Source: Escherichia phage HK97. Taken from it: a stretch of DNA of 39,732 nt. The stretch is taken from the sequence record NC_002167.1. One strand, given 5' to 3'. Below the pieces are notes generated by a model that saw nothing but the letters and a program-made list of their open reading frames with translations, searched no databases and had not been told where the DNA came from. Of this stretch, positions 1-39,732 are shown in pieces (within the stretch, counting starts at the first letter, position 1; the number at the start of each line of letters is the position of its first letter). A program made the position numbers and the translations under genes.

Positions 1-49
1 GTTTGAATTTAACGCTAACCCGATTTTTTTAGTTTTAAGGTGTTGACAT

Positions 50-535
50 ATGGCAGATAAACGAATCCGTTCCGACAGTTCGGCGGCAGCGGTTCAGGCC
101 ATGAAAAATGCAGCTGTGGACACCATCGATCCGCCGTCCCATGCAGGTTTGGAGAAAAAAGCCGAACCATTCTGGCATGACAATATCAGATCGAAAGCTC
201 TGGACAGCTGGACGCCTGCCGACCTTCTAGCCGCCGTAGAACTTGCTAATAATCAGCTCTATATCACCGTTTTACGCAAGGATTTACGCAAAGAAGAGCG
301 CATACGCGGGGAGGAGCGAGACGAAGGCCTTATAAAAGACCTCCGCAAGCAAATTGTTGAGCTACAACGAACTATCCTGGCTCAGCGCCGCGACCTCCAG
401 ATCCACTCCCACGCAACCAACGGCGAAAGTCGCGACCAGAAGAAACGTAATCAGAACGATCGTGATGCACGGAATACCAAAAACGAGCATCAGGACCAGG
501 ACGATAACCTGATCGCCTTTCCCAAGCACGGATAA
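50..535 (+). CDS. terminase small subunit
   Basis: 161-aa ORF, SD-like aaggtg upstream of ATG, directly upstream of and co-oriented with the large terminase; charged C-terminal half typical of TerS. Confidence 0.7.
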   Translation: MADKRIRSDSSAAAVQAMKNAAVDTIDPPSHAGLEKKAEPFWHDNIRSKALDSWTPADLLAAVELANNQLYITVLRKDLRKEERIRGEERDEGLIKDLRKQIVELQRTILAQRRDLQIHSHATNGESRDQKKRNQNDRDARNTKNEHQDQDDNLIAFPKHG

Positions 536-541
536 AAGACT

Positions 542-2056
542 ATGACGCGAGGTGAGCGTGTAATAGCGTTCATTGAGCGCTTTTGCATCGTGCCAGAAGG
601 CAAGCTTATCGGCCAACCTATGCGGTTGGACCCCTTTCAGAAAGATTTCATCCTGGCGGTTTACGACAATCCAGCCGGAACGGATATGGCGATCCTCTCC
701 ATCGCCCGAAAAAATGGTAAGACTGGCCTGATTGCCGGAATTCTGCTGGCTCACCTGGTGGGGCCTGAAGCGGTGCAGAACACGCAGATTGTCAGCGGTG
801 CACTCAGCCGGGAACAGGCGGCCATCGTTTTTAACCTCGCGGTGAAGATGGTTAACCTGAACCCCAAGCTGCAGGAGATTGTGCACATTACGCCCAGCGG
901 CAAAAAGCTGATCGGCCTGCCGTGTAACGTCGAATACAAGGCTTTATCCGCAGAAGGTAAGACGACGCACGGCCTTTCCCCCATTCTGGCCATTCTCGAT
1001 GAAACAGGGCAGGTTAGGGGCCCGCAGGATGATTTTATCGATGCAATAACTACGGCGCAGGGGGCTCATGAAAACCCGCTGCTAATCGTTATCAGTACGC
1101 AGGCAGCAAACGATGCTGACCTGCTTAGCATCTGGATTGATGATGCGGTCAAATCGAAAGATCCGCACATCGTGTGCCACGTTTATGAAGCGCCAAAAGA
1201 CGCTGATATCAGTAAACGCGAGTCCTGGCTGGCTGCGAACCCGGCACTGGGAACATTCAGGTCAGAAAAAGACATGGCGCGCCAGGCTGAGAAAGCTGGC
1301 CGAATGCCAAGCTTCGAAAACACCTTCCGAAACCTCAACCTCAATCAGCGCGTGTCTACCGTATCGCCGTTTATCTCCCGCAGCGTGTGGGAGCTTTGCG
1401 GAGAGATGCCGATTAACACCCCGAGGAAGTGGTACGCGGGGCTGGATCTGTCAGCCAGGAACGACTTAACGGCGCTGGTTATCGCTGGTGAAGCAGATGA
1501 TGGTGTCTGGGATGTTTTCCCCTTCTTCTGGACACCGCAAAAGACTCTTGAAGAGCGAACCAAAACGGACCGAGCACCCTATGACGTTTGGGTGAGGGAG
1601 GGGCTGCTGCGCACCACGCCAGGAGCTTCGGTGGATTACTCATTCGTCGTTGCGGATATCGCTGAAATTATCGGTGATTTCGACCTTACCTCGATGGCTT
1701 TTGACCGCTGGCGCATTGACCAGTTCAGGAAGGATGCCGATGCCATTGGGCTGAGCCTCCCGCTGGTCGAGTTCGGCCAGGGCTTTAAGGATATGGGGCC
1801 AGCTGTAGACACGCTGGAGTCTCTGATGCTTAACGGGCGCGTGAGGCATGGCATGCACCCCGTATTAACGATGTGTGCTGTGAATGCGGTGGTGGTGAAA
1901 GATGCTGCTGGCAACCGCAAGCTCGATAAATCCAAAGCAACGGGCCGTATTGATGGCATGGTCGCAATGACAATGTCCGTTGGTGCTGCTAATGGGGAAG
2001 TTACCGAACAGGGTGGTGACTTCGACGACTTCATTTTCCGACCGCTGAGCATGTGA
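542..2056 (+). CDS. terminase large subunit (ATPase/nuclease)
   Basis: 504-aa ORF 6 nt after TerS; size and position typical of TerL; stop overlaps portal start (TGATG). Confidence 0.85.
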   Translation: MTRGERVIAFIERFCIVPEGKLIGQPMRLDPFQKDFILAVYDNPAGTDMAILSIARKNGKTGLIAGILLAHLVGPEAVQNTQIVSGALSREQAAIVFNLAVKMVNLNPKLQEIVHITPSGKKLIGLPCNVEYKALSAEGKTTHGLSPILAILDETGQVRGPQDDFIDAITTAQGAHENPLLIVISTQAANDADLLSIWIDDAVKSKDPHIVCHVYEAPKDADISKRESWLAANPALGTFRSEKDMARQAEKAGRMPSFENTFRNLNLNQRVSTVSPFISRSVWELCGEMPINTPRKWYAGLDLSARNDLTALVIAGEADDGVWDVFPFFWTPQKTLEERTKTDRAPYDVWVREGLLRTTPGASVDYSFVVADIAEIIGDFDLTSMAFDRWRIDQFRKDADAIGLSLPLVEFGQGFKDMGPAVDTLESLMLNGRVRHGMHPVLTMCAVNAVVVKDAAGNRKLDKSKATGRIDGMVAMTMSVGAANGEVTEQGGDFDDFIFRPLSM

Positions 2057-3330
2057 TGGAAGAACCTAAATACACGATTGACCTGCGAACCAATAACGGC
2101 TGGTGGGCAAGGCTGAAGTCCTGGTTTGTCGGCGGGCGTTTAGTCACCCCAAATCAGGGCTCACAGACGGGGCCTGTTTCGGCCCACGGATACCTGGGCG
2201 ATTCATCCATTAACGATGAACGGATACTGCAAATTTCGACTGTGTGGCGCTGCGTGAGCCTGATTTCAACGCTCACGGCATGCTTACCGCTTGATGTCTT
2301 CGAAACAGACCAGAATGACAACCGTAAAAAAGTGGATTTGAGCAATCCACTGGCGCGACTGCTGCGCTACTCACCGAATCAGTACATGACCGCCCAAGAA
2401 TTCAGGGAGGCCATGACGATGCAGCTCTGTTTCTACGGTAACGCATATGCACTTGTGGACCGCAACAGCGCAGGTGACGTGATCAGCCTTCTCCCGCTTC
2501 AGTCTGCCAATATGGATGTGAAGCTCGTCGGAAAAAAAGTGGTTTATCGCTATCAACGCGACAGCGAATACGCCGACTTTTCGCAGAAAGAGATTTTTCA
2601 CCTTAAAGGCTTCGGATTCACCGGGCTTGTAGGCCTGTCACCCATTGCTTTTGCCTGTAAATCGGCAGGTGTGGCAGTTGCGATGGAGGACCAGCAGCGA
2701 GATTTCTTTGCCAACGGCGCCAAGTCTCCGCAAATCCTCTCAACTGGCGAAAAAGTGCTAACTGAACAGCAGCGCTCCCAGGTCGAAGAGAACTTCAAAG
2801 AGATCGCCGGCGGCCCGGTAAAAAAACGCCTCTGGATTCTGGAAGCGGGTTTTTCTACATCGGCAATTGGCGTAACTCCGCAGGATGCCGAAATGATGGC
2901 GTCCCGAAAATTTCAGGTAAGTGAACTGGCGCGATTCTTTGGCGTACCGCCTCACCTTGTCGGCGACGTCGAGAAATCAACGAGCTGGGGATCGGGCATC
3001 GAGCAGCAGAATCTCGGCTTCCTGCAGTACACGCTGCAGCCCTATATCTCCCGGTGGGAAAACAGTATTCAGCGATGGCTGATCCCATCGAAAGACGTTG
3101 GCCGCCTACATGCTGAGCACAATCTTGATGGTCTCCTGAGGGGCGATTCTGCCTCCCGTGCCGCGTTCATGAAGGCAATGGGAGAGTCCGGCCTGCGTAC
3201 CATCAACGAAATGCGCCGAACAGACAACATGCCGCCATTACCGGGTGGCGATGTAGCGATGCGACAGGCGCAGTATGTGCCAATTACCGACTTAGGAACC
3301 AACAAAGAGCCCCGAAATAACGGGGCTTAA
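2056..3330 (+). CDS. portal protein (HK97-type)
   Basis: 424 aa from ATG at 2056; position between terminase and prohead protease; recalled similarity to HK97-family portal. Confidence 0.85.
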   Translation: MEEPKYTIDLRTNNGWWARLKSWFVGGRLVTPNQGSQTGPVSAHGYLGDSSINDERILQISTVWRCVSLISTLTACLPLDVFETDQNDNRKKVDLSNPLARLLRYSPNQYMTAQEFREAMTMQLCFYGNAYALVDRNSAGDVISLLPLQSANMDVKLVGKKVVYRYQRDSEYADFSQKEIFHLKGFGFTGLVGLSPIAFACKSAGVAVAMEDQQRDFFANGAKSPQILSTGEKVLTEQQRSQVEENFKEIAGGPVKKRLWILEAGFSTSAIGVTPQDAEMMASRKFQVSELARFFGVPPHLVGDVEKSTSWGSGIEQQNLGFLQYTLQPYISRWENSIQRWLIPSKDVGRLHAEHNLDGLLRGDSASRAAFMKAMGESGLRTINEMRRTDNMPPLPGGDVAMRQAQYVPITDLGTNKEPRNNGA

Positions 3331-3335
3331 TTTTT
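3308..3335 (+). terminator. hairpin plus T-run overlapping portal 3' end
   Basis: agccccg-aaataa-cggggct stem-loop followed by TTTTT; overlaps last portal codons and stop. Confidence 0.4.
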
Positions 3336-3347
3336 ATGGGGGCCGTG

Positions 3348-4025
3348 ATGCCTGAAATCGTAAAAACGCTGTCCTTCGACGAGACAGAAATCAAATTCAC
3401 CGGTGACGGGAAGCAGGGGATTTTCGAAGGATATGCCTCTGTTTTTAATAACACCGATTCCGATGGCGACATCATTCTGCCCGGGGCGTTTAAAAACGCG
3501 CTGGCGAACCAGACCCGAAAAGTGGCGATGTTTTTCAACCACAAGACGTGGGAGCTGCCGGTTGGTAAATGGGACAGTCTGGCCGAAGACGAAAAAGGGC
3601 TCTACGTTCGCGGTCAACTTACCCCAGGACACAGCGGCGCCGCCGACCTGAAAGCAGCAATGCAGCACGGCACGGTTGAGGGTATGTCGGTTGGCTTTTC
3701 CGTTGCGAAAGACGATTACACCATCATTCCCACAGGCCGGATTTTTAAGAATATCCAGGCTCTGCGCGAAATCAGCGTCTGCACTTTCCCCGCCAACGAA
3801 CAGGCTGGCATCGCAGCCATGAAAAGTGTCGATGGCATTGAAACGATCCGTGATGTGGAGAACTGGCTGAGGGATTCAGTCGGCCTCACCAAATCACAGG
3901 CAGTTGGGCTAATAGCCCGGTTTAAGTCAGCGATTCGGAGCGAGTCCGAGGGCGACGGAAACGAAGCACAAATAAACGCTCTGCTTCAGAGCATCAAATC
4001 TTTCCCTTCTAACTTAGGTAAATAA
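3348..4025 (+). CDS. prohead maturation protease (HK97 gp4-like)
   Basis: ORF between portal and capsid; start most likely ATG 3348 (G-rich SD upstream), giving about 225 aa; alternative in-frame starts at 3336/3345. Confidence 0.8.
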   Translation: MPEIVKTLSFDETEIKFTGDGKQGIFEGYASVFNNTDSDGDIILPGAFKNALANQTRKVAMFFNHKTWELPVGKWDSLAEDEKGLYVRGQLTPGHSGAADLKAAMQHGTVEGMSVGFSVAKDDYTIIPTGRIFKNIQALREISVCTFPANEQAGIAAMKSVDGIETIRDVENWLRDSVGLTKSQAVGLIARFKSAIRSESEGDGNEAQINALLQSIKSFPSNLGK

Positions 4026-4027
4026 TT

Positions 4028-5185
4028 ATGTCTGAACTCGCTCTCATTCAAAAAGCTATCGAAGAATCCCAGCAGAAAATGACCCAGCTTTTCGATGCGC
4101 AGAAAGCAGAAATCGAAAGCACAGGCCAGGTTTCCAAACAGTTGCAGTCCGACCTGATGAAAGTACAGGAAGAGCTGACCAAATCCGGCACTCGCCTCTT
4201 CGATCTGGAACAGAAACTGGCATCCGGCGCTGAGAATCCTGGTGAGAAGAAATCCTTCTCTGAACGGGCTGCTGAAGAGCTTATTAAGTCATGGGACGGT
4301 AAACAGGGCACCTTTGGCGCTAAAACGTTTAACAAGTCACTAGGCAGTGACGCTGATTCGGCTGGCTCACTGATCCAGCCTATGCAGATCCCAGGCATCA
4401 TCATGCCAGGCCTGCGCCGTCTTACCATTCGTGATCTGCTGGCTCAGGGCCGCACTTCCAGTAACGCTCTGGAATATGTGCGTGAAGAGGTGTTTACCAA
4501 TAACGCCGACGTGGTGGCAGAGAAAGCACTGAAGCCAGAATCGGATATCACCTTCAGCAAACAAACCGCGAACGTGAAGACCATCGCGCACTGGGTGCAG
4601 GCATCACGTCAGGTGATGGATGATGCGCCAATGCTTCAGTCCTACATTAACAACCGCCTCATGTACGGCCTGGCACTGAAGGAAGAGGGCCAGCTGCTGA
4701 ACGGCGACGGTACCGGGGATAACCTGGAAGGGCTGAACAAAGTGGCAACCGCCTATGACACCTCGCTGAATGCCACCGGCGACACCCGCGCTGACATTAT
4801 CGCTCACGCTATTTATCAGGTGACCGAGTCTGAGTTCAGCGCTTCCGGTATCGTCCTGAACCCGCGCGACTGGCACAACATCGCGTTGCTGAAAGACAAT
4901 GAAGGCCGCTATATCTTCGGTGGTCCTCAGGCATTCACCAGTAACATCATGTGGGGCTTGCCAGTGGTTCCGACTAAGGCGCAGGCCGCCGGCACCTTTA
5001 CCGTAGGCGGTTTCGATATGGCCTCACAGGTCTGGGATCGCATGGATGCCACCGTGGAAGTTAGCCGTGAAGACCGCGATAACTTCGTGAAAAACATGCT
5101 GACCATCCTGTGCGAAGAGCGTCTGGCGCTGGCGCATTATCGCCCGACAGCAATCATCAAGGGCACCTTCTCTTCTGGCTCATGA
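4028..5185 (+). CDS. major capsid protein, HK97 fold (gp5-like)
   Basis: 385-aa ORF that matches my recollection of the HK97 gp5 sequence (MSELALIQKAIEES...); directly follows protease. Confidence 0.9.
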   Translation: MSELALIQKAIEESQQKMTQLFDAQKAEIESTGQVSKQLQSDLMKVQEELTKSGTRLFDLEQKLASGAENPGEKKSFSERAAEELIKSWDGKQGTFGAKTFNKSLGSDADSAGSLIQPMQIPGIIMPGLRRLTIRDLLAQGRTSSNALEYVREEVFTNNADVVAEKALKPESDITFSKQTANVKTIAHWVQASRQVMDDAPMLQSYINNRLMYGLALKEEGQLLNGDGTGDNLEGLNKVATAYDTSLNATGDTRADIIAHAIYQVTESEFSASGIVLNPRDWHNIALLKDNEGRYIFGGPQAFTSNIMWGLPVVPTKAQAAGTFTVGGFDMASQVWDRMDATVEVSREDRDNFVKNMLTILCEERLALAHYRPTAIIKGTFSSGS

Positions 5186-5191
5186 TGGAGG

Positions 5192-5213
5192 GGGCGGGGA
5201 AACCCGCCCTTTT
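5192..5213 (+). terminator. GNRA-loop hairpin plus short T-run after capsid gene
   Basis: gggcggg-gaaa-cccgccc followed by TTTT, 7 nt after capsid stop. Confidence 0.45.
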
Positions 5214-5218
5214 AACGT

Positions 5219-5545
5219 ATGGCGATAGATGTTCTGGATGTAATTTCCCTCAGTCTGTTTAAGCAGCAGATTGAGTTTGAGGAAGACGACAGGGACGAGC
5301 TGATCACGCTGTACGCCCAGGCCGCTTTTGACTACTGCATGCGCTGGTGCGATGAACCAGCATGGAAGGTTGCGGCTGATATTCCTGCCGCCGTTAAGGG
5401 CGCCGTTCTGCTTGTCTTTGCTGACATGTTTGAACACCGGACGGCACAAAGCGAAGTGCAGCTTTATGAGAATGCAGCCGCCGAACGCATGATGTTCATT
5501 CATCGCAACTGGCGCGGAAAAGCCGAATCAGAGGAGGGCTCCTGA
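5219..5545 (+). CDS. head-tail connector protein (gp6-like)
   Basis: 108-aa ORF directly after capsid gene; size and position typical. Confidence 0.6.
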   Translation: MAIDVLDVISLSLFKQQIEFEEDDRDELITLYAQAAFDYCMRWCDEPAWKVAADIPAAVKGAVLLVFADMFEHRTAQSEVQLYENAAAERMMFIHRNWRGKAESEEGS

Positions 5546-5883
5546 TGGAACCGGGACGATTCAGGAACAGGGTAAAAATTCTCACCTTCACGACTTCGCG
5601 CGATCCATCTGGTCAGCCGGTTGAATCGTGGACAGGTGGCAACCCGGTCCCGGCTGAGGTAAAGGGGATCAGCGGCAGAGAGCAGCTTTCAGGCGGCGCG
5701 GAAACGGCGCAGGCAACGATTCGCGTCTGGATGCGCTTCAGGTCAGAGCTGAATGCCTCTTCTCGTCTGGAAGTGCTCAGCGGCCCGTATAAAGGTCAGG
5801 TGCTAAATATCATCGGTCCTCCTGTAGCAAATGCGACCGGCACTCGCCTGGAAATTCTTTGCAAAACGGGAGCTGAAAAATGA
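5545..5883 (+). CDS. head closure / head-tail joining protein
   Basis: 112-aa ORF, start overlaps previous stop (coupled), position in connector module. Confidence 0.55.
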   Translation: MEPGRFRNRVKILTFTTSRDPSGQPVESWTGGNPVPAEVKGISGREQLSGGAETAQATIRVWMRFRSELNASSRLEVLSGPYKGQVLNIIGPPVANATGTRLEILCKTGAEK

Positions 5884-6329
5884 TTGAGACGAGCCTCGAT
5901 TTTTCCGGGTTAAATGACATTGCAAAGGATCTGGAGGCGCTTAGCCGCGCTGAAAACAATAAGGTTCTTCGTGATGCCACCCGCGCCGGCGCGGAAGTGC
6001 TTAAGGAAGAAGTGATCGACCGCGCTCCGGTGCGTACCGGGAAACTGAAAAAAAACGTGGTGGTGGTGACCCAAAAAAGCCGTCGCCGCGGGGAAATTTC
6101 TTCCGGCGTCCATATTCGTGGCGTTAACCCGCGCACCGGAAACAGCGATAACACGATGAAGGCTAATAACCCGAGAAACGCCTTTTACTGGCGATTCGTT
6201 GAGCTTGGTACCGCGAACATGCCTGCACATCCGTTTGTGCGACCCGCTTACGATACTCGCGAGGAAGAGGCCGCCAGCGTCGCCATTGCCAGGATGAATC
6301 AGGCTATTGATGAGGTATTGAGCAAGTGA
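5880..6329 (+). CDS. HK97 gp10-like tail component
   Basis: 149-aa ORF with 4-nt overlap to upstream gene; position and size. Confidence 0.55.
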   Translation: MIETSLDFSGLNDIAKDLEALSRAENNKVLRDATRAGAEVLKEEVIDRAPVRTGKLKKNVVVVTQKSRRRGEISSGVHIRGVNPRTGNSDNTMKANNPRNAFYWRFVELGTANMPAHPFVRPAYDTREEEAASVAIARMNQAIDEVLSK

Positions 6330-6673
6330 ATGAAGATAATATCTACGCCTTGCTTTCTCCCCTGGCAGAAGGACGGGTATATCCCTATGTTGCGCCATTA
6401 GGTAGTGACGGTAAACCGTCTGTCTCTCCACCCTGGATTATCTTTTCCATCGTCGATGATGTTTCCGCTGACGTGCTGTGTGGTCAGGCAGAGAGCAGGG
6501 TTTCCGTTCAGGTCGATGTGTATTCCACTTCGATCGCTGAATCACGATCCCTGAGAGATTTGGTGCTCGCTTCGCTTGAGCCGTTAACCCCTACAGAGGT
6601 GGTAAAAATCCCCGGGTACGAGCCAGATTATCGGCTCTACCGTGCCACCCTGGATTTTAAAGTTACCCCCTGA
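6326..6673 (+). CDS. tail completion / tail terminator-like protein
   Basis: 115-aa ORF coupled to upstream gene, immediately before major tail protein. Confidence 0.5.
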   Translation: MNEDNIYALLSPLAEGRVYPYVAPLGSDGKPSVSPPWIIFSIVDDVSADVLCGQAESRVSVQVDVYSTSIAESRSLRDLVLASLEPLTPTEVVKIPGYEPDYRLYRATLDFKVTP

Positions 6674-6692
6674 CAATTAATTCACCCAACGA

Positions 6693-6719
6693 ACCCGCCA
6701 GATGGCGGGTTTTCTTTTT
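6693..6719 (+). terminator. hairpin plus T-run upstream of major tail gene
   Basis: acccgcc-agat-ggcgggt followed by TTTCTTTTT. Confidence 0.5.
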
Positions 6720-6732
6720 CCAGGAGACAGCT

Positions 6733-7437
6733 ATGTCTGCACTTTATGAAAAATCGCAGCTGACGAAGATCCTTATTTCCTCCCTGCCGTCCACCAAAGA
6801 AACGATGGATTCCGCCACCTTTCTCGATCTGAGTTGCACCATCAAAGAAATTCAGTTCACTGGTGGCCAGAAGCAGGATATCGACGTAACAACACTTTGC
6901 TCTACCGAGCAGGAGAACATCAACGGCCTGCCTTCTCCGTCAGAAATCTCTCTGTCCGGCAACTTCTACAATAATCCAGCGCAGGACGCCTTGCGTGATG
7001 CGTATGACAACGACACCACTTACGGCTTCCAGATCATCTTCCCGTCAGGTAATGGTTTTAAGTTCCTGGCCGAAGTTCGCCAGCATACCTGGTCATCTGG
7101 TACCAATGGTGTTGTGGCAGCTACATTCTCACTGCGCCTTAAAGGCAAGCCTGTCCCGATTGACTCTGTACTTAAACTGACCACTGATCTTCCTTCCTCA
7201 CTGTCTGTAGCGGTGGGGGCTGCGATCAGCATGGCTGTAGTAGCTGCCGGTGGTAAGCCTCCGTATGCCTACACCTGGAAGAAGGCAGGTAGCACCGTCA
7301 GCGGGCAGACATCCGATACCTTTAATAAAGCCACCGCAGTTTCAGGTGATGCAGGTGATTACACCTGTGTGGTTACGGATTCTTCTTCTCCGGTCAAAAC
7401 GGTTACCTCAGCTGCCTGCACCCTTACTATCAGTTAA
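6733..7437 (+). CDS. major tail protein with C-terminal Ig-like domain
   Basis: 234-aa ORF with SD aggaga; C-terminal about 80 aa resemble a bacterial Ig-like surface domain (…GDAGDYTCVVTD…); position before G/T chaperones. Confidence 0.7.
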   Translation: MSALYEKSQLTKILISSLPSTKETMDSATFLDLSCTIKEIQFTGGQKQDIDVTTLCSTEQENINGLPSPSEISLSGNFYNNPAQDALRDAYDNDTTYGFQIIFPSGNGFKFLAEVRQHTWSSGTNGVVAATFSLRLKGKPVPIDSVLKLTTDLPSSLSVAVGAAISMAVVAAGGKPPYAYTWKKAGSTVSGQTSDTFNKATAVSGDAGDYTCVVTDSSSPVKTVTSAACTLTIS

Positions 7438-7471
7438 TGGAGATGCCGGGTTGTCCCGGCATGGATAAGCG

Positions 7472-7858
7472 ATGTCGCAAACTTTAAAACAATTAGCCAT
7501 GGCGAAAATGGCTGGCTTTCGCCATAAGACGGTCGTTGTCCCTGAGTGGGAAGGTGTCAAAGTGGTTCTCCGTGAGCCGTCAGGTGAAGCCTGGCTGCGC
7601 TGGCAGGAGGTGGTGAAAGGGGGGGGCGACGATGAAAATGTGTCGGTATCGGAAAAGGCGCACCGTAATCTTTGCGCTGACGTGGTGCTCTTCATTGACG
7701 TTCTGTGTGACACCGATAAGCAACCGGTATTCAGCGTAGACGAAGAAGAGCAGGTGCGTGAAATTTACGGGCCCGTGCACTCACGTCTGCTCAAACAGGC
7801 GCTTGACCTGATCAACAATGCGGACGAAGCGCGGGAAAAGTCTCAACCCCCGGCGTAA
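7472..7858 (+). CDS. tail assembly chaperone (gpG-like)
   Basis: 128-aa acidic ORF between major tail and tape measure; followed by an overlapping ORF in the -1 frame. Confidence 0.65.
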   Translation: MSQTLKQLAMAKMAGFRHKTVVVPEWEGVKVVLREPSGEAWLRWQEVVKGGGDDENVSVSEKAHRNLCADVVLFIDVLCDTDKQPVFSVDEEEQVREIYGPVHSRLLKQALDLINNADEAREKSQPPA

Positions 7859-8145
7859 AGTTTCTGATGTCGCTTGCGCTCCGGATGGGGCGCACGCTCT
7901 CAGAGCTTCGGCAGAATATGACGGCAAGCGAGCTTCTGATGTGGATTGAGTACGACAGGCAAAGCCCGGTTGGCGATATTCGCGGTGATATCCATGCAGC
8001 GCAGATTGTCTCTGCCATCTACGGCTCGCAGGGGGCAAAAGTACCGCTGGACGATGCGATCCTGCGCTGGGGTGGTGATGAGCAATCAGAACCGAAGGAC
8101 CCGTTTGCAGGGCTTGAGGCGGCACTTACAGCTGCGACACAATAA
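7807..8145 (+). CDS. tail assembly chaperone -1 frame extension (gpT-like segment)
   Basis: -1 frame relative to G is open from 7807 to 8145 and overlaps the G 3' end; GGGAAAAG run at 7833-7840 resembles the lambda G/T slippery site. Confidence 0.45.
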   Translation, partial: PDQQCGRSAGKVSTPGVKFLMSLALRMGRTLSELRQNMTASELLMWIEYDRQSPVGDIRGDIHAAQIVSAIYGSQGAKVPLDDAILRWGGDEQSEPKDPFAGLEAALTAATQ

Positions 8146-8202
8146 TTGCTTCACATGCCTTCAATGTAGCGATACGCTCTTTCCTTAAGTAAAGGAGGCG
8201 TT

Positions 8203-8391
8203 ATGGAACCACTGGTAGTAGTGTTTGGAATATTCGGCTGGATGATAAATCTAATTGTGATTTTTTATTTATTACGGTTTAGCACAAGGGCAAATGAACA
8301 AGTTGAAGCCCTTAAAGAGATAAATAAAAAGCAAGATGCGCAAATAGATTTATTAATACAAGTCGCTCACCAAAGAAAAGACAGTTTATAA
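8203..8391 (+). CDS. moron-encoded small membrane protein (candidate superinfection exclusion, HK97 gp15-like)
   Basis: 62-aa ORF, strong SD aaggagg, one N-terminal TM helix; AT-rich compared with flanking tail genes; own terminator downstream. Confidence 0.6.
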   Translation: MEPLVVVFGIFGWMINLIVIFYLLRFSTRANEQVEALKEINKKQDAQIDLLIQVAHQRKDSL

Positions 8392-8397
8392 CTCACG

Positions 8398-8422
8398 ACC
8401 CGCTATCAAGCGGGTTTTTTTT
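8398..8422 (+). terminator. intrinsic terminator after moron
   Basis: acccgc-tatcaa-gcgggt followed by T8. Confidence 0.6.
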
Positions 8423-8434
8423 ATGGGTGAAAAT

Positions 8435-11400
8435 ATGGCTACGTTGCGCGAACTGATCATCAAAATATCTGCAAACTCTCAGTCATTCCAGTCTGAAATT
8501 TCTCGTGCTTCAAGAATGGGGAATGACTATTACCGGGTAATGCAGACTGGAGGACGCCAATCGGCCGCAGCTTCGCGTGAAACTCAGCGTGCCTTGGCTG
8601 AGGTAACTAGTCAAATAAACACCGCGAAGGCCTCAGCACTGGGAATGGCTGGTGCATTTGCTGGAGCATTTGCGACTGGTCATCTTATATCGCTGGCCGA
8701 TGAATGGAGCTCTGTTAATGCCAGGCTAAAGCAGGCTTCCCAGTCGTCAGATGATTTCACGGAGTCCCAGCGGGCGCTGATGGATATTAGCCAGCGAACC
8801 GGAACCGCCTTCTCTGATAATGCGAGTCTTTTTGCGCGTTCAGCCGCTTCTATGCGTGAATATGGCTACAGTTCAGAAGAGGTTCTGAAGGTAACCGAGG
8901 CTATATCAACAGGGCTTAAGCTGTCAGGCGCAAGCGCGTCTGAAGCGAGTTCGGTAATCACGCAGTTCAGCCAGGCTCTGGCGCAGGGTGTTCTTCGAGG
9001 CGAGGAATTTAACTCCGTCAACGAAAACGGTGATCGAGTTATCCGTGCTCTTGCCGCAGGGATGGGTGTAGCTCGTAAAGATCTGAAGGCAATGGCCGAT
9101 CAGGGGATGCTAACCGCAGATAAAGTTGTCCCGGCCCTGATAAGTCAACTTGGCACTATGCGTGGTGAATTTGAGGCAATGCCGCAGACCGTTTCTGCTG
9201 CCACGACGAAAGTCGAAAATGCTTTCATGGCATGGGTAGGTGGCGCTAATGAAGCCACTGGTGCGACAAGTACTCTTGTTGCCGTATTGAATACGGTTTC
9301 TGACAATATAGACACTGTGGCTACGGCTGCCGGAGCTTTGGCTGCGATAGGTGGAGCTCGCTATCTTGGAGGGATGTTTGGCGATCTTGGGAACCAGACG
9401 GCGCAATTAATAGATGCCAGAAAGAACGAAATTGCGCTCGCAGCTGCAAGGGCTGAATCTGCTACCCAATCACAACGCAAGGCCGCCGCCGATGCTATTG
9501 CTGCTGAGCGAGCTTACCAGCTTGCTCAGTCAGAACTTGTGCTGGCAAAGAATACTAATGCTGAGGCTACTGCCACTCAAAATGCCATATCCAAGCGCCG
9601 GGCAATGATTACAGCAAATGCGGCACTGGTACAGTCAAACAGAGCCGTTGCAGCCTCTCAGCAGGCACTTAACTCTGCAACATCAGTGCTGGGGCTTGTA
9701 AAAACTGGCGCTACGGGTCTTTTGTCGTTAGTTGGTGGTTTGCCAGGAATTTTAATGTTGGGTGCTGGGGCGTGGTACACGATGTATCAACGCCAAGAAC
9801 AAGCCAGGGAATCTGCAATCCAATATGCGGACACAATCGAGCAGGTACGAGATAATCTGAAATCAATGTCTCAGACGCAGATATCCGCCAACCTTGGACA
9901 GGCGAATATTTCACTGGATGCTCAGAATAGTGCGATTGAACAGCAGAAGCAGAAAGTTGCTGAATTATCCAATCAACTTTATAACGCAAAATTAGCAGCC
10001 AATTCTGCTTCAGAGGGGACATGGCTGTATAACGATGCGGTTGAGAAAGCCGCAGACTTTGCTTCAGAACTTGCGGTTGAAGAAGGCCGACTTGAGCAAA
10101 TGCTCAATAAAAGAAAGCAAACACAACAGTTAATAAACGACATAACTGATCAGGCTATAAATAAAACAGTAGAAATGGCTGGCGCCGTAAGTTCTCTTAC
10201 AGAGATGTATGACCGGCTGAACAAGGTTTCCAGACAGTCTACAGCAGTGTCCCCACCAAAATATGCAGGACCTGTACTTCCTGCGCTTGATAATAAGCAA
10301 CAACAAGCTATTGAGAAAGCACAGCGACAGCTTGAGCTATCTGGCCTTCAGGGTTTGGATAAGGCTCGAAAGCAGGCAGAATTCGATGCATCTGATCTGA
10401 ACCTTCCAGCTGGTTGGCGTGAGAAATATGTCAGCATGGAAGTTGAGTCTGCTAGGCAATTACAAGCAATTCGTAACTCAAGCCGCCATAAGGGTGGAAA
10501 ATCCGAGGCGGAAAAAACAGCTGATACCTATGACAAGCTGATCAAGCAGCAAAAAGAGCAGATCGCTCTGCAAGGGCAGAATACCGAGCTGGCAAAGGTT
10601 AAATATCAGGTAAGCCAGGGTGAGCTTTCTACGCTAAGTCAGGCCCAGAAAGCCGAAGTTATGCGTAATGCTGCTCTCATCGATCAGGTTAAATTGCGTG
10701 GACAACTGCGAAATTACGAAGCCAACCTTGCTGACAGTAACGCCAGCGCCCGCGCAGCCAATGAAGCGCAACTGCTGGGCTACGGGCAGGGAACCAGGTT
10801 CCGTGAAAGACTTCAGGAGCAGTTCAATCTGCGTAAGGAGTTTGAGCAGAAGAATACCGATCTTCTCCGCCAGCGTCAGGCTGGTGAAATCGACGAGACG
10901 TTCTATCAGCAGGGGCTGGCACTTAATAAGCGCTACCTCGAAGAGCGCCTGCGCGACCAGGAGGGATATTACGCAGCTTCTGATGCGCAGCGTGACGACT
11001 GGATGACGGGACTGTCTGAGGGTTATGCGAACTGGGTGGATGAAGCGACAGATTACTCCTCCATGGCAGCTGACGGGATGAAGCAGGCAATGGGTGGGGC
11101 GGTAACTTCGATTACTGACATGCTCAATGGTAACGTCGACAGCTGGAAGGACTGGGGTGTCAGCGTACTGAAGATCATCCAGAATGTTCTGGTCAATATG
11201 GCTGTTGCTAACGGCGTCAGTTCAATTGGTTCTCTCTTCAGCTTTGGCGCATCTTCCGCCGCTGCCGCCAGTAGCGGTACTGCAATTCAGAACGCTGGCG
11301 CGAACTTCACCTTTAACGCGAAGGGTAATGTTTACGACTCTCCGTCCCTGAGCGCATACAGCAATGGCGTGTTTCAGACCCCTCAGCTTTTTGCTTTTGC

Positions 11401-11704
11401 CAAAGGAGCGGGTGTGTTTGCAGAGGCTGGACCTGAAGCCATTATGCCGCTTACCCGTGCTGCTGATGGTTCGCTTGGCGTTCGGGCTGTTGGCACTGGT
11501 GGTGGTGGTCAGGCTGTATCTTCGGCTCCACAGGTTTACTCACCAATCGATGGCAACGGAAATACTTCCACGCAGACTTCACCCGGCCTTGAGCAATTTG
11601 GTGCTGATGTCGGTAAATATATTGATCAGCGATATAAGCAGAACATCATGCGAGATATTCGCCCTGGCGGTGACATCTGGAACGCAATGAAAGGAACCCG
11701 ATAA
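8435..11704 (+). CDS. tail tape measure protein
   Basis: ORF of over 1000 aa, Ala/Gln-rich coiled-coil composition, between chaperones and M/L/K; start taken as ATG 8435 (MATLREL; in-frame ATG also at 8423). Confidence 0.85.
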   Translation: MATLRELIIKISANSQSFQSEISRASRMGNDYYRVMQTGGRQSAAASRETQRALAEVTSQINTAKASALGMAGAFAGAFATGHLISLADEWSSVNARLKQASQSSDDFTESQRALMDISQRTGTAFSDNASLFARSAASMREYGYSSEEVLKVTEAISTGLKLSGASASEASSVITQFSQALAQGVLRGEEFNSVNENGDRVIRALAAGMGVARKDLKAMADQGMLTADKVVPALISQLGTMRGEFEAMPQTVSAATTKVENAFMAWVGGANEATGATSTLVAVLNTVSDNIDTVATAAGALAAIGGARYLGGMFGDLGNQTAQLIDARKNEIALAAARAESATQSQRKAAADAIAAERAYQLAQSELVLAKNTNAEATATQNAISKRRAMITANAALVQSNRAVAASQQALNSATSVLGLVKTGATGLLSLVGGLPGILMLGAGAWYTMYQRQEQARESAIQYADTIEQVRDNLKSMSQTQISANLGQANISLDAQNSAIEQQKQKVAELSNQLYNAKLAANSASEGTWLYNDAVEKAADFASELAVEEGRLEQMLNKRKQTQQLINDITDQAINKTVEMAGAVSSLTEMYDRLNKVSRQSTAVSPPKYAGPVLPALDNKQQQAIEKAQRQLELSGLQGLDKARKQAEFDASDLNLPAGWREKYVSMEVESARQLQAIRNSSRHKGGKSEAEKTADTYDKLIKQQKEQIALQGQNTELAKVKYQVSQGELSTLSQAQKAEVMRNAALIDQVKLRGQLRNYEANLADSNASARAANEAQLLGYGQGTRFRERLQEQFNLRKEFEQKNTDLLRQRQAGEIDETFYQQGLALNKRYLEERLRDQEGYYAASDAQRDDWMTGLSEGYANWVDEATDYSSMAADGMKQAMGGAVTSITDMLNGNVDSWKDWGVSVLKIIQNVLVNMAVANGVSSIGSLFSFGASSAAAASSGTAIQNAGANFTFNAKGNVYDSPSLSAYSNGVFQTPQLFAFAKGAGVFAEAGPEAIMPLTRAADGSLGVRAVGTGGGGQAVSSAPQVYSPIDGNGNTSTQTSPGLEQFGADVGKYIDQRYKQNIMRDIRPGGDIWNAMKGTR

Positions 11705-11706
11705 AA

Positions 11707-12045
11707 ATGGCTATCGAAACTTTCACCTGGTGCCCACGACTTAACGCTGAGGCAGATATAAATTTCCGCGTCAGGAAAGCACAGTTTGGTGATGGATATG
11801 AGCAGGTTTCAGGGGATGGATTGAATACCAGAACCCAGCAGTGGACGCTCAACTTTACTGGCAACGAAACCTACATTTCCGCCATAAAGACTTTTCTCGA
11901 CAGGCATGAAGGGACGAAAGCCTTTCAGTGGAAGCCACCGCTCGAACCTTTGGGTTTGTATCGTTGCGAAACGTATAAACCCACCGGGCTGGGTGCGGGA
12001 AAATTCAACCTTGAAGCAACATTCATCCAGGCATTTAAACCATGA
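11707..12045 (+). CDS. minor tail protein M-like
   Basis: 112-aa ORF directly after tape measure, lambda gpM position and size. Confidence 0.7.
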   Translation: MAIETFTWCPRLNAEADINFRVRKAQFGDGYEQVSGDGLNTRTQQWTLNFTGNETYISAIKTFLDRHEGTKAFQWKPPLEPLGLYRCETYKPTGLGAGKFNLEATFIQAFKP

Positions 12046-12800
12046 GCTTAAACGCAGACTATCAGAAGCTTGAATCCGGAAACGATGTTCGTCTGATTGA
12101 GGTGGACGGTTCTTCCTTTGGGCTAACGGACGTTCTCCGCTTTCACAATTACAGCATTCCCCACACGGAAGCGGAAATCATCGCCGCTGGTGGTGATGAG
12201 TCCAAGCTACCGGCGAAACCAATCTGGTGGCAGGGAAATGAATACGCCGCCTGGCCGTATCAGCTGGAAGGCCTGGAAAAATCAACCAGTGGGAGCAATG
12301 CAACGCCATCACTGACGGTTGCGAACATCGAAAGCTCTATTTCTGCCATGTGTCTTGCGTATGACGATCTGCTGCAGGCGAAAGTCACTATTCACGACAC
12401 AAAAGAGAAATATCTCGATGCCAGAAATTTCGCGGACGGCAACCCCACAGCAGACCCGACTCAGGAAAAGCTGCAGGTCTGGTATATCGACGGGAAAACT
12501 GGCGAGCTTGCCGGTGAAACCGTTGAATTTGTTCTGTCCAGCCCGATGGACCTGCAGGGGCAAATGATCCCGACGCGACAGCTTCATTCCCTGTGTACCT
12601 GGTGCATCCGGAATAAATATCGTACCGGCGACGGCTGCGACTATGCCGGCATCCGCTATTTCGATAAAAACAACAACCCGGTAAGCGATCCGTCGCTGGA
12701 TGAATGCAATGGCACGCTGACGGCCTGCAAACTCCGATTCGGCGAAAATAACGAACTCTCGTTTGGTGGCTTCCCGGGCACGTCTTTGATCAGGAGTTGA
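12042..12800 (+). CDS. minor tail protein L-like
   Basis: 252-aa ORF with C-terminal Cys cluster (CTWC…C…C) as in lambda gpL. Confidence 0.75.
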   Translation: MSLNADYQKLESGNDVRLIEVDGSSFGLTDVLRFHNYSIPHTEAEIIAAGGDESKLPAKPIWWQGNEYAAWPYQLEGLEKSTSGSNATPSLTVANIESSISAMCLAYDDLLQAKVTIHDTKEKYLDARNFADGNPTADPTQEKLQVWYIDGKTGELAGETVEFVLSSPMDLQGQMIPTRQLHSLCTWCIRNKYRTGDGCDYAGIRYFDKNNNPVSDPSLDECNGTLTACKLRFGENNELSFGGFPGTSLIRS

Positions 12801-12801
12801 T

Positions 12802-13512
12802 ATGCGTCAGAAAACCATAGATGCGATTATGGCGCATGCTGCAGCTGAATATCCTCTTGAGTGTTGCGGCGTGGTGGCGCAGAAAAGCCGCGTTGAACGT
12901 TATTTCCCGTGCCGGAATCTTGCCGCGGCGCCGGAGGACAATTTTGTCCTTTGCCCCGAAGACTACGCAGCTGCTGAGGACTGGGGAACGGTGATCGCCA
13001 TCGTTCACAGTCACCCTGACGCCACTACGCAGCCGAGCGAACTGGATAAAGCGCAATGCGACGCAACGCTTTTACCCTGGCATATTGTGAGCTGGCCGGA
13101 GGGGGATTTACGCACCATCCAGCCGCGCGGAGAACTGCCGCTGCTGGAGCGTCCGTTTGTGCTTGGACACTTCGACTGCTGGGGGCTGGTAATGAGCTAT
13201 TTCCGGCAAACGCATGGTATCGAGCTCCACGATTACCGGGTGGATTATCCCTGGTGGGAAAACGACTATCCGGACAATTTTTATCAGGATTGCTGGTATG
13301 AATGCGGATTCAGGGAGTTTGACGGCCCGCCTCAGGAAGGGGACCTCGTCATCATGCAGGTGCAGGCCGATAAGTGGAATCATGCCGGGATTTTACTGGA
13401 GGGTAACATGCTGCTGCACCACCTGTACGGACATCTGAGCCAGCGCGTGCCGTATGGTGGCTACTGGCAGGAAAGGACGATGAAGATTCTTAGACATCAG
13501 AATTTTATTTAA
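12802..13512 (+). CDS. tail assembly protein K-like (MPN/JAMM + NlpC/P60)
   Basis: 236-aa ORF with HSHPD JAMM-type motif and a Cys/His peptidase-like C-terminal half. Confidence 0.75.
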   Translation: MRQKTIDAIMAHAAAEYPLECCGVVAQKSRVERYFPCRNLAAAPEDNFVLCPEDYAAAEDWGTVIAIVHSHPDATTQPSELDKAQCDATLLPWHIVSWPEGDLRTIQPRGELPLLERPFVLGHFDCWGLVMSYFRQTHGIELHDYRVDYPWWENDYPDNFYQDCWYECGFREFDGPPQEGDLVIMQVQADKWNHAGILLEGNMLLHHLYGHLSQRVPYGGYWQERTMKILRHQNFI

Positions 13513-13559
13513 CAAACTGTCACTGATACTATCGTGTAGCACACAGCAAGGAGAACGAT

Positions 13560-13784
13560 ATGTATACAGTTGGGTTTGGTTGGATCTTCGTCGGTATTTT
13601 TATTGGGTTAATTCTCTGGTTTTTCATCAACCGCGCCAGCGTCAGAGCGAACAGGTAGGTTGAATTACTTGAGTCTATCGACCAGAAATTATCAAAAATA
13701 GTAGATCCAAACTTCGAGGCAAATAACAAAGACCAGTCGAAAGAAAACTACCTTGAAGAAGCAAGGAAAAAAGCTGGGCTTTGA
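13560..13784 (+). pseudogene. paralogue of the 8203-8391 moron ORF interrupted by in-frame amber
   Basis: SD aaggaga then ATG 13560; 32-aa TM peptide (MYTVGFGWIFVGIFIGLILWFF…RANR) stops at TAG 13656-13658; the same frame continues 41 codons to TGA 13782-13784; aligns to the 8203 ORF with TAG opposite its Gln codon. Confidence 0.5.
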
Positions 13785-13798
13785 GAGCGTAAATTAAC

Positions 13799-13822
13799 AA
13801 ACCACCTACGGGTGGTTTTTTT
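13799..13822 (+). terminator. intrinsic terminator after second moron
   Basis: aaccacc-tacg-ggtggtt followed by T7. Confidence 0.6.
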
Positions 13823-13833
13823 ATGGGGGCAGC

Positions 13834-14442
13834 ATGCAAGAGGTAATGACAAGAATTGAGCTAAGTGGCGTGCTAGCTAAGACATATGGAAGGGTTCATC
13901 ACCGTCTGGTTCGCACTACTGCTGAAGCCATTAATGCACTCGCGAAAACCATCAATGGATTCGAGAAATTCTTAAACACAAGCAAAGCCCGAGGGCTGAC
14001 GTATGCCGTTTATAGAGATAAAAAGAATATTGGCGTTGATGATCTCGGCTTTCCCGTCACCGGCGAAGTGATCCGGATTGTCCCTGTAGTAATAGGGAGT
14101 AAAAAGGCTGGTCTTTTGCAGACGATCTTGGGGGCCGTGCTTATTACTGCTGCTGTGTTGACTGGACCCGGCGGTATTGGCGCTGCTTTCGCTGCTGGTG
14201 GATTGACGGGGTTTGCTGCTGCCACTGGTGCCTCGTTGGTCCTCGGTGGGGTTATTCAGCTGCTTTCACCGCAGCCATCAGGCATAGCCAGTAAACAAAG
14301 CGCAGATAACCGTGCATCGTATGCGTTTGGCGGGGTAACCAACACTGCAGCGCAAGGCTACCCGGTGCCTCTGCTTTATGGTAAGCGTCGAATCGGCGGA
14401 GCGATTATTTCTGCCGGAATTTATGTCGAAGATCAACAATAA
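13834..14442 (+). CDS. tail assembly protein I-like
   Basis: 202-aa ORF with Gly/Ala-rich hydrophobic central segment, position between K and J. Confidence 0.7.
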   Translation: MQEVMTRIELSGVLAKTYGRVHHRLVRTTAEAINALAKTINGFEKFLNTSKARGLTYAVYRDKKNIGVDDLGFPVTGEVIRIVPVVIGSKKAGLLQTILGAVLITAAVLTGPGGIGAAFAAGGLTGFAAATGASLVLGGVIQLLSPQPSGIASKQSADNRASYAFGGVTNTAAQGYPVPLLYGKRRIGGAIISAGIYVEDQQ

Positions 14443-14474
14443 ATCATTAATTAGCCGAAAGGCAGGAGAGCGTT

Positions 14475-14837
14475 ATGGAAATGACTGTAGGATTCCCTGA
14501 AATGGGTTCACGATTTGAATATGTAAGCTTCGTTCCTGATTTAGAAATTAAAACAATTAAAACTGTCACAACCAAAATTACAGTTTGCAAGCTGGAACAA
14601 ATCAATGCGCCCCATGAATTGGTGTTTATCTATCAGGAGGATTTCAATCCAAGTAGCTCTTTTGCCGAAGTCGAAGCACGCGCTAAAGAATATGCCAGTA
14701 ATGCAATTGCCGGATTAAAAACCCCGGCTCAACCGGGGCAAAGCATTAACTTTGATGCGATGGTAAATATTATCAGCCCTGGCATACAACCTGGATACCG
14801 CCTCGGCTCGGCCTTGCTCTTGCATCGTCATTTTTGA
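14475..14837 (+). CDS. hypothetical protein (moron between I and J)
   Basis: 120-aa ORF with SD aggaga; 5' two-thirds AT-rich; 3' end overlaps a convergent ORF. Confidence 0.4.
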   Translation: MEMTVGFPEMGSRFEYVSFVPDLEIKTIKTVTTKITVCKLEQINAPHELVFIYQEDFNPSSSFAEVEARAKEYASNAIAGLKTPAQPGQSINFDAMVNIISPGIQPGYRLGSALLLHRHF

Positions 14838-14975
14838 TGTATCTTCACCGTATGCCTTAGTCATATACTGAGTCACGCGCTGGCGGAAAGCTCCAGCATC
14901 ACCAGACTCGACAGTGGCGACGGCTAATAAAAACGCCAACGCTTCATCCTGTTGGTCTTCTTTGTTAAAGCTCAT
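14715..14975 (-). CDS. hypothetical protein (antisense to late operon)
   Basis: 86-aa ORF with SD aggag 7 nt upstream of ATG; minus-strand hairpin plus T-run overlaps its stop codon. Confidence 0.45.
   Translation of the reverse strand: MSFNKEDQQDEALAFLLAVATVESGDAGAFRQRVTQYMTKAYGEDTSKMTMQEQGRAEAVSRLYARADNIYHRIKVNALPRLSRGF
14717..14738 (-). terminator. intrinsic terminator for the minus-strand ORF
   Basis: On minus strand: ccccgg-ttgag-ccgggg followed by TTTTT (plus coordinates 14738 down to 14717). Confidence 0.4.
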
Positions 14976-15106
14976 TATAAACTCCTGTTATACCGAGGTC
15001 ATCAGCCGCACCGTCGGCAATTAGTGCGCCAGTGCCCACCACTGGCGGGCTGAGCTTACACATTAACCAGGGATTCCTGTTACCAACAGCCTGATATTTA
15101 AACAGT

Positions 15107-15129
15107 AGCCACCTTTGGGTGGCTTTTTT
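15107..15129 (+). terminator. intrinsic terminator upstream of J
   Basis: agccacc-ttt-gggtggct followed by T6; about 85% identical to the 13799-13822 terminator. Confidence 0.55.
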
Positions 15130-15140
15130 ATGGACGCGAT

Positions 15141-18100
15141 ATGGCTACAGAGAAAGTATTAAAGGGCCGCAAGGGCGGCAGCTCCAGTTCACGAACTCCT
15201 ACCGAACAACCTGATGATCTGCAATCTGTAGCGAAGGCCAAAATCCTCGTTGCGCTTGGGGAAGGTGAGTTTGCAGGGCAGCTCACCGGCAAAGATATCT
15301 ACCTGGACGGAACAGCGCTGGAGAATGCTGACGGCTCCCAAAACTTCAGCGGGGTAACGTGGGAGTTTCGCGCGGGAACTCAGGCGCAAAAATATATTCA
15401 GGGTATTCCCGGTACCGAAAACGAGATCAGCGTAGGAACTGAGGTATCAAGTGCCACAACCTGGACGCGCACGTTTACCAATACGCAGCTTTCAGCAGTT
15501 CGCCTGCGTCTTAAATGGCCCTCGCTTTTCAAACAGGAGGACGACGGCGATCTGGTGGGTTACTCGGTCAATTATGCAATTGACCTGCAGACGGACGGCG
15601 GCACATGGCAGACGGTACTCAATACCAGCGTGACCGGCAAAACGACGTCTGGTTATGAGCGCAGCCACCGTATCGATTTACCGCAGGCTGGCAGCACATG
15701 GACAATACGTCTGCGTAAGATTACCTCTGACGCCAACAGCGCGAAGATCGGCGACACGATGATGCTGCAGAGCTTCACCGAGGTGATTGATGCCAAACTG
15801 CGCTACCCGAACACCGCGCTGCTCTACGTCGAATTCGACTCAAGCCAGTTCAACGGCTCTATTCCTCAAATTTCATGCGAACCGCGCGGCCGCGTTATCC
15901 GCGTTCCAGATACCTACGACCCTGAAACCCGCACTTATAGCGGTACATGGACCGGTGCGTTTAAGTGGGCATGGACGGATAACCCTGCGTGGATTTTTTA
16001 CGACCTGGTTGTTTCTGACCGGTTCGGCCTTGGGCACCGTTTGACCGCTGCGAATATTGATAAATGGACGCTTTATCAGGTTGCTCAGTATTGTGATCAG
16101 ATGGTACCAGACGGCAAAGGGGGCAACGGTACAGAACCACGTTATACCTGCAACGTGTACATTCAGGACCGGAACGACGCCTACACAGTCCTGCGTGATT
16201 TTGCCGCTATCTTCCGTGGCATGACCTACTGGGGCGGGGATCAGATTGTGGCCCTGGCTGACATGCCGCGCGATGTTGATTACAGCTATACGCGCGCTAA
16301 CGTTGTTGGCGGTCGCTTCACCTATTCGAGCAGCACCACGAAAAGCCGCTACACCACAGCGCTGGTTTCATGGTCAGACCCGGGTAACGCTTATGCCGAC
16401 GCGATGGAACCGGTATTTGAGCAGGCGCTGGTGGCGCGGTACGGCTTCAATCAGCTGGAAATGACAGCCATCGGCTGCACCAGGCAGTCAGAGGCGAACC
16501 GAAAGGGGCGCTGGGGTATTCTCACCAATAACAAGGATCGCGTTGTTTCGTTTGATGTCGGGCTGGACGGAAACATTCCGCAGCCGGGCTACATCATCGC
16601 CGTGGCAGACGAGCTGCTTTCCGGAAAGGTTATGGGCGGCCGCATCAGCGCCGTTAACGGTCGCGTTATCAAACTTGACCGCGTAGCTGATGCAGCACCA
16701 GGTGATCGCCTTATTCTCAACCTGCCTTCCGGAGCGTCGCAGAGCAGGACCATTCAGGCCGTGAACGGGGAATCAGTCACAGTCACCACGGCATACAGTG
16801 AGACGCCACAGGCCGAAGCTGTTTGGGTGGTTGAATCTGACGAGCTTTACGCGCAGCAGTATCGTGTTGTCAGCGTTTCCGATAACAATGATGGCACTTT
16901 CTCGATTACCGGCGCATGGCACGACCCGGATAAATATGCCCGTATCGATACCGGAGCCATCATTGACCAACGGCCGGTGAGCGTGATCCCGCCGGGCAAC
17001 CAGTCGCCGCCTGCGAATATCGTGATCAGCTCGTTTTCCGTGGTTCAGCAAAATATCAGCGTCGAAACAATGCGCGTGAGCTGGGACCAGGCGCAGAACG
17101 CTATCGCCTATGAAGCGCAATGGCGCCGCAACGACGGGAACTGGGTTAACGTGCCGCGCACCTCCACCACGTCATTCGACGTCCCGGGGATTTATGCCGG
17201 GCGCTACCTGGTGCGGGTGCGCGCAATCAATGCCGCAGAAATTTCATCCGGATGGGGCTATTCAGAAGAGAAAACGCTGACGGGTAAAGTGGGCAATCCA
17301 CCGAAGCCGGTTGGCTTTATCGCCTCTGAAAACGTGGTGTTCGGTATCGAGCTGAACTGGGGATTCCCGGCGAATACCGACGACACGCTGAAGACGGAAA
17401 TTCAGTACAGCCTGACCGGTACTGAAGACGATGCCATGCTGCTGGCCGATGTGCCTTACCCGCAGCGCAAATATCAGCAGATGGGCCTTAAGGCTGGGCA
17501 GATTTTCTGGTACCGCGCGCAGCTGGTTGACCGCAGCGGTAACGAGTCAGGTTATACCGGCTGGGTTCGTGGGCAGGCCAGTATCGATGTTTCTGACATC
17601 ACAGATGTGATCCTTGAAGACATCAAAGGGTCTGAGACGTTCAAAGACCTGATCGAGAACGCTGTGGACAGCAATGAAAAAATTGCTGGCATGGCTGACG
17701 ACATCAAACAGGCCAACGATGAACTTGAACTCCAGGCGCAGGAAATCGCAAAAAACGCGCAGGACATCGGGCAGGTTCAGACCAGCGTTAATGAGCTTTC
17801 TAGCACGGTCGGTGATGTGTCGTCTTCTCTCTCAGATCTTGAGCAGACTGTTGCGACTGCTGATACCGCACTGGGCCAGCGAATCGACAGCATCAGCGTG
17901 TCTATGGACGGCATGACGGGCGGGGTGAAGAACTCTGCTATCGCAATTATTCAGGGCAACCTGGCGCAGGTAGCCGCGCGTAAAACGTTGTCTGCATCTG
18001 TAGCAGGGAACAGCGCTCAGCTGGACCGTCTAGACGAGGTGATCGTCAGTGAGAAGGAAGCCACAGCACGTTCATTGCTGAGCCTGCAGACGGACGTCAA

Positions 18101-19031
18101 CGGCAACAAGGCATCCATCAACAGCCTGAATCAGACGCTCTCCGACTATCAGCAGGCCACCGCCACGCAGATAAACGGCATCACGGCGACCGTGAACGGG
18201 CATACCTCCGCCATCACCACTAACGCTCAGGCTATAGCCAACGTTAATGGCGAACTCAGCGCGATGTACAACATCAAGGTTGGTGTCTCCAGCAACGGGC
18301 AGTATTACGCCGCGGGCATGGGGATTGGCGTTGGGAACACGCCGTCAGGCATGCAGTCGCAGGTTATCTTCCTGGCTGACCCGTTCGCCGTCACCACGGC
18401 AGCAGGTAACAGCGTGGCTTTGCCGTTCGTGATCCAGAACGGGCAGACATTCATCCGGGCCAGCTTCATCCAGGACGGCACCATTGAGAACGCCAAAATC
18501 GGCAACTATATCCAGTCCAACAACTATGCAGCTGGTTCTGCTGGTTGGAAGTTGAATAAAGCTGGAGATGCTGAATTCAACAATGTGACCGTCAGAGGTG
18601 TAGTATATGCTAGTGGCGGTAGCTTTACTGGTGAGATCCAAGCAACAAGCGGTAAATTCAAAGGGACTGTGGAAGCCCAAAGTTTTATCGGGGACATTGC
18701 AAATATGCACACCGGAACTAACGTTAGTCGGTCTAGTAACGGTCTTTTAGAAAAGGTAATAACTTATACGGATTCATCCAGTTCTGGGCACGCAAGACAC
18801 GTCTGTGTTATAGCAAACGTGAGAGGGAATGGTGCAGGTACGATAAATATTAACGGATCTGAGGGCTCTTCCAGCGTACAGGATGTAGAACGACTTATTA
18901 TGCATTCTGCTGTTGTAACTGGTCCAAACGTTACGGTAAGAATTACAGTTTCCGCTCAGAACAATAGAGGGGCGTCTATATCCTCACCTACTATTATTGT
19001 TTCGCACGGATCCGGTTCATTCACTGGTTAA
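15141..19031 (+). CDS. J: tail tip / host specificity protein J-like
   Basis: 1296-aa ORF after I; size and position as lambda gpJ; C-terminal about 170 codons are compositionally distinct (AT-rich). Confidence 0.85.
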   Translation: MATEKVLKGRKGGSSSSRTPTEQPDDLQSVAKAKILVALGEGEFAGQLTGKDIYLDGTALENADGSQNFSGVTWEFRAGTQAQKYIQGIPGTENEISVGTEVSSATTWTRTFTNTQLSAVRLRLKWPSLFKQEDDGDLVGYSVNYAIDLQTDGGTWQTVLNTSVTGKTTSGYERSHRIDLPQAGSTWTIRLRKITSDANSAKIGDTMMLQSFTEVIDAKLRYPNTALLYVEFDSSQFNGSIPQISCEPRGRVIRVPDTYDPETRTYSGTWTGAFKWAWTDNPAWIFYDLVVSDRFGLGHRLTAANIDKWTLYQVAQYCDQMVPDGKGGNGTEPRYTCNVYIQDRNDAYTVLRDFAAIFRGMTYWGGDQIVALADMPRDVDYSYTRANVVGGRFTYSSSTTKSRYTTALVSWSDPGNAYADAMEPVFEQALVARYGFNQLEMTAIGCTRQSEANRKGRWGILTNNKDRVVSFDVGLDGNIPQPGYIIAVADELLSGKVMGGRISAVNGRVIKLDRVADAAPGDRLILNLPSGASQSRTIQAVNGESVTVTTAYSETPQAEAVWVVESDELYAQQYRVVSVSDNNDGTFSITGAWHDPDKYARIDTGAIIDQRPVSVIPPGNQSPPANIVISSFSVVQQNISVETMRVSWDQAQNAIAYEAQWRRNDGNWVNVPRTSTTSFDVPGIYAGRYLVRVRAINAAEISSGWGYSEEKTLTGKVGNPPKPVGFIASENVVFGIELNWGFPANTDDTLKTEIQYSLTGTEDDAMLLADVPYPQRKYQQMGLKAGQIFWYRAQLVDRSGNESGYTGWVRGQASIDVSDITDVILEDIKGSETFKDLIENAVDSNEKIAGMADDIKQANDELELQAQEIAKNAQDIGQVQTSVNELSSTVGDVSSSLSDLEQTVATADTALGQRIDSISVSMDGMTGGVKNSAIAIIQGNLAQVAARKTLSASVAGNSAQLDRLDEVIVSEKEATARSLLSLQTDVNGNKASINSLNQTLSDYQQATATQINGITATVNGHTSAITTNAQAIANVNGELSAMYNIKVGVSSNGQYYAAGMGIGVGNTPSGMQSQVIFLADPFAVTTAAGNSVALPFVIQNGQTFIRASFIQDGTIENAKIGNYIQSNNYAAGSAGWKLNKAGDAEFNNVTVRGVVYASGGSFTGEIQATSGKFKGTVEAQSFIGDIANMHTGTNVSRSSNGLLEKVITYTDSSSSGHARHVCVIANVRGNGAGTININGSEGSSSVQDVERLIMHSAVVTGPNVTVRITVSAQNNRGASISSPTIIVSHGSGSFTG

Positions 19032-19048
19032 ACAAAACCCCGCATTAG

Positions 19049-19157
19049 GGAAGGTGCGAATAAGTACCCTCCGCAACGAAAATGAAACTTTTAGTCAATT
19101 AAATTCAATCACTTACATAGGCGTTTTTTTGCGTTTGGTGACTTATTCGCACCTTCC
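19049..19157. repeat. 17-bp perfect inverted repeat flanking a 75-bp AT-rich spacer
   Basis: ggaaggtgcgaataagt at 19049-19065; exact reverse complement acttattcgcaccttcc at 19141-19157. Confidence 0.8.
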
Positions 19158-19238
19158 TTAAAAACCAATTCAGAAATTATTTCTGGTGAGGGTTATATAC
19201 CTCTCCGGGCTTCATGTTGTCTAAATTTAGGAGTTGTT

Positions 19239-20204
19239 ATGATTTATAGCACCGGAACTATCTCTATTAACGGAAATACCGCAACCGGCTCCGGTACAAA
19301 CTGGACAGCTCCCGCCAGCCAGGTCCGCGCTGGCCAGACGATTATCGTGATGTCTAACCCGGTGCAGCTGTTTCAGATTTCATCCGTGAACAGCGCCACG
19401 TCAATGACGGTTACTCCAGCTGCTTCCCCTGCGCTGAGCGGCCAGAAGTATGGAATTCTTGTGTCGGACATTATCTCGGTCGACGGACTGGCACAGGCGA
19501 TGTCACAGCTCATCAAAGAGTACGACGAGAACATTGGCGCGTGGGAGACGTTCGCCAGCACCTCAGCAAACCAAAGCATCACAGTTACCATCAACGGCAC
19601 CGCCGTAACCATCCCAGGCATCGGTAAACTTGCGCAGAAAGGGAGCAACGGTGCGGTTACTGTCGCAGACGGCGGAACCGGCGCAACGAATGCCGCAGAC
19701 GCTCGCACAAACCTTGGTTTGGGAGAAGGCTCTGCATTACCTGTTGGTGTCCCTGTTCCGTGGCCTTCCGCCACTCCGCCAACAGGCTGGCTGAAATGCA
19801 ACGGTGCGGTTTTTTCTGCTGAAGAATACCCGGAACTGGCAAAGGCTTATCCAACAAATAAATTGCCTGATTTACGTGGTGAGTTTATTCGTGGTTGGGA
19901 TGACGGGCGCGGTATTGACGCGGGGCGCGAAATTCTGTCTGCTCAGGGGGATGCTATTCGTAATATAACCGGCACATTTGGCGATGGAGAAACCGAAGTT
20001 AATGCGTCTATTAGCTTTTATAGGGCGGATGGTGTTTTTGTAACTCAGAAAAAACTTCGTAATACGATAGGTAACACCACAATCATTGCGGATACCCCAA
20101 ACAATCCTTATTTAATCAATTTTGATGCTTCAAGAGTAGTGCCAACTGCCTCAGAGAACAGACCAAGAAACATTGCATTTAACTACATTGTAAGGGCAGT
20201 ATAA
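19239..20204 (+). CDS. side tail fibre protein
   Basis: 321-aa ORF with SD aggag; Gly/Thr/Ala-rich repeats and tail-collar-like segment; last about 250 nt AT-rich. Confidence 0.65.
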   Translation: MIYSTGTISINGNTATGSGTNWTAPASQVRAGQTIIVMSNPVQLFQISSVNSATSMTVTPAASPALSGQKYGILVSDIISVDGLAQAMSQLIKEYDENIGAWETFASTSANQSITVTINGTAVTIPGIGKLAQKGSNGAVTVADGGTGATNAADARTNLGLGEGSALPVGVPVPWPSATPPTGWLKCNGAVFSAEEYPELAKAYPTNKLPDLRGEFIRGWDDGRGIDAGREILSAQGDAIRNITGTFGDGETEVNASISFYRADGVFVTQKKLRNTIGNTTIIADTPNNPYLINFDASRVVPTASENRPRNIAFNYIVRAV

Positions 20205-20812
20205 TGACCACAAAAGAAATCACCTTAGATGAAAACGGATTCGCAACAGAAGCTGGCTTCATCACCGTTTACAACTACAGCGGTGAAACGCGGGAATATA
20301 TTTCCACATCAACTGAATATCTTGCCGTTGGTGTCGGTATCCCGGCATGTTCTTGTTTAGATGCACCAGTTACACATAAAGCTGGTTATGCAATCTGCCG
20401 TTCTGCAGATTTTAACTCATGGGAATATGTGCCAGACCATCGCGGTGAAATCGTCTTTAGCACCGAAACAGGAGAATCAAAAGAAATCACAGCTCCGGGT
20501 GATTACCCTGATAATACAACCACTATCGCCCCGTTAACACCATACGATAAATGGGATGGTGAGAAATGGGTGACGGATACCGAAGCACAGCATAGCGCCG
20601 CAGTAGATGCAGCAGAAGCACAGCGCCAGTCACTGATTGATACTGCAATGGCTTCAATCAGTCTGATTCAGCTGAAATTACAGGCCGGACGGAAGTTGAC
20701 GCAGGCAGAAACAACCCGACTTAACGCCGTGCTGGATTACATTGACGCGGTGACGGCAACAGATACCAGCACCGCGCCGGATGTCATCTGGCCTGAACTG
20801 CCGGAGGCGTAG
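20204..20812 (+). CDS. tail fibre assembly protein (Tfa-like)
   Basis: 202-aa ORF coupled (ATGA) to the fibre gene; sequence resembles Tfa family. Confidence 0.7.
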   Translation: MTTKEITLDENGFATEAGFITVYNYSGETREYISTSTEYLAVGVGIPACSCLDAPVTHKAGYAICRSADFNSWEYVPDHRGEIVFSTETGESKEITAPGDYPDNTTTIAPLTPYDKWDGEKWVTDTEAQHSAAVDAAEAQRQSLIDTAMASISLIQLKLQAGRKLTQAETTRLNAVLDYIDAVTATDTSTAPDVIWPELPEA

Positions 20813-21042
20813 GCCATTCAATATCTGGCGCACCGGAAGTATCGACCAGCTCCAGTGCGTCCAGTTGACATCCTCCACGCCCTGAAGGACGGGGTTTTAC
20901 GGCGCACCGGATAAATCCAAATGGAGTTTCGGGAGATAAATGAAACCGCAGCCACGTCGTATGCAAGAACGTGCTGCGGTTGGCTGGTGAACTTTCGATA
21001 GTGCGAGTATTGAATGATTTCCAGCCGTTACCGATTTTACGA

Positions 21043-21084
21043 CAAAAAATTAGCGCAAGAAGACAAAAATCACCTTGCGCTAAT
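21043..21084 (-). terminator. tI/sib-like terminator beyond attP
   Basis: 11-bp perfect inverted repeat attagcgcaag / cttgcgctaat with 14-nt loop, followed on the minus strand by a T-run; about 150-190 bp beyond the attP core as for lambda tI. Confidence 0.5.
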
Positions 21085-21229
21085 GCTCTGTCTCAGGTCA
21101 CTAATACTATCTAAGTAGTTGATTCATAGTGACTGGATATGTTGTGTTTTGTAGCATCATGTAGTCTATTTTTTATACTAAAGATATTGTAACACATTGA
21201 TATTAATGATTTTTAATGTTTCACGTTCA

Positions 21230-21244
21230 GCTTTTTTATACTAA
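21230..21244. other. attP: attP core (lambda-type)
   Basis: GCTTTTTTATACTAA, which I recall as the lambda att core, flanked by AT-rich arms, directly downstream of int-xis. Confidence 0.85.
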
Positions 21245-21317
21245 GTTGGCATTATAAAAAAGCATTGCTTATCAATTTGTTGCAACGAACAGGTCACTAT
21301 CAGTCAAAATAAAATCA

Positions 21318-22388
21318 TTATTTGATTTCAATTTTGTCCCACTCCCTGCCTCTGTCATCACGATACTGTGATGCCATGGTGTCCGACTTATGCCCGAGAA
21401 GATGTTGAGCAAACTTATCGCTTATCTGCTTCTCATAGAGTCTTGCAGACAAACTGCGCAACTCGTGAAAGGTAGGCGGATCCCCTTCGAAGGAAAGACC
21501 TGATGCTTTTCGTGCGCGCATAAAATACCTTGATACTGTGCCGGATGAAAGCGGTTCGCGACGAGTAGATGCAATTATGGTTTCTCCGCCAAGAATCTCT
21601 TTGCATTTATCAAGTGTTTCCTTCATTGATATTCCGAGAGCATCAACATGCAATGCTGTTGGGATGGCAATTTTTACGCCTGTTTTGCTTTGCTCGACAT
21701 AAAGATATCCATCTACGATATCAGACCACTTCATTTCGCATAAATCACCAACTCGTTGCCCGGTAACAACAGCCAGTTCCATTGCAAGTCTGAGCCAACA
21801 TGGTGATGATTCTGCTGCTTGATAAATTTTCAGGTATTCGTCAGCCGTAAGTCTTGATCTCCTTACCTCTGATTTTGCTGCGCGAGTGGCAGCGACCGGG
21901 TTTGTTGTTATATGGCCTTCAGCTATTGCCTCTCGGAATGCATCGCTCAGTGTTGATCTGATTAACTTGGCTGACGCAGCCTTGCCCTCGTCTATGTATC
22001 CATTGAGCATTGCCGCAATTTCTTTTGTGGTGATGTCTTCAAGTGGAGCATCAGGCAGCCCCCTCCTTATTGCTTTAATTTTGCTCATGTAATTTATGAG
22101 TGTCTTCTGCTTGATTCCTCTGCTGGCGAGGATTTTTTCGTAGCGATCAAGCCATGAATGTAACGTAACAGAATTATCACTGTTGATTCTTGCTGTCAGA
22201 GGCTTGTGTTTGTGTCCTGAAAATAACTCAATGTTGGCCTGTATAGCTTCAGTGATTGCTATCCTCCTGTCTCGGCCTAATCCGAACTCTTTACCCGTCC
22301 TTGGGTCCCTGTAGCAGTAATATCCATTGTTTCTTATATAAAGGTTAGGGGGTAAATCCCGGCGCTCATGACTTCGCCTTCTTCCCAT
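21318..22388 (-). CDS. int: tyrosine integrase (lambda Int)
   Basis: 356-aa ORF essentially matching recalled lambda Int (MGRRRSHERRDLPPNLYIRNNGYY…). Confidence 0.95.
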   Translation of the reverse strand: MGRRRSHERRDLPPNLYIRNNGYYCYRDPRTGKEFGLGRDRRIAITEAIQANIELFSGHKHKPLTARINSDNSVTLHSWLDRYEKILASRGIKQKTLINYMSKIKAIRRGLPDAPLEDITTKEIAAMLNGYIDEGKAASAKLIRSTLSDAFREAIAEGHITTNPVAATRAAKSEVRRSRLTADEYLKIYQAAESSPCWLRLAMELAVVTGQRVGDLCEMKWSDIVDGYLYVEQSKTGVKIAIPTALHVDALGISMKETLDKCKEILGGETIIASTRREPLSSGTVSRYFMRARKASGLSFEGDPPTFHELRSLSARLYEKQISDKFAQHLLGHKSDTMASQYRDDRGREWDKIEIK

Positions 22389-22584
22389 TTCTGATCCTCT
22401 TCAAAAGGCTACCTGTTACTGGTCGATTTAAGTCAACCTTTACCGCTGATTCGTGGAACAGATACTCTCTTCCATCCTTAACCGGAGGAGGGAATATCCT
22501 GCATTCGCGCACCCATCGACGAACTGTTTCAAGGCTTCTTGGGCGTCGCTGGCGAGCGTTCCACTCCTGAAGTGTCAAGTACAT
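22366..22584 (-). CDS. xis: excisionase
   Basis: 72-aa product MYLTLQEWNARQRRPRSLETV… as recalled for lambda Xis; 3' end overlaps int start. Confidence 0.9.
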   Translation of the reverse strand: MYLTLQEWNARQRRPRSLETVRRWVRECRIFPPPVKDGREYLFHESAVKVDLNRPVTGSLLKRIRNGKKAKS

Positions 22585-22670
22585 CGCAAAGTCTCCGCAA
22601 TTACACGCAAGAAAAAGCCGCATTGATGCGGCGATGGTAGGTCTGGATATCATTGAGCAATGAACAGGCC

Positions 22671-22775
22671 TCATCGAGTGTGAGGCGGGTTAGTCCTTGC
22701 GTAGCTCGCTAATTCTTCTGTAAGTCTCTGGTGCTTTGCTATCTCACGCAGTGCCTGATAGTCAATCTTGCTCAC
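22671..22775 (-). CDS. small hypothetical protein
   Basis: 34 codons from GTG 22775, strong SD AGGAGG 6 nt upstream, GTGA overlap with upstream gene stop. Confidence 0.3.
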   Translation of the reverse strand: MSKIDYQALREIAKHQRLTEELASYARTNPPHTR

Positions 22776-23302
22776 TGGTTGCCTCCTTTGCGAAGCTGGT
22801 CGGCGAACAAACGTACACTAGACGCTTCACTGCGTAGAAACTTAACGGCATAATCAAAACCACCTCGTTCTGCGTCGTCTGCTCCGTTGTCGAGGTTATC
22901 TGCGTACATCTCTACCCCCTGCGCCCGTACTTCAGCCAGGAAAGCATCGGTGGCTGGGGTTTCGATATCGTTAATTTCAGGAAGAATCTCTTCCCATGTG
23001 GCGATATCGCCATTCAAATGCCATCCGGCAATTCCACTGGAGTTATCCGCAACACTGCGAACGGCTTCAATAGTTTCGAGCATTACCGCACTCTCCGCTA
23101 CCAGCGCCGCGCACTTGGCCTCAAGGTTATCAATCGTGATTCCAGCAGAACGACACTCCCGCAACGCCGTTTCCAGTTTTGATTCAAGCTCACCGAACTT
23201 ACGCACCAGATATTCAGCGTTTGTTTCGTTAACCTTTAAATCTCGCGGGATGCATTTACCTTTCAGGAATCCATCCATCTCAATTAGTGACATTTGTTTC
23301 AT
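22772..23302 (-). CDS. hypothetical early protein
   Basis: 176 aa from first ATG (23302; the 182-aa track ORF begins at GTG 23320); acidic; pL-operon position between the recombination module and xis. Confidence 0.55.
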
Positions 23303-23463
23303 TTCTTCCCACTCCGCCACATTTCATTCAGATATTTGTTGTCATTAACAGAACCGAAACTATTTCTCTTAAGCAATTCCTCTCTCGATGGCATTGGCTT
23401 TACGCGTTGGCGAATAATCATTTCTGCCGGAAGAATGCCGGGATTGTATGCAAGTCCTCTCAT
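23299..23463 (-). CDS. small hypothetical early protein
   Basis: 54-aa ORF from ATG 23463 with SD gagga; stop overlaps downstream start (ATGA). Confidence 0.35.
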
Positions 23464-23473
23464 GGTAAATTCC

Positions 23474-23767
23474 TCAGTCATTACTGATAGCGCCATAGCG
23501 TGAGCGGTAATTACGCAGGCGCGGGTCAATTTCAGGGAAGTGGGTATATGTGGCTTTGCGGAATGGTCGGATTGATGTCTGGTAAATCTGCTCGCGCTCT
23601 TCTTTCTCTGCAAGCCATATACAATGGCGAAATTCCTTTTCCTCTTTCGTTTCCTGCGGTAGCGACATTATCAGGTCGTATTTTTTTCTGAATTTATCCA
23701 GCACCTCCGATACGGAATTGCCGGAACAGCGGAGCGGGTCATCCGCACCATACAGAGGCGCTGGCAT
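23474..23767 (-). CDS. hypothetical early protein
   Basis: 97-aa ORF with SD agga 4 nt upstream. Confidence 0.5.
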
Positions 23768-23785
23768 AATGGAATCCTTATTTTT

Positions 23786-24175
23786 CTAAATCAGAATGGG
23801 ATTGGAATCGTCGTATACAGGAGTGTTCTGCTGGTTACTGCTTTGTTGCTGTTGGCTGTTTCCTGAAGTTGTAAATCCAATCTTTGCATTCAGTAATTCA
23901 AGAGTGATTGATTGACCATTTTGCCCCTGATAAACATCAACCCTGATGTTTTCTCCGGTAATTTCTACAATGCCACCTTCAACAAGAACACTACGGTAGT
24001 AATCCGCTTGCGCTCCCGGCTTGGCAAATACAACGGCGCTGTAGTTTGTCCATTCTTTCTTTTTTGTCTGGCGATCGTAATGCTGAACGCCAGCACGGAT
24101 GTTGAATCCGATATTTTCCCCGGCCTGAAACTCTCTTGCGGGCTTGTTTAGTCTTACAGTAATCGAATGTGCCAT
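23786..24175 (-). CDS. SSB-like protein (OB-fold, Gln-rich linker, acidic tip)
   Basis: 129 aa from ATG 24175 (TAATG overlap with erf stop); Gln/Ser-rich linker NSQQQQSSNQQ and tail …DDSNPILI reminiscent of SSB. Confidence 0.45.
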   Translation of the reverse strand: MAHSITVRLNKPAREFQAGENIGFNIRAGVQHYDRQTKKKEWTNYSAVVFAKPGAQADYYRSVLVEGGIVEITGENIRVDVYQGQNGQSITLELLNAKIGFTTSGNSQQQQSSNQQNTPVYDDSNPILI

Positions 24176-24780
24176 TAAGCAGCCGCTCCTTCTAATTCGT
24201 CTCGTCTGATGTTGTAAACGTCCTGCGCTTTGTGCTGCTCCGGTGTGCCTTCGAGCATCTTCCACGCTTTGGCGAACGCCTGTTTAAGCTCTTCTACGGT
24301 GTTTTTCTGCATTGCTGCGTCAGTGAATGCCTTTAAAACCTGTTCAGGTGTAGGTGATGGCTTTGATTGCTTTGCTGCTGCGTTCTGCTGATGTTTATGC
24401 TCGTCTGTATCTGCATCTTTCGCATCATCTATGCCGAACAAACCATTGAGGCAATACTTGCGTGCATAAGAGCTTGTAGCTCCAGTAACTTGTGCAGAAT
24501 CCATTCCTTTCTTGCTTTCTTCCTCTCGTGCAAGAGCGGTTGCCGTATGGCTGTTTTCGCCATCGGTAATAGTTGCCGTGGCTTTCACGTAATACCGATC
24601 ACCAATCAACACAACTTCATCGCTGATTGATAAAAACAGACCATTCAGTAACGGCTTAACGCCTTCAAGAATATCTTCGCAGCTTCTGTATTTATATTTA
24701 CCGAATGAGTTGTACTGATTCTTTGGCGCGTTCAGATTCTCCTGAATAGCTGCCAGTCTTGCGTAAAATTCTTTGCTCAT
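24175..24780 (-). CDS. erf: Erf-family single-strand annealing protein
   Basis: From MSKEFYARLAAIQENLNAPKNQYNSFGKYKYRSCEDILEG…; recalled similarity to P22 Erf. Confidence 0.8.
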   Translation of the reverse strand: MSKEFYARLAAIQENLNAPKNQYNSFGKYKYRSCEDILEGVKPLLNGLFLSISDEVVLIGDRYYVKATATITDGENSHTATALAREEESKKGMDSAQVTGATSSYARKYCLNGLFGIDDAKDADTDEHKHQQNAAAKQSKPSPTPEQVLKAFTDAAMQKNTVEELKQAFAKAWKMLEGTPEQHKAQDVYNIRRDELEGAAA

Positions 24781-24790
24781 ATGATTGTTC

Positions 24791-25042
24791 TCAGAATGGA
24801 CACGGCCCAAGGAAATAACGCTGATTTAATACTTCGACTCGGGACAAATTAAGGCATACCAGCATTCCTTCGCGGTCGCCATTATGGCGATACCAGAGAG
24901 CTTTCTCGCGTGTGACATGCGTCTCTGTAACTTGCTCTCCTTCACTGTGGTTGCAAGTGACATGCATATCTCCTTCGTTACCGATTAATTCTTTCATCTG
25001 ACGAATGAATTCTTCGTCTGACCAGTTATCTGTAAAACTCAT
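24791..25042 (-). CDS. hypothetical protein upstream of erf
   Basis: 83 aa from ATG 25042, overlapping the kil stop (ATGA). Confidence 0.45.
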   Translation of the reverse strand: MSFTDNWSDEEFIRQMKELIGNEGDMHVTCNHSEGEQVTETHVTREKALWYRHNGDREGMLVCLNLSRVEVLNQRYFLGPCPF

Positions 25043-25190
25043 TTCCTGCGATACCACGGAAGGTTGATAGCTGATTTCATCGCTTTATTTGCTTCAAGCC
25101 ACATTTTTGAATCACCAATAAATCTGGCTATTACTGCTTTGTTCTGTGCAGCACGAAGCATCTGGTGATTAATGGCTATTTCATTGCGCA
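25039..25190 (-). CDS. kil: Kil-like host division inhibitor
   Basis: 50-codon ORF with SD GGAGG; …IARFIGDSKMWLEANKAM… resembles recalled lambda Kil; overlaps cIII-like 3' end as in lambda. Confidence 0.45.
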
Positions 25191-25310
25191 TAACGCCTCC
25201 AGTTGTTTCTTTGCTGCTCTGATTAATTGTTTAACTCGGCGTGATAATTCAGATTCGTGCGGGTAGAAAGCGGACATGACGCCGCTACCCGCGAGCTGAA
25301 AGTGCATCAT
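25176..25310 (-). CDS. cIII: cIII-like protein (FtsH inhibitor)
   Basis: 44-aa product from ATG 25310 with SD AGGAG; amphipathic helix ESELSRRVKQLIRAAKK resembles lambda cIII core. Confidence 0.5.
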   Translation of the reverse strand: MMHFQLAGSGVMSAFYPHESELSRRVKQLIRAAKKQLEALCAMK

Positions 25311-25376
25311 GGGTAACTCCTTATATTTGATTGCATAACGAAAACGCCTCGAGTGAAGCGTTATTGGTATGCATAT

Positions 25377-25400
25377 AAAAAAGCCCTCACACTGGAGGGC
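25377..25400 (-). terminator. intrinsic terminator in pL operon (tL-like)
   Basis: On minus strand: gccctc-cagtgt-gagggc followed by T6. Confidence 0.5.
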
Positions 25401-25504
25401 AAAGAAGATTTCCAATAATCAGAACAAGTCGGCTCCTGTTTAGTTACGAGCGACATTGCTCCGTGTATTCACTCGTTGGAATGAATACACAGTGCTTATT
25501 CGTA

Positions 25505-25975
25505 CTAATAAAATACCCAATTTTCTGTTTCTTGGTTGTGCCCAAAGTTATATTCAATATCTGGTGTTGATGTATCAATATTCTTCATCCCATCAACAAG
25601 AGTTGATACAACAGCCAAATCTTGTTTGATTCTCATTAAATGGTATTTCTTCCGGCGCAATAAACTCTCAATGGCAAGTTTCTTCGTTGGGAATGCAAAA
25701 GATCTTTCTGCATTTTTTGCTACTTTCTTAATTGCATATCTATTTCTCCTTTGTTTCCATTCCTGTAACCACTGATTTGGTGCTGGTTTAAAATTAATAA
25801 TCCAATGCGCAGGAACCAACCATGCATAATGCTCTGTCTGATGAAAAGCTATATATTGAAGTGCGAATATTTTTATCCCATCTTCTTCAACTGTCGCCTG
25901 GAATCTCCAGAAAACAGGCATTCCATCATGTTCAGTTTCTGATTCAGGAAAAGGTACGCTCCATGATTTTGTCAT
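25505..25975 (-). CDS. hypothetical protein (AT-rich orphan in pL operon)
   Basis: 156-aa ORF with SD GAGGTG; markedly AT-rich compared with neighbours; no recognisable family. Confidence 0.6.
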   Translation of the reverse strand: MTKSWSVPFPESETEHDGMPVFWRFQATVEEDGIKIFALQYIAFHQTEHYAWLVPAHWIINFKPAPNQWLQEWKQRRNRYAIKKVAKNAERSFAFPTKKLAIESLLRRKKYHLMRIKQDLAVVSTLVDGMKNIDTSTPDIEYNFGHNQETENWVFY

Positions 25976-26033
25976 ATCTCACCTCAAATAAGTGGTTTGC
26001 TGCCTAATTTCATTTTCTGGCGACCAACACAAG

Positions 26034-26417
26034 TCACCTTGCTGTCAGTTGTTTTGATTTCCTGTAGCCTGCCGCGTAAAGAGCTACATTTGGAAGACAT
26101 ACACCAGTTTCTGGTTGCCTATGCCCAAACTCATTCGCGTACACAATGGCCGCTCTCTCCAGATTGCGTCTGTATTCTTTCTGTTGCCAGATCACGTCCT
26201 GTGCCATGAACTTAATTGGCTTAGCGTCTTCTATGCGCTCAGGCGTTTCGTGAGTACCTTTAGCCTGAATCTGCGCTCTGCTTAGAGTAGGGCGGTGTAA
26301 TACTTCTGAACTTATTGCTTCTTCGCGGGCCAGTACGCCGTTAGCTAATGCCTTTGCCTTTAAACGCTCACGACGACGAGAACGTGAATTGCCTTTGAAC
26401 TGAGTTCTGCGTGTCAT
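26034..26417 (-). CDS. N-like transcription antiterminator (P22 gp24-like)
   Basis: 127-aa ORF with SD GGAGG; N-terminal Arg-rich motif (RRTQFKGNSRSRRRERLKAKA); C-terminus LPNVALYAAGYRKSKQLTAR resembles recalled P22 N; first gene after pL. Confidence 0.7.
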   Translation of the reverse strand: MTRRTQFKGNSRSRRRERLKAKALANGVLAREEAISSEVLHRPTLSRAQIQAKGTHETPERIEDAKPIKFMAQDVIWQQKEYRRNLERAAIVYANEFGHRQPETGVCLPNVALYAAGYRKSKQLTAR

Positions 26418-26582
26418 ATAGACCTCCTGATGAACTTTGGTGGTGTGGTAGGTGGGAGACCCATTTCGACCTGTTTCGGCCTACTTCAATTCGGCAATAG
26501 TACCGCAGGCCTCGCCGCTTTACGTGCGACATATTCCCGTCCATGAACCCTTCACCACACCCCAAAGTTCACTTTGGTTATT

Positions 26583-26597
26583 GCGCTTTGTCAGCGC
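26583..26597 (-). promoter_or_regulatory. nutL boxB hairpin (P22-type)
   Basis: Leftward transcript would carry GCGCUGACAAAGCGC, which I recall as the P22 boxB; lies between pL and N. Confidence 0.5.
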
Positions 26598-26663
26598 CGT
26601 AGATTCATATTCGAATCGTTGTATATCACCGCCCTGGTGAGTAGTGCGTCCTGCTGATGTGTT

Positions 26664-26726
26664 TAGTATCACCGCCAGTGGTATTTATGTCAACACCGCC
26701 AGAGATAATTTATCACCGCAGATGGT
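26664..26726 (-). promoter_or_regulatory. OL1-OL2-OL3 operators with pL
   Basis: TATCACCGCCAGTGGTA, CAACACCGCCAGAGATA, TATCACCGCAGATGGTT match recalled lambda OL1-3; pL -35 TTGACA and -10 GATACT on the minus strand. Confidence 0.85.
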
Positions 26727-26908
26727 TATCTGTATGTTTTTTATATAGATTTATTTTTTTTGCAGGGGTGTGTGGCTTGGGAGGTGATCGAGAGATCTGA
26801 ATTGCGATGTTTAGTGAGTTGTATCTATTAATTTTCAAATAAATACAATTGGTTATGTGTTTTGGGGCGAACGTGAGGCAAAGAAACCCCGGCGCGGTGG
26901 CCGTTTAT

Positions 26909-27559
26909 TTATTGCTTAGGAGCTTGTTGTGATGACGATTGGTTAGTTGGAGCGCTCGTTAATGGTTGCTGTGTCGGTACCTGTATTATAATTGGAGCCG
27001 GGCTGGTTACTGATGGTGACTTGTCATTGCCGGAGATAATCCAACTTGAGGCTAACATCACGCCAGACAGAATCACAGTAACTAAAGTCAAGCCAACGGC
27101 CATCGCCCACTGAGTCGTTGTAAGTCCCGTTTTCAAACCGCCGATTTCACCTTTAATTTCAGCAATACCTCTCTCAATAGAAGAAAATTGCTGAGTATAA
27201 TAGGTTTTAAAGTCAGCTGATTCGCGACGCATTTCCGCAGCAATAGACTCTACCTCTGATTTGTTTTGTGAAAGCTTTGCGTCAAGTTCTTCTCTGGACA
27301 TTCCGCTCACGCTTACCTCCAGGGTATCACTCTTCATCGCTACATCTTCCTTACTTGGGCGCAAACCCGTTTCGTCCATGGCGTATGAAACTCTATTTGA
27401 TACCTTAGCATCAATACCAATACTTTGGTACTGAGATGGATCCCCATAAGGAGAAACGGTTGTCGCTGCTAGGGTTGCACTAACTATAATACTTGGAAGA
27501 ACTGATGATGTTGTTCCTGAGGTAGGTTGAACTGAAGAAACTGGCTTCAGTCTTTCCAT
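26909..27559 (-). CDS. membrane-anchored coiled-coil protein (rex-position module, gene 3)
   Basis: 216-aa ORF; start overlaps upstream stop by 13 nt; central charged helical region, single TM (WAMAVGLTLVTVILSGVMLASSWII), Pro/Ser/Gln-rich C-terminal tail. Confidence 0.6.
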   Translation of the reverse strand: MERLKPVSSVQPTSGTTSSVLPSIIVSATLAATTVSPYGDPSQYQSIGIDAKVSNRVSYAMDETGLRPSKEDVAMKSDTLEVSVSGMSREELDAKLSQNKSEVESIAAEMRRESADFKTYYTQQFSSIERGIAEIKGEIGGLKTGLTTTQWAMAVGLTLVTVILSGVMLASSWIISGNDKSPSVTSPAPIIIQVPTQQPLTSAPTNQSSSQQAPKQ

Positions 27560-27813
27560 AGCCCATTATCCCTGAGAGCTACCTGTAATGATTTTACTAA
27601 TGCAACAGCTTGATCCGGGCTCATTGAGACTGACATGTTAGGGGTCAACTCAACTTTTACTTGGAAGCTATTATTTCCTTGCTCATCAGACTGCATGTGA
27701 TGCTCAAATTCATGGCGGTAAAAAGTAATGATTGTTTCAGCACGATCAGGCGTAATAAGAACTGATGTGGCGGTCATGTGCTGAGGTATGATTTTAATAG
27801 TGTTATCTGACAT
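27547..27813 (-). CDS. small soluble protein (rex-position module, gene 2)
   Basis: 88 aa from ATG 27813 with SD aagga 7 nt upstream (frame stays open to ATG 27954, which lacks an SD); AT-rich. Confidence 0.5.
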   Translation of the reverse strand: MSDNTIKIIPQHMTATSVLITPDRAETIITFYRHEFEHHMQSDEQGNNSFQVKVELTPNMSVSMSPDQAVALVKSLQVALRDNGLWKD

Positions 27814-28005
27814 AAGTATCCTTTTTGTTTCCTTAGTATTTTTTTGCATTGACATCAGAAATAGCGAATCCACAAGAGTATGAGTAAAGCTAATCAGTTT
27901 AGTGATACGGTGACTATTAAAGTGGTAAACCACATCAAAGCTCGCAGAGTGCATACCAGGCTGTCACACATGACAAAGTAACGAGGATGCCTGATCTCAT
28001 AGCGC

Positions 28006-28161
28006 TCAAAGAGACATGCCGATAATGGCATTAACCACGCATGACGCCATAAACACGCCGCCAACGATGAAGCTGGCTTGGTTCTTCCTGGTAGCGCCAA
28101 GAGTCAACAGAACCACTGAAAGGGCAAAAAAAGGTATCGCGATTATGCTGAACGTGTTCAT
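28006..28161 (-). CDS. 51-aa two-TM membrane peptide (rex-position module, gene 1)
   Basis: ATG 28161 with SD GAGG 5 nt upstream; two hydrophobic helices; below the ORF-track size cutoff; 78 nt downstream of cI stop. Confidence 0.4.
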   Translation of the reverse strand: MNTFSIIAIPFFALSVVLLTLGATRKNQASFIVGGVFMASCVVNAIIGMSL

Positions 28162-28238
28162 GTTGACCTCAACTTATTTCGATTCTCCATCACCCTTAAT
28201 CCGCCGCCCCATGTGTTTGTTGTGATCCGTTGCTGGCC

Positions 28239-28955
<717 letters not shown>

Positions 28956-28962
28956 TTAAATC

Positions 28963-29028
28963 TATCACCGCAAGGGATAAATATCTAACACCGTGCGTGT
29001 TGACTATTTTACCTCTAGCGGTGATAAT
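28963..29028. promoter_or_regulatory. OR3-OR2-OR1 operators with pRM/pR
   Basis: TATCACCGCAAGGGATA (OR3), TAACACCGTGCGTGTTG (OR2), TACCTCTAGCGGTGATA (OR1-like); pR -35 TTGACT and -10 GATAAT upstream of cro. Confidence 0.85.
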
Positions 29029-29043
29029 GGTTGCATGTACTAA

Positions 29044-29253
<210 letters not shown>

Positions 29254-29260
29254 GTAACAC

Positions 29261-29306
29261 CGCTCTTTTCACAATGGACATTCGTCCTACGTCGCTGACA
29301 AAGCGA
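29261..29306 (+). promoter_or_regulatory. nutR (boxA + boxB)
   Basis: boxA-like CGCTCTTTT at 29261-29269; boxB hairpin tCGCTGACAAAGCGa at 29292-29306 with the same GACAA loop as nutL. Confidence 0.55.
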
Positions 29307-29390
29307 GCCCCAAGATATCTGACCAACTAAGGCCATATGCGTTTCCACGCATACCTTTCAACTAACTATTCACTATTGGAAAATTAACAA

Positions 29391-29687
29391 ATGACACAAG
29401 CAAGTTACAGCAAGCCAACACAGCGAGAAATTGATCGCGCAGAAACAGATTTACTCATCAACCTGTCAACGCTTACCCAGCGCGGTCTGGCAAAGATGAT
29501 TGGCTGTCATGAATCGAAGATAAGCAGAACGGACTGGAGATTTATTGCTTCGGTCTTGTGTGCTTTCGGAATGGCATCAGACATCAGTCCGATTAGCAGG
29601 GCTTTTAAGTATGCATTGGATGAAATCACAAAGAAAAAATCCCCGGCTGCCACCGAGGATTTTAAGCAAATTGATATGCAATTCTGA
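29391..29687 (+). CDS. cII-like transcriptional activator
   Basis: 98-aa ORF after cro and nutR; C-terminus KKKSPAATEDFKQIDMQF resembles the lambda cII tail, N-terminal region differs. Confidence 0.65.
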   Translation: MTQASYSKPTQREIDRAETDLLINLSTLTQRGLAKMIGCHESKISRTDWRFIASVLCAFGMASDISPISRAFKYALDEITKKKSPAATEDFKQIDMQF

Positions 29688-29719
29688 GGGAATTACTGGA
29701 TCAATCCACAGGAGTAATT

Positions 29720-29881
29720 ATGACAAAACGTCGTAAGAAATACCAGGAAAAAGAAGAGATTCGACACCCTGATTCACCTGAGGGATTAGTGGTAGCCGCA
29801 GCAAATAACAGGGCGTTCGCAGAGCGCCTTGTTGGTGTTTACAGACTAGCCAAAGCAGGAGTGAAACATGGGCGTCGTTAA
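29720..29881 (+). CDS. small basic hypothetical protein
   Basis: 53-aa ORF with SD aggag 5 nt upstream; 3' end overlaps the O-like gene start. Confidence 0.4.
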   Translation: MTKRRKKYQEKEEIRHPDSPEGLVVAAANNRAFAERLVGVYRLAKAGVKHGRR

Positions 29882-30689
29882 GTTAGCTGATTACAGGCCT
29901 CAACTGGAGGTCGTGGAGCATCGCGTGGCAGATACCGAAGATGGTTTCATGCGCGTTGCTAACGAGATTACCGACAGTCTGCTGATGGCTGATTTAACCG
30001 TCCGGCAGATGAAGGTGATGCTCGCTATCATGCGCAAGACATACGGATTCAATAAGCCGATGGATCGACTCACAAACACGCAGATAGCAGCCATGACAGG
30101 TATTCATCACACTCATGTTTGCGCTGCCAAGCGCCAGCTTATCGAGCGTAAATTCCTCATTGCTGATGGCGTGAAAATCGGAGTGAACAAGGTGGTTTCT
30201 CAGTGGATTAGCCAGGACAGCTTAACATTAGCTAAAACAGCTAATAAAACATTAGCCAAGTCGGCTAATGGGTATAAGCCAAGTCAGCTAAACACAAAAG
30301 ACAATATACAAAAGACAATAAATACAAATACCCCCTTACCCCCTAACGGGGGCGGCGATGGGCAGGTTAAACCTGAACGTCGCAAGGCAGAACGAATCGA
30401 CTATGAATCCTTCCTGAACGCCTACAACACCGAAGTCGGTGACAGACTGCCACACGCTGTTGCGGTCAACGAGAAACGCAAACGTCGCCTGAAGAAAATC
30501 ATTCCGCAACTGAAAACGCCAAACGTGGACGGTTTCAGAGCGTATGTCAGGGCGTTTGTGCATCAGGCCAAGCCGTTTTACTTCGGAGACAACGACACGG
30601 GCTGGACGGCAGATTTTGATTACCTGCTGAGAGAAGACTCGTTAACGGGAGTTCGGGAAGGGAAGTTTGCAGACAGGGGGATTGCATGA
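29868..30689 (+). CDS. replication initiator (O-like)
   Basis: 273-aa ORF; direct-repeat iterons followed by an AT-rich tract lie inside the coding sequence; followed by a helicase gene. Confidence 0.75.
30205..30335. other. putative origin of replication (iterons + AT-rich tract)
   Basis: Repeated TTAGC[CT]AA-type motifs at 30205-30298 followed by acacaaaagacaatatacaaaagacaataaatacaaata, inside the initiator gene. Confidence 0.5.
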
Positions 30690-32062
30690 GACAGGATATC
30701 GAAGCGAGCGTTATCGGTGGCCTGCTGATTGGTGGATTAACTCCAACCGCCAGCGACGTTCTGGCAACGCTAGAGCCGGAAGCGTTTTCAATTCCGCTCT
30801 ACCGGAAAGCCTTCGAGGTTATTCGCAAGCAGGCGAGAAACAGAAACCTAATCGACGCGCTGATGGTTGCCGAGGAGTGCGGAGAGGAGCATTTCACGTC
30901 AATCCTGATGACCAGCAAAAACTGCCCGAGTGCCGCAAACCTGAAGGGATATGCCGGAATGGTCGCGGATAACTATCACCGCCGTCTGGTGCTGGAAATC
31001 ATGGATGAAATGCGTGAACCAATCCAAAGCGGAACCATCGACGCATCGAGTCAGGCGATGGATGAACTTGTAAAGCGTCTTTCAGCCATCAGAAAGCCCC
31101 GTGACGAGGTTAAACCTGTACGGTTAGGGGAAATCATCACTGACTACACTGACACGCTTGACAGGCGTCTGAGGAACGGAGAAGAGTCAGATACCCTGAA
31201 GACCGGAATCGACGAACTTGACGCCATCACCGGAGGGATGAACGCAGAAGACCTGGTGATTATCGCCGCTCGTCCTGGTATGGGTAAAACCGAACTGGCG
31301 CTGAAGATTGCCGAAGGCGTTGCAAGCCGCGTTATTCCCGGTTCTGACGTCCGGCGCGGAGTGTTGATTTTCTCAATGGAAATGAGCGCATTGCAGATTG
31401 CAGAGCGAAGCATTGCCAACGCCGGGAGGATGTCAGTTAGCGTGCTGCGAAATCCTGCATCGATGGATGACGAAGGCTGGGCGCGTGTTGCTAACGGCAT
31501 GAGTCAGCTTGCAGATTTGGATGTATGGGTAGTCGATGCCTCGCGGTTATCGGTCGAAGAAATTCGCTCAATCGCAGAACGGCACAAACAGGAAAATCCA
31601 AACCTGTCACTCATCATGGCGGATTATCTTGGCCTGATTGAGAAGCCGAAAGCAGATCGCAACGACCTCGCAATTGCTCACATCTCAGGAAGCCTGAAGG
31701 CGATGGCGAAAGACCTGAAAACGCCTGTTATCTCCCTGAGTCAGCTTTCACGCGATGTTGAGAAGCGACCAAACAAACGCCCGACAAACGCAGATTTGCG
31801 TGATTCAGGAAGCATTGAACAGGACGCAGACTCAATCATCATGCTCTATAGGGAAGCGGTATATGACGAGAACAGTAGCGCCGCGCCATTTGCTGAAATC
31901 ATTGTGACAAAAAACCGTTTTGGCTCGCTTGGTACGGTTTACCAGCGGTTCTGTAACGGACACTTTGTTGCATGTGACCAGGATGAAGCCAGACAGATTT
32001 GCACAGCATCAAATGCACCCGCTGCACGTGGCAGACGATATGCACAAGGGGCTGACGTATGA
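30686..32062 (+). CDS. replicative DNA helicase (DnaB family)
   Basis: 458-aa ORF with Walker A-like GMGKTE and DnaB-like layout; start overlaps initiator stop. Confidence 0.85.
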
Positions 32063-32088
32063 CCATCTACATCACTGAGCTAATAACA

Positions 32089-32116
32089 GGGGCTATTTAC
32101 ACAGTAGCCCTTTTTT
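32089..32116 (+). terminator. intrinsic terminator after helicase (tR2-like)
   Basis: gggcta-tttacacag-tagccc followed by T6. Confidence 0.55.
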
Positions 32117-32143
32117 ATTGGATTAAGAACGAGGGGGATCCTG

Positions 32144-32356
32144 ATGGACACCGTTAACGGAATGTGTTCAGACGCACCGCGTGCCAAAAAATGTAAATGC
32201 GGAAAATCACCGACAATATTCGACATGGAGAACGGGTGCCAAATCTACTGCGCTAACCACGCCGCTGTGGCGGCCGCGAATTATCGCAGTGCGGTAACGG
32301 AGTGGAATAACCTGAAATCTGTTAGAGAGGGAAGTCATGAAAAAACTAACCTTTGA
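32144..32356 (+). CDS. small Cys-rich nin-region protein
   Basis: 70-aa ORF with SD GAGGGGG; Cys pattern CKC…C…C suggests zinc binding. Confidence 0.45.
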   Translation: MDTVNGMCSDAPRAKKCKCGKSPTIFDMENGCQIYCANHAAVAAANYRSAVTEWNNLKSVREGSHEKTNL

Positions 32357-32777
32357 AATTCGATCTCCAGCACATCAGCAAAACGCTATTCACGCGGTAC
32401 AGCAAATTCTTCCAGACACAACCAAACCAATCGTAGTAACCATTCAGGAACGCAACCGCAGCTTAGACCAAAACCGAAAGCTTTGGGCTTGCCTTGGTGA
32501 CGTCTCTCGTCAGGTTGAATGGCATGGTCGCTGGCTGGATGCAGAAAGCTGGAAGTGTGTGTTTACCGCAGCATTAAAGCAGCAGGACGTTGTTCCTAAC
32601 CTTGCCGGGAATGGCTTTGTGGTAATAGGCCAGTCAACCAGCAGGATGCGTGTAAGCGAATTTGCGGAGCTATTAGAGCTTATACAGGCATTCGGTACAG
32701 AGCGTGGCGTTAAGTGGTCAGACGAAGCGCGACTGGCTCTCGAATGGAAAGCGCGATGGGGAGATCGGGCTGCATGA
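32337..32777 (+). CDS. ninB: NinB / Orf recombination mediator
   Basis: 146-aa ORF, same size as lambda NinB and recalled sequence similarity. Confidence 0.75.
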   Translation: MKKLTFEIRSPAHQQNAIHAVQQILPDTTKPIVVTIQERNRSLDQNRKLWACLGDVSRQVEWHGRWLDAESWKCVFTAALKQQDVVPNLAGNGFVVIGQSTSRMRVSEFAELLELIQAFGTERGVKWSDEARLALEWKARWGDRAA

Positions 32778-33301
32778 CTATCAAATCAAATACGCCAGCA
32801 CACGACAAGGACTGCTGGCAAACGCCGCTTTGGCTTTTTGATGCACTGGATATTGAGTTTGGATTCTGGCTGGATTCGGCAGCGAGCGACAAAAATGCTC
32901 TGTGCGCTCACTGGTTAACTGAGGCTGACGACGCGCTAAATTCTGAGTGGATAAGCCACGGTGCAATCTGGAATAACCCACCGTACAGCAATATCAGGCC
33001 GTGGGTGGAAAAAGCCGCTGAGCAGTGCATACAACAGCGACAGACGGTAGTGATGCTTGTGCCAGAGGATATGTCTGTAGGATGGTTCAGTAAGGCTCTG
33101 GAGAGTGTTGACGAAGTTCGCATCATCACTGATGGACGGATTAATTTTATCGAACCATCGACGGGGTTGGAGAAGAAGGGAAACAGCAAAGGCTCCATGC
33201 TGCTGATTTGGCGACCGTTCATCAGTCCTCGACGGATGTTTACTACCGTATCCAAATCGGCATTGATGGCGATCGGGCAGGGCGTCAGGAGGGCTGCATG
33301 A
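32774..33301 (+). CDS. phage DNA N6-adenine methyltransferase
   Basis: From ATG 32774 (ATGA overlap with ninB stop); contains NPPY catalytic motif (…[13 protein letters not shown]…). Confidence 0.75.
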
Positions 33302-33480
33302 GGCGACAGCGACGAAGCATCACCGACATCATCTGCGAAAACTGCAATTACCTTCCAACGAAACGCTCCAGAAATAAACGCAAGCCAATCCCAAAAGAAT
33401 CTGACGTAAAAACCTTCAACTACACGGCTCACCTGTGGGATATCCGGTGGCTTAGAGAACGTGCGAGGAAAACAAGGTGA
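33298..33480 (+). CDS. ninE: NinE-like protein
   Basis: 60-aa product [30 protein letters not shown]… from ATG 33298 (ATGA overlap). Confidence 0.6.
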
Positions 33481-33647
33481 TTGACCCAAATCGAAGTTAC
33501 GAACAAGAAAGCGTCGAGCGGGCTTTAACGTGCGCTAACTGCGGTCAGAAGCTGCATGTGCTTGAAGTTCACGTGTGCTCCGATTGCTGCGCAGAGCTGA
33601 TGAGCGATCCGAATAGCTCAATGTACGAGGAAGAAGACGATGAATGA
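33477..33647 (+). CDS. ninF: NinF-like protein
   Basis: 56-aa Cys-containing product from GTG 33477 (GTGA overlap with ninE stop). Confidence 0.5.
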
Positions 33648-34365
33648 GTTAATAAATGGCAATGCCATCAAAATGACAAGCATTGAAATCGCTGAGTTGG
33701 TAGAAAGCCGCCATAGCAATGTAAAAGTATCCATAGATAGATTGGTGAAACGTGGCGTTATCAAGCCTCCTGCATTGCAGCACACTAACATAATCAATGA
33801 TTTAGGTGTTATTACCGGGAAGCGTGATTTCTACGTCTTCGAAGGCGAAAAAGGTAAGCGCGATAGCATTATTGTCGTTGCCCAGTTGTCGCCGGAATTC
33901 ACCGCTCGCCTTGTTGACCGCTGGCGAGAGCTTGAAGAAGCTGCGGTTAATATCCCCAAAACGCTACCGGAAGCGTTGCGCCTTGCTGCTGATCTTGCTG
34001 AGCAGAAAATGCAACTGGAAAACCAGCTCGCAATTGCCGCACCTAAAGTTGAGTTTGCCGATCGAGTTGGCGAGGCCAGTGGAATTTTGATTGGAAACTT
34101 TGCAAAGGTTGTTGGTATTGGTCCAAACAAACTGTTTGCGTGGATGCGCGATCACAAAATCCTTATTGCTTCAGGTGCCCGGCGCAATGTGCCAATGCAG
34201 GAATATATGGAGCGCGGCTATTTCACAGTGAAAGAAACAGCAGTCAATACAAATCACGGAATACAGATATCGTTCACCACAAAAATCACCGGGCGTGGTC
34301 AACAGTGGCTGACCAGAAAGCTGCTCGATAACGGAATGCTGAAAGTAACAGGGGAGGCTGCTTAA
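33640..34365 (+). CDS. antirepressor-like protein (Rha N-terminal + KilAC C-terminal domains)
   Basis: 241-aa ORF; N-terminal region resembles Rha-type phage regulatory domain, C-terminal region resembles KilAC/Ant domain. Confidence 0.55.
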   Translation: MNELINGNAIKMTSIEIAELVESRHSNVKVSIDRLVKRGVIKPPALQHTNIINDLGVITGKRDFYVFEGEKGKRDSIIVVAQLSPEFTARLVDRWRELEEAAVNIPKTLPEALRLAADLAEQKMQLENQLAIAAPKVEFADRVGEASGILIGNFAKVVGIGPNKLFAWMRDHKILIASGARRNVPMQEYMERGYFTVKETAVNTNHGIQISFTTKITGRGQQWLTRKLLDNGMLKVTGEAA

Positions 34366-34655
34366 TGGCTAACCTACGCAAAGAAGCGCGCGGCAGAGAA
34401 TGCCAGGTACGTATTTACGGCGTATGCAATGGCAACCCTGAAACTACAGTTCTGGCACATTACCGGATGGCTGGAATTTGCGGAACTGGAATGAAGCCTG
34501 ACGACCTGATCGGTGCATGGGCTTGTAGTGACTGCCACGCGGAGATCGACCGACGCACCCATAATCTCGACAACAAAGACGCCAGACTTTACCACCTCGA
34601 AGGCGTGATCAGGACGCAGGCGATACTGCTGAAGGAGGGGAAGATTAAGCCATGA
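34365..34655 (+). CDS. DUF1364 (YbcO-like) protein
   Basis: 96-aa ORF MANLRKEARGRECQVRIYGVCNGNPETTVLAH… with Cys/His ligand pattern as recalled for DLP12 YbcO. Confidence 0.6.
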   Translation: MANLRKEARGRECQVRIYGVCNGNPETTVLAHYRMAGICGTGMKPDDLIGAWACSDCHAEIDRRTHNLDNKDARLYHLEGVIRTQAILLKEGKIKP

Positions 34656-35014
34656 ACGAATATCAGTTTGTGCTTCCATACCCGCCGTCGCTGAACACCT
34701 ACTGGCGAAGAAGGGGAAGCCAATACTACATCAGCGATAAAGGCCAGAAATACCGAAAAGACGTTCAGCAAATCATCCGCCAACTCAAGTTAGACATTTT
34801 CACCAAATCACGACTCCGCATCAAAGTAATCGCAGACGTTCCAGACTCCCGCCGCCGCGACCTCGATAACATCCTGAAAGGTTTACTCGACTCCCTTATC
34901 CACGCCGGATTTGCGGAAGACGACGAGCAATTCGATGACATTCGCGTAATTCGTGGTGTGAAAGTACCAGGCGGACGGCTTGGAATAAAAATCACAGAAC
35001 TGGAGAGCGTATGA
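34652..35014 (+). CDS. rusA: Holliday junction resolvase RusA
   Basis: 120-aa ORF with the RusA-like motif …PDSRRRDLDN…; nin-region position. Confidence 0.8.
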   Translation: MNEYQFVLPYPPSLNTYWRRRGSQYYISDKGQKYRKDVQQIIRQLKLDIFTKSRLRIKVIADVPDSRRRDLDNILKGLLDSLIHAGFAEDDEQFDDIRVIRGVKVPGGRLGIKITELESV

Positions 35015-35199
35015 ACGCCACAATTCAAACGATACCAGAACTGCTTATCCAGACACGAGGCAATCAGACCGAAGTGGCGAGGATGCTTTCCTGCGCAAGA
35101 GGAACAGTGCTCAAGTACAACCGAGACAGCAAAGGCGAGCGTCACGTAATAGTTAACGGCGTCCTGATGGTCAAACAGGGCAAGAGGGGAAGACCATGA
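35011..35199 (+). CDS. ninH: NinH-like protein
   Basis: 62-aa ORF …GNQTEVARMLSCARGTVLKY… resembles recalled lambda NinH. Confidence 0.55.
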   Translation: MNATIQTIPELLIQTRGNQTEVARMLSCARGTVLKYNRDSKGERHVIVNGVLMVKQGKRGRP

Positions 35200-35819
35200 G
35201 ACTCGAAAGCGTAGCTAAATTTCACTCGCCAAAAAGCCCGATGATGAGCGACTCACCACGGACCACGGCTTCTGACTCTCTTTCCGGTACTGATGTGATG
35301 GCTGCTATGGGGATGGCGCAATCACAAGCCGGATTCGGAATGGCTGCATTCTGCGGTAAGCATGAACTCAGCCAGAACGACAAACAAAAGGCTATCAACT
35401 ATCTGATGCAATTTGCACACAAGGTATCGGGGAAATACCGTGGTGTGGCAAAGCTCGAAGGAAATACTAAGGCAAAGGTACTGCAAGTGCTCGCAACATT
35501 CGCTTATGCGGATTATTGCCGTAGTGCCGCGACGCCGGGCGCAAGATGCAGAGATTGCCACGGTACAGGCCGTGCGGTTGATATTGCCAAAACAGAGCTG
35601 TGGGGGAGAGTTGTTGAGAAAGAATGCGGAAGATGCAAAGGTGTCGGCTATTCAAGAATGCCAGCAAGCGCCGCATATCGCGCTGTAACGATGCTAATCC
35701 CAAACCTCACCCAACCCACCTGGTCACGCACTGTTAAGCCGCTGTATGACGCTCTGGTGGTGCAATGCCACAAGGAAGAGTCAATTGCAGACAACATTTT
35801 GAACGCGGTCACACGTTAG
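35196..35819 (+). CDS. Q: late gene antiterminator Q
   Basis: 207-aa ORF matching recalled lambda Q (MRLESVAKFHSPKSPMMSDSPR…); Cys cluster CRDCHGTGR. Confidence 0.9.
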   Translation: MRLESVAKFHSPKSPMMSDSPRTTASDSLSGTDVMAAMGMAQSQAGFGMAAFCGKHELSQNDKQKAINYLMQFAHKVSGKYRGVAKLEGNTKAKVLQVLATFAYADYCRSAATPGARCRDCHGTGRAVDIAKTELWGRVVEKECGRCKGVGYSRMPASAAYRAVTMLIPNLTQPTWSRTVKPLYDALVVQCHKEESIADNILNAVTR

Positions 35820-35861
35820 CAGCATGATTGCCACGGATGGCAACATATTAACGGCATGATA

Positions 35862-35896
35862 TTGACTTTTTGAATAAAGTTGGGTAAATTTGACAT
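35862..35896 (+). promoter_or_regulatory. late promoter pR' with qut region
   Basis: -35 TTGACT, 17-bp spacer, -10 TAAATT, immediately downstream of Q. Confidence 0.7.
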
Positions 35897-35928
35897 CAAC
35901 GATGGATAAATGCACTCGTTAAATAAAG

Positions 35929-35955
35929 CCCTGAGTTAATAGCTCGGGGCTTTTT
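35929..35955 (+). terminator. tR'-like intrinsic terminator
   Basis: gccctgag-ttaata-gctcggggc (one G-U pair) followed by T5, about 35-60 nt downstream of pR'. Confidence 0.55.
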
Positions 35956-36247
35956 GCGTTTTAAGCACGGCCTTTCTGAAAGCACATCAAACCAAATACC
36001 CAGACAGACAATACCCTCACCTTATCCGCTGTGGCTACGGTGCGGTGTGCTTTGTATAAAAGAAAACCAGCTCAATGTCTGGCTTCGTGAAAGCGGGTGG
36101 CAGGAGGTTGCGCTAACAACCTCATGCCGTTTGCCGTGCATATCGGTCACGAACAAATCTGATTACTAAACACAGTAACTGGATTTGTTCTATCAGTAAT
36201 CGGCCTTATCCTAATTAAATAGAGCAATCCCTTATTGGGGGTAAGAC

Positions 36248-36568
36248 ATGAAGATGCCAGAAAAAATGACTGTAGCCGCCATTCTCGCGGCAAAGGAACA
36301 AGGCATCGGGGCAATCCTTGCGTTTGCAATGGCGTACCTTCGCGGCAGATATAATGGCGGTGCGTTTACAAAAACAGTAATCGACGCAACGATGTGCGCC
36401 ATTATCGCCTGGTTCATTCGTGACCTTCTCGACTTCGCCGGACTAAGTAGCAATCTCGCTTATATAACGAGCGTGTTCATCGGCTACATCGGTACTGACT
36501 CGATTGGTTCGCTTATCAAACGCTTCGCTGCTAAAAAAGCCGGAGTAGAAGATGGTGGAAATCAATAA
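36248..36568 (+). CDS. S: holin (class I, lambda S-like)
   Basis: 106-aa ORF with dual-start motif MKM, three TM segments; near-identical to recalled lambda S. Confidence 0.9.
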
Positions 36569-37028
36569 TCAACGTAAGGCGTTCCTCGATATGCTGGCGT
36601 GGTCAGAGGGAACTGATAACGGACGGCAGAAAACCAGAAATCATGGTTATGACGTCATTGTAGGCGGAGAGCTATTCACTGATTACTCCGATCACCCTCG
36701 CAAACTTGTCACGCTAAACCCCAAACTCAAATCAACAGCCGCCGGACGCTACCAGCTTCTTTCCCGTTGGTGGGATGCCTACCGCAAGCAGCTTGGCCTG
36801 AAAGACTTCTCTCCCAAAAGCCAGGACGCTGTGGCACTGCAGCAGATTAAGGAGCGTGGCGCTTTACCGATGATTGATCGCGGTGATATCCGTCAGGCAA
36901 TCGACCGTTGCAGCAATATCTGGGCTTCGTTGCCGGGGGCTGGTTATGGCCAGTTCGAGCATAAGGCTGACAGCCTGATTGCAAAATTCAAAGAAGCAGG
37001 CGGAACGGTCAGAGAGATTGAGGTATGA
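36552..37028 (+). CDS. R: endolysin (lytic transglycosylase, lambda R-like)
   Basis: 158-aa ORF matching recalled lambda R ([28 protein letters not shown]…). Confidence 0.9.
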
Positions 37029-37462
37029 GCAGAGTCACCGCGATTATCTCCGCTCTGGTTATCTGCATCATCGTTTGCCTGTCATGGGCTGTTAATCATT
37101 ACCGTGATAACGCCATCGCCTACAAAGAGCAGCGCGACAAAGCCGCATCCATCATCGCTGACATGCAGAAGCGTCAACGTGATGTAGCAGAACTTGACGC
37201 CAGATACACAAAGGAGCTTGCTGATGCTAACGCGACTATCGAAAGTCTCCGTGCTGATGTTTCTGCTGGTCGTAAGCGCCTGCAAGTCTCTGCCACCTGT
37301 GCAAAGTCAACGACCGGAGCCAGCAGCATGGGCGATGGAGAAAGTCCAAGACTTACAGCAGATGCTGAACTCAATTATTACCGTCTCCGAAGTGGAATCG
37401 ACAGGATAACCGCGCAGGTTAACTACCTGCAGGAGTACATCAGGACTCAGTGCCTGAAATAA
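37025..37462 (+). CDS. Rz: i-spanin Rz
   Basis: 145-aa ORF with N-terminal TM anchor then coiled coil; coupled to R. Confidence 0.85.
37224..37409 (+). CDS. Rz1: o-spanin Rz1 (lipoprotein, embedded in Rz +1 frame)
   Basis: 61-aa ORF with SD aaggag; signal peptide with lipobox LLVVSAC; Pro-rich mature part; fully nested in Rz. Confidence 0.75.
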
Positions 37463-37494
37463 TTTTTTTGCAAATCACAAAGTCAATTTAATGA

Positions 37495-37519
37495 GCCTCG
37501 CGAAAAGCGGGGCTTTTTT
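37495..37519 (+). terminator. hairpin plus T-run after lysis cassette
   Basis: agcctcgc-gaaaa-gcggggct (one G-U pair) followed by T6. Confidence 0.5.
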
Positions 37520-37671
37520 ATGTACCTCAGTAAACCGCGCATTCTCGTGCGCATATCAACCAAGAGCTTTTCGGGATATGAGACAGAGACAGGACGGTGG
37601 CTTACATCGTGCCGCTCTTGGGCTGTCCATGTCTGCGAGAACTGGCTCATATCACCAAAAAGGTAAATACG

Positions 37672-38400
37672 ATGTCCAATATCATCCCGATTGATTTCGA
37701 AGGCCATCCCATGCGTTTTTCTGACGATGGCTGGTTTGACGCGACTGCGGCAGCCGACAAGTTCAACAAGGAGCCGGCTCAGTGGCTTAGGCTTCCTGAG
37801 ACCGTCCGTTACATCGAGGCGTTAAAGAGTAGATATGGGAATATCACATATGTAAAAACCAGCCGCGCTCGCAAAGACCGTGGCGGCGGAACATGGCTTC
37901 ACCCAAAACTGGCGGTCAGATTTGCTCGATGGCTTTCTGTAGATTTTGAGATCTGGTGTGATGAGCAAATTGACGCAATCATTCAGGGTTCCGTTCATCA
38001 TATCGACGATGAAAGAATAAAGGCTATTTTCCTTCTGGATAAATCTCAGCCATGGGAAAAGAGGTTTAGCGATCCGTTTTATTCTGCGATGTTCAAAATG
38101 TCAGGGCTGCCCCGTCATCGGCCAGGTCGTCGCCCCTCACTATTTGGGATGATCAGTGCCAAGTGGGTATATGGCCCGGTATTACCACCAGAAGTATATG
38201 CAGAGGTTAAAAGACGGCTGGCTGCGGGAGACAAAATCCATCAGCACCTTAAACCTGACGCGCTGACATTGGTTGAGCGACAGATCATTGCCGTTACCAG
38301 CATTGCCAATGGGTGCTCTGATTATCGTGATTTCGAAGCGCGTTGCATGTCGGCATTCCAGGTGAAAGGGCAGATGAAATTGCTCTATGCGGCGGCCTGA
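37672..38400 (+). CDS. KilA-N domain protein
   Basis: From ATG 37672 (MSNIIPIDFEGHPMRF…DGWFDATAAADKFNKEP…) N-terminal region resembles KilA-N DNA-binding domain; the ORF-track frame opens earlier at 37597. Confidence 0.55.
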   Translation: MSNIIPIDFEGHPMRFSDDGWFDATAAADKFNKEPAQWLRLPETVRYIEALKSRYGNITYVKTSRARKDRGGGTWLHPKLAVRFARWLSVDFEIWCDEQIDAIIQGSVHHIDDERIKAIFLLDKSQPWEKRFSDPFYSAMFKMSGLPRHRPGRRPSLFGMISAKWVYGPVLPPEVYAEVKRRLAAGDKIHQHLKPDALTLVERQIIAVTSIANGCSDYRDFEARCMSAFQVKGQMKLLYAAA

Positions 38401-38403
38401 TCA

Positions 38404-38636
38404 TGAGCACCCGAATAATAGAATGCGCCTCCAGAGCGGGGCGCGACTTCTCAGAGTTCATGAAAGGCGAGAAGGGCATGATGGAAGCATTGGCCTCGGT
38501 GGATGAGTTTGGCGAGCAGCTGCGCCTCAACGGCTGTGTCAATCATCACTTTGTTAGCTACATGGATGCGGAACTCGATCATGCAGGCATTCATGGACAT
38601 GGCAAAAGCCGAGAGGAAAGAAGAGCGCCGGCGTAA
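38404..38636 (+). CDS. hypothetical protein
   Basis: 77-aa ORF from ATG 38404 just after the KilA-N gene stop; no clear SD. Confidence 0.3.
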
Positions 38637-39053
38637 GCGAGCGGAAGCAAAAGCGAAGTAGCCATTACAAAGCCAAACTACTGGTGGGCTTGATAATGAA
38701 ACCGGAGTTAATTTCTGGTCACTAATTAACGGCAGCACCGCGAAACAACCCAAGCCAGAAAGTGGGGAAATAACACTGGCAGCCACTGAAAGATGAACCT
38801 CCTGCCTTATGGCAAAAAAGATTCTTTGTGGTGGCGGACTGATGGAAAGACATCGGTTATTGCAGAGGCCATTCAATGAGTGGTCTCGACAATGACTTAT
38901 ACCCTGCACGGGATAACTTAACTGATATCCCTTTTAACGGATAAACGGAGCCAACAATGGCAGAGATTATTCTCATGACTGAAGAACAGAAATTCCAGTT
39001 AGAGATTTACAAACTGGTCATGAACCAGAACGCCGCCGTGCATGGAGACTGGC

Positions 39054-39413
39054 ATGAACAAAGAGCCCCGCGTATATGGCAGCCGATGGGATAAGGCCCG
39101 TCTGCGTTTTCTCCAGCAGCACCCACTGTGTGTGATGTGCGAGCAGCAGGGGCGCATAACACCAGCAACGGTGGTCGACCATATCGTGCCCCACAAACTG
39201 AAAGATGCGCTTAAGTCAGGTAACCCTCTGGCCATATCGAAAGCACAGCTCCTGTTCTGGAGTAAAGAGAACTGGCAGCCACTGTGCAAAGCGCATCATG
39301 ACTCAACGAAACAGAGAATGGAGAAGAGCGGCGCGGTAATCGGTTGTGATGCCAACGCGACCCGCTCGATCCTGCGTCTCACTGGAGCACGTAATGAAAG
39401 ACCTCATCATTGA
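39054..39413 (+). CDS. HNH endonuclease (terminase-associated)
   Basis: HNH-type motif …DHIVPH…NWQPLCKAHHD…; located at the right end, which would adjoin the terminase genes on a circularised genome; start at ATG 39054 (MNKEP) or 39042. Confidence 0.75.
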   Translation: MNKEPRVYGSRWDKARLRFLQQHPLCVMCEQQGRITPATVVDHIVPHKLKDALKSGNPLAISKAQLLFWSKENWQPLCKAHHDSTKQRMEKSGAVIGCDANATRSILRLTGARNERPHH

Positions 39414-39597
39414 ATACCGAGACGGTAAGTTTGTTCAGCTGGCGATTGATGGCGTGGAGATGAAGCGCGTAACGTCTATCCAGTTCTCCCACACCGTAGG
39501 CGAGGACGTACCGACATTGACCGTGTCAGGACATGTGTGGTCCGAGTATGGGAAAGGCGATCACAAACTCGAACAGGTAGACAAACATTCGGCATAG
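39394..39597 (+). CDS. hypothetical protein
   Basis: 67-aa ORF from ATG 39394 (MKDLIIEYRDG…) overlapping the HNH 3' end. Confidence 0.4.
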   Translation: MKDLIIEYRDGKFVQLAIDGVEMKRVTSIQFSHTVGEDVPTLTVSGHVWSEYGKGDHKLEQVDKHSA

Positions 39598-39732
39598 CGC
39601 CGCGGCGGCAAGTCGATTATCTATCATGTGAAATCATTTCAAATGCAATTACATCAAATGAGAATGAATCGCATCAGGGCAGGGGGGGGGATCAAATCTT
39701 CAAAACCTTTGCCCCAAATGACCGCCGCCAAA

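What the first reader, a model, noticed from the sequence alone, without database searches (positions are those of the whole stretch)
19049..19157. 17-bp perfect inverted repeat bracketing a 75-bp AT-rich segment between J and the side tail fibre gene
ggaaggtgcgaataagt (19049-19065) and its exact reverse complement (19141-19157) flank an AT-rich spacer that itself contains a T7 run. As RNA this would form a long stem-loop just upstream of the fibre gene SD. As DNA it resembles a pair of recombination sites or a cruciform. It lies at a junction where tail-fibre modules are commonly exchanged.
Basis: seen in the sequence. Interest (0 to 1): 0.45.

Follow-up and report, generated by a model that had tools for sequence, protein, structure and literature searches.

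The report
IS5-type miniature transposon in phage HK97
The inverted repeat is the pair of ends of a 109-bp non-autonomous mobile element (a MITE with insertion sequence IS5-type ends) sitting between the tail-tip gene J and the side-fibre gene of phage HK97, at a spot where about 670 bp found in related prophages is missing; it is an ordinary mobile-DNA insertion, not a purpose-built fibre-gene regulator.

Summary
In detail: perfect 17-nt arms at 19049-19065 and 19141-19157 bracket a 75-bp, 36% GC core. The window is phage HK97. The 109-bp unit is a dispersed mobile element. Identical or near-identical copies sit at 134 places in 32 of 5426 E. coli genomes, on plasmids of several genera and in 8 unrelated viral contigs. 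14 of 20 other copies have perfect 4-bp YTAR duplications. Removing the element in silico restores three broken genes. Its arms equal the terminal repeats of IS5 (16/16) and ISEc68 (17-18/18); its core matches neither. It has no transposase gene. The same 17+75+17 layout with 4-bp repeats was published in 2017 for an Aeromonas MITE, about 72% identical. In HK97 the flanks are TTAG and TTAA. Homology to related prophages resumes at the first base after the right arm. The left arm abuts the 5' half of the post-J terminator. The terminator's 3' half, a lipoprotein gene and a gene remnant are absent. Most likely reading: insertion by an IS5-group transposase acting in trans, plus an element-associated deletion. 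Any effect on fibre expression is untested. Novelty is low: a new copy of a known kind.

The parts
15141..19031 (+). Tail-tip / host-specificity gene J (context); stop codon TAA at 19029-19031
   Evidence: ORF list. About 90% identical over its 3' end to annotated gpJ / TipJ genes of E. coli prophages.
19034..19043 (+). AAAACCCCGC: surviving 5' half of the terminator hairpin that follows J in relatives; the 3' half is missing here
   Evidence: Viral contig L089 has the same J end followed by ACAAAACCCCGC-TAAT-GCGGGGTTATTTTT. Prophage L025 has a similar hairpin. That the HK97 ancestor had the full hairpin is inference.
19045..19048 (.). Left flank TTAG, a YTAR-type target-site copy
   Evidence: TTAG is the commonest duplication among other copies.
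19049..19065 (+). Left terminal inverted repeat of the element
   Evidence: 16/16 identical to an IS5 end. 17/17 identical to the ISEc68 end (PMC6763765).
19066..19140 (.). 75-bp AT-rich core with no coding capacity for a transposase, an inner imperfect inverted repeat and a T7 run (19124-19130)
   Evidence: No similarity to the interior of IS5 or ISEc68. Colinear with Aeromonas and plasmid subfamilies.
19141..19157 (-). Right terminal inverted repeat of the element
   Evidence: Exact reverse complement of the left arm. 18/18 with one ISEc68 end when the adjacent base is included.
19158..19161 (.). Right flank TTAA. In relatives this is native sequence whose TAA is the stop codon of the DUF6453 remnant gene
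   Evidence: Homology to four prophages begins exactly at 19158. CDS ends are given.
19162..19238 (+). Retained intergenic leader of the fibre gene with its Shine-Dalgarno sequence AGGAG (19229-19233)
   Evidence: Part of the 19158-19648/19771 stretches that are 90-96% identical to the DNA upstream of the fibre genes in prophages L023-L026.
19239..20204 (+). Side tail fibre gene (HK97 gp28; context)
   Evidence: Exact match to NP_037718.1. Pfam phage tail Collar domain.
20204..20812 (+). Tail fibre assembly gene (context)
   Evidence: Pfam Caudo_TAP, E = 4e-33.

Best explanation
[quoted passage not shown] It encodes nothing. It is presumably moved by an IS5-group DDE transposase made elsewhere in the host cell, which binds the two arms, cuts the target with a 4-bp stagger at a YTAR site and leaves a 4-bp duplication (inferred from IS5 biology, not tested here). 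The copy entered an ancestor of HK97 in a wild host. The insertion point was probably the TTAG in the loop/3' stem of the terminator hairpin just after J. An element-associated deletion then probably removed about 670 bp up to the TTAA that ends the DUF6453 remnant gene. That deletion could have come from recombination with a second copy inserted at that TTAA, from a transposase-mediated adjacent deletion, or from insertion into the break of a deletion event. This left flanks TTAG and TTAA. It removed the terminator's 3' half, an antisense 77-aa lipoprotein gene and the remnant of a membrane-protein gene. It brought J within 207 bp of the fibre gene. Shown: the element's identity, its mobility elsewhere and the coincidence of breakpoints with its ends. 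Inferred: the transposase partner, the order of events and the deletion mechanism. The hairpin it places in the late mRNA is a by-product, and any effect on fibre expression is untested.
For: Multi-copy and dispersed: 134 places in 32 of 5426 E. coli genomes, up to 31 per genome, on chromosomes and plasmids. 89 plasmid records across Escherichia, Enterobacter, Aeromonas, Salmonella, Klebsiella and Vibrio, with subfamilies at about 85% and 75% identity. 8 IMG/VR contigs unrelated to HK97 apart from the element. Insertion signature: 14 of 20 other copies have perfect 4-bp duplications (TTAG, TTAA, TTAT, CTAG, CTAA), matching the IS5 motif 5'-YTAR-3' (PMC5009759). Removing the element plus one duplication in silico restores open frames in ttdA (48 to at least 172 aa), gspC (37 to at least 199 aa) and a P2-like tail fibre gene (81 to 711 aa). 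Ends: 16/16 with IS5, 17-18/18 with ISEc68; interior unrelated to either. An unrelated 94-96-bp element with the same 17-bp arms in Amphritea has YTAR-type duplications in 11 of 13 copies. Published family: Aeromonas pAC3 MITE with 75-bp core, 17-bp arms and 4-bp repeats (PMC5444012), colinear and about 72% identical. Deletion: right-hand homology to four prophages starts exactly at 19158. The left flank equals the 5' half of the post-J terminator of L089. Relatives carry about 690 bp between these points. Flanks differ (TTAG vs TTAA). Mismatched flanks are classically explained by recombination between copies or adjacent deletion (PMC11708052).
Against: No relative shows the predicted intermediate (element with TTAG on both sides and the downstream genes intact). 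The HK97 left junction was found nowhere else, so the order of events is inferred. Mismatched YTAR flanks are common in this family (6 of 20 here; only 4 of 12 copies in Fig. S2 of PMC5444012 have identical flanks), so the TTAG/TTAA mismatch alone is weak evidence for a deletion. The loop of the nearest intact terminator is TAAT, not ATTA, so the exact target in the ancestor is a reconstruction. The mobilising transposase is unidentified: ISEc68 co-occurs with the element in only one strain, and among the 34 full-length ISEc68 hits listed (of 37 records at >=99% identity) none is an element-rich genome. No transposition assay exists for this element.
Confidence: 0.9

Rival explanations
1. Same element, different history. 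The roughly 670-bp deletion already existed in the HK97 ancestor. The element later inserted by simple transposition into the TTAR at that junction, and one of the two 4-bp duplicates then changed by one base.
For: The J-fibre interval is deletion-prone without any element: prophage CX21 (L024) has an independent 617-bp deletion there. One-base mismatches between flanks are frequent in this family.
Against: It requires the insertion to land exactly on a pre-existing junction, one of 332 YTAR sites in the genome, and also a later point mutation. The predicted empty site was not found in the viral or metagenome collections, though absence is weak evidence.
Confidence: 0.22
2. Whatever its origin, the hairpin now works as an RNA element in the late transcript. 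A 21-24-bp stem between J and the fibre gene could act as an RNase III site or a 3' exonuclease barrier, setting fibre and assembly protein levels relative to J. This does not exclude the MITE explanation.
For: Very stable predicted hairpin (-66.6 kcal/mol, z = -6.3). It sits 81 nt upstream of the fibre start codon. The native terminator after J is destroyed, so J and the fibre gene are probably co-transcribed across it (inference).
Against: The sequence is 109/109 identical to copies at unrelated sites, so nothing in it is adapted to this locus. No Rfam family matches above noise. No relative with this fibre gene carries it. No expression data exist.
Confidence: 0.1
3. The arms are crossover sites of a site-specific inversion system, or a cruciform-forming recombination hotspot that exchanges fibre modules.
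For: Perfect inverted repeats next to fibre genes recall the Gin/Cin/Pin fibre switches. A relative (L025) has opposed fibre-assembly genes next to a recombinase gene downstream of its fibre gene.
Against: The enclosed segment is 75 bp and non-coding, so inverting it would change nothing. I saw no invertase gene by the fibre genes: after the assembly gene comes a minus-strand 356-aa ORF at the position where relative HK106 has its integrase, annotated there as similar to the HK97 integrase; this ORF was not scanned here. The arms are IS5 ends. The unit is dispersed with target duplications. A 75-nt loop strongly disfavours cruciform extrusion in duplex DNA (general knowledge).
Confidence: 0.02
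4. The structure is the intrinsic transcription terminator of the J operon.
For: It lies immediately after the J stop codon and holds a T7 run.
Against: The consensus scan finds no terminator on either strand. The T-run is inside the loop, not after the stem. The stem is followed by UUAAAAACC. The recognisable terminator of relatives is the short GC hairpin, of which only the 5' half remains here.
Confidence: 0.03

Closest known systems
MITE of Aeromonas plasmid pAC3 and relatives (Kim et al., mSphere 2017, PMC5444012)
   Same: Identical layout: 17-bp terminal inverted repeats, 75-bp core, 109 bp in total, 4-bp flanking repeats of the CTAG/CTAA/TTAG kind. It aligns colinearly, and intermediate subfamilies (84-85% identical) occur on Aeromonas and enterobacterial plasmids.
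   Different: Only about 72% identical to the pAC3 copy. The arms differ at two positions on one side (GGAAAGTGCGAACAAGT). The HK97/E. coli subfamily and its presence in a phage were not reported in that paper. That paper did not name the parent insertion sequence in the text I read.
IS5 (1195 bp) and ISEc68 (1197 bp), IS5 group of the IS5 family
   Same: The terminal repeats match (IS5 16/16 on both arms; ISEc68 17-18/18 on one end). Both give the same 4-bp YTAR target duplication.
   Different: The element has no transposase gene. Its 75-bp core shares nothing with either insertion sequence, so it is not a simple internal-deletion derivative of them. It is about eleven times shorter.
Other bacterial MITEs that form RNA hairpins in transcripts (ERIC, Correia, RUP)
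   Same: Small, non-coding and palindromic; transcribed as part of neighbouring mRNAs; found in intergenic regions and sometimes inside genes (review PMC10969869).
   Different: No sequence relationship. Those elements have documented effects on mRNA stability or processing, and none is documented for this one.
Insertion-sequence-associated adjacent deletions and recombination between copies (e.g. IS150, IS903, IS5 in E. coli evolution experiments; PMC11708052)
   Same: A mobile element at the centre of a deletion with non-matching flanks.
   Different: Here the element is a 109-bp non-autonomous unit in a phage genome. The event is reconstructed from comparisons, not observed.

Membership tests
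Bacterial MITE mobilised by IS5-group transposases | Small size (well under about 300 bp) and no transposase gene | tested here: met
   109 bp. The only ORF of at least 40 aa overlapping it is a 54-codon TTG-start frame (18997-19161) that runs in from J's 3' end.
Bacterial MITE mobilised by IS5-group transposases | Terminal inverted repeats matching those of an autonomous insertion sequence | tested here: met
   16/16 with both IS5 ends (one end 16/17 over 17 nt). 17/17 and 18/18 with one ISEc68 end (PMC6763765).
Bacterial MITE mobilised by IS5-group transposases | Target-site duplication of the length and sequence made by that transposase (4 bp, YTAR), across the family | tested here: met
   14 of 20 other copies have perfect 4-bp duplications, nearly all YTAR. 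IS5 motif from PMC5009759.
Bacterial MITE mobilised by IS5-group transposases | Target-site duplication at this particular locus | tested here: inconclusive
   The flanks TTAG and TTAA are both YTAR sites but are not identical. This is explained by an associated deletion or by later change.
Bacterial MITE mobilised by IS5-group transposases | Many near-identical copies at unrelated sites, with presence/absence polymorphism | tested here: met
   134 places in 32 of 5426 E. coli genomes; plasmids of at least 9 genera; 8 viral contigs. In-silico excision restores three genes. Relatives of HK97 lack it.
Bacterial MITE mobilised by IS5-group transposases | Mobilisation in trans by the cognate transposase | not testable with these tools
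   Needs a transposition assay. The co-occurrence test with ISEc68 was negative or uninformative. IS5 and ISKpn26-type elements make up most of the matches found in 1853 of 5426 genomes.
pAC3-type Aeromonas MITE family (PMC5444012) | 17-bp arms + 75-bp core + 4-bp direct repeats, with sequence similarity to the published copies | tested here: met
   Same dimensions. Colinear alignment at about 72% identity to pAC3 (E = 1e-11 pairwise) and 84% to another Aeromonas plasmid copy (92/109). It is a diverged subfamily.
Site-specific DNA inversion switch for tail fibres (Gin/Cin/Pin type) | Invertase gene adjacent, and an invertible segment carrying alternative fibre coding ends between the repeats | tested here: not met
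   The segment is 75 bp and non-coding. Downstream ORFs are the fibre gene, the assembly gene and a minus-strand 356-aa ORF where HK106 has its integrase; no ORF there was annotated or seen as an invertase, but the flanking ORFs were not scanned against protein families.
Intrinsic (rho-independent) terminator | Short GC-rich stem, loop of 3-8 nt, U-tract directly after the stem | tested here: not met
   No terminator-like site at 18700-19500 on either strand. The loop is 75 nt and the stem is followed by TTAAAAACC.
Described structured RNA family (Rfam 15) | Score at or above a family's gathering threshold | tested here: not met
   The best hits are plant/animal microRNA precursor models at 19-26 bits against thresholds of 68-100 bits, i.e. 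a generic hairpin.

The most novel reading that the evidence does not exclude
The phage-borne copy is still mobile, and HK97 acts as a shuttle for it. On lysogeny or infection of a host that carries IS5-group transposases but lacks the element (such as E. coli K-12, which does not appear among the 36 element-bearing records), the copy could be mobilised into the host genome. The same transposase activity would have caused the deletion that stripped the terminator and accessory genes between J and the fibre gene, so a 109-bp parasite of a parasite would have reshaped the fibre operon and would now sit in its mRNA as a processing or stability hairpin.
Probability: 0.15. Interest if true: 0.5.

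Novelty: new member of a known kind. Interest (0 to 1): 0.27.

Why it matters
It turns an unexplained palindrome in a heavily used model phage into an identified object: a copy of a mobile-element family that is currently spreading in E. coli, Salmonella, Enterobacter, Klebsiella, Aeromonas and Vibrio plasmids and chromosomes. Among 50,697 deposited phage records no other phage carries this element, so HK97 gives a clean, tractable example. It suggests how such an element can remodel the variable region between the tail-tip and fibre genes. For people who engineer HK97 or compare lambdoid fibre regions, it says the 109 bp are dispensable foreign DNA and that the native terminator after J is broken. 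For people who study insertion sequences, it offers a small natural substrate for testing IS5-group transposase action in trans. It does not reveal a new mechanism.

Tried and rejected
1. I looked for a relative with the HK97 left flank continuing into an intact site. The exact 19-mer was absent from viral contigs. A hairpin pattern returned 57 contigs, all unrelated generic terminators. Only the J-anchored pattern gave one useful contig, L089.
2. I looked for the empty site (CCCCGCATTARAAACCAATTCAG) and for the HK97 left junction in viral and metagenome collections. All four scans returned zero, so neither history is directly confirmed.
3. I tested ISEc68 as the specific driver by co-occurrence. 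Only strain ET76 has both, and none of the element-rich genomes appears among the full-length ISEc68 hits listed. ISEc68 is rejected as the obvious partner, but the IS5 group as a whole is not.
4. I looked for a parent insertion sequence sharing the core. Sensitive blastn against plasmids found only MITE-sized copies, and pairwise comparison with IS5 and ISEc68 matched only the ends.
5. Rfam and the promoter/terminator consensus scans gave nothing.
6. I asked whether the lost lipoprotein is the Cor exclusion protein. There is no similarity.
7. The scan of species-representative genomes found no 109-bp copy, only the Amphritea element.
8. HK97's reported origin from pig dung could not be verified in the paper library and is kept as memory only.
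9. The source record NC_002167 is not in the phage collection, so the depositors' annotation of this interval could not be read. The original HK97 genome paper (Juhala et al. 2000) was not among the search hits, so I cannot say whether it mentions the repeat.

Full report
**1. The observation**

GGAAGGTGCGAATAAGT at 19049-19065 and its exact reverse complement at 19141-19157 bracket 75 bp. The pairing extends to 21 nt (19045-19161) with one mismatch. With up to three mismatches allowed, the 17-mer occurs nowhere else in the window; 0.09 matches are expected by chance and none of 100 shuffles gave two. The spacer is 36% GC against 49.8% for the window and holds a T7 run at 19124-19130.

The repeat lies between a 1296-codon J-type ORF (15141-19031) and a 321-codon ORF (19239-20204). 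That ORF has a phage tail Collar domain and is followed by a fibre-assembly gene. Its product is exactly NP_037718.1, the tail fibre of phage HK97, recorded on a 39,732-bp contig. So the window is the HK97 genome.

**2. What it is**

The 109-bp unit is not specific to this locus.
- Near-identical copies, mostly 109/109, occur at 134 places in 32 of 5426 complete E. coli genomes. They are on chromosomes and plasmids, with up to 31 copies in one genome, some inside genes.
- Sensitive blastn finds it in 89 plasmid records from Escherichia, Enterobacter, Aeromonas, Salmonella, Klebsiella, Vibrio, Citrobacter, Providencia and Raoultella. There are subfamilies at about 85% and 75% identity.
- Eight IMG/VR viral contigs carry it and share nothing else with HK97.
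- No other deposited phage among 50,697 records has it. No E. coli prophage with a related J-fibre junction has it either.

The copies carry the signature of transposition.
- Of 20 other copies examined with their flanks, 14 have perfect 4-bp direct duplications: TTAG, TTAA, TTAT, CTAG or CTAA.
- Removing the element plus one duplication in silico restores long open frames. ttdA goes from 48 to at least 172 aa, gspC from 37 to at least 199 aa, and a P2-like prophage tail fibre gene from 81 to 711 aa.

The arms are the ends of IS5-group insertion sequences.
- An annotated IS5 on plasmid Rts1 (1195 bp, itself flanked by TTAG/TTAG) ends in GGAAGGTGCGAATAAG and GGAAGGTGCGAACAAGT. That is 16/16 with both arms.
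- ISEc68 (1197 bp; transposase 81% identical to that of IS5) has one end identical over 17-18 nt. This agrees with the published repeat (PMC6763765).
- Nothing in the 75-bp core resembles either insertion sequence.
- IS5 is known to duplicate 5'-YTAR-3' (PMC5009759).
- An unrelated 94-96-bp element in a marine Amphritea genome has the same 17-bp arms. It has YTAR-type duplications in 11 of 13 copies. So these ends recruit the same kind of transposition in different miniature elements.

The family is already in the literature. Kim et al. (mSphere 2017, PMC5444012) described in Aeromonas plasmid pAC3 a MITE with a 75-bp core, 17-bp terminal repeats and 4-bp direct repeats. The pAC3 copy is 109 bp in the plasmid record. 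It aligns colinearly with the HK97 copy at about 72% identity. Another Aeromonas plasmid copy is 84% identical (92/109).

Rfam has no matching family; only generic microRNA-hairpin models score, far below threshold. The consensus scans find no promoter or terminator in the element.

**3. What happened at this locus**

The flanks here are TTAG on the left and TTAA on the right. Both are YTAR sites, but they are not a duplication.

Comparison with relatives is informative. In four E. coli prophages (KCJ3K291, CX21, strain 97.3, Nissle 1917), homology on the right begins exactly at 19158, the first base after the right arm. It continues at 90-96% identity into the fibre gene. In those prophages the TTAA is native sequence, and in the three with an annotated DUF6453 gene (KCJ3K291, strain 97.3, Nissle 1917) its TAA is that gene's stop codon. 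That gene is only a C-terminal remnant of its family: Pfam positions 229-289 of 291 and phrog_1265, a membrane protein.

On the left, the 12 nt after the J stop codon (ACAAAACCCCGC) match the 5' half of a terminator hairpin. That hairpin is intact in viral contig L089, which has the same J end: ACAAAACCCCGC-TAAT-GCGGGGTTATTTTT. A similar hairpin occurs in strain 97.3.

Between these two points three of the relatives (KCJ3K291, strain 97.3, Nissle 1917) carry about 690 bp. This holds the terminator, an antisense 77-aa lipoprotein gene (phrog_12984, unrelated to Cor) and the DUF6453 remnant. HK97 has none of this. The element therefore sits exactly on both breakpoints of a deletion of about 670 bp.

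The most economical history is insertion at a TTAG in the terminator loop/3' stem, followed by an element-associated deletion to the downstream TTAA. The deletion could have arisen by recombination with a second copy, by transposase-mediated adjacent deletion, or by insertion into a deletion break. These are the standard explanations for insertion sequences that lack matching duplications (PMC11708052).

The alternative is simple insertion into a pre-existing junction followed by a flank mutation. That requires hitting one particular site among 332 YTAR sites in the genome.

There are caveats.
- The interval loses DNA without any element in prophage CX21.
- Mismatched flanks are common in this family: 6 of 20 here, and only 4 of 12 copies in the published Fig. 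S2 have identical flanks.
- Neither the empty junction nor the predicted intermediate was found in the viral or metagenome collections.

I put about 0.65 on an element-associated deletion and about 0.22 on a prior deletion. Both are conditional on the MITE identity, which I hold at about 0.9 or higher.

**4. How it works and what it does here**

Mobilisation in trans by an IS5-group DDE transposase is inferred from the ends and the target duplications. It was not tested.

ISEc68 is not the evident driver. It is present at 99% identity or more in 37 records, shares only strain ET76 with the element-bearing genomes, and among the 34 full-length hits listed none is an element-rich genome. IS5 and ISKpn26-type elements make up most of the matches seen in about a third of genomes.

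In HK97 the element lies inside what is probably the late transcript. There it would form a hairpin of -66.6 kcal/mol (z = -6.3), 81 nt upstream of the fibre start codon. The native terminator after J is broken. An effect on J/fibre mRNA processing or stability is possible but has no support beyond the fold.

The sequence is identical to copies elsewhere, so it has not been adapted to this site. A cruciform or inversion role is very unlikely: the spacer is 75 bp and non-coding, and I saw no invertase gene near the fibre genes.

**5. Verdict**

The finding is real and now explained. It is one copy of a known kind of mobile element, an IS5-ended MITE of the family first reported in Aeromonas. 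It sits in a model phage at a deletion junction in the variable J-fibre interval.

New, as far as my searches go, are:
- its identification in HK97;
- its subfamily's spread in E. coli;
- the coincidence of its ends with the breakpoints.

Searches for the arm sequence and for HK97 together with IS5 found no prior mention. The original HK97 genome paper was not among the hits, so I cannot rule out that it mentions the repeat. No new mechanism is implied, so interest is low to moderate.

Noticed in passing
L001-L013 (Amphritea sp. 1_MG-2023 contigs): A different 94-96-bp miniature element with exactly the same 17-bp arms but an unrelated core is present in at least 13 copies in one marine Oceanospirillales genome. 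11 of 13 copies have YTAR-type 4-bp duplications. IS5-type ends have therefore been captured by unrelated miniature elements in distant bacteria.
   Followed up: partly
Family-wide: L020, L021, L029, L093, L097, L098; Fig. S2 of PMC5444012: Mismatched flanking tetranucleotides are unexpectedly common in this family (6 of 20 copies here; 8 of 12 in the published figure). The differences are often at the outer Y or R position, while the central TA was kept in nearly all flanks seen. I have no tested explanation. Frequent recombination between copies, or a non-canonical feature of the transposition, are possibilities.
   Followed up: partly
L090 4001-4109 (E. coli MMC-J-0020 chromosome, P2-like prophage): An identical copy splits the tail fibre gene of a P2-like prophage (duplication CTAA). 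In-silico excision restores a 711-aa open frame. So the element has landed in a phage fibre region at least twice, here as a gene-killing insertion.
   Followed up: yes
L024 883-954 (E. coli CX21 prophage): An independent 617-bp deletion, with no mobile element, lies in the same J-fibre interval. It keeps the terminator and the last 20 nt before TTAA. The interval is evidently dispensable and prone to loss.
   Followed up: partly
L025 3514-5293 (E. coli O68:H12 strain 97.3 prophage): Downstream of its fibre gene this relative has two opposed fibre-assembly genes, a further minus-strand ORF annotated only as hypothetical, and an adjacent 'recombinase family protein' gene. This looks like a possible invertible fibre switch. 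I saw nothing comparable in the HK97 window.
   Followed up: no
L030 1501-1819 (Aeromonas allosaccharophila plasmid pK520-MPH): A copy of the element is interrupted by about 210 bp of extra DNA. The insert carries several GGATGAAA / TTTCATCC inverted motifs and may be a second small element nested inside the first.
   Followed up: no
Host/source column: A large share of E. coli records carrying the element come from pigs or pig farms (strains CP53, G3X16-2, W444, EC24, PI7, PD4, PK13, EA7, HCP30S3 and HCP6S3, among others). From memory, HK97 was isolated from pig dung in Hong Kong. I could not verify this in the paper library.
   Followed up: partly
L023 914-1147 (-), L025 1842-2339 (-), L089 about 9090-9330 (-): The DNA missing from HK97 includes an antisense 77-aa lipoprotein gene (phrog_12984) placed just after J in related prophages. 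It is not similar to the Cor exclusion lipoprotein of HK022/HK106. Its function is unknown.
   Followed up: partly
window 18997-19161 (+): The mechanical ORF list shows a 54-codon TTG-start frame that begins inside the end of J and runs through the whole element. It is almost certainly not a gene.
   Followed up: no

Follow-up and report, generated by a model that had tools for sequence, protein, structure and literature searches.

Gene 45 of phage HK97, an accessory gene of the early-left operon and a candidate for an early host-directed function

Between the antiterminator gene N and cIII, the early-left operon of phage HK97 carries a small gene, gene 45, whose product belongs to a widespread family of phage proteins. 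Its place in the operon suggests that this product, gp45, is probably made at the very start of lytic development without the need of N. Judged from its sequence, an early host-directed function is a reasonable candidate. We tentatively propose that gp45 is an immediate-early accessory protein which, by binding to a conserved component of the host, counters its defences or helps to take it over. Our confidence in the host-directed reading is kept limited because gp45 resembles no known anti-defence factor.

Gene 45 is found in HK97, in the prototype Shiga-toxin (Stx) phages 933W, H-19B and Phi24B, and in about one in ten complete E. coli genomes. Its product has nevertheless been a 'hypothetical protein' ever since the genomes of HK97 and the Stx phages were sequenced. 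The placement before the first early-left terminator would put gp45 among the first phage proteins made. If the proposed counter-defence or takeover role is true, gp45 would define a new protein family and fold, and it could affect the host range and the induction of Stx phages. The sequence itself is already catalogued as HK97 gp45, 933W L0079 and PHROG 1636, and the slot is the known lambdoid accessory region between N and cIII. Compared with the literature searched, the breadth of the family, a confident fold without a solved relative, the exact boundaries of the cassette and the recurrent order of N, gp45 and first terminator appear to be new.

Gene 45 and its slot in the early-left operon

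Positions refer to the window, i.e., the whole stretch of 39,732 nucleotides of HK97 DNA that was analysed (NC_002167.1). Gene 45 occupies 25505..25975 on the minus strand, from an ATG start to a TAG stop according to the ORF list and the sequence, and encodes 156 amino acids (18.6 kDa, pI 9.1). Along the operon, the order is pL, N, 58 nt with an SD sequence, gene 45, a hairpin, two terminators and cIII. The operon is driven by a pL-type promoter, TTGACA-17 nt-GATACT, at 26665..26693 on the minus strand (10/12 in a consensus scan), the equivalent of which is annotated in HK106 as 'similar to coliphage lambda PL'. The N gene (26034..26417, minus strand, 127 aa) is of the H-19B/933W type, as indicated by the 933W annotation and by a match to phrog_271, 'anti-termination protein N-like' (E 3.8e-38). 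In the spacer between N and gene 45 (25976..26033, minus strand), sequence and scan place the SD GAGGTGA at 25985..25979, 3 nt ahead of the ATG. Neither a promoter-like nor a terminator-like site was detected in these 58 nt by a minus-strand scan. The sole terminator-like pattern within N (26115..26103), with 5 bp and without a genuine T-run, is at chance level.

Downstream of the gene, the conserved 3' flank of the slot starts with a 12-bp hairpin, GUGUAUUCAUUC-CAAC-GAGUGAAUACAC, at 25463..25490 on the minus strand, 14 nt past the stop codon. The first intrinsic-terminator-like hairpin, which is tL1-like, follows at 25375..25400 (minus strand). It consists of GCCCTC-CAGTGT-GAGGGC at 25400..25383, then TTTTTTAT; as RNA, this reads GCCCUC-CAGUGU-GAGGGC with the tail UUUUUUAU. 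The same sequence is annotated as a rho-independent terminator in HK106. Scan and fold point to a second terminator-like hairpin at 25343..25362 (minus strand), with an 8-bp stem followed by UUUCGUUAU. The next gene of the operon is cIII (25176..25310, minus strand, 44 aa), whose equivalents are annotated as such in HK106 and 933W. The first-pass annotation had described an ORF of 156 aa with a good SD directly after N, upstream of a tL-like terminator and more AT-rich than its neighbours, and all of this is borne out. Indeed, the GC content of gene 45 is 0.361 (GC3 0.287) against 0.498 in the whole window (36% versus 50%) and 0.44-0.50 in the flanks.

As an observation in its own right, the region from 25335 to 25510 (176 nt, minus strand) folds far above shuffled controls (z = -5.1). 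Its 12-bp hairpin is perfect and is kept in HK106 and 933W whichever ORF precedes it. A scan of 25200-26800 against Rfam, which included this hairpin region, gave no match. Besides its part in tL, the structured region may be a recombination flank, an RNA-processing site or a stabiliser.

The comparison with HK106 defines an exact cassette slot, since this phage swaps an unrelated ORF between identical flanks. HK106 and the window are identical from N through the SD and the ATG; the identity breaks exactly after the shared ATG and is found again just past the stop, through the hairpin and terminators to cIII. The occupant of the slot in HK106 is an ORF of 83 aa (phrog_2471; L011, 5800..6051), which has no BLASTP similarity to gp45 and is annotated as similar to VT2-Sakai Sap20. 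HK106 gp42 was considered as a truncated gp45 and rejected, the two being unrelated. Ahead of gene 45, HK106, 933W and the window share an identical spacer, the ATG included. 933W shares with the window the stretch from N via gp45 to the first terminator, and diverges directly after the T-tract. In HK544, the slot holds Ral and an ORF of 322 aa, and in E. coli prophages it holds Ral, SieB, DUF7446, DUF2528 or Nmad5-like genes. Related phages and prophages therefore bear out the earlier suggestion that gene 45 sits in the same variable early-left slot as genes of the Ral, SieB and Ea10 type. The gene is absent from lambda, HK106 and HK544, and the exchange of the slot is independent of the recombination module (HK106, HK544). 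Taken together, the comparisons indicate that gene 45 is an accessory cassette gene which the early-left operon of lambdoid phages can do without. The natural swap between HK97 and HK106 offers a ready-made isogenic comparison.

Gene 45 shares some features with morons. Its base composition is deviant, and a downstream terminator is present in the hairpins 25400..25383 and 25362..25343, which may simply be the operon's tL. A promoter of its own was not detected, as a consensus scan of the minus strand showed nothing like a sigma-70 site within the spacer or close to it. On this criterion, gene 45 is outside the definition of a moron.

The position ahead of the terminators is seen in more than one lineage. 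In the window and in 933W, the gene 45 homologue follows N and precedes the first predicted terminator. In L014, the stop of the N-like gene is at 3993, the start of the homologue at 4001 and the terminator at 4470-4487; the corresponding positions in L015 are 3998, 4001 and 4479-4496. These two loci belong to other lambdoid lineages, and their N-like proteins (96 aa and 76 aa, respectively) look dissimilar, each with an arginine-rich N-terminus. In all, the order of N, homologue and first terminator recurs in three lambdoid lineages, whose N proteins are dissimilar. A virulent contig of the Jersey-like group has the homologue as the first gene behind a strong sigma-70-like promoter site, TTGACG-17-TATAGT. 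The immediate-early placement is not universal, because other layouts exist: terminator-like hairpins stand between N and the homologue in a Cronobacter prophage, and the homologue adjoins xis-int, just before it, in Pectobacterium and Brenneria prophages. The terminator calls are of the intrinsic type, rho-dependent termination not being readable from sequence. As the first intrinsic terminators come after gene 45, synthesis of its product is expected from the outset of infection or induction, ahead of N-dependent read-through. In lysogens, pL is repressed, and since no promoter-like site lies between N and gene 45, cI should repress the gene. The presence of family members among the early genes of virulent phages suggests that the function serves lytic growth.

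A widespread family of phage proteins

The protein had been regarded as an orphan without a family, which does not hold. Its sequence is identical to HK97 Gp45 (AAF31125.1, UniProt Q9MCQ6) and matches phrog_1636 over its whole length (E 4.8e-112, residues 1-156 against profile positions 1-156). The 933W counterpart, L0079/ST933Wp19 (NP_049479.1), is about 99% identical, and the H-19B protein is 98.7% identical. 933W, Phi24B, Min27, BP-4795 and numerous other Stx1 and Stx2 phages are about 99% identical in DNA sequence, the four named ones also in protein sequence. Among 5426 complete E. coli genomes, 559 (about 10%) carry the gene, counted where at least 80% of a 751-nt query spanning gene 45 was present. 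Database entries for its relatives in HK97, 933W and other phages are all labelled 'hypothetical protein' or 'unknown function', and a search of the published literature yielded no study of gp45, L0079 or PHROG 1636. A 'gp45' mentioned in an OLD preprint was rejected as the same protein, as it belongs to phage HK578.

Full-length homologues (n=22) range from 55 to 99% identity and share 40 invariant columns. Those at 55-85% identity come from metagenomic phage contigs and from prophages of the genera Pectobacterium, Brenneria, Cronobacter and Rosenbergiella. An exhaustive profile search extended the family to 87 proteins at E<1e-3, most of them 130-155 aa long, aligned over nearly their full length and about 20-25% identical. 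These distant relatives fall in PHROGs 13631, 25384 and 28215, all labelled as of unknown function. Distant members used as single queries against viral contigs gave little yield. Among the Jersey-like virulent relatives are the Salmonella and E. coli phages NX263 and Bas81. Gp069 of Pantoea phage LIET2 is a true member of the family (hhalign probability 99.8%); LIET2 gp064 was rejected as a paralogue of gp45, since hhalign shows no relation. Other virulent phages with relatives by family or fold are N4-like phages of Pseudomonas and Delftia, Vi1-like phages of Erwinia, and phages of Vibrio, Brevundimonas, Tenacibaculum and Cellulophaga.

Gene 45 is a real gene and not a chance ORF, as seen from the invariant columns of its 22 homologues and from a dN/dS of 0.17 against a homologue of 84% identity. 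In more distant pairs, synonymous sites are saturated, and pN is only 0.1-0.27. Substitution patterns thus point clearly to purifying selection. The GC content lies below that of the host locus in all nine homologues checked.

Two homologues in virulent Jersey-like phages deserve mention, L013 825..1295 (84% protein identity) and L010 4001..4477 (63%). Both are the first gene of a small operon amid structural genes, ahead of a ParB-like protein and, in Bas81, also of a RusA resolvase. The L013 copy has 36% GC, the same as HK97 gene 45, and together with the 84% identity this points to exchange between temperate and virulent phages. The equal GC content suggests that this exchange was recent.

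Sequence features and predicted structure of gp45

The fold of gp45 was predicted with AlphaFold2. With a deep alignment, the model reached a pLDDT of 95.7 and a pTM of 0.82. It supersedes an earlier model from 22 close sequences (pLDDT 62.9), for which a Foldseek search of the PDB was uninformative. In the predicted structure, long beta strands at residues 19-30, 33-46 and 50-55 and a further strand at 83-86 are combined with two short helices and one of 33 residues at 98-130, and the C-terminal tail is ordered. The secondary structure of the model contains no transmembrane segment. The whole protein is basic (pI 9.07), and its charge is unevenly distributed: residues 1-60 have a pI of 5.0, residues 61-125 a pI of 11.1 with 17 K/R, and residues 126-156 a pI of 4.05. 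According to the model, gp45 is a compact protein in which an N-terminal beta-sheet domain of acidic character is followed by a strongly basic centre, with the long helix at its end, and by an acidic, aromatic C-terminal tail.

Several residues are conserved across the distant superfamily, namely R24, G33, E/Q46, T47, K87 (100%), A101 (100%), K109 and a C-terminal aromatic residue at 155. The basic residues R24, K87 and K109 are kept down to about 20-25% identity. Glu46 is replaced by Gln in the HK97 subfamily, which suggests a binding protein more than an enzyme. The conserved basic residues and the core of pI 11.1 fit a conserved, probably nucleic-acid-related, target.

The remote-homology and structure searches which the first-pass annotation had proposed matched no characterised family and no solved structural relative. 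Neither gp45 nor any of 51 family members matched Pfam or NCBIfam; Pfam scans of these members were run at E<=0.01 and at E<=10, and no recurring family emerged. The PDB contained no match to gp45 by sequence or by profile search, and the PADLOC defence models gave only a noise-level hit (Cas1_II, E 0.009, 13 bits). Nuclease or recombinase motifs or families were not found in gp45. Weak resemblances of the model all concern small Tudor/SH3/KOW-like beta domains, for instance PipX and the C-terminal domain of UvrD/PcrA. The predicted fold of gp45 is considered confident, without a solved relative.

Possible functions of gp45 and observations on neighbouring genes

In the proposed mechanism, gene 45 would be transcribed from pL together with N, the first terminators lying only beyond it, and gp45 would be produced at the onset of infection or induction, independently of N. 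It would then bind a conserved host macromolecule, either a nucleic acid or a nucleic-acid-handling machine. This binding may blunt the interference of the host with the incoming phage, as counter-defence or as takeover.

The genomic setting offers several points of comparison. The ral-containing accessory region of coliphages is a source of counter-defence genes and of Abi triggers (bioRxiv 10.1101/2023.04.06.535777). Silas et al. (bioRxiv 10.1101/2023.04.06.535777) also show that the gop-beta-cII abortive system is set off by another gene of the ral region, orf184. The identity of gp45 with orf184 was considered and rejected, as orf184 is a different protein, starting MEALVVERSEDGYW. A look for gp45 in the set of 200 accessory genes that Silas et al. 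screened was negative; neither of two peptide strings from the protein occurs in the supplementary tables. With lambda Ral, SieB, Ea10/DUF2528, DUF7446 and orf184, gp45 shares the slot in the pL operon, the exchangeability between near-identical flanks, the accessory status and the AT-richness. Nonetheless, gp45, at 156 aa and basic, has no sequence relation to any of them. Moreover, gene 45 lies upstream of the first terminator-like hairpins, unlike lambda ral, which is located beyond tL1. T7 Ocr (gp0.3) and ArdA are likewise small, non-essential and promoter-proximal in an early transcript made by host RNA polymerase. These two are strongly acidic DNA mimics; gp45, in contrast, has a pI of 9.1 with a core of pI 11 and matches them neither by HMM nor by fold. 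Being basic, gp45 is not an acidic DNA mimic. A weak resemblance of its model to PipX and to the C-terminal domain of UvrD/PcrA, which are Tudor/SH3-like and dock on RNA polymerase or regulators, is the nearest likeness in fold. Sequence and profile comparisons revealed no similarity to a characterised anti-restriction, anti-defence or takeover protein, and gp45 stands outside every characterised anti-restriction or defence family.

Other functions have to be weighed against an early host-directed one. The recurrence of gp45 homologues directly after three dissimilar-looking N proteins, with gaps of 2-7 nt in two lineages that suggest translational coupling, could be explained if gp45 modulated early phage transcription together with N. 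As a nucleic-acid-binding or RNA polymerase-associated protein, it might act on termination or antitermination at tL, or protect N or its mRNA. The conserved basic surface is in line with such a role, as are the weak fold resemblances to Tudor/SH3/KOW-like domains such as the RNA polymerase-binding C-terminal domain of UvrD/PcrA. We consider it rather unlikely, as gp45 is missing from HK106 in spite of the identical N, and homologues are also present in virulent phages that lack N. The basic central region would also suit an auxiliary protein in the recombination, repair or replication of phage DNA, serving as a DNA-binding partner or a nuclease modulator, and such a role fits the position of gene 45 near recombination genes equally well. 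Erf, Abc2 and SSB-like genes lie further down the operon in the window. Elsewhere, the neighbours of homologues include a ParB-like protein and RusA (Jersey-like phages), RecE (a Vibrio phage), YqaJ and xis-int (Brenneria) and dexA (Erwinia phage Bue1). The association is a weak one, because such genes abound in the early regions of most phages. Given also that gp45 has no nuclease or recombinase motif or family match and that the cassette is exchanged independently of the recombination module, a part in DNA metabolism seems improbable.

Exclusion is among the functions named earlier for genes at this position. SieB is found at the corresponding place in lambda and in E. coli prophages, and the low GC content and the downstream terminator of gene 45 are moron-like, which would agree with a SieB- or Rex-like gene that is expressed from the prophage and shields the lysogen. 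Such a gene should be active in lysogens, yet gene 45 has no promoter-like site upstream and its operon promoter is repressed there. The lack of a PADLOC match above noise and of a transmembrane segment in the model points the same way, and close homologues (63-84% identity) reside in virulent Jersey-like phages. Exclusion is therefore very unlikely. It is barely conceivable that gp45 is a decaying or selfish passenger without a function for the phage. The gene is indeed dispensable and missing from several relatives, but a dN/dS of 0.17, 40 invariant columns in 22 homologues and a family recognisable at 20-25% identity in many phage groups argue against decay.

The reading tentatively preferred here, i.e., that gp45 binds a conserved host target early in infection, can be carried further, to a broader proposal that we regard as doubtful. 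Gp45 might found a widespread phage family with a new fold and be a third immediate-early product beside N and Cro in several lambdoid lineages. It might affect a conserved machine of the host in a novel way during the first minutes of infection, also in the clinically relevant Stx phages. Examples of such a machine would be RNA polymerase, termination factors, proteases (Lon, for instance) or a defence that senses nucleic acids.

Some observations were made on the genes around the cassette. Between cI (28239..28952) and pL, the window contains two overlapping ORFs, which together span 26909..27954 on the minus strand. The ORF at 27547..27954 (minus strand) encodes 135 aa and belongs to phrog_26809; the one at 26909..27559 (minus strand) encodes 216 aa with a hydrophobic stretch near the C-terminus and belongs to phrog_5820. 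Lambda has rexA and rexB between cI and pL. The ORFs of 135 and 216 aa are candidates for exclusion or defence genes expressed in the lysogen. At the same position, HK106 carries HicAB and another ORF, and HK544 two other ORFs.

On the far side of cIII, an ORF of 88 aa at 24791..25057 (minus strand) matches two small PHROGs labelled 'recombinase', phrog_2123 over residues 6-56 and phrog_1723 over residues 31-88. It looks like a fusion or an overlap of two short genes that are annotated separately in HK106 and in Sf6 (genes 29 and 30). Furthermore, the window joins an immunity of the lambda type, with lambda-like pL hexamers at 26665..26693 and a cI that we take to be nearly identical to lambda cI, to an N of the H-19B/933W type. 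The two parts of this mosaic must meet in the nutL region, somewhere between pL and N.

What the first reader, a model, noticed from the sequence alone, without database searches (positions are those of the whole stretch)
26909..28161. Uncharacterised three-gene module in the rexAB slot next to cI
Promoter-distal to cI on the minus strand, where lambda carries rexA-rexB, sit three co-oriented ORFs. They are a 51-aa two-TM peptide (28006-28161), an 88-aa soluble protein (27547-27813, AT-rich) and a 216-aa protein (26909-27559) with a charged helical region, one TM helix and a Pro/Ser/Gln-rich tail. The last two overlap by 13 nt. None resembles RexA/RexB or any family I can name. Genes in this slot are expressed with the repressor in the lysogen and in lambdoid phages commonly encode exclusion or abortive-infection functions; a small soluble partner plus a membrane effector fits that logic.
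Basis: partly seen in the sequence, partly recalled or inferred. Interest (0 to 1): 0.75.

Follow-up and report, generated by a model that had tools for sequence, protein, structure and literature searches.

The report
Uncharacterised repressor-linked membrane cassette in HK97
Where phage lambda carries its rexA-rexB exclusion genes, this lambda-immunity phage (almost certainly HK97) carries a widespread but unstudied gene pair, a small soluble protein plus a membrane-anchored coiled-coil protein, which is a good untested candidate for a new prophage defence system.

Summary
Three minus-strand ORFs (51, 88 and 216 aa) lie between a lambda-type cI and the lambda Timm terminator/OL-PL, exactly where lambda has rexA-rexB. 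None is related to RexA or RexB.

The window is very probably phage HK97. The 216-aa protein is gp48, and the 88-aa protein is the real part of the over-long gp49 ORF.

The conserved unit is two genes, not three. The 88-aa and 216-aa genes overlap by 13 nt and recur in Escherichia and Klebsiella prophages. The 51-aa ORF belongs only to the near-identical HK97-type block.

gp48 belongs to a family of about 200 clusters. Every one of the 82 members examined has a variable N-terminal arm, a highly conserved coiled-coil stalk, one C-terminal membrane helix and a short Pro/Gln tail. A small gene always lies just upstream. It falls into at least four unrelated classes that co-vary with the N-terminal arm but not with the stalk.

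In 10 of 10 tested loci the next gene upstream is a lysogeny repressor. No Pfam, PHROG, NCBIfam, PADLOC, PDB or fold match assigns a function.

Best reading (confidence about 0.45): a lysogen-expressed, RexAB-analogous exclusion or abortive-infection system with a swappable sensor and a membrane effector. No expression or phenotype data exist.

The parts
28239..28952 (-). cI repressor with lambda immunity specificity (237 aa). It is the first gene of the PRM-type operon that the cassette follows.
   Evidence: One search gives the ORF; 235/237 identical to the cI of lambda-immunity phage HK542. RefSeq annotates it as a LexA family protein.
28006..28161 (-). 51-aa ORF that predicts a two-helix membrane hairpin with a TRKNQ loop. 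It is a lineage-specific passenger of the HK97-type block, not part of the conserved cassette. Its coding status is likely but unproven.
   Evidence: ATG start with GAGG Shine-Dalgarno; two hydrophobic 18-mers in 1/5000 shuffles; found only with this block, all copies at least 99.6% identical, rarely annotated by PGAP; absent from diverged cassettes.
27814..28005 (-). 192-nt AT-rich spacer (GC 0.40) between the 51-aa ORF and the partner gene. It forms the spurious N-terminal extension of the 135-aa 'gp49' ORF.
   Evidence: no structure beyond shuffles (z = +1.2); no promoter-like site on this strand; no Rfam match; not alignable with the upstream regions of homologous cassettes.
27547..27813 (-). 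Partner protein (88 aa, the real part of HK97 gp49; phrog_26809; class A partner). It is soluble, with four beta strands and a C-terminal helix.
   Evidence: about 10 distinct homologues at 44-66% identity in Klebsiella, Raoultella and metagenomes. AF2 pLDDT 78; no fold or sequence match.
26909..27559 (-). Tail-anchored coiled-coil membrane protein (216 aa, HK97 gp48; phrog_5820). Its start overlaps the partner's stop by 13 nt.
27302..27559 (-). gp48 residues 1-86: variable, predicted-disordered N-terminal arm with a class-A-specific motif (LPSIIVSATLAATTVSPYG). It co-varies with the partner class.
   Evidence: pLDDT about 50; arm similarity only within the same partner class; the motif recurs in other class A cassettes.
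27113..27301 (-). gp48 residues 87-149: the conserved stalk. Family consensus is I-S-R-E-E-L-D-A-K-L-x-x-N-K-A-E-V...M-R-x-E-M-A-x-W/F-R, followed by a G-rich coiled coil that ends in T-T-Q-W.
   Evidence: column frequencies E91 0.98, L96 0.96, E102 0.95, Q150 0.96; pLDDT 95-97 for residues 90-120; sub-threshold CCDC90-like/DUF1640 hits in 26 of 82 members.
27029..27112 (-). gp48 residues 150-177: the single transmembrane helix, rich in small and polar residues (G, S, T).
   Evidence: one hydrophobic segment in each of the 82 family members, always near the C-terminus.
26909..27028 (-). gp48 residues 178-216 plus the stop codon: a Pro/Ser/Gln-rich tail, predicted periplasmic, with the conserved motif Q-P-(I/V)3-Q-V-P.
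   Evidence: P189 at 0.99; tail length 4-65 aa, median 35.
26877..26906 (-). Timm-type intrinsic terminator immediately after the gp48 stop. It is the left boundary of the cargo slot. The hairpin is imperfect in this window.
   Evidence: alignment with lambda, HK542 and HK225; a canonical CCCGGCC-NNNN-GCGCCGGG-T5 hairpin follows the effector gene in the E. coli copies and in all class A cassettes.
26665..26727 (-). OL1-OL3 and PL, identical in layout to lambda. This is the start of the leftward early operon, outside the cassette.
   Evidence: TTGACA-17-GATACT..

Best explanation
The 88-aa and 216-aa genes (HK97 gp49 and gp48) form a mobile two-gene cassette. It is transcribed in the lysogen as the distal part of the repressor (PRM/PRE) transcript and ends at Timm.

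Proposed working:
- gp48 inserts into the inner membrane by its single C-terminal helix. Its conserved coiled-coil stalk, probably a trimer, and its flexible N-terminal arm lie in the cytoplasm.
- gp49 is made in step with gp48 through the 13-nt overlap and binds that arm.
- The partner plus the arm is the specificity (sensor or lock) module and is exchanged between phages.
- The stalk plus the membrane helix is the constant effector.
- When another phage infects, one of its products disturbs the partner-arm complex. The membrane part then compromises the membrane or a membrane-bound process and stops the infection. This is a functional analogue of lambda RexA-RexB, built from unrelated proteins.

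Shown here: gene order, boundaries, coupling, conservation, modular co-variation and linkage to repressors.

Inferred only: transcription in the lysogen, the gp49-gp48 contact, trimer formation, membrane topology and any defence activity.
For: Slot and transcription unit:
- The block is flanked by the cI 3' end and a Timm terminator that aligns with lambda's.
- No promoter-like site lies inside the block on this strand.
- The same terminator follows the effector gene in every class A cassette examined, including Klebsiella phages with other repressors.

Mobility:
- The identical 1.39-kb block follows a different repressor in HK225.
- It is present in 52 of 5426 complete E. coli genomes.

Repressor linkage:
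- In 10 of 10 tested loci the gene before the pair is a lysogeny repressor: 6 S24 CI, 3 HTH-only CI and 1 Arc/Mnt.
- This region is a recognised site of prophage accessory genes such as rexAB and bstA (PMC7067206).

Coupling:
- The 13-nt overlap is conserved in the class A cassettes where gene coordinates were read.

Modularity:
- Partner classes and effector N-arm classes coincide.
- The stalk/TM part is similar across all loci and does not follow those classes. For example, the HK97 stalk is closest to the Yersinia and Kosakonia stalks.
- Class A partners are joined to at least three stalk/TM types.
- At least four partner classes exist, including zinc-ribbon-like ones.
- Variable sensor plus constant effector is typical of defence systems. 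That generalisation is established knowledge, not something tested here.

Architecture:
- 82 of 82 family members have exactly one C-terminal hydrophobic segment.
Against: - There is no homology to any known defence protein. PADLOC gives only coiled-coil noise, and there is no RexA/RexB similarity.
- No expression or phenotype data were found in the searchable literature.
- Structure prediction gives only a long helix for gp48 and an unmatched small fold for gp49.
- Some family members (Xenorhabdus/Photorhabdus type) lie beside tail and lysozyme genes rather than a CI gene.
- Lambda rex genes themselves have roles other than exclusion. A paper on RexA/RexB assisting the lysogeny-to-lytic transition is cited in PMC12315714.
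- Co-variation of a partner with its binding region is equally expected for a toxin-antitoxin-like pair.
Confidence: 0.45

Rival explanations
1. Superinfection exclusion at the DNA-entry step. gp48 sits in the inner membrane, and its conserved periplasmic Pro-rich tail blocks the injection machinery of incoming phages, as HK97 gp15, P22 SieA or T4 Imm do. gp49 would be an assembly or stability factor.
For: - gp48 is a membrane protein made by a prophage.
- It has a conserved periplasmic motif, Q-P-(I/V)3-Q-V-P, with P189 at 0.99.
- Some relatives have (AP)n spacer-like tails.
- HK97 already encodes one such membrane protein, gp15 (PMC3594210).
Against: - The parts that vary and are exchanged (the partner and the N-arm) are predicted to be cytoplasmic. 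That points to a cytoplasmic signal rather than a periplasmic one.
- Known entry blockers act as single proteins.
- Some family members have tails of only 4-8 residues.
Confidence: 0.12
2. The cassette is not a defence system. It is a lysogeny accessory function that acts on the phage's own life cycle or on host physiology. Examples: modulating the CI/Cro switch or induction, tethering a host factor to the membrane, or stress adaptation of the lysogen.
For: - Lambda RexA/RexB are reported to assist the lysogenic-to-lytic transition (title cited in PMC12315714).
- The first 30 residues of the stalk are very highly conserved across genera. That suggests a conserved, possibly host, binding partner.
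- The architecture resembles membrane-anchored coiled-coil scaffolds of the DUF1640/CCDC90 type.
Against: - Rapid exchange of partner classes between otherwise similar phages looks like diversifying, conflict-driven evolution rather than a housekeeping role. The window and HK542 have 99% identical cI but different partner and arm classes.
- The cassette is dispensable: lambda and many lambda-immunity phages lack it.
Confidence: 0.2
3. A toxin-antitoxin-like addiction pair. gp48 is a membrane toxin held in check by gp49. The main effect is to stabilise the prophage by killing cells that lose it, with any phage defence being secondary.
For: - The genes are translationally coupled, with the small gene first.
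- There is strict cognate co-variation between the partner and the region it would bind.
- The effector is a single-pass membrane protein with a small-residue-rich TM helix.
Against: - There is no similarity to known TA families in Pfam, NCBIfam or PADLOC.
- Chromosomally integrated prophages gain little from post-segregational killing.
- Toxicity of gp48 alone has not been tested.
Confidence: 0.1

Closest known systems
Lambda RexA-RexB (prophage exclusion/abortive infection)
   Same: - Same genomic slot and transcription unit: between the cI stop and Timm, upstream of OL/PL.
- Two genes, one soluble and one membrane protein.
- In lambda, RexB is described as an ion channel triggered by the intracellular sensor RexA (PMC10884400).
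   Different: - No sequence similarity.
- RexB is a 144-aa polytopic protein, whereas gp48 has a single C-terminal helix and a long coiled coil.
- RexA is a 279-aa protein whose structure is reported as very similar to RdgC (PMC12315714), whereas gp49 is an 88-aa beta-sheet protein.
- The genes overlap here but not in lambda.
- A Rex phenotype has not been tested.
Two-component prophage defences of actinobacteriophages (Gordonia phage CarolAnn, mycobacteriophage Butters gp30/31, Sbash gp30/31)
   Same: They are prophage-expressed pairs with a cytoplasmic and a membrane component that act against heterotypic phages and are described as Rex-like in logic. Sources: titles and abstracts of PMC6426606 and PMC7542560. 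The Sbash example is from memory.
   Different: The hosts are unrelated and no sequence comparison was made here. Their membrane proteins are polytopic (from memory), not tail-anchored coiled coils.
DUF1640 / CCDC90-like (Pfam PF07798; MCUR1, CCDC90B and prokaryotic relatives)
   Same: - Same architecture: head region, coiled-coil stalk, C-terminal TM helix.
- 26 of 82 family members give hits aligned to the stalk+TM part of the profile.
- The conserved I-S-R-E-E-L start of the stalk resembles the beta-layer motif that DUF1640 proteins carry at the start of their stalk (PMC4786415).
   Different: - The window protein scores 12.6 bits against a cut-off of 33.5.
- The best scanned relative scores 29.1 bits.
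- The PDB profile search did not find CCDC90B or MCUR1.
- No function is known for prokaryotic DUF1640 proteins, so the resemblance gives no mechanism.
BstA (Salmonella prophage BTP1)
   Same: It is encoded directly downstream of the cI repressor gene and transcribed from the cI promoter (PMC7067206). It is a prophage abortive-infection protein (PMC8585504 abstract).
   Different: BstA is a single protein that localises to phage DNA replication sites (PMC8585504 abstract). It is not a membrane pair. PADLOC found no similarity.
HK542 / HK244 genes c105-c104 (lambda-immunity wild phages)
   Same: True relatives. The 206-aa c104 protein shares the conserved stalk/TM with gp48. It sits between a 99% identical cI and Timm, preceded by a small overlapping gene.
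   Different: Its partner is an unrelated 144-aa protein (class B), and its N-terminal arm differs. It is also uncharacterised.

Membership tests
Lambda RexAB | A RexA homologue | tested here: not met
   BLASTP of the 88-aa and 216-aa proteins against lambda RexA: no alignment, or E of about 1. No PADLOC hit.
Lambda RexAB | A RexB homologue (polytopic inner-membrane protein) | tested here: not met
   BLASTP against lambda RexB gives E = 0.68 over 13 residues. gp48 has a single hydrophobic segment.
Lambda RexAB | Location in the cI operon between cI and Timm | tested here: met
   Alignment of the flanks with lambda, and the ORF map.
Lambda RexAB | Exclusion of T4 rII and other phages, with loss of membrane potential | not testable with these tools
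   This needs plating and membrane-potential assays on HK97 lysogens.
Pfam PF07798 CCDC90-like (DUF1640) | Score at or above the gathering threshold (33.5 bits) | tested here: not met
   The window protein scores 12.6 bits, E = 0.12. The relative in L059 scores 29.1 bits. 26 of 82 relatives hit at E <= 0.01, best 2e-8.
Pfam PF07798 CCDC90-like (DUF1640) | Head, beta-layer-capped trimeric stalk and C-terminal TM architecture | tested here: inconclusive
   A single C-terminal TM and a long helix are shown. A beta-layer-like I-S-R-E-E-L motif and a conserved core Asn are seen in the family consensus. Oligomeric state could not be computed.
Pfam PF11950 DUF3467 (for the 88-aa partner) | Significant profile match | tested here: not met
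   Only 1 of 10 class A partners hits, at E = 0.08. The window protein gives no hit.
PHROG phrog_5820 (216 aa) and phrog_26809 (88 aa) | Profile match | tested here: met
   E = 9.6e-69 and 1.5e-69. Both PHROGs are 'unknown function', so membership says nothing about role.
Known or candidate defence systems in PADLOC-DB 2.0 | Match to any system protein | tested here: not met
   No hit for the window proteins except E of about 0.01 noise. The 82 relatives give only scattered coiled-coil hits (LmuB, JetC, ZorA, CorA) in at most 6 members.
The repressor-linked 'partner + tail-anchored coiled-coil' cassette defined here | A small co-oriented gene immediately upstream, one C-terminal TM helix, the conserved REELDAKL-NKAEV stalk, and a lysogeny repressor upstream | tested here: met

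The most novel reading that the evidence does not exclude
gp49-gp48 defines a new class of prophage immunity. The effector is a membrane-anchored, probably trimeric, coiled coil that is shared across Enterobacterales prophages. It is armed by interchangeable small sensor proteins (at least four unrelated folds) that dock on a matching N-terminal arm. A phage would then change what it excludes by swapping a unit of about 0.5 kb inside the repressor operon.
Probability: 0.35. Interest if true: 0.75.

Novelty: new variant of a known kind. Interest (0 to 1): 0.58.

Why it matters
HK97 is a standard laboratory phage, so the prediction can be tested within days by comparing the lysogen with a deletion of genes 48-49 on a phage panel.

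If the pair is a defence system:
- It would give a function to about 200 protein clusters that no database annotates.
- It would add a membrane effector type, a tail-anchored coiled coil, that is not among known defence effectors.
- It would offer a clean natural example of sensor swapping on a constant effector.
- It would explain what lambda-immunity phages carry in place of rexAB.

If it is not a defence system, it still marks a conserved lysogen-expressed membrane function of unknown role in E. coli, Klebsiella, Yersinia and their relatives.

Tried and rejected
Searches that gave no functional assignment:
- Pfam, PHROG, PADLOC and NCBIfam scans of the three proteins and of 82 relatives gave only unknown-function PHROGs and sub-threshold coiled-coil hits.
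- PDB profile searches gave coiled-coil noise for gp48 and nothing for gp49.
- AF2 models: gp48 is one long helix with disordered ends, and Foldseek found no match at all.
- AF2 models: gp49 is a four-strand plus helix fold, with no significant match in PDB or BFVD.

Tests of specific ideas:
- Class A versus class C partners: hhalign gives E = 0.002 but probability 14%, so the result is inconclusive.
- An sRNA, promoter or terminator in the 192-nt spacer: none found.
- Type I toxin-like independence of the 51-aa ORF: it never occurs without the block.

Literature:
- No paper in the searchable library mentions these proteins by accession, or HK97 genes 48/49 functionally.
- Three papers that may discuss this slot could not be consulted: Brenes and Laub 2025 and Degnan et al. 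2007 are not held in the library, and retrieval of Juhala et al. 2000 was not attempted.

Readings rejected:
- Three-gene module: the 51-aa ORF is missing from all diverged cassettes.
- The 135-aa gp49 reading: there is no Shine-Dalgarno sequence and the extension is not conserved.
Full report
**What is there**

On the minus strand, the region between cI (28239-28952) and OL/PL (26665-27727 region: operators at 26667-26727, PL TTGACA-17-GATACT at 26693-26665) holds three ORFs.
- 51 aa, 28006-28161: ATG start, GAGG Shine-Dalgarno.
- 88 aa, 27547-27813: ATG start, AGGA Shine-Dalgarno.
- 216 aa, 26909-27559.
- The last two overlap by 13 nt.

The cI protein is 235/237 identical to the cI of the lambda-immunity phage HK542. 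The DNA from the 216-aa stop through Timm and OL/PL aligns base for base with lambda, where that stretch follows rexB.

**Identity of the window**

- The structural genes are 98.7% identical to HK97-like phages.
- The HK225 record annotates its identical copies as similar to 'HK97 Gp48' and to 'the C-terminus of HK97 Gp49'.
- HK97 itself seems to be absent from the phage collection searched.

The genes are thus the long-annotated hypothetical genes 48 and 49 of HK97.

The 135-aa 'gp49' ORF is too long. It has no Shine-Dalgarno sequence, its extra 47 residues are not conserved, and all homologues start at the position of the 88-aa start.

**Two genes, not three**

The whole 1.39-kb block (26877-28263) recurs at 99.6% identity or more in several places.
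- Behind a different repressor in HK225, and in Lambdavirus PDP110P1.
- In 52 of 5426 complete E. coli genomes.

Diverged copies of the pair all follow their repressor gene after only about 40-100 nt, with no 51-aa ORF.
- Partner identity in these copies is 44-66%. Effector identity is 31-36% in the two Klebsiella phages measured.
- They come from Klebsiella phages ST15-VIM1phi2.1 and 6 LV-2017, K. michiganensis and metagenomic contigs.

The 51-aa ORF has no homologue outside the HK97-type block, and PGAP annotates it in only a minority of genomes.
- Its length is not beyond chance: 30% of shuffles contain an ORF at least as long.
- Its two hydrophobic 18-mers are beyond chance: 1 of 5000 shuffles.
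- I take it as a probable small membrane protein that is a passenger, not part of the conserved unit.

**The effector family**

A full HMMER search of 1.8 billion cluster representatives found 203 clusters at E <= 1e-3 and 107 at E <= 1e-10. All 82 members examined share one architecture.
- A variable N-terminal region of about 40-120 residues.
- A very conserved helix start: I-S-R-E-E-L-D-A-K-L-x-x-N-K-A-E-V-x-A-V-A-A-x-M-R-x-E-M-A-x-W/F-R.
- A Gly-rich coiled coil of variable length that ends in Q-W.
- Exactly one hydrophobic helix.
- A tail of 4-65 residues, usually with Q-P-(I/V)3-Q-V-P.

AF2 models the protein as one helix (residues 89-175, pLDDT up to 97) with disordered ends.

Pfam gives only sub-threshold hits to CCDC90-like/DUF1640 (26 of 82 members; the window protein scores 12.6 bits against a 33.5-bit cut-off) and to generic coiled-coil families. 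PADLOC, NCBIfam and PDB searches give coiled-coil noise.

The I-S-R-E-E-L start resembles the beta-layer caps described for trimeric coiled coils, including DUF1640 (PMC4786415). The conserved Asn at a core position also fits a trimer (from memory). This is inference only.

**The partner**

The 88-aa family is small: about 10 distinct sequences from Escherichia, Klebsiella, Raoultella and metagenomes. AF2 predicts four strands and a C-terminal helix at pLDDT 78. No significant fold or sequence match was found.

**Context and modularity**

Every locus examined has a small co-oriented gene just upstream of the effector gene. The loci are:
- 4 genomes;
- 26 of the 27 diverged viral contigs, as far as the truncated listing could be read; in the 27th (L053) no effector ORF could be delimited;
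- HK542;
- Kosakonia, Yersinia and Xenorhabdus.

These small genes fall into several classes.
- Class A: 87-99 aa, as in HK97.
- Class B: 143-147 aa, as in HK542.
- Class C: 96-108 aa, possibly distantly related to class A (hhalign E = 0.002, probability 14%).
- Class D: 111-131 aa with two CxxC pairs.
- Others that fit none of these.

Pairwise scores show a clear pattern.
- The effector N-terminal arm is similar only between loci with the same partner class.
- The stalk/TM part is similar across all loci and does not follow partner class.
- Class A partners are joined to at least three stalk/TM types.

This is the signature of a swappable partner-plus-docking-arm unit on a constant effector.

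In 10 of 10 tested loci the next gene upstream is a lysogeny repressor: six S24 CI, three HTH-only CI and one Arc/Mnt. A Timm-like hairpin, CCCGGCC-N4-GCGCCGGG-T5, follows the effector gene in all class A cassettes. No promoter-like site lies inside the HK97 block on the coding strand.

A subset of loci (Xenorhabdus/Photorhabdus type) sits elsewhere in the prophage, next to arc/ant-type genes.

**Interpretation**

The anatomy fits a lysogen-expressed two-component function in which the cytoplasmic partner and arm give specificity and the membrane-anchored stalk acts. The slot is a recognised home of prophage accessory and exclusion genes: rexAB, and bstA, which is transcribed from the cI promoter (PMC7067206, PMC8585504).

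I therefore favour a RexAB-analogous exclusion or abortive-infection system (confidence 0.45) over three rivals.
- Entry exclusion (0.12).
- A life-cycle or host-physiology role (0.20). For comparison, lambda Rex has a reported role in the lysogenic-to-lytic transition, cited in PMC12315714.
- A toxin-antitoxin-like addiction pair (0.10).

Nothing here shows expression, interaction, topology or phenotype.

**Novelty and score**

- The genes have been visible since the HK97 genome was sequenced, and the idea that rex-slot cargo is defensive is standard. A specialist would not be astonished.
- New here are three things: the definition of the conserved unit, its family size, and its modular partner/arm exchange together with its strict linkage to repressors.
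- No database or searchable paper assigns a function.
- It is a new variant of a known kind (repressor-operon exclusion cassettes), built from proteins unrelated to any known system, and it is testable at once in a model phage.
- Interest 0.58.

Noticed in passing
window 26887-26906: The Timm hairpin is imperfect in this window (A--CGGCCACCGCGCCGGGG-TTTC). In the E. coli prophage copy aligned (strain TUM9803), in HK225 and in all diverged class A cassettes the hairpin reads CCCGGCC-NNNN-GCGCCGGG-TTTTT. This is either a GC-compression error in an old sequence or a real weakening of the terminator that would allow read-through towards OL/PL.
   Followed up: partly
window 25984-26100 (-): A 38-aa ORF whose last 17 residues match the C-terminus of lambda N (11/17, E = 2e-5). 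It lies just downstream of the functional P22-type N gene (26034-26417). It looks like the remnant of an N-gene replacement.
   Followed up: partly
window 25505-25975 (-): A 156-aa ORF with GC of only 0.34-0.38 (phrog_1636, unknown function) lies directly after N. In E. coli TUM9803 the same position holds an 'Nmad5 family putative nucleotide modification protein'. This is a second variable cargo slot in the early left operon.
   Followed up: no
L043, L049 and L044, effector C-termini (about 3900-3970): Citrobacter-type relatives of gp48 end in (Ala-Pro)n tails, with n = 6, 7 and 9 in otherwise near-identical proteins. This is a repeat-length polymorphism in the predicted periplasmic tail.
   Followed up: no
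L012 3746-4691 (Yersinia intermedia prophage): Two extra genes (132 and 135 aa), each with an N-terminal hydrophobic helix, lie between the repressor and the partner-effector pair. As with the 51-aa ORF of HK97, small membrane proteins accumulate in this slot.
   Followed up: no
window 28239-28263 and 26877: Similarity to HK225, which has a different repressor, starts at Timm and stops about 25 nt inside the cI 3' end. The end of the repressor gene and the terminator act as the recombination boundaries of the cargo slot.
   Followed up: partly
whole window: The window is 39,732 bases long and begins with the terminase genes, which fits a complete HK97 genome (length from memory). HK97 itself did not appear among the hits in the phage collection, although HK225, HK75, HK633 and mEp506 did.
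   Followed up: partly

What the first reader, a model, noticed from the sequence alone, without database searches (positions are those of the whole stretch)
29010..29026. OR1-like operator differs by one base from the sequence I recall for lambda OR1
The site reads TACCTCTAGCGGTGATA whereas I recall lambda OR1 as TACCTCTGGCGGTGATA. If real, a G-to-A change in the strongest repressor site would weaken repression of pR (operator-constitutive, vir-like). This rests on recall of the reference and may simply be natural variation.
Basis: partly seen in the sequence, partly recalled or inferred. Interest (0 to 1): 0.25.

Follow-up and report, generated by a model that had tools for sequence, protein, structure and literature searches.

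The report
Common natural variant of lambda OR1
The one-base difference from phage lambda's OR1 operator is real, but it is the common wild form of the site in lambda-immunity phages and prophages, costs the repressor only about a two-fold loss of binding, and does not make the phage virulent.

Summary
Window 29010-29026 reads TACCTCTAGCGGTGATA. Reference lambda (J02459) has G at the eighth base, which is lambda coordinate 38005.

The site is a genuine OR1. It sits between an OR2 and OR3 identical to lambda's and overlaps the pR -10 hexamer. It is flanked by a cI that differs from lambda's by 2 residues and a cro that differs by 1.

The "operator-constitutive, vir-like" reading fails on four counts:
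- **Wild phages:** six of seven published wild phages with lambda immunity carry the A, and HK106 and mEp234 match the window across the whole 121-bp OR region. mEp234 is documented as sharing lambda's immunity group and being kept as a prophage.
- **Prophages:** the A form is in 47 of 76 IMG/VR contigs with this pR/OR1 sequence. It is also in 82 complete E. coli chromosomes, against 114 with G.
- **Binding:** the published substitution matrix for repressor on OR1 gives +0.4 kcal/mol (about 2-fold) for this change. The known virulence sites v3 (38007) and vC1 (38009) cost 2.5-3.7 kcal/mol.
- **Promoter:** the base lies at -18 in the pR spacer, outside both hexamers.

Verdict: an already-known natural polymorphism, of low interest. 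Lambda's G is the less common allele among the wild phages sampled.

The parts
29010..29026 (+). OR1 operator (CI/Cro binding site). The consensus half TATCACCGC is on the minus strand at 29018-29026, and the non-consensus half TACCTCTA is at 29010-29017.
   Evidence: One mismatch to lambda OR1. Same position as the annotated oR1 of HK106. Identical in HK106, mEp234 and PhiR5_2.
29017..29017 (+). The variant base: A here, G in lambda (lambda coordinate 38005). It is position 8 of the non-consensus half-site and lies at -18 in the pR spacer.
   Evidence: Alignment. Coordinate mapping via L002. Published ddG of +0.4 kcal/mol for G10-C32 to A-T.
28986..29002 (+). OR2 operator, identical to lambda's.
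   Evidence: annotated equivalent in HK106.
28963..28979 (+). OR3 operator, identical to lambda's.
29000..29028 (+). pR promoter: -35 TTGACT (29000-29005), 17-nt spacer, -10 GATAAT (29023-29028). The inferred transcription start is at 29035.
   Evidence: Promoter scan, 10 of 12 matches. The start position is taken from the HK106 annotation offset.
28239..28952 (-). cI repressor gene, 237 aa (HTH_3 plus Peptidase_S24). It differs from lambda CI by T2A (N-terminal arm) and K70N.
   Evidence: ORF list, Pfam, residue comparison.
29053..29253 (+). cro gene, 66 aa. It differs from lambda Cro by K39N (standard numbering).
   Evidence: ORF list, Pfam Cro family E=3e-35, residue comparison.
26667..26727 (-). 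OL1 (26667-26683), OL2 (26691-26707) and OL3 (26711-26727). All three read as I recall them for lambda.
   Evidence: The equivalent features are annotated in HK106.

Best explanation
This is the functional OR1 operator of a wild HK97-like lambdoid phage that carries the lambda immunity region. The A at position 8 is a common natural allele of OR1, not a lesion.

The base lies in the non-consensus half-site. Lambda repressor reads that half loosely, because its N-terminal arm was not resolved there in the crystal structure. The change therefore costs about 0.4 kcal/mol, roughly a 2-fold loss of intrinsic affinity.

OR1 remains far stronger than OR2 and OR3. Cooperative CI binding at OR1 and OR2 should still shut pR, so the phage should remain temperate and sensitive to lambda immunity. 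At lysogenic repressor levels, residual pR activity should rise by at most about 2-fold.

Shown here: the sequence, the allele's prevalence, its presence in lysogens, and the published in-vitro ddG. Inferred: the in-vivo consequence for this particular phage.
For: - **Genuine operator context:** OR2 and OR3 are identical to lambda's, pR -35 and -10 are intact, and cI and cro are nearly identical to lambda's.
- **Isolated phages:** the whole 121-bp OR region is 100% identical in the wild isolates HK106 and mEp234 and in phage PhiR5_2. Six of seven wild imm-lambda phages from the EF120455-EF120461 records carry A: HK106, mEp234, HK542, HK244, CL707 and mEp332. Only HK544 has G.
- **Documented immunity:** mEp234 is stated to share lambda's immunity group and to be kept as a prophage in MG1655 (PMC3442831).
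- **IMG/VR:** an exact-pattern scan found 47 contigs with A and 29 with G. The A contigs span more than 20 distinct cI/cro/OR haplotypes.
- **Complete E. coli genomes:** 82 carry the exact 55-mer with A, all on chromosomes. 114 carry the exact 55-mer with G.
- **Binding energy:** Sarai and Takeda's substitution data, as tabulated in PMC2194778 Table 3, give +0.4 kcal/mol for G10-C32 to A-T. That is among the 12 mildest of 51 substitutions. The symmetric base in the consensus half (C12) costs 2.5-2.7 kcal/mol.
- **Known virulence mutations lie elsewhere:** v3 is at lambda 38007 and vC1/se109b at 38009, both in the consensus half (PMC3349717). The window's change is at 38005.
- **Operator hierarchy kept:** the additive matrix still ranks this OR1 above OL2, OL3, OR3 and OR2. 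A Shea-Ackers-type calculation gives at most a 1.98-fold rise in pR-open probability.
- **The switch tolerates larger changes:** lambda variants in which OR1 and OR3 have identical affinities still give stable lysogeny and a working switch (Little et al. 1999, as summarised in PMC6544977).
Against: - No binding or reporter measurement exists for this window's own CI (T2A, K70N) or Cro (K39N) on this operator. The 0.4 kcal/mol figure is for lambda CI in vitro and was read from a secondary tabulation, because the primary paper was not held.
- The effect on Cro binding could not be retrieved.
- The effect of an A at -18 on pR strength was not measured. The one mutant library I could read has 32T but not 32A.
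- The cooperative-model parameters used were recalled from memory.
Confidence: 0.93

Rival explanations
1. Operator-constitutive or virulence-type mutation. The G-to-A change strongly weakens CI binding at OR1, so pR escapes repression and the phage is partly virulent or has an unstable lysogen.
For: The change is in the strongest OR operator. It is the pseudo-symmetric mate of the lambda vir v3 position (38005 versus 38007). G is the usual base at position 8 of lambda half-sites by my own count of the six operators. The direction of the measured effect is a slight weakening.
Against: - The measured ddG is only +0.4 kcal/mol, against 2.5-3.7 kcal/mol at the v3 and vC1 positions.
- The allele is the majority form in wild imm-lambda phages.
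- It sits in integrated prophages in at least 82 complete E. coli genomes and 47 IMG/VR contigs.
- mEp234, with an identical OR region, is in the lambda immunity group and is held as a prophage.
- Virulence in lambda vir needs mutations in OL plus OR1 and OR2. Here OR2, OR3 and OL1-3 are unchanged.
Confidence: 0.02
2. A co-adapted allele set. OR1-A evolved together with the CI N-terminal-arm change T2A (plus K70N) and/or Cro K39N, so that the wild haplotype has a tuned switch that differs measurably from lambda's, for example in induction set-point or spontaneous induction rate.
For: - 46 of 47 A-allele contigs in IMG/VR also carry cI T2A, and all 47 carry K70N. All roughly 16 lambda-type CI (T2, K70) contigs have G.
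- From my knowledge of the 1LMB structure, the arm binds near the operator centre, which is close to position 8.
- Cro K39N accompanies A in about half of the contigs.
Against: - cI T2A/K70N also occurs with G in 12 contigs, and A occurs once with T2 (L023).
- The cI codon and the OR1 base are only 71 bp apart, so linkage alone explains the association.
- The arm was not resolved on the non-consensus half in the crystal structure (PMC2194778 methods).
- A occurs with three different Cro types.
Confidence: 0.04
3. A sequencing error or a laboratory-acquired mutation in this particular record.
For: It is a single-base difference from the reference.
Against: The identical base is found in independent phage records from Hong Kong, Mexico and California, and in dozens of independent genomes.
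Confidence: 0.01

Closest known systems
Phage lambda OR1 (J02459 37998-38014)
   Same: Same 17-bp operator at the same place, overlapping pR -10 and spaced identically from identical OR2 and OR3. The cognate repressor is the same apart from 2 residues and Cro apart from 1. 16 of 17 bases are identical.
   Different: Position 8 of the non-consensus half is A instead of G (lambda 38005). The published cost for lambda CI is +0.4 kcal/mol.
oR1 of the wild imm-lambda phages HK106 and mEp234 (EF120461, EF120460; annotated 'operator oR1, Cro; CI')
   Same: 100% identical over the whole 121-bp OR region including the A, with the same cI T2A/K70N and Cro K39N. The same CII and N-side flanks are 98.7% identical over 1.6 kb.
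   Different: The cargo between OL and cI differs: hicAB in HK106, and an HK225-like cassette of unknown function in the window. The window is a different mosaic elsewhere, with 92% coverage by HK106 on the left arm and at most 63% by any phage on the right.
Lambda vir / operator-constitutive OR1 mutations (v3 at 38007; vC1 = se109b and vs387 at 38009)
   Same: Single-base changes in OR1 near its centre. v3 is the pseudo-symmetric counterpart of the window's position.
   Different: Those mutations lie in the consensus half, where substitutions cost 2.5-3.7 kcal/mol and give CI-insensitive phenotypes. The window's change is in the non-consensus half, costs 0.4 kcal/mol, and is found in stable prophages.

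Membership tests
Lambda-immunity OR1 operator (CI/Cro site controlling pR) | 17-bp pseudo-palindrome with a consensus half-site TATCACCGC | tested here: met
   29018-29026 (-) is TATCACCGC. The whole site is 16/17 identical to lambda OR1.
Lambda-immunity OR1 operator (CI/Cro site controlling pR) | Overlaps the pR -10 hexamer and lies next to OR2 and OR3, between divergent cI and cro | tested here: met
   pR -35 is at 29000-29005 and -10 at 29023-29028. OR2 and OR3 are identical to lambda's. cI ends at 28952 (-) and cro starts at 29053 (+).
Lambda-immunity OR1 operator (CI/Cro site controlling pR) | Cognate lambda-type CI and Cro encoded alongside | tested here: met
   CI differs from lambda's by T2A and K70N only, and Cro by K39N only. 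Pfam assigns HTH_3 plus Peptidase_S24 to CI and the Cro family to Cro.
Lambda-immunity OR1 operator (CI/Cro site controlling pR) | Actually bound by CI and Cro, with repression of pR | not testable with these tools
   Inferred from the published ddG of +0.4 kcal/mol for this substitution, and from the lambda immunity phenotype of mEp234, which has an identical OR region.
Operator-constitutive / virulence (v-type) OR1 mutation | Base change that strongly reduces repressor affinity (on the order of 2 kcal/mol or more) | tested here: not met
   The tabulated Sarai and Takeda value is +0.4 kcal/mol, or 1.9-2.0-fold.
Operator-constitutive / virulence (v-type) OR1 mutation | Coincides with a known v or Oc site in OR1 | tested here: not met
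   The window change is at lambda 38005. v3 is at 38007 and vC1/se109b/vs387 at 38009.
Operator-constitutive / virulence (v-type) OR1 mutation | Phage escapes lambda immunity or cannot maintain lysogeny | tested here: not met
   This is indirect evidence. Phages with the identical OR region are temperate, and one is documented as being in lambda's immunity group. The allele is chromosomal in 82 complete E. coli genomes. It was not tested for this exact phage.

The most novel reading that the evidence does not exclude
The textbook lambda OR1 (G) is the less common allele in nature among the wild phages sampled. The wild A allele, usually travelling with the CI arm change T2A and often with Cro K39N, might set a measurably different switch point than laboratory lambda, such as somewhat higher spontaneous induction or a lower SOS threshold. 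That would be natural fine-tuning of the classic genetic switch.
Probability: 0.2. Interest if true: 0.25.

Novelty: already known. Interest (0 to 1): 0.07.

Why it matters
It matters little. The site is a textbook operator in a published natural allelic form. The same sequence is deposited and annotated as oR1 in HK106, mEp234 and other wild lambda-immunity phages.

There are two modest points of value. First, laboratory lambda's OR1 is not the commonest natural allele among wild phages, so a single-base departure from the lambda reference in the immunity region should not be read as a mutation. Second, the asymmetry of repressor recognition explains why a change two bases from the lambda vir v3 site is nearly neutral.

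Tried and rejected
- **Primary papers not held.** The wild imm-lambda phage paper (doi 10.1111/j.1365-2958.2007.05650.x), Sarai and Takeda 1989 (PMC297874) and Takeda et al. 1989 (PMC286485) could not be read. The repressor ddG therefore comes from a secondary table (PMC2194778). The Cro ddG for this base was not obtained.
- **No direct reporter measurement.** The eLife 2017 pR mutant library contains position 32 to T but not to A.
- **The 55-mer design did not separate the alleles.** I placed the variant base centrally so that megablast would miss the other allele, but mismatched hits were still returned. I used only the >=99% identity band, which means exact 55/55.
- **The genome-contig scan was uninformative for natural frequency.** All 24 hits have G, and most are in non-enteric assemblies. 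Those with enough cI sequence mostly carry cI A66T plus E117K. From my own knowledge these are the cI857 and ind1 markers of commercial lambda DNA, which points to contamination.
- **Compensatory co-evolution considered and rejected.** I did not adopt co-evolution of cI T2A with OR1-A as the main reading. T2A/K70N occurs with G in 12 contigs, and the two sites are 71 bp apart.
- **A fifth OR1-like hit was judged a chance match.** The site at 38180-38196 has a predicted cost of 4.2 kcal/mol, ranks 15th in the matrix scan, and lies inside an ORF.

Full report
**Observation**

Window 29010-29026 reads TACCTCTAGCGGTGATA. I fetched the lambda reference (J02459) and aligned the 121 bases spanning the start of cI, the three OR operators and the start of cro. 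Only two columns differ. The other is window 28946, a coding change in codon 3 of cI.

**What the site is**

It is a genuine OR1.
- OR2 (28986-29002) and OR3 (28963-28979) are identical to lambda's.
- pR is intact, with -35 TTGACT at 29000-29005, a 17-nt spacer and -10 GATAAT at 29023-29028.
- cI (28239-28952, minus strand) and cro (29053-29253) flank the region.
- OL1, OL2 and OL3 are at 26667-26727.
- OR1-like 17-mers occur 5 times in the window against 0.07 expected by chance.
- A scan of the whole window with the published repressor energy matrix puts the six canonical operators in the top six places. This OR1 ranks second.

The window as a whole is an HK97-like lambdoid phage genome of about 39.7 kb. 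It carries the lambda immunity region in a mosaic backbone. Its nearest relatives in GenBank are HK106 and mEp234.

**Natural variation**

The 121-bp OR region of the window is 100% identical to that of HK106, mEp234 and PhiR5_2. I aligned the seven wild phages whose immunity regions were deposited together (EF120455-EF120461). Six carry the A: HK106, mEp234, HK542, HK244, CL707 and mEp332. Only HK544 has lambda's G. In those records the site is annotated as 'operator oR1, Cro; CI'.

I scanned IMG/VR for the exact pR/OR1 sequence with the variable base left open. That returned 76 contigs, 47 with A and 29 with G. The A contigs fall into more than 20 distinct cI/cro/OR haplotypes, so they are not one clone.

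Among 5,426 complete E. coli genomes, 82 carry the exact 55-mer with A, all on chromosomes. 114 carry the exact 55-mer with G, and these include K-12 laboratory strains such as J53 and an MG1655 derivative.

The parallel scan of one genome per species returned only G. Most of those hits are in non-enteric assemblies. Those with enough cI sequence mostly carry CI A66T plus E117K, which I recognise as the cI857 and ind1 markers of commercial lambda DNA. I read them as contamination, which says nothing about natural allele frequency.

**Phenotype of phages carrying the allele**

PMC3442831 states that mEp234 and mEp332 share the immunity group of lambda. It also states that all the phages used were kept as prophages in MG1655. 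mEp234 has the identical OR region. The A allele is therefore compatible with stable lysogeny and with sensitivity to lambda immunity, which is the opposite of a virulent phenotype. The many chromosomal prophage copies point the same way.

**Binding energetics**

Sarai and Takeda's systematic substitution data for lambda repressor on OR1 are tabulated in PMC2194778 (Table 3). That table uses the numbering of crystal structure 1LMB, in which OR1 TACCTCTGGCGGTGATA runs from T3 to A19. The flagged base is G10.

| Base (1LMB) | Lambda coordinate | Half-site | Known mutation | ddG of substitutions (kcal/mol) |
|---|---|---|---|---|
| G10 (the window's change, to A-T) | 38005 | non-consensus | none | +0.4 |
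| C12 | 38007 | consensus | v3 | 2.5-2.7 |
| G13 | 38008 | consensus | none noted | 2.9-3.4 |
| G14 | 38009 | consensus | vC1 / se109b / vs387 | 3.1-3.7 |

A cost of 0.4 kcal/mol is 1.9-2.0-fold in affinity, and it is among the 12 mildest of the 51 substitutions.

PMC3349717 places the lambda vir OR1 mutation v3 at 38007, and vC1/se109b (same site as vs387) at 38009. The window's base, 38005, is thus the pseudo-symmetric mate of the v3 position. It falls in the non-consensus half, which the repressor reads loosely. PMC2194778 notes that coordinates for the N-terminal arm on that half were not available in the crystal structure.

With the additive matrix, this OR1 (0.4) stays well ahead of OL2 (1.1), OL3 (1.5), OR3 (2.2) and OR2 (3.0). 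The OR1 > OR2/OR3 hierarchy that drives the switch is therefore preserved.

I also ran a Shea-Ackers-type partition function, using cooperative parameters recalled from memory, so the result is illustrative only. The probability that OR1 and OR2 are both empty rises by at most 1.98-fold at any repressor concentration.

Much larger changes to OR1 are tolerated. Lambda variants in which OR1 and OR3 have identical affinities still give stable lysogeny and a functional switch (Little et al. 1999, as summarised in PMC6544977).

**Promoter**

The base lies at -18 relative to the inferred pR start at 29035. This is inside the 17-nt spacer and outside both hexamers, and it does not create or destroy an extended -10 TG. 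I could find no direct measurement of A at this position. The one library I could read has T there, not A.

**Linked protein changes**

The window's CI differs from lambda's by T2A (in the N-terminal arm) and K70N. Its Cro differs by K39N. In IMG/VR, 46 of 47 A contigs carry T2A and all 47 carry K70N. However, T2A/K70N also occurs with G in 12 contigs, and one A contig (L023) has T2. The two sites are 71 bp apart, so linkage is a sufficient explanation. I treat co-adaptation as an unexcluded minor possibility only.

**Conclusion**

This is the common wild allele of OR1 in lambda-immunity phages. It is already present and annotated in public records, and it is nearly neutral for repressor binding. 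Lambda's own G is the less common form among the wild isolates sampled. Novelty: already known. Interest: low.

Noticed in passing
window 26880-28240 (ORFs 26909-27559 -, 27547-27954 -, 28006-28161 -): The slot between OL3 and cI holds rexAB in lambda and hicAB in HK106. Here it holds three ORFs of 216, 135 and 51 aa. None reaches a curated Pfam cut-off or a convincing PADLOC hit. The DNA is 99.6% identical to a segment of phage HK225 and of Lambdavirus PDP110P1, where it is annotated only as hypothetical proteins. It may be a prophage-expressed accessory or defence cassette of unknown function.
   Followed up: partly
window 7982-7990 (-), 26624-26632 (+), 30974-30982 (+), 36880-36888 (-): The consensus repressor half-site TATCACCGC occurs 8 times in the window against 0.29 expected from shuffles. 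Four copies are in OR1, OR3, OL1 and OL3. The other four are isolated half-sites with poor second halves. One of them lies in the pL leader, 35 bp from OL1. Codon bias may explain the excess, but this was not tested.
   Followed up: partly
window 28944-28946 (cI codon 3), cI codon for residue 70 (about 28740-28742), and the cro codon 39 (29167-29169): CI carries T2A in the DNA-contacting N-terminal arm, plus K70N. Cro carries K39N. T2A/K70N is the commonest CI form among IMG/VR prophage contigs with this operator region (58 of 76). The lambda reference repressor is therefore also a minority allele.
   Followed up: partly
loci L079-L102 (genome-contig hits): Assemblies of unrelated bacteria (Shewanella, Pseudomonas, Desulfovibrio, Helicobacter, Mycobacterium and others) contain lambda pR/OR1. 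Those with enough cI sequence mostly carry CI A66T plus E117K, the cI857 and ind1 markers. Several sit on low-coverage contigs of about 48.5 kb. This is laboratory lambda DNA contamination in public genomes.
   Followed up: partly
L108 (Escherichia phage 4W, OM475432.1), OR1: This lambda-like phage has G-to-T at the central base of OR1 (position 9). In the same matrix that change costs 2.3 kcal/mol, which is a much stronger operator change than the one in the window.
   Followed up: no
window 26034-26417 (-) and 29391-29687 (+): The N and cII alleles flanking the immunity region are not lambda's. They match the HK106/mEp234 type, with cII in the Phage_CII family at E=4e-33. Sequence similarity to lambda stops just after cro, at about 29267. 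This fits the known mosaic boundary pattern around imm-lambda.
   Followed up: partly
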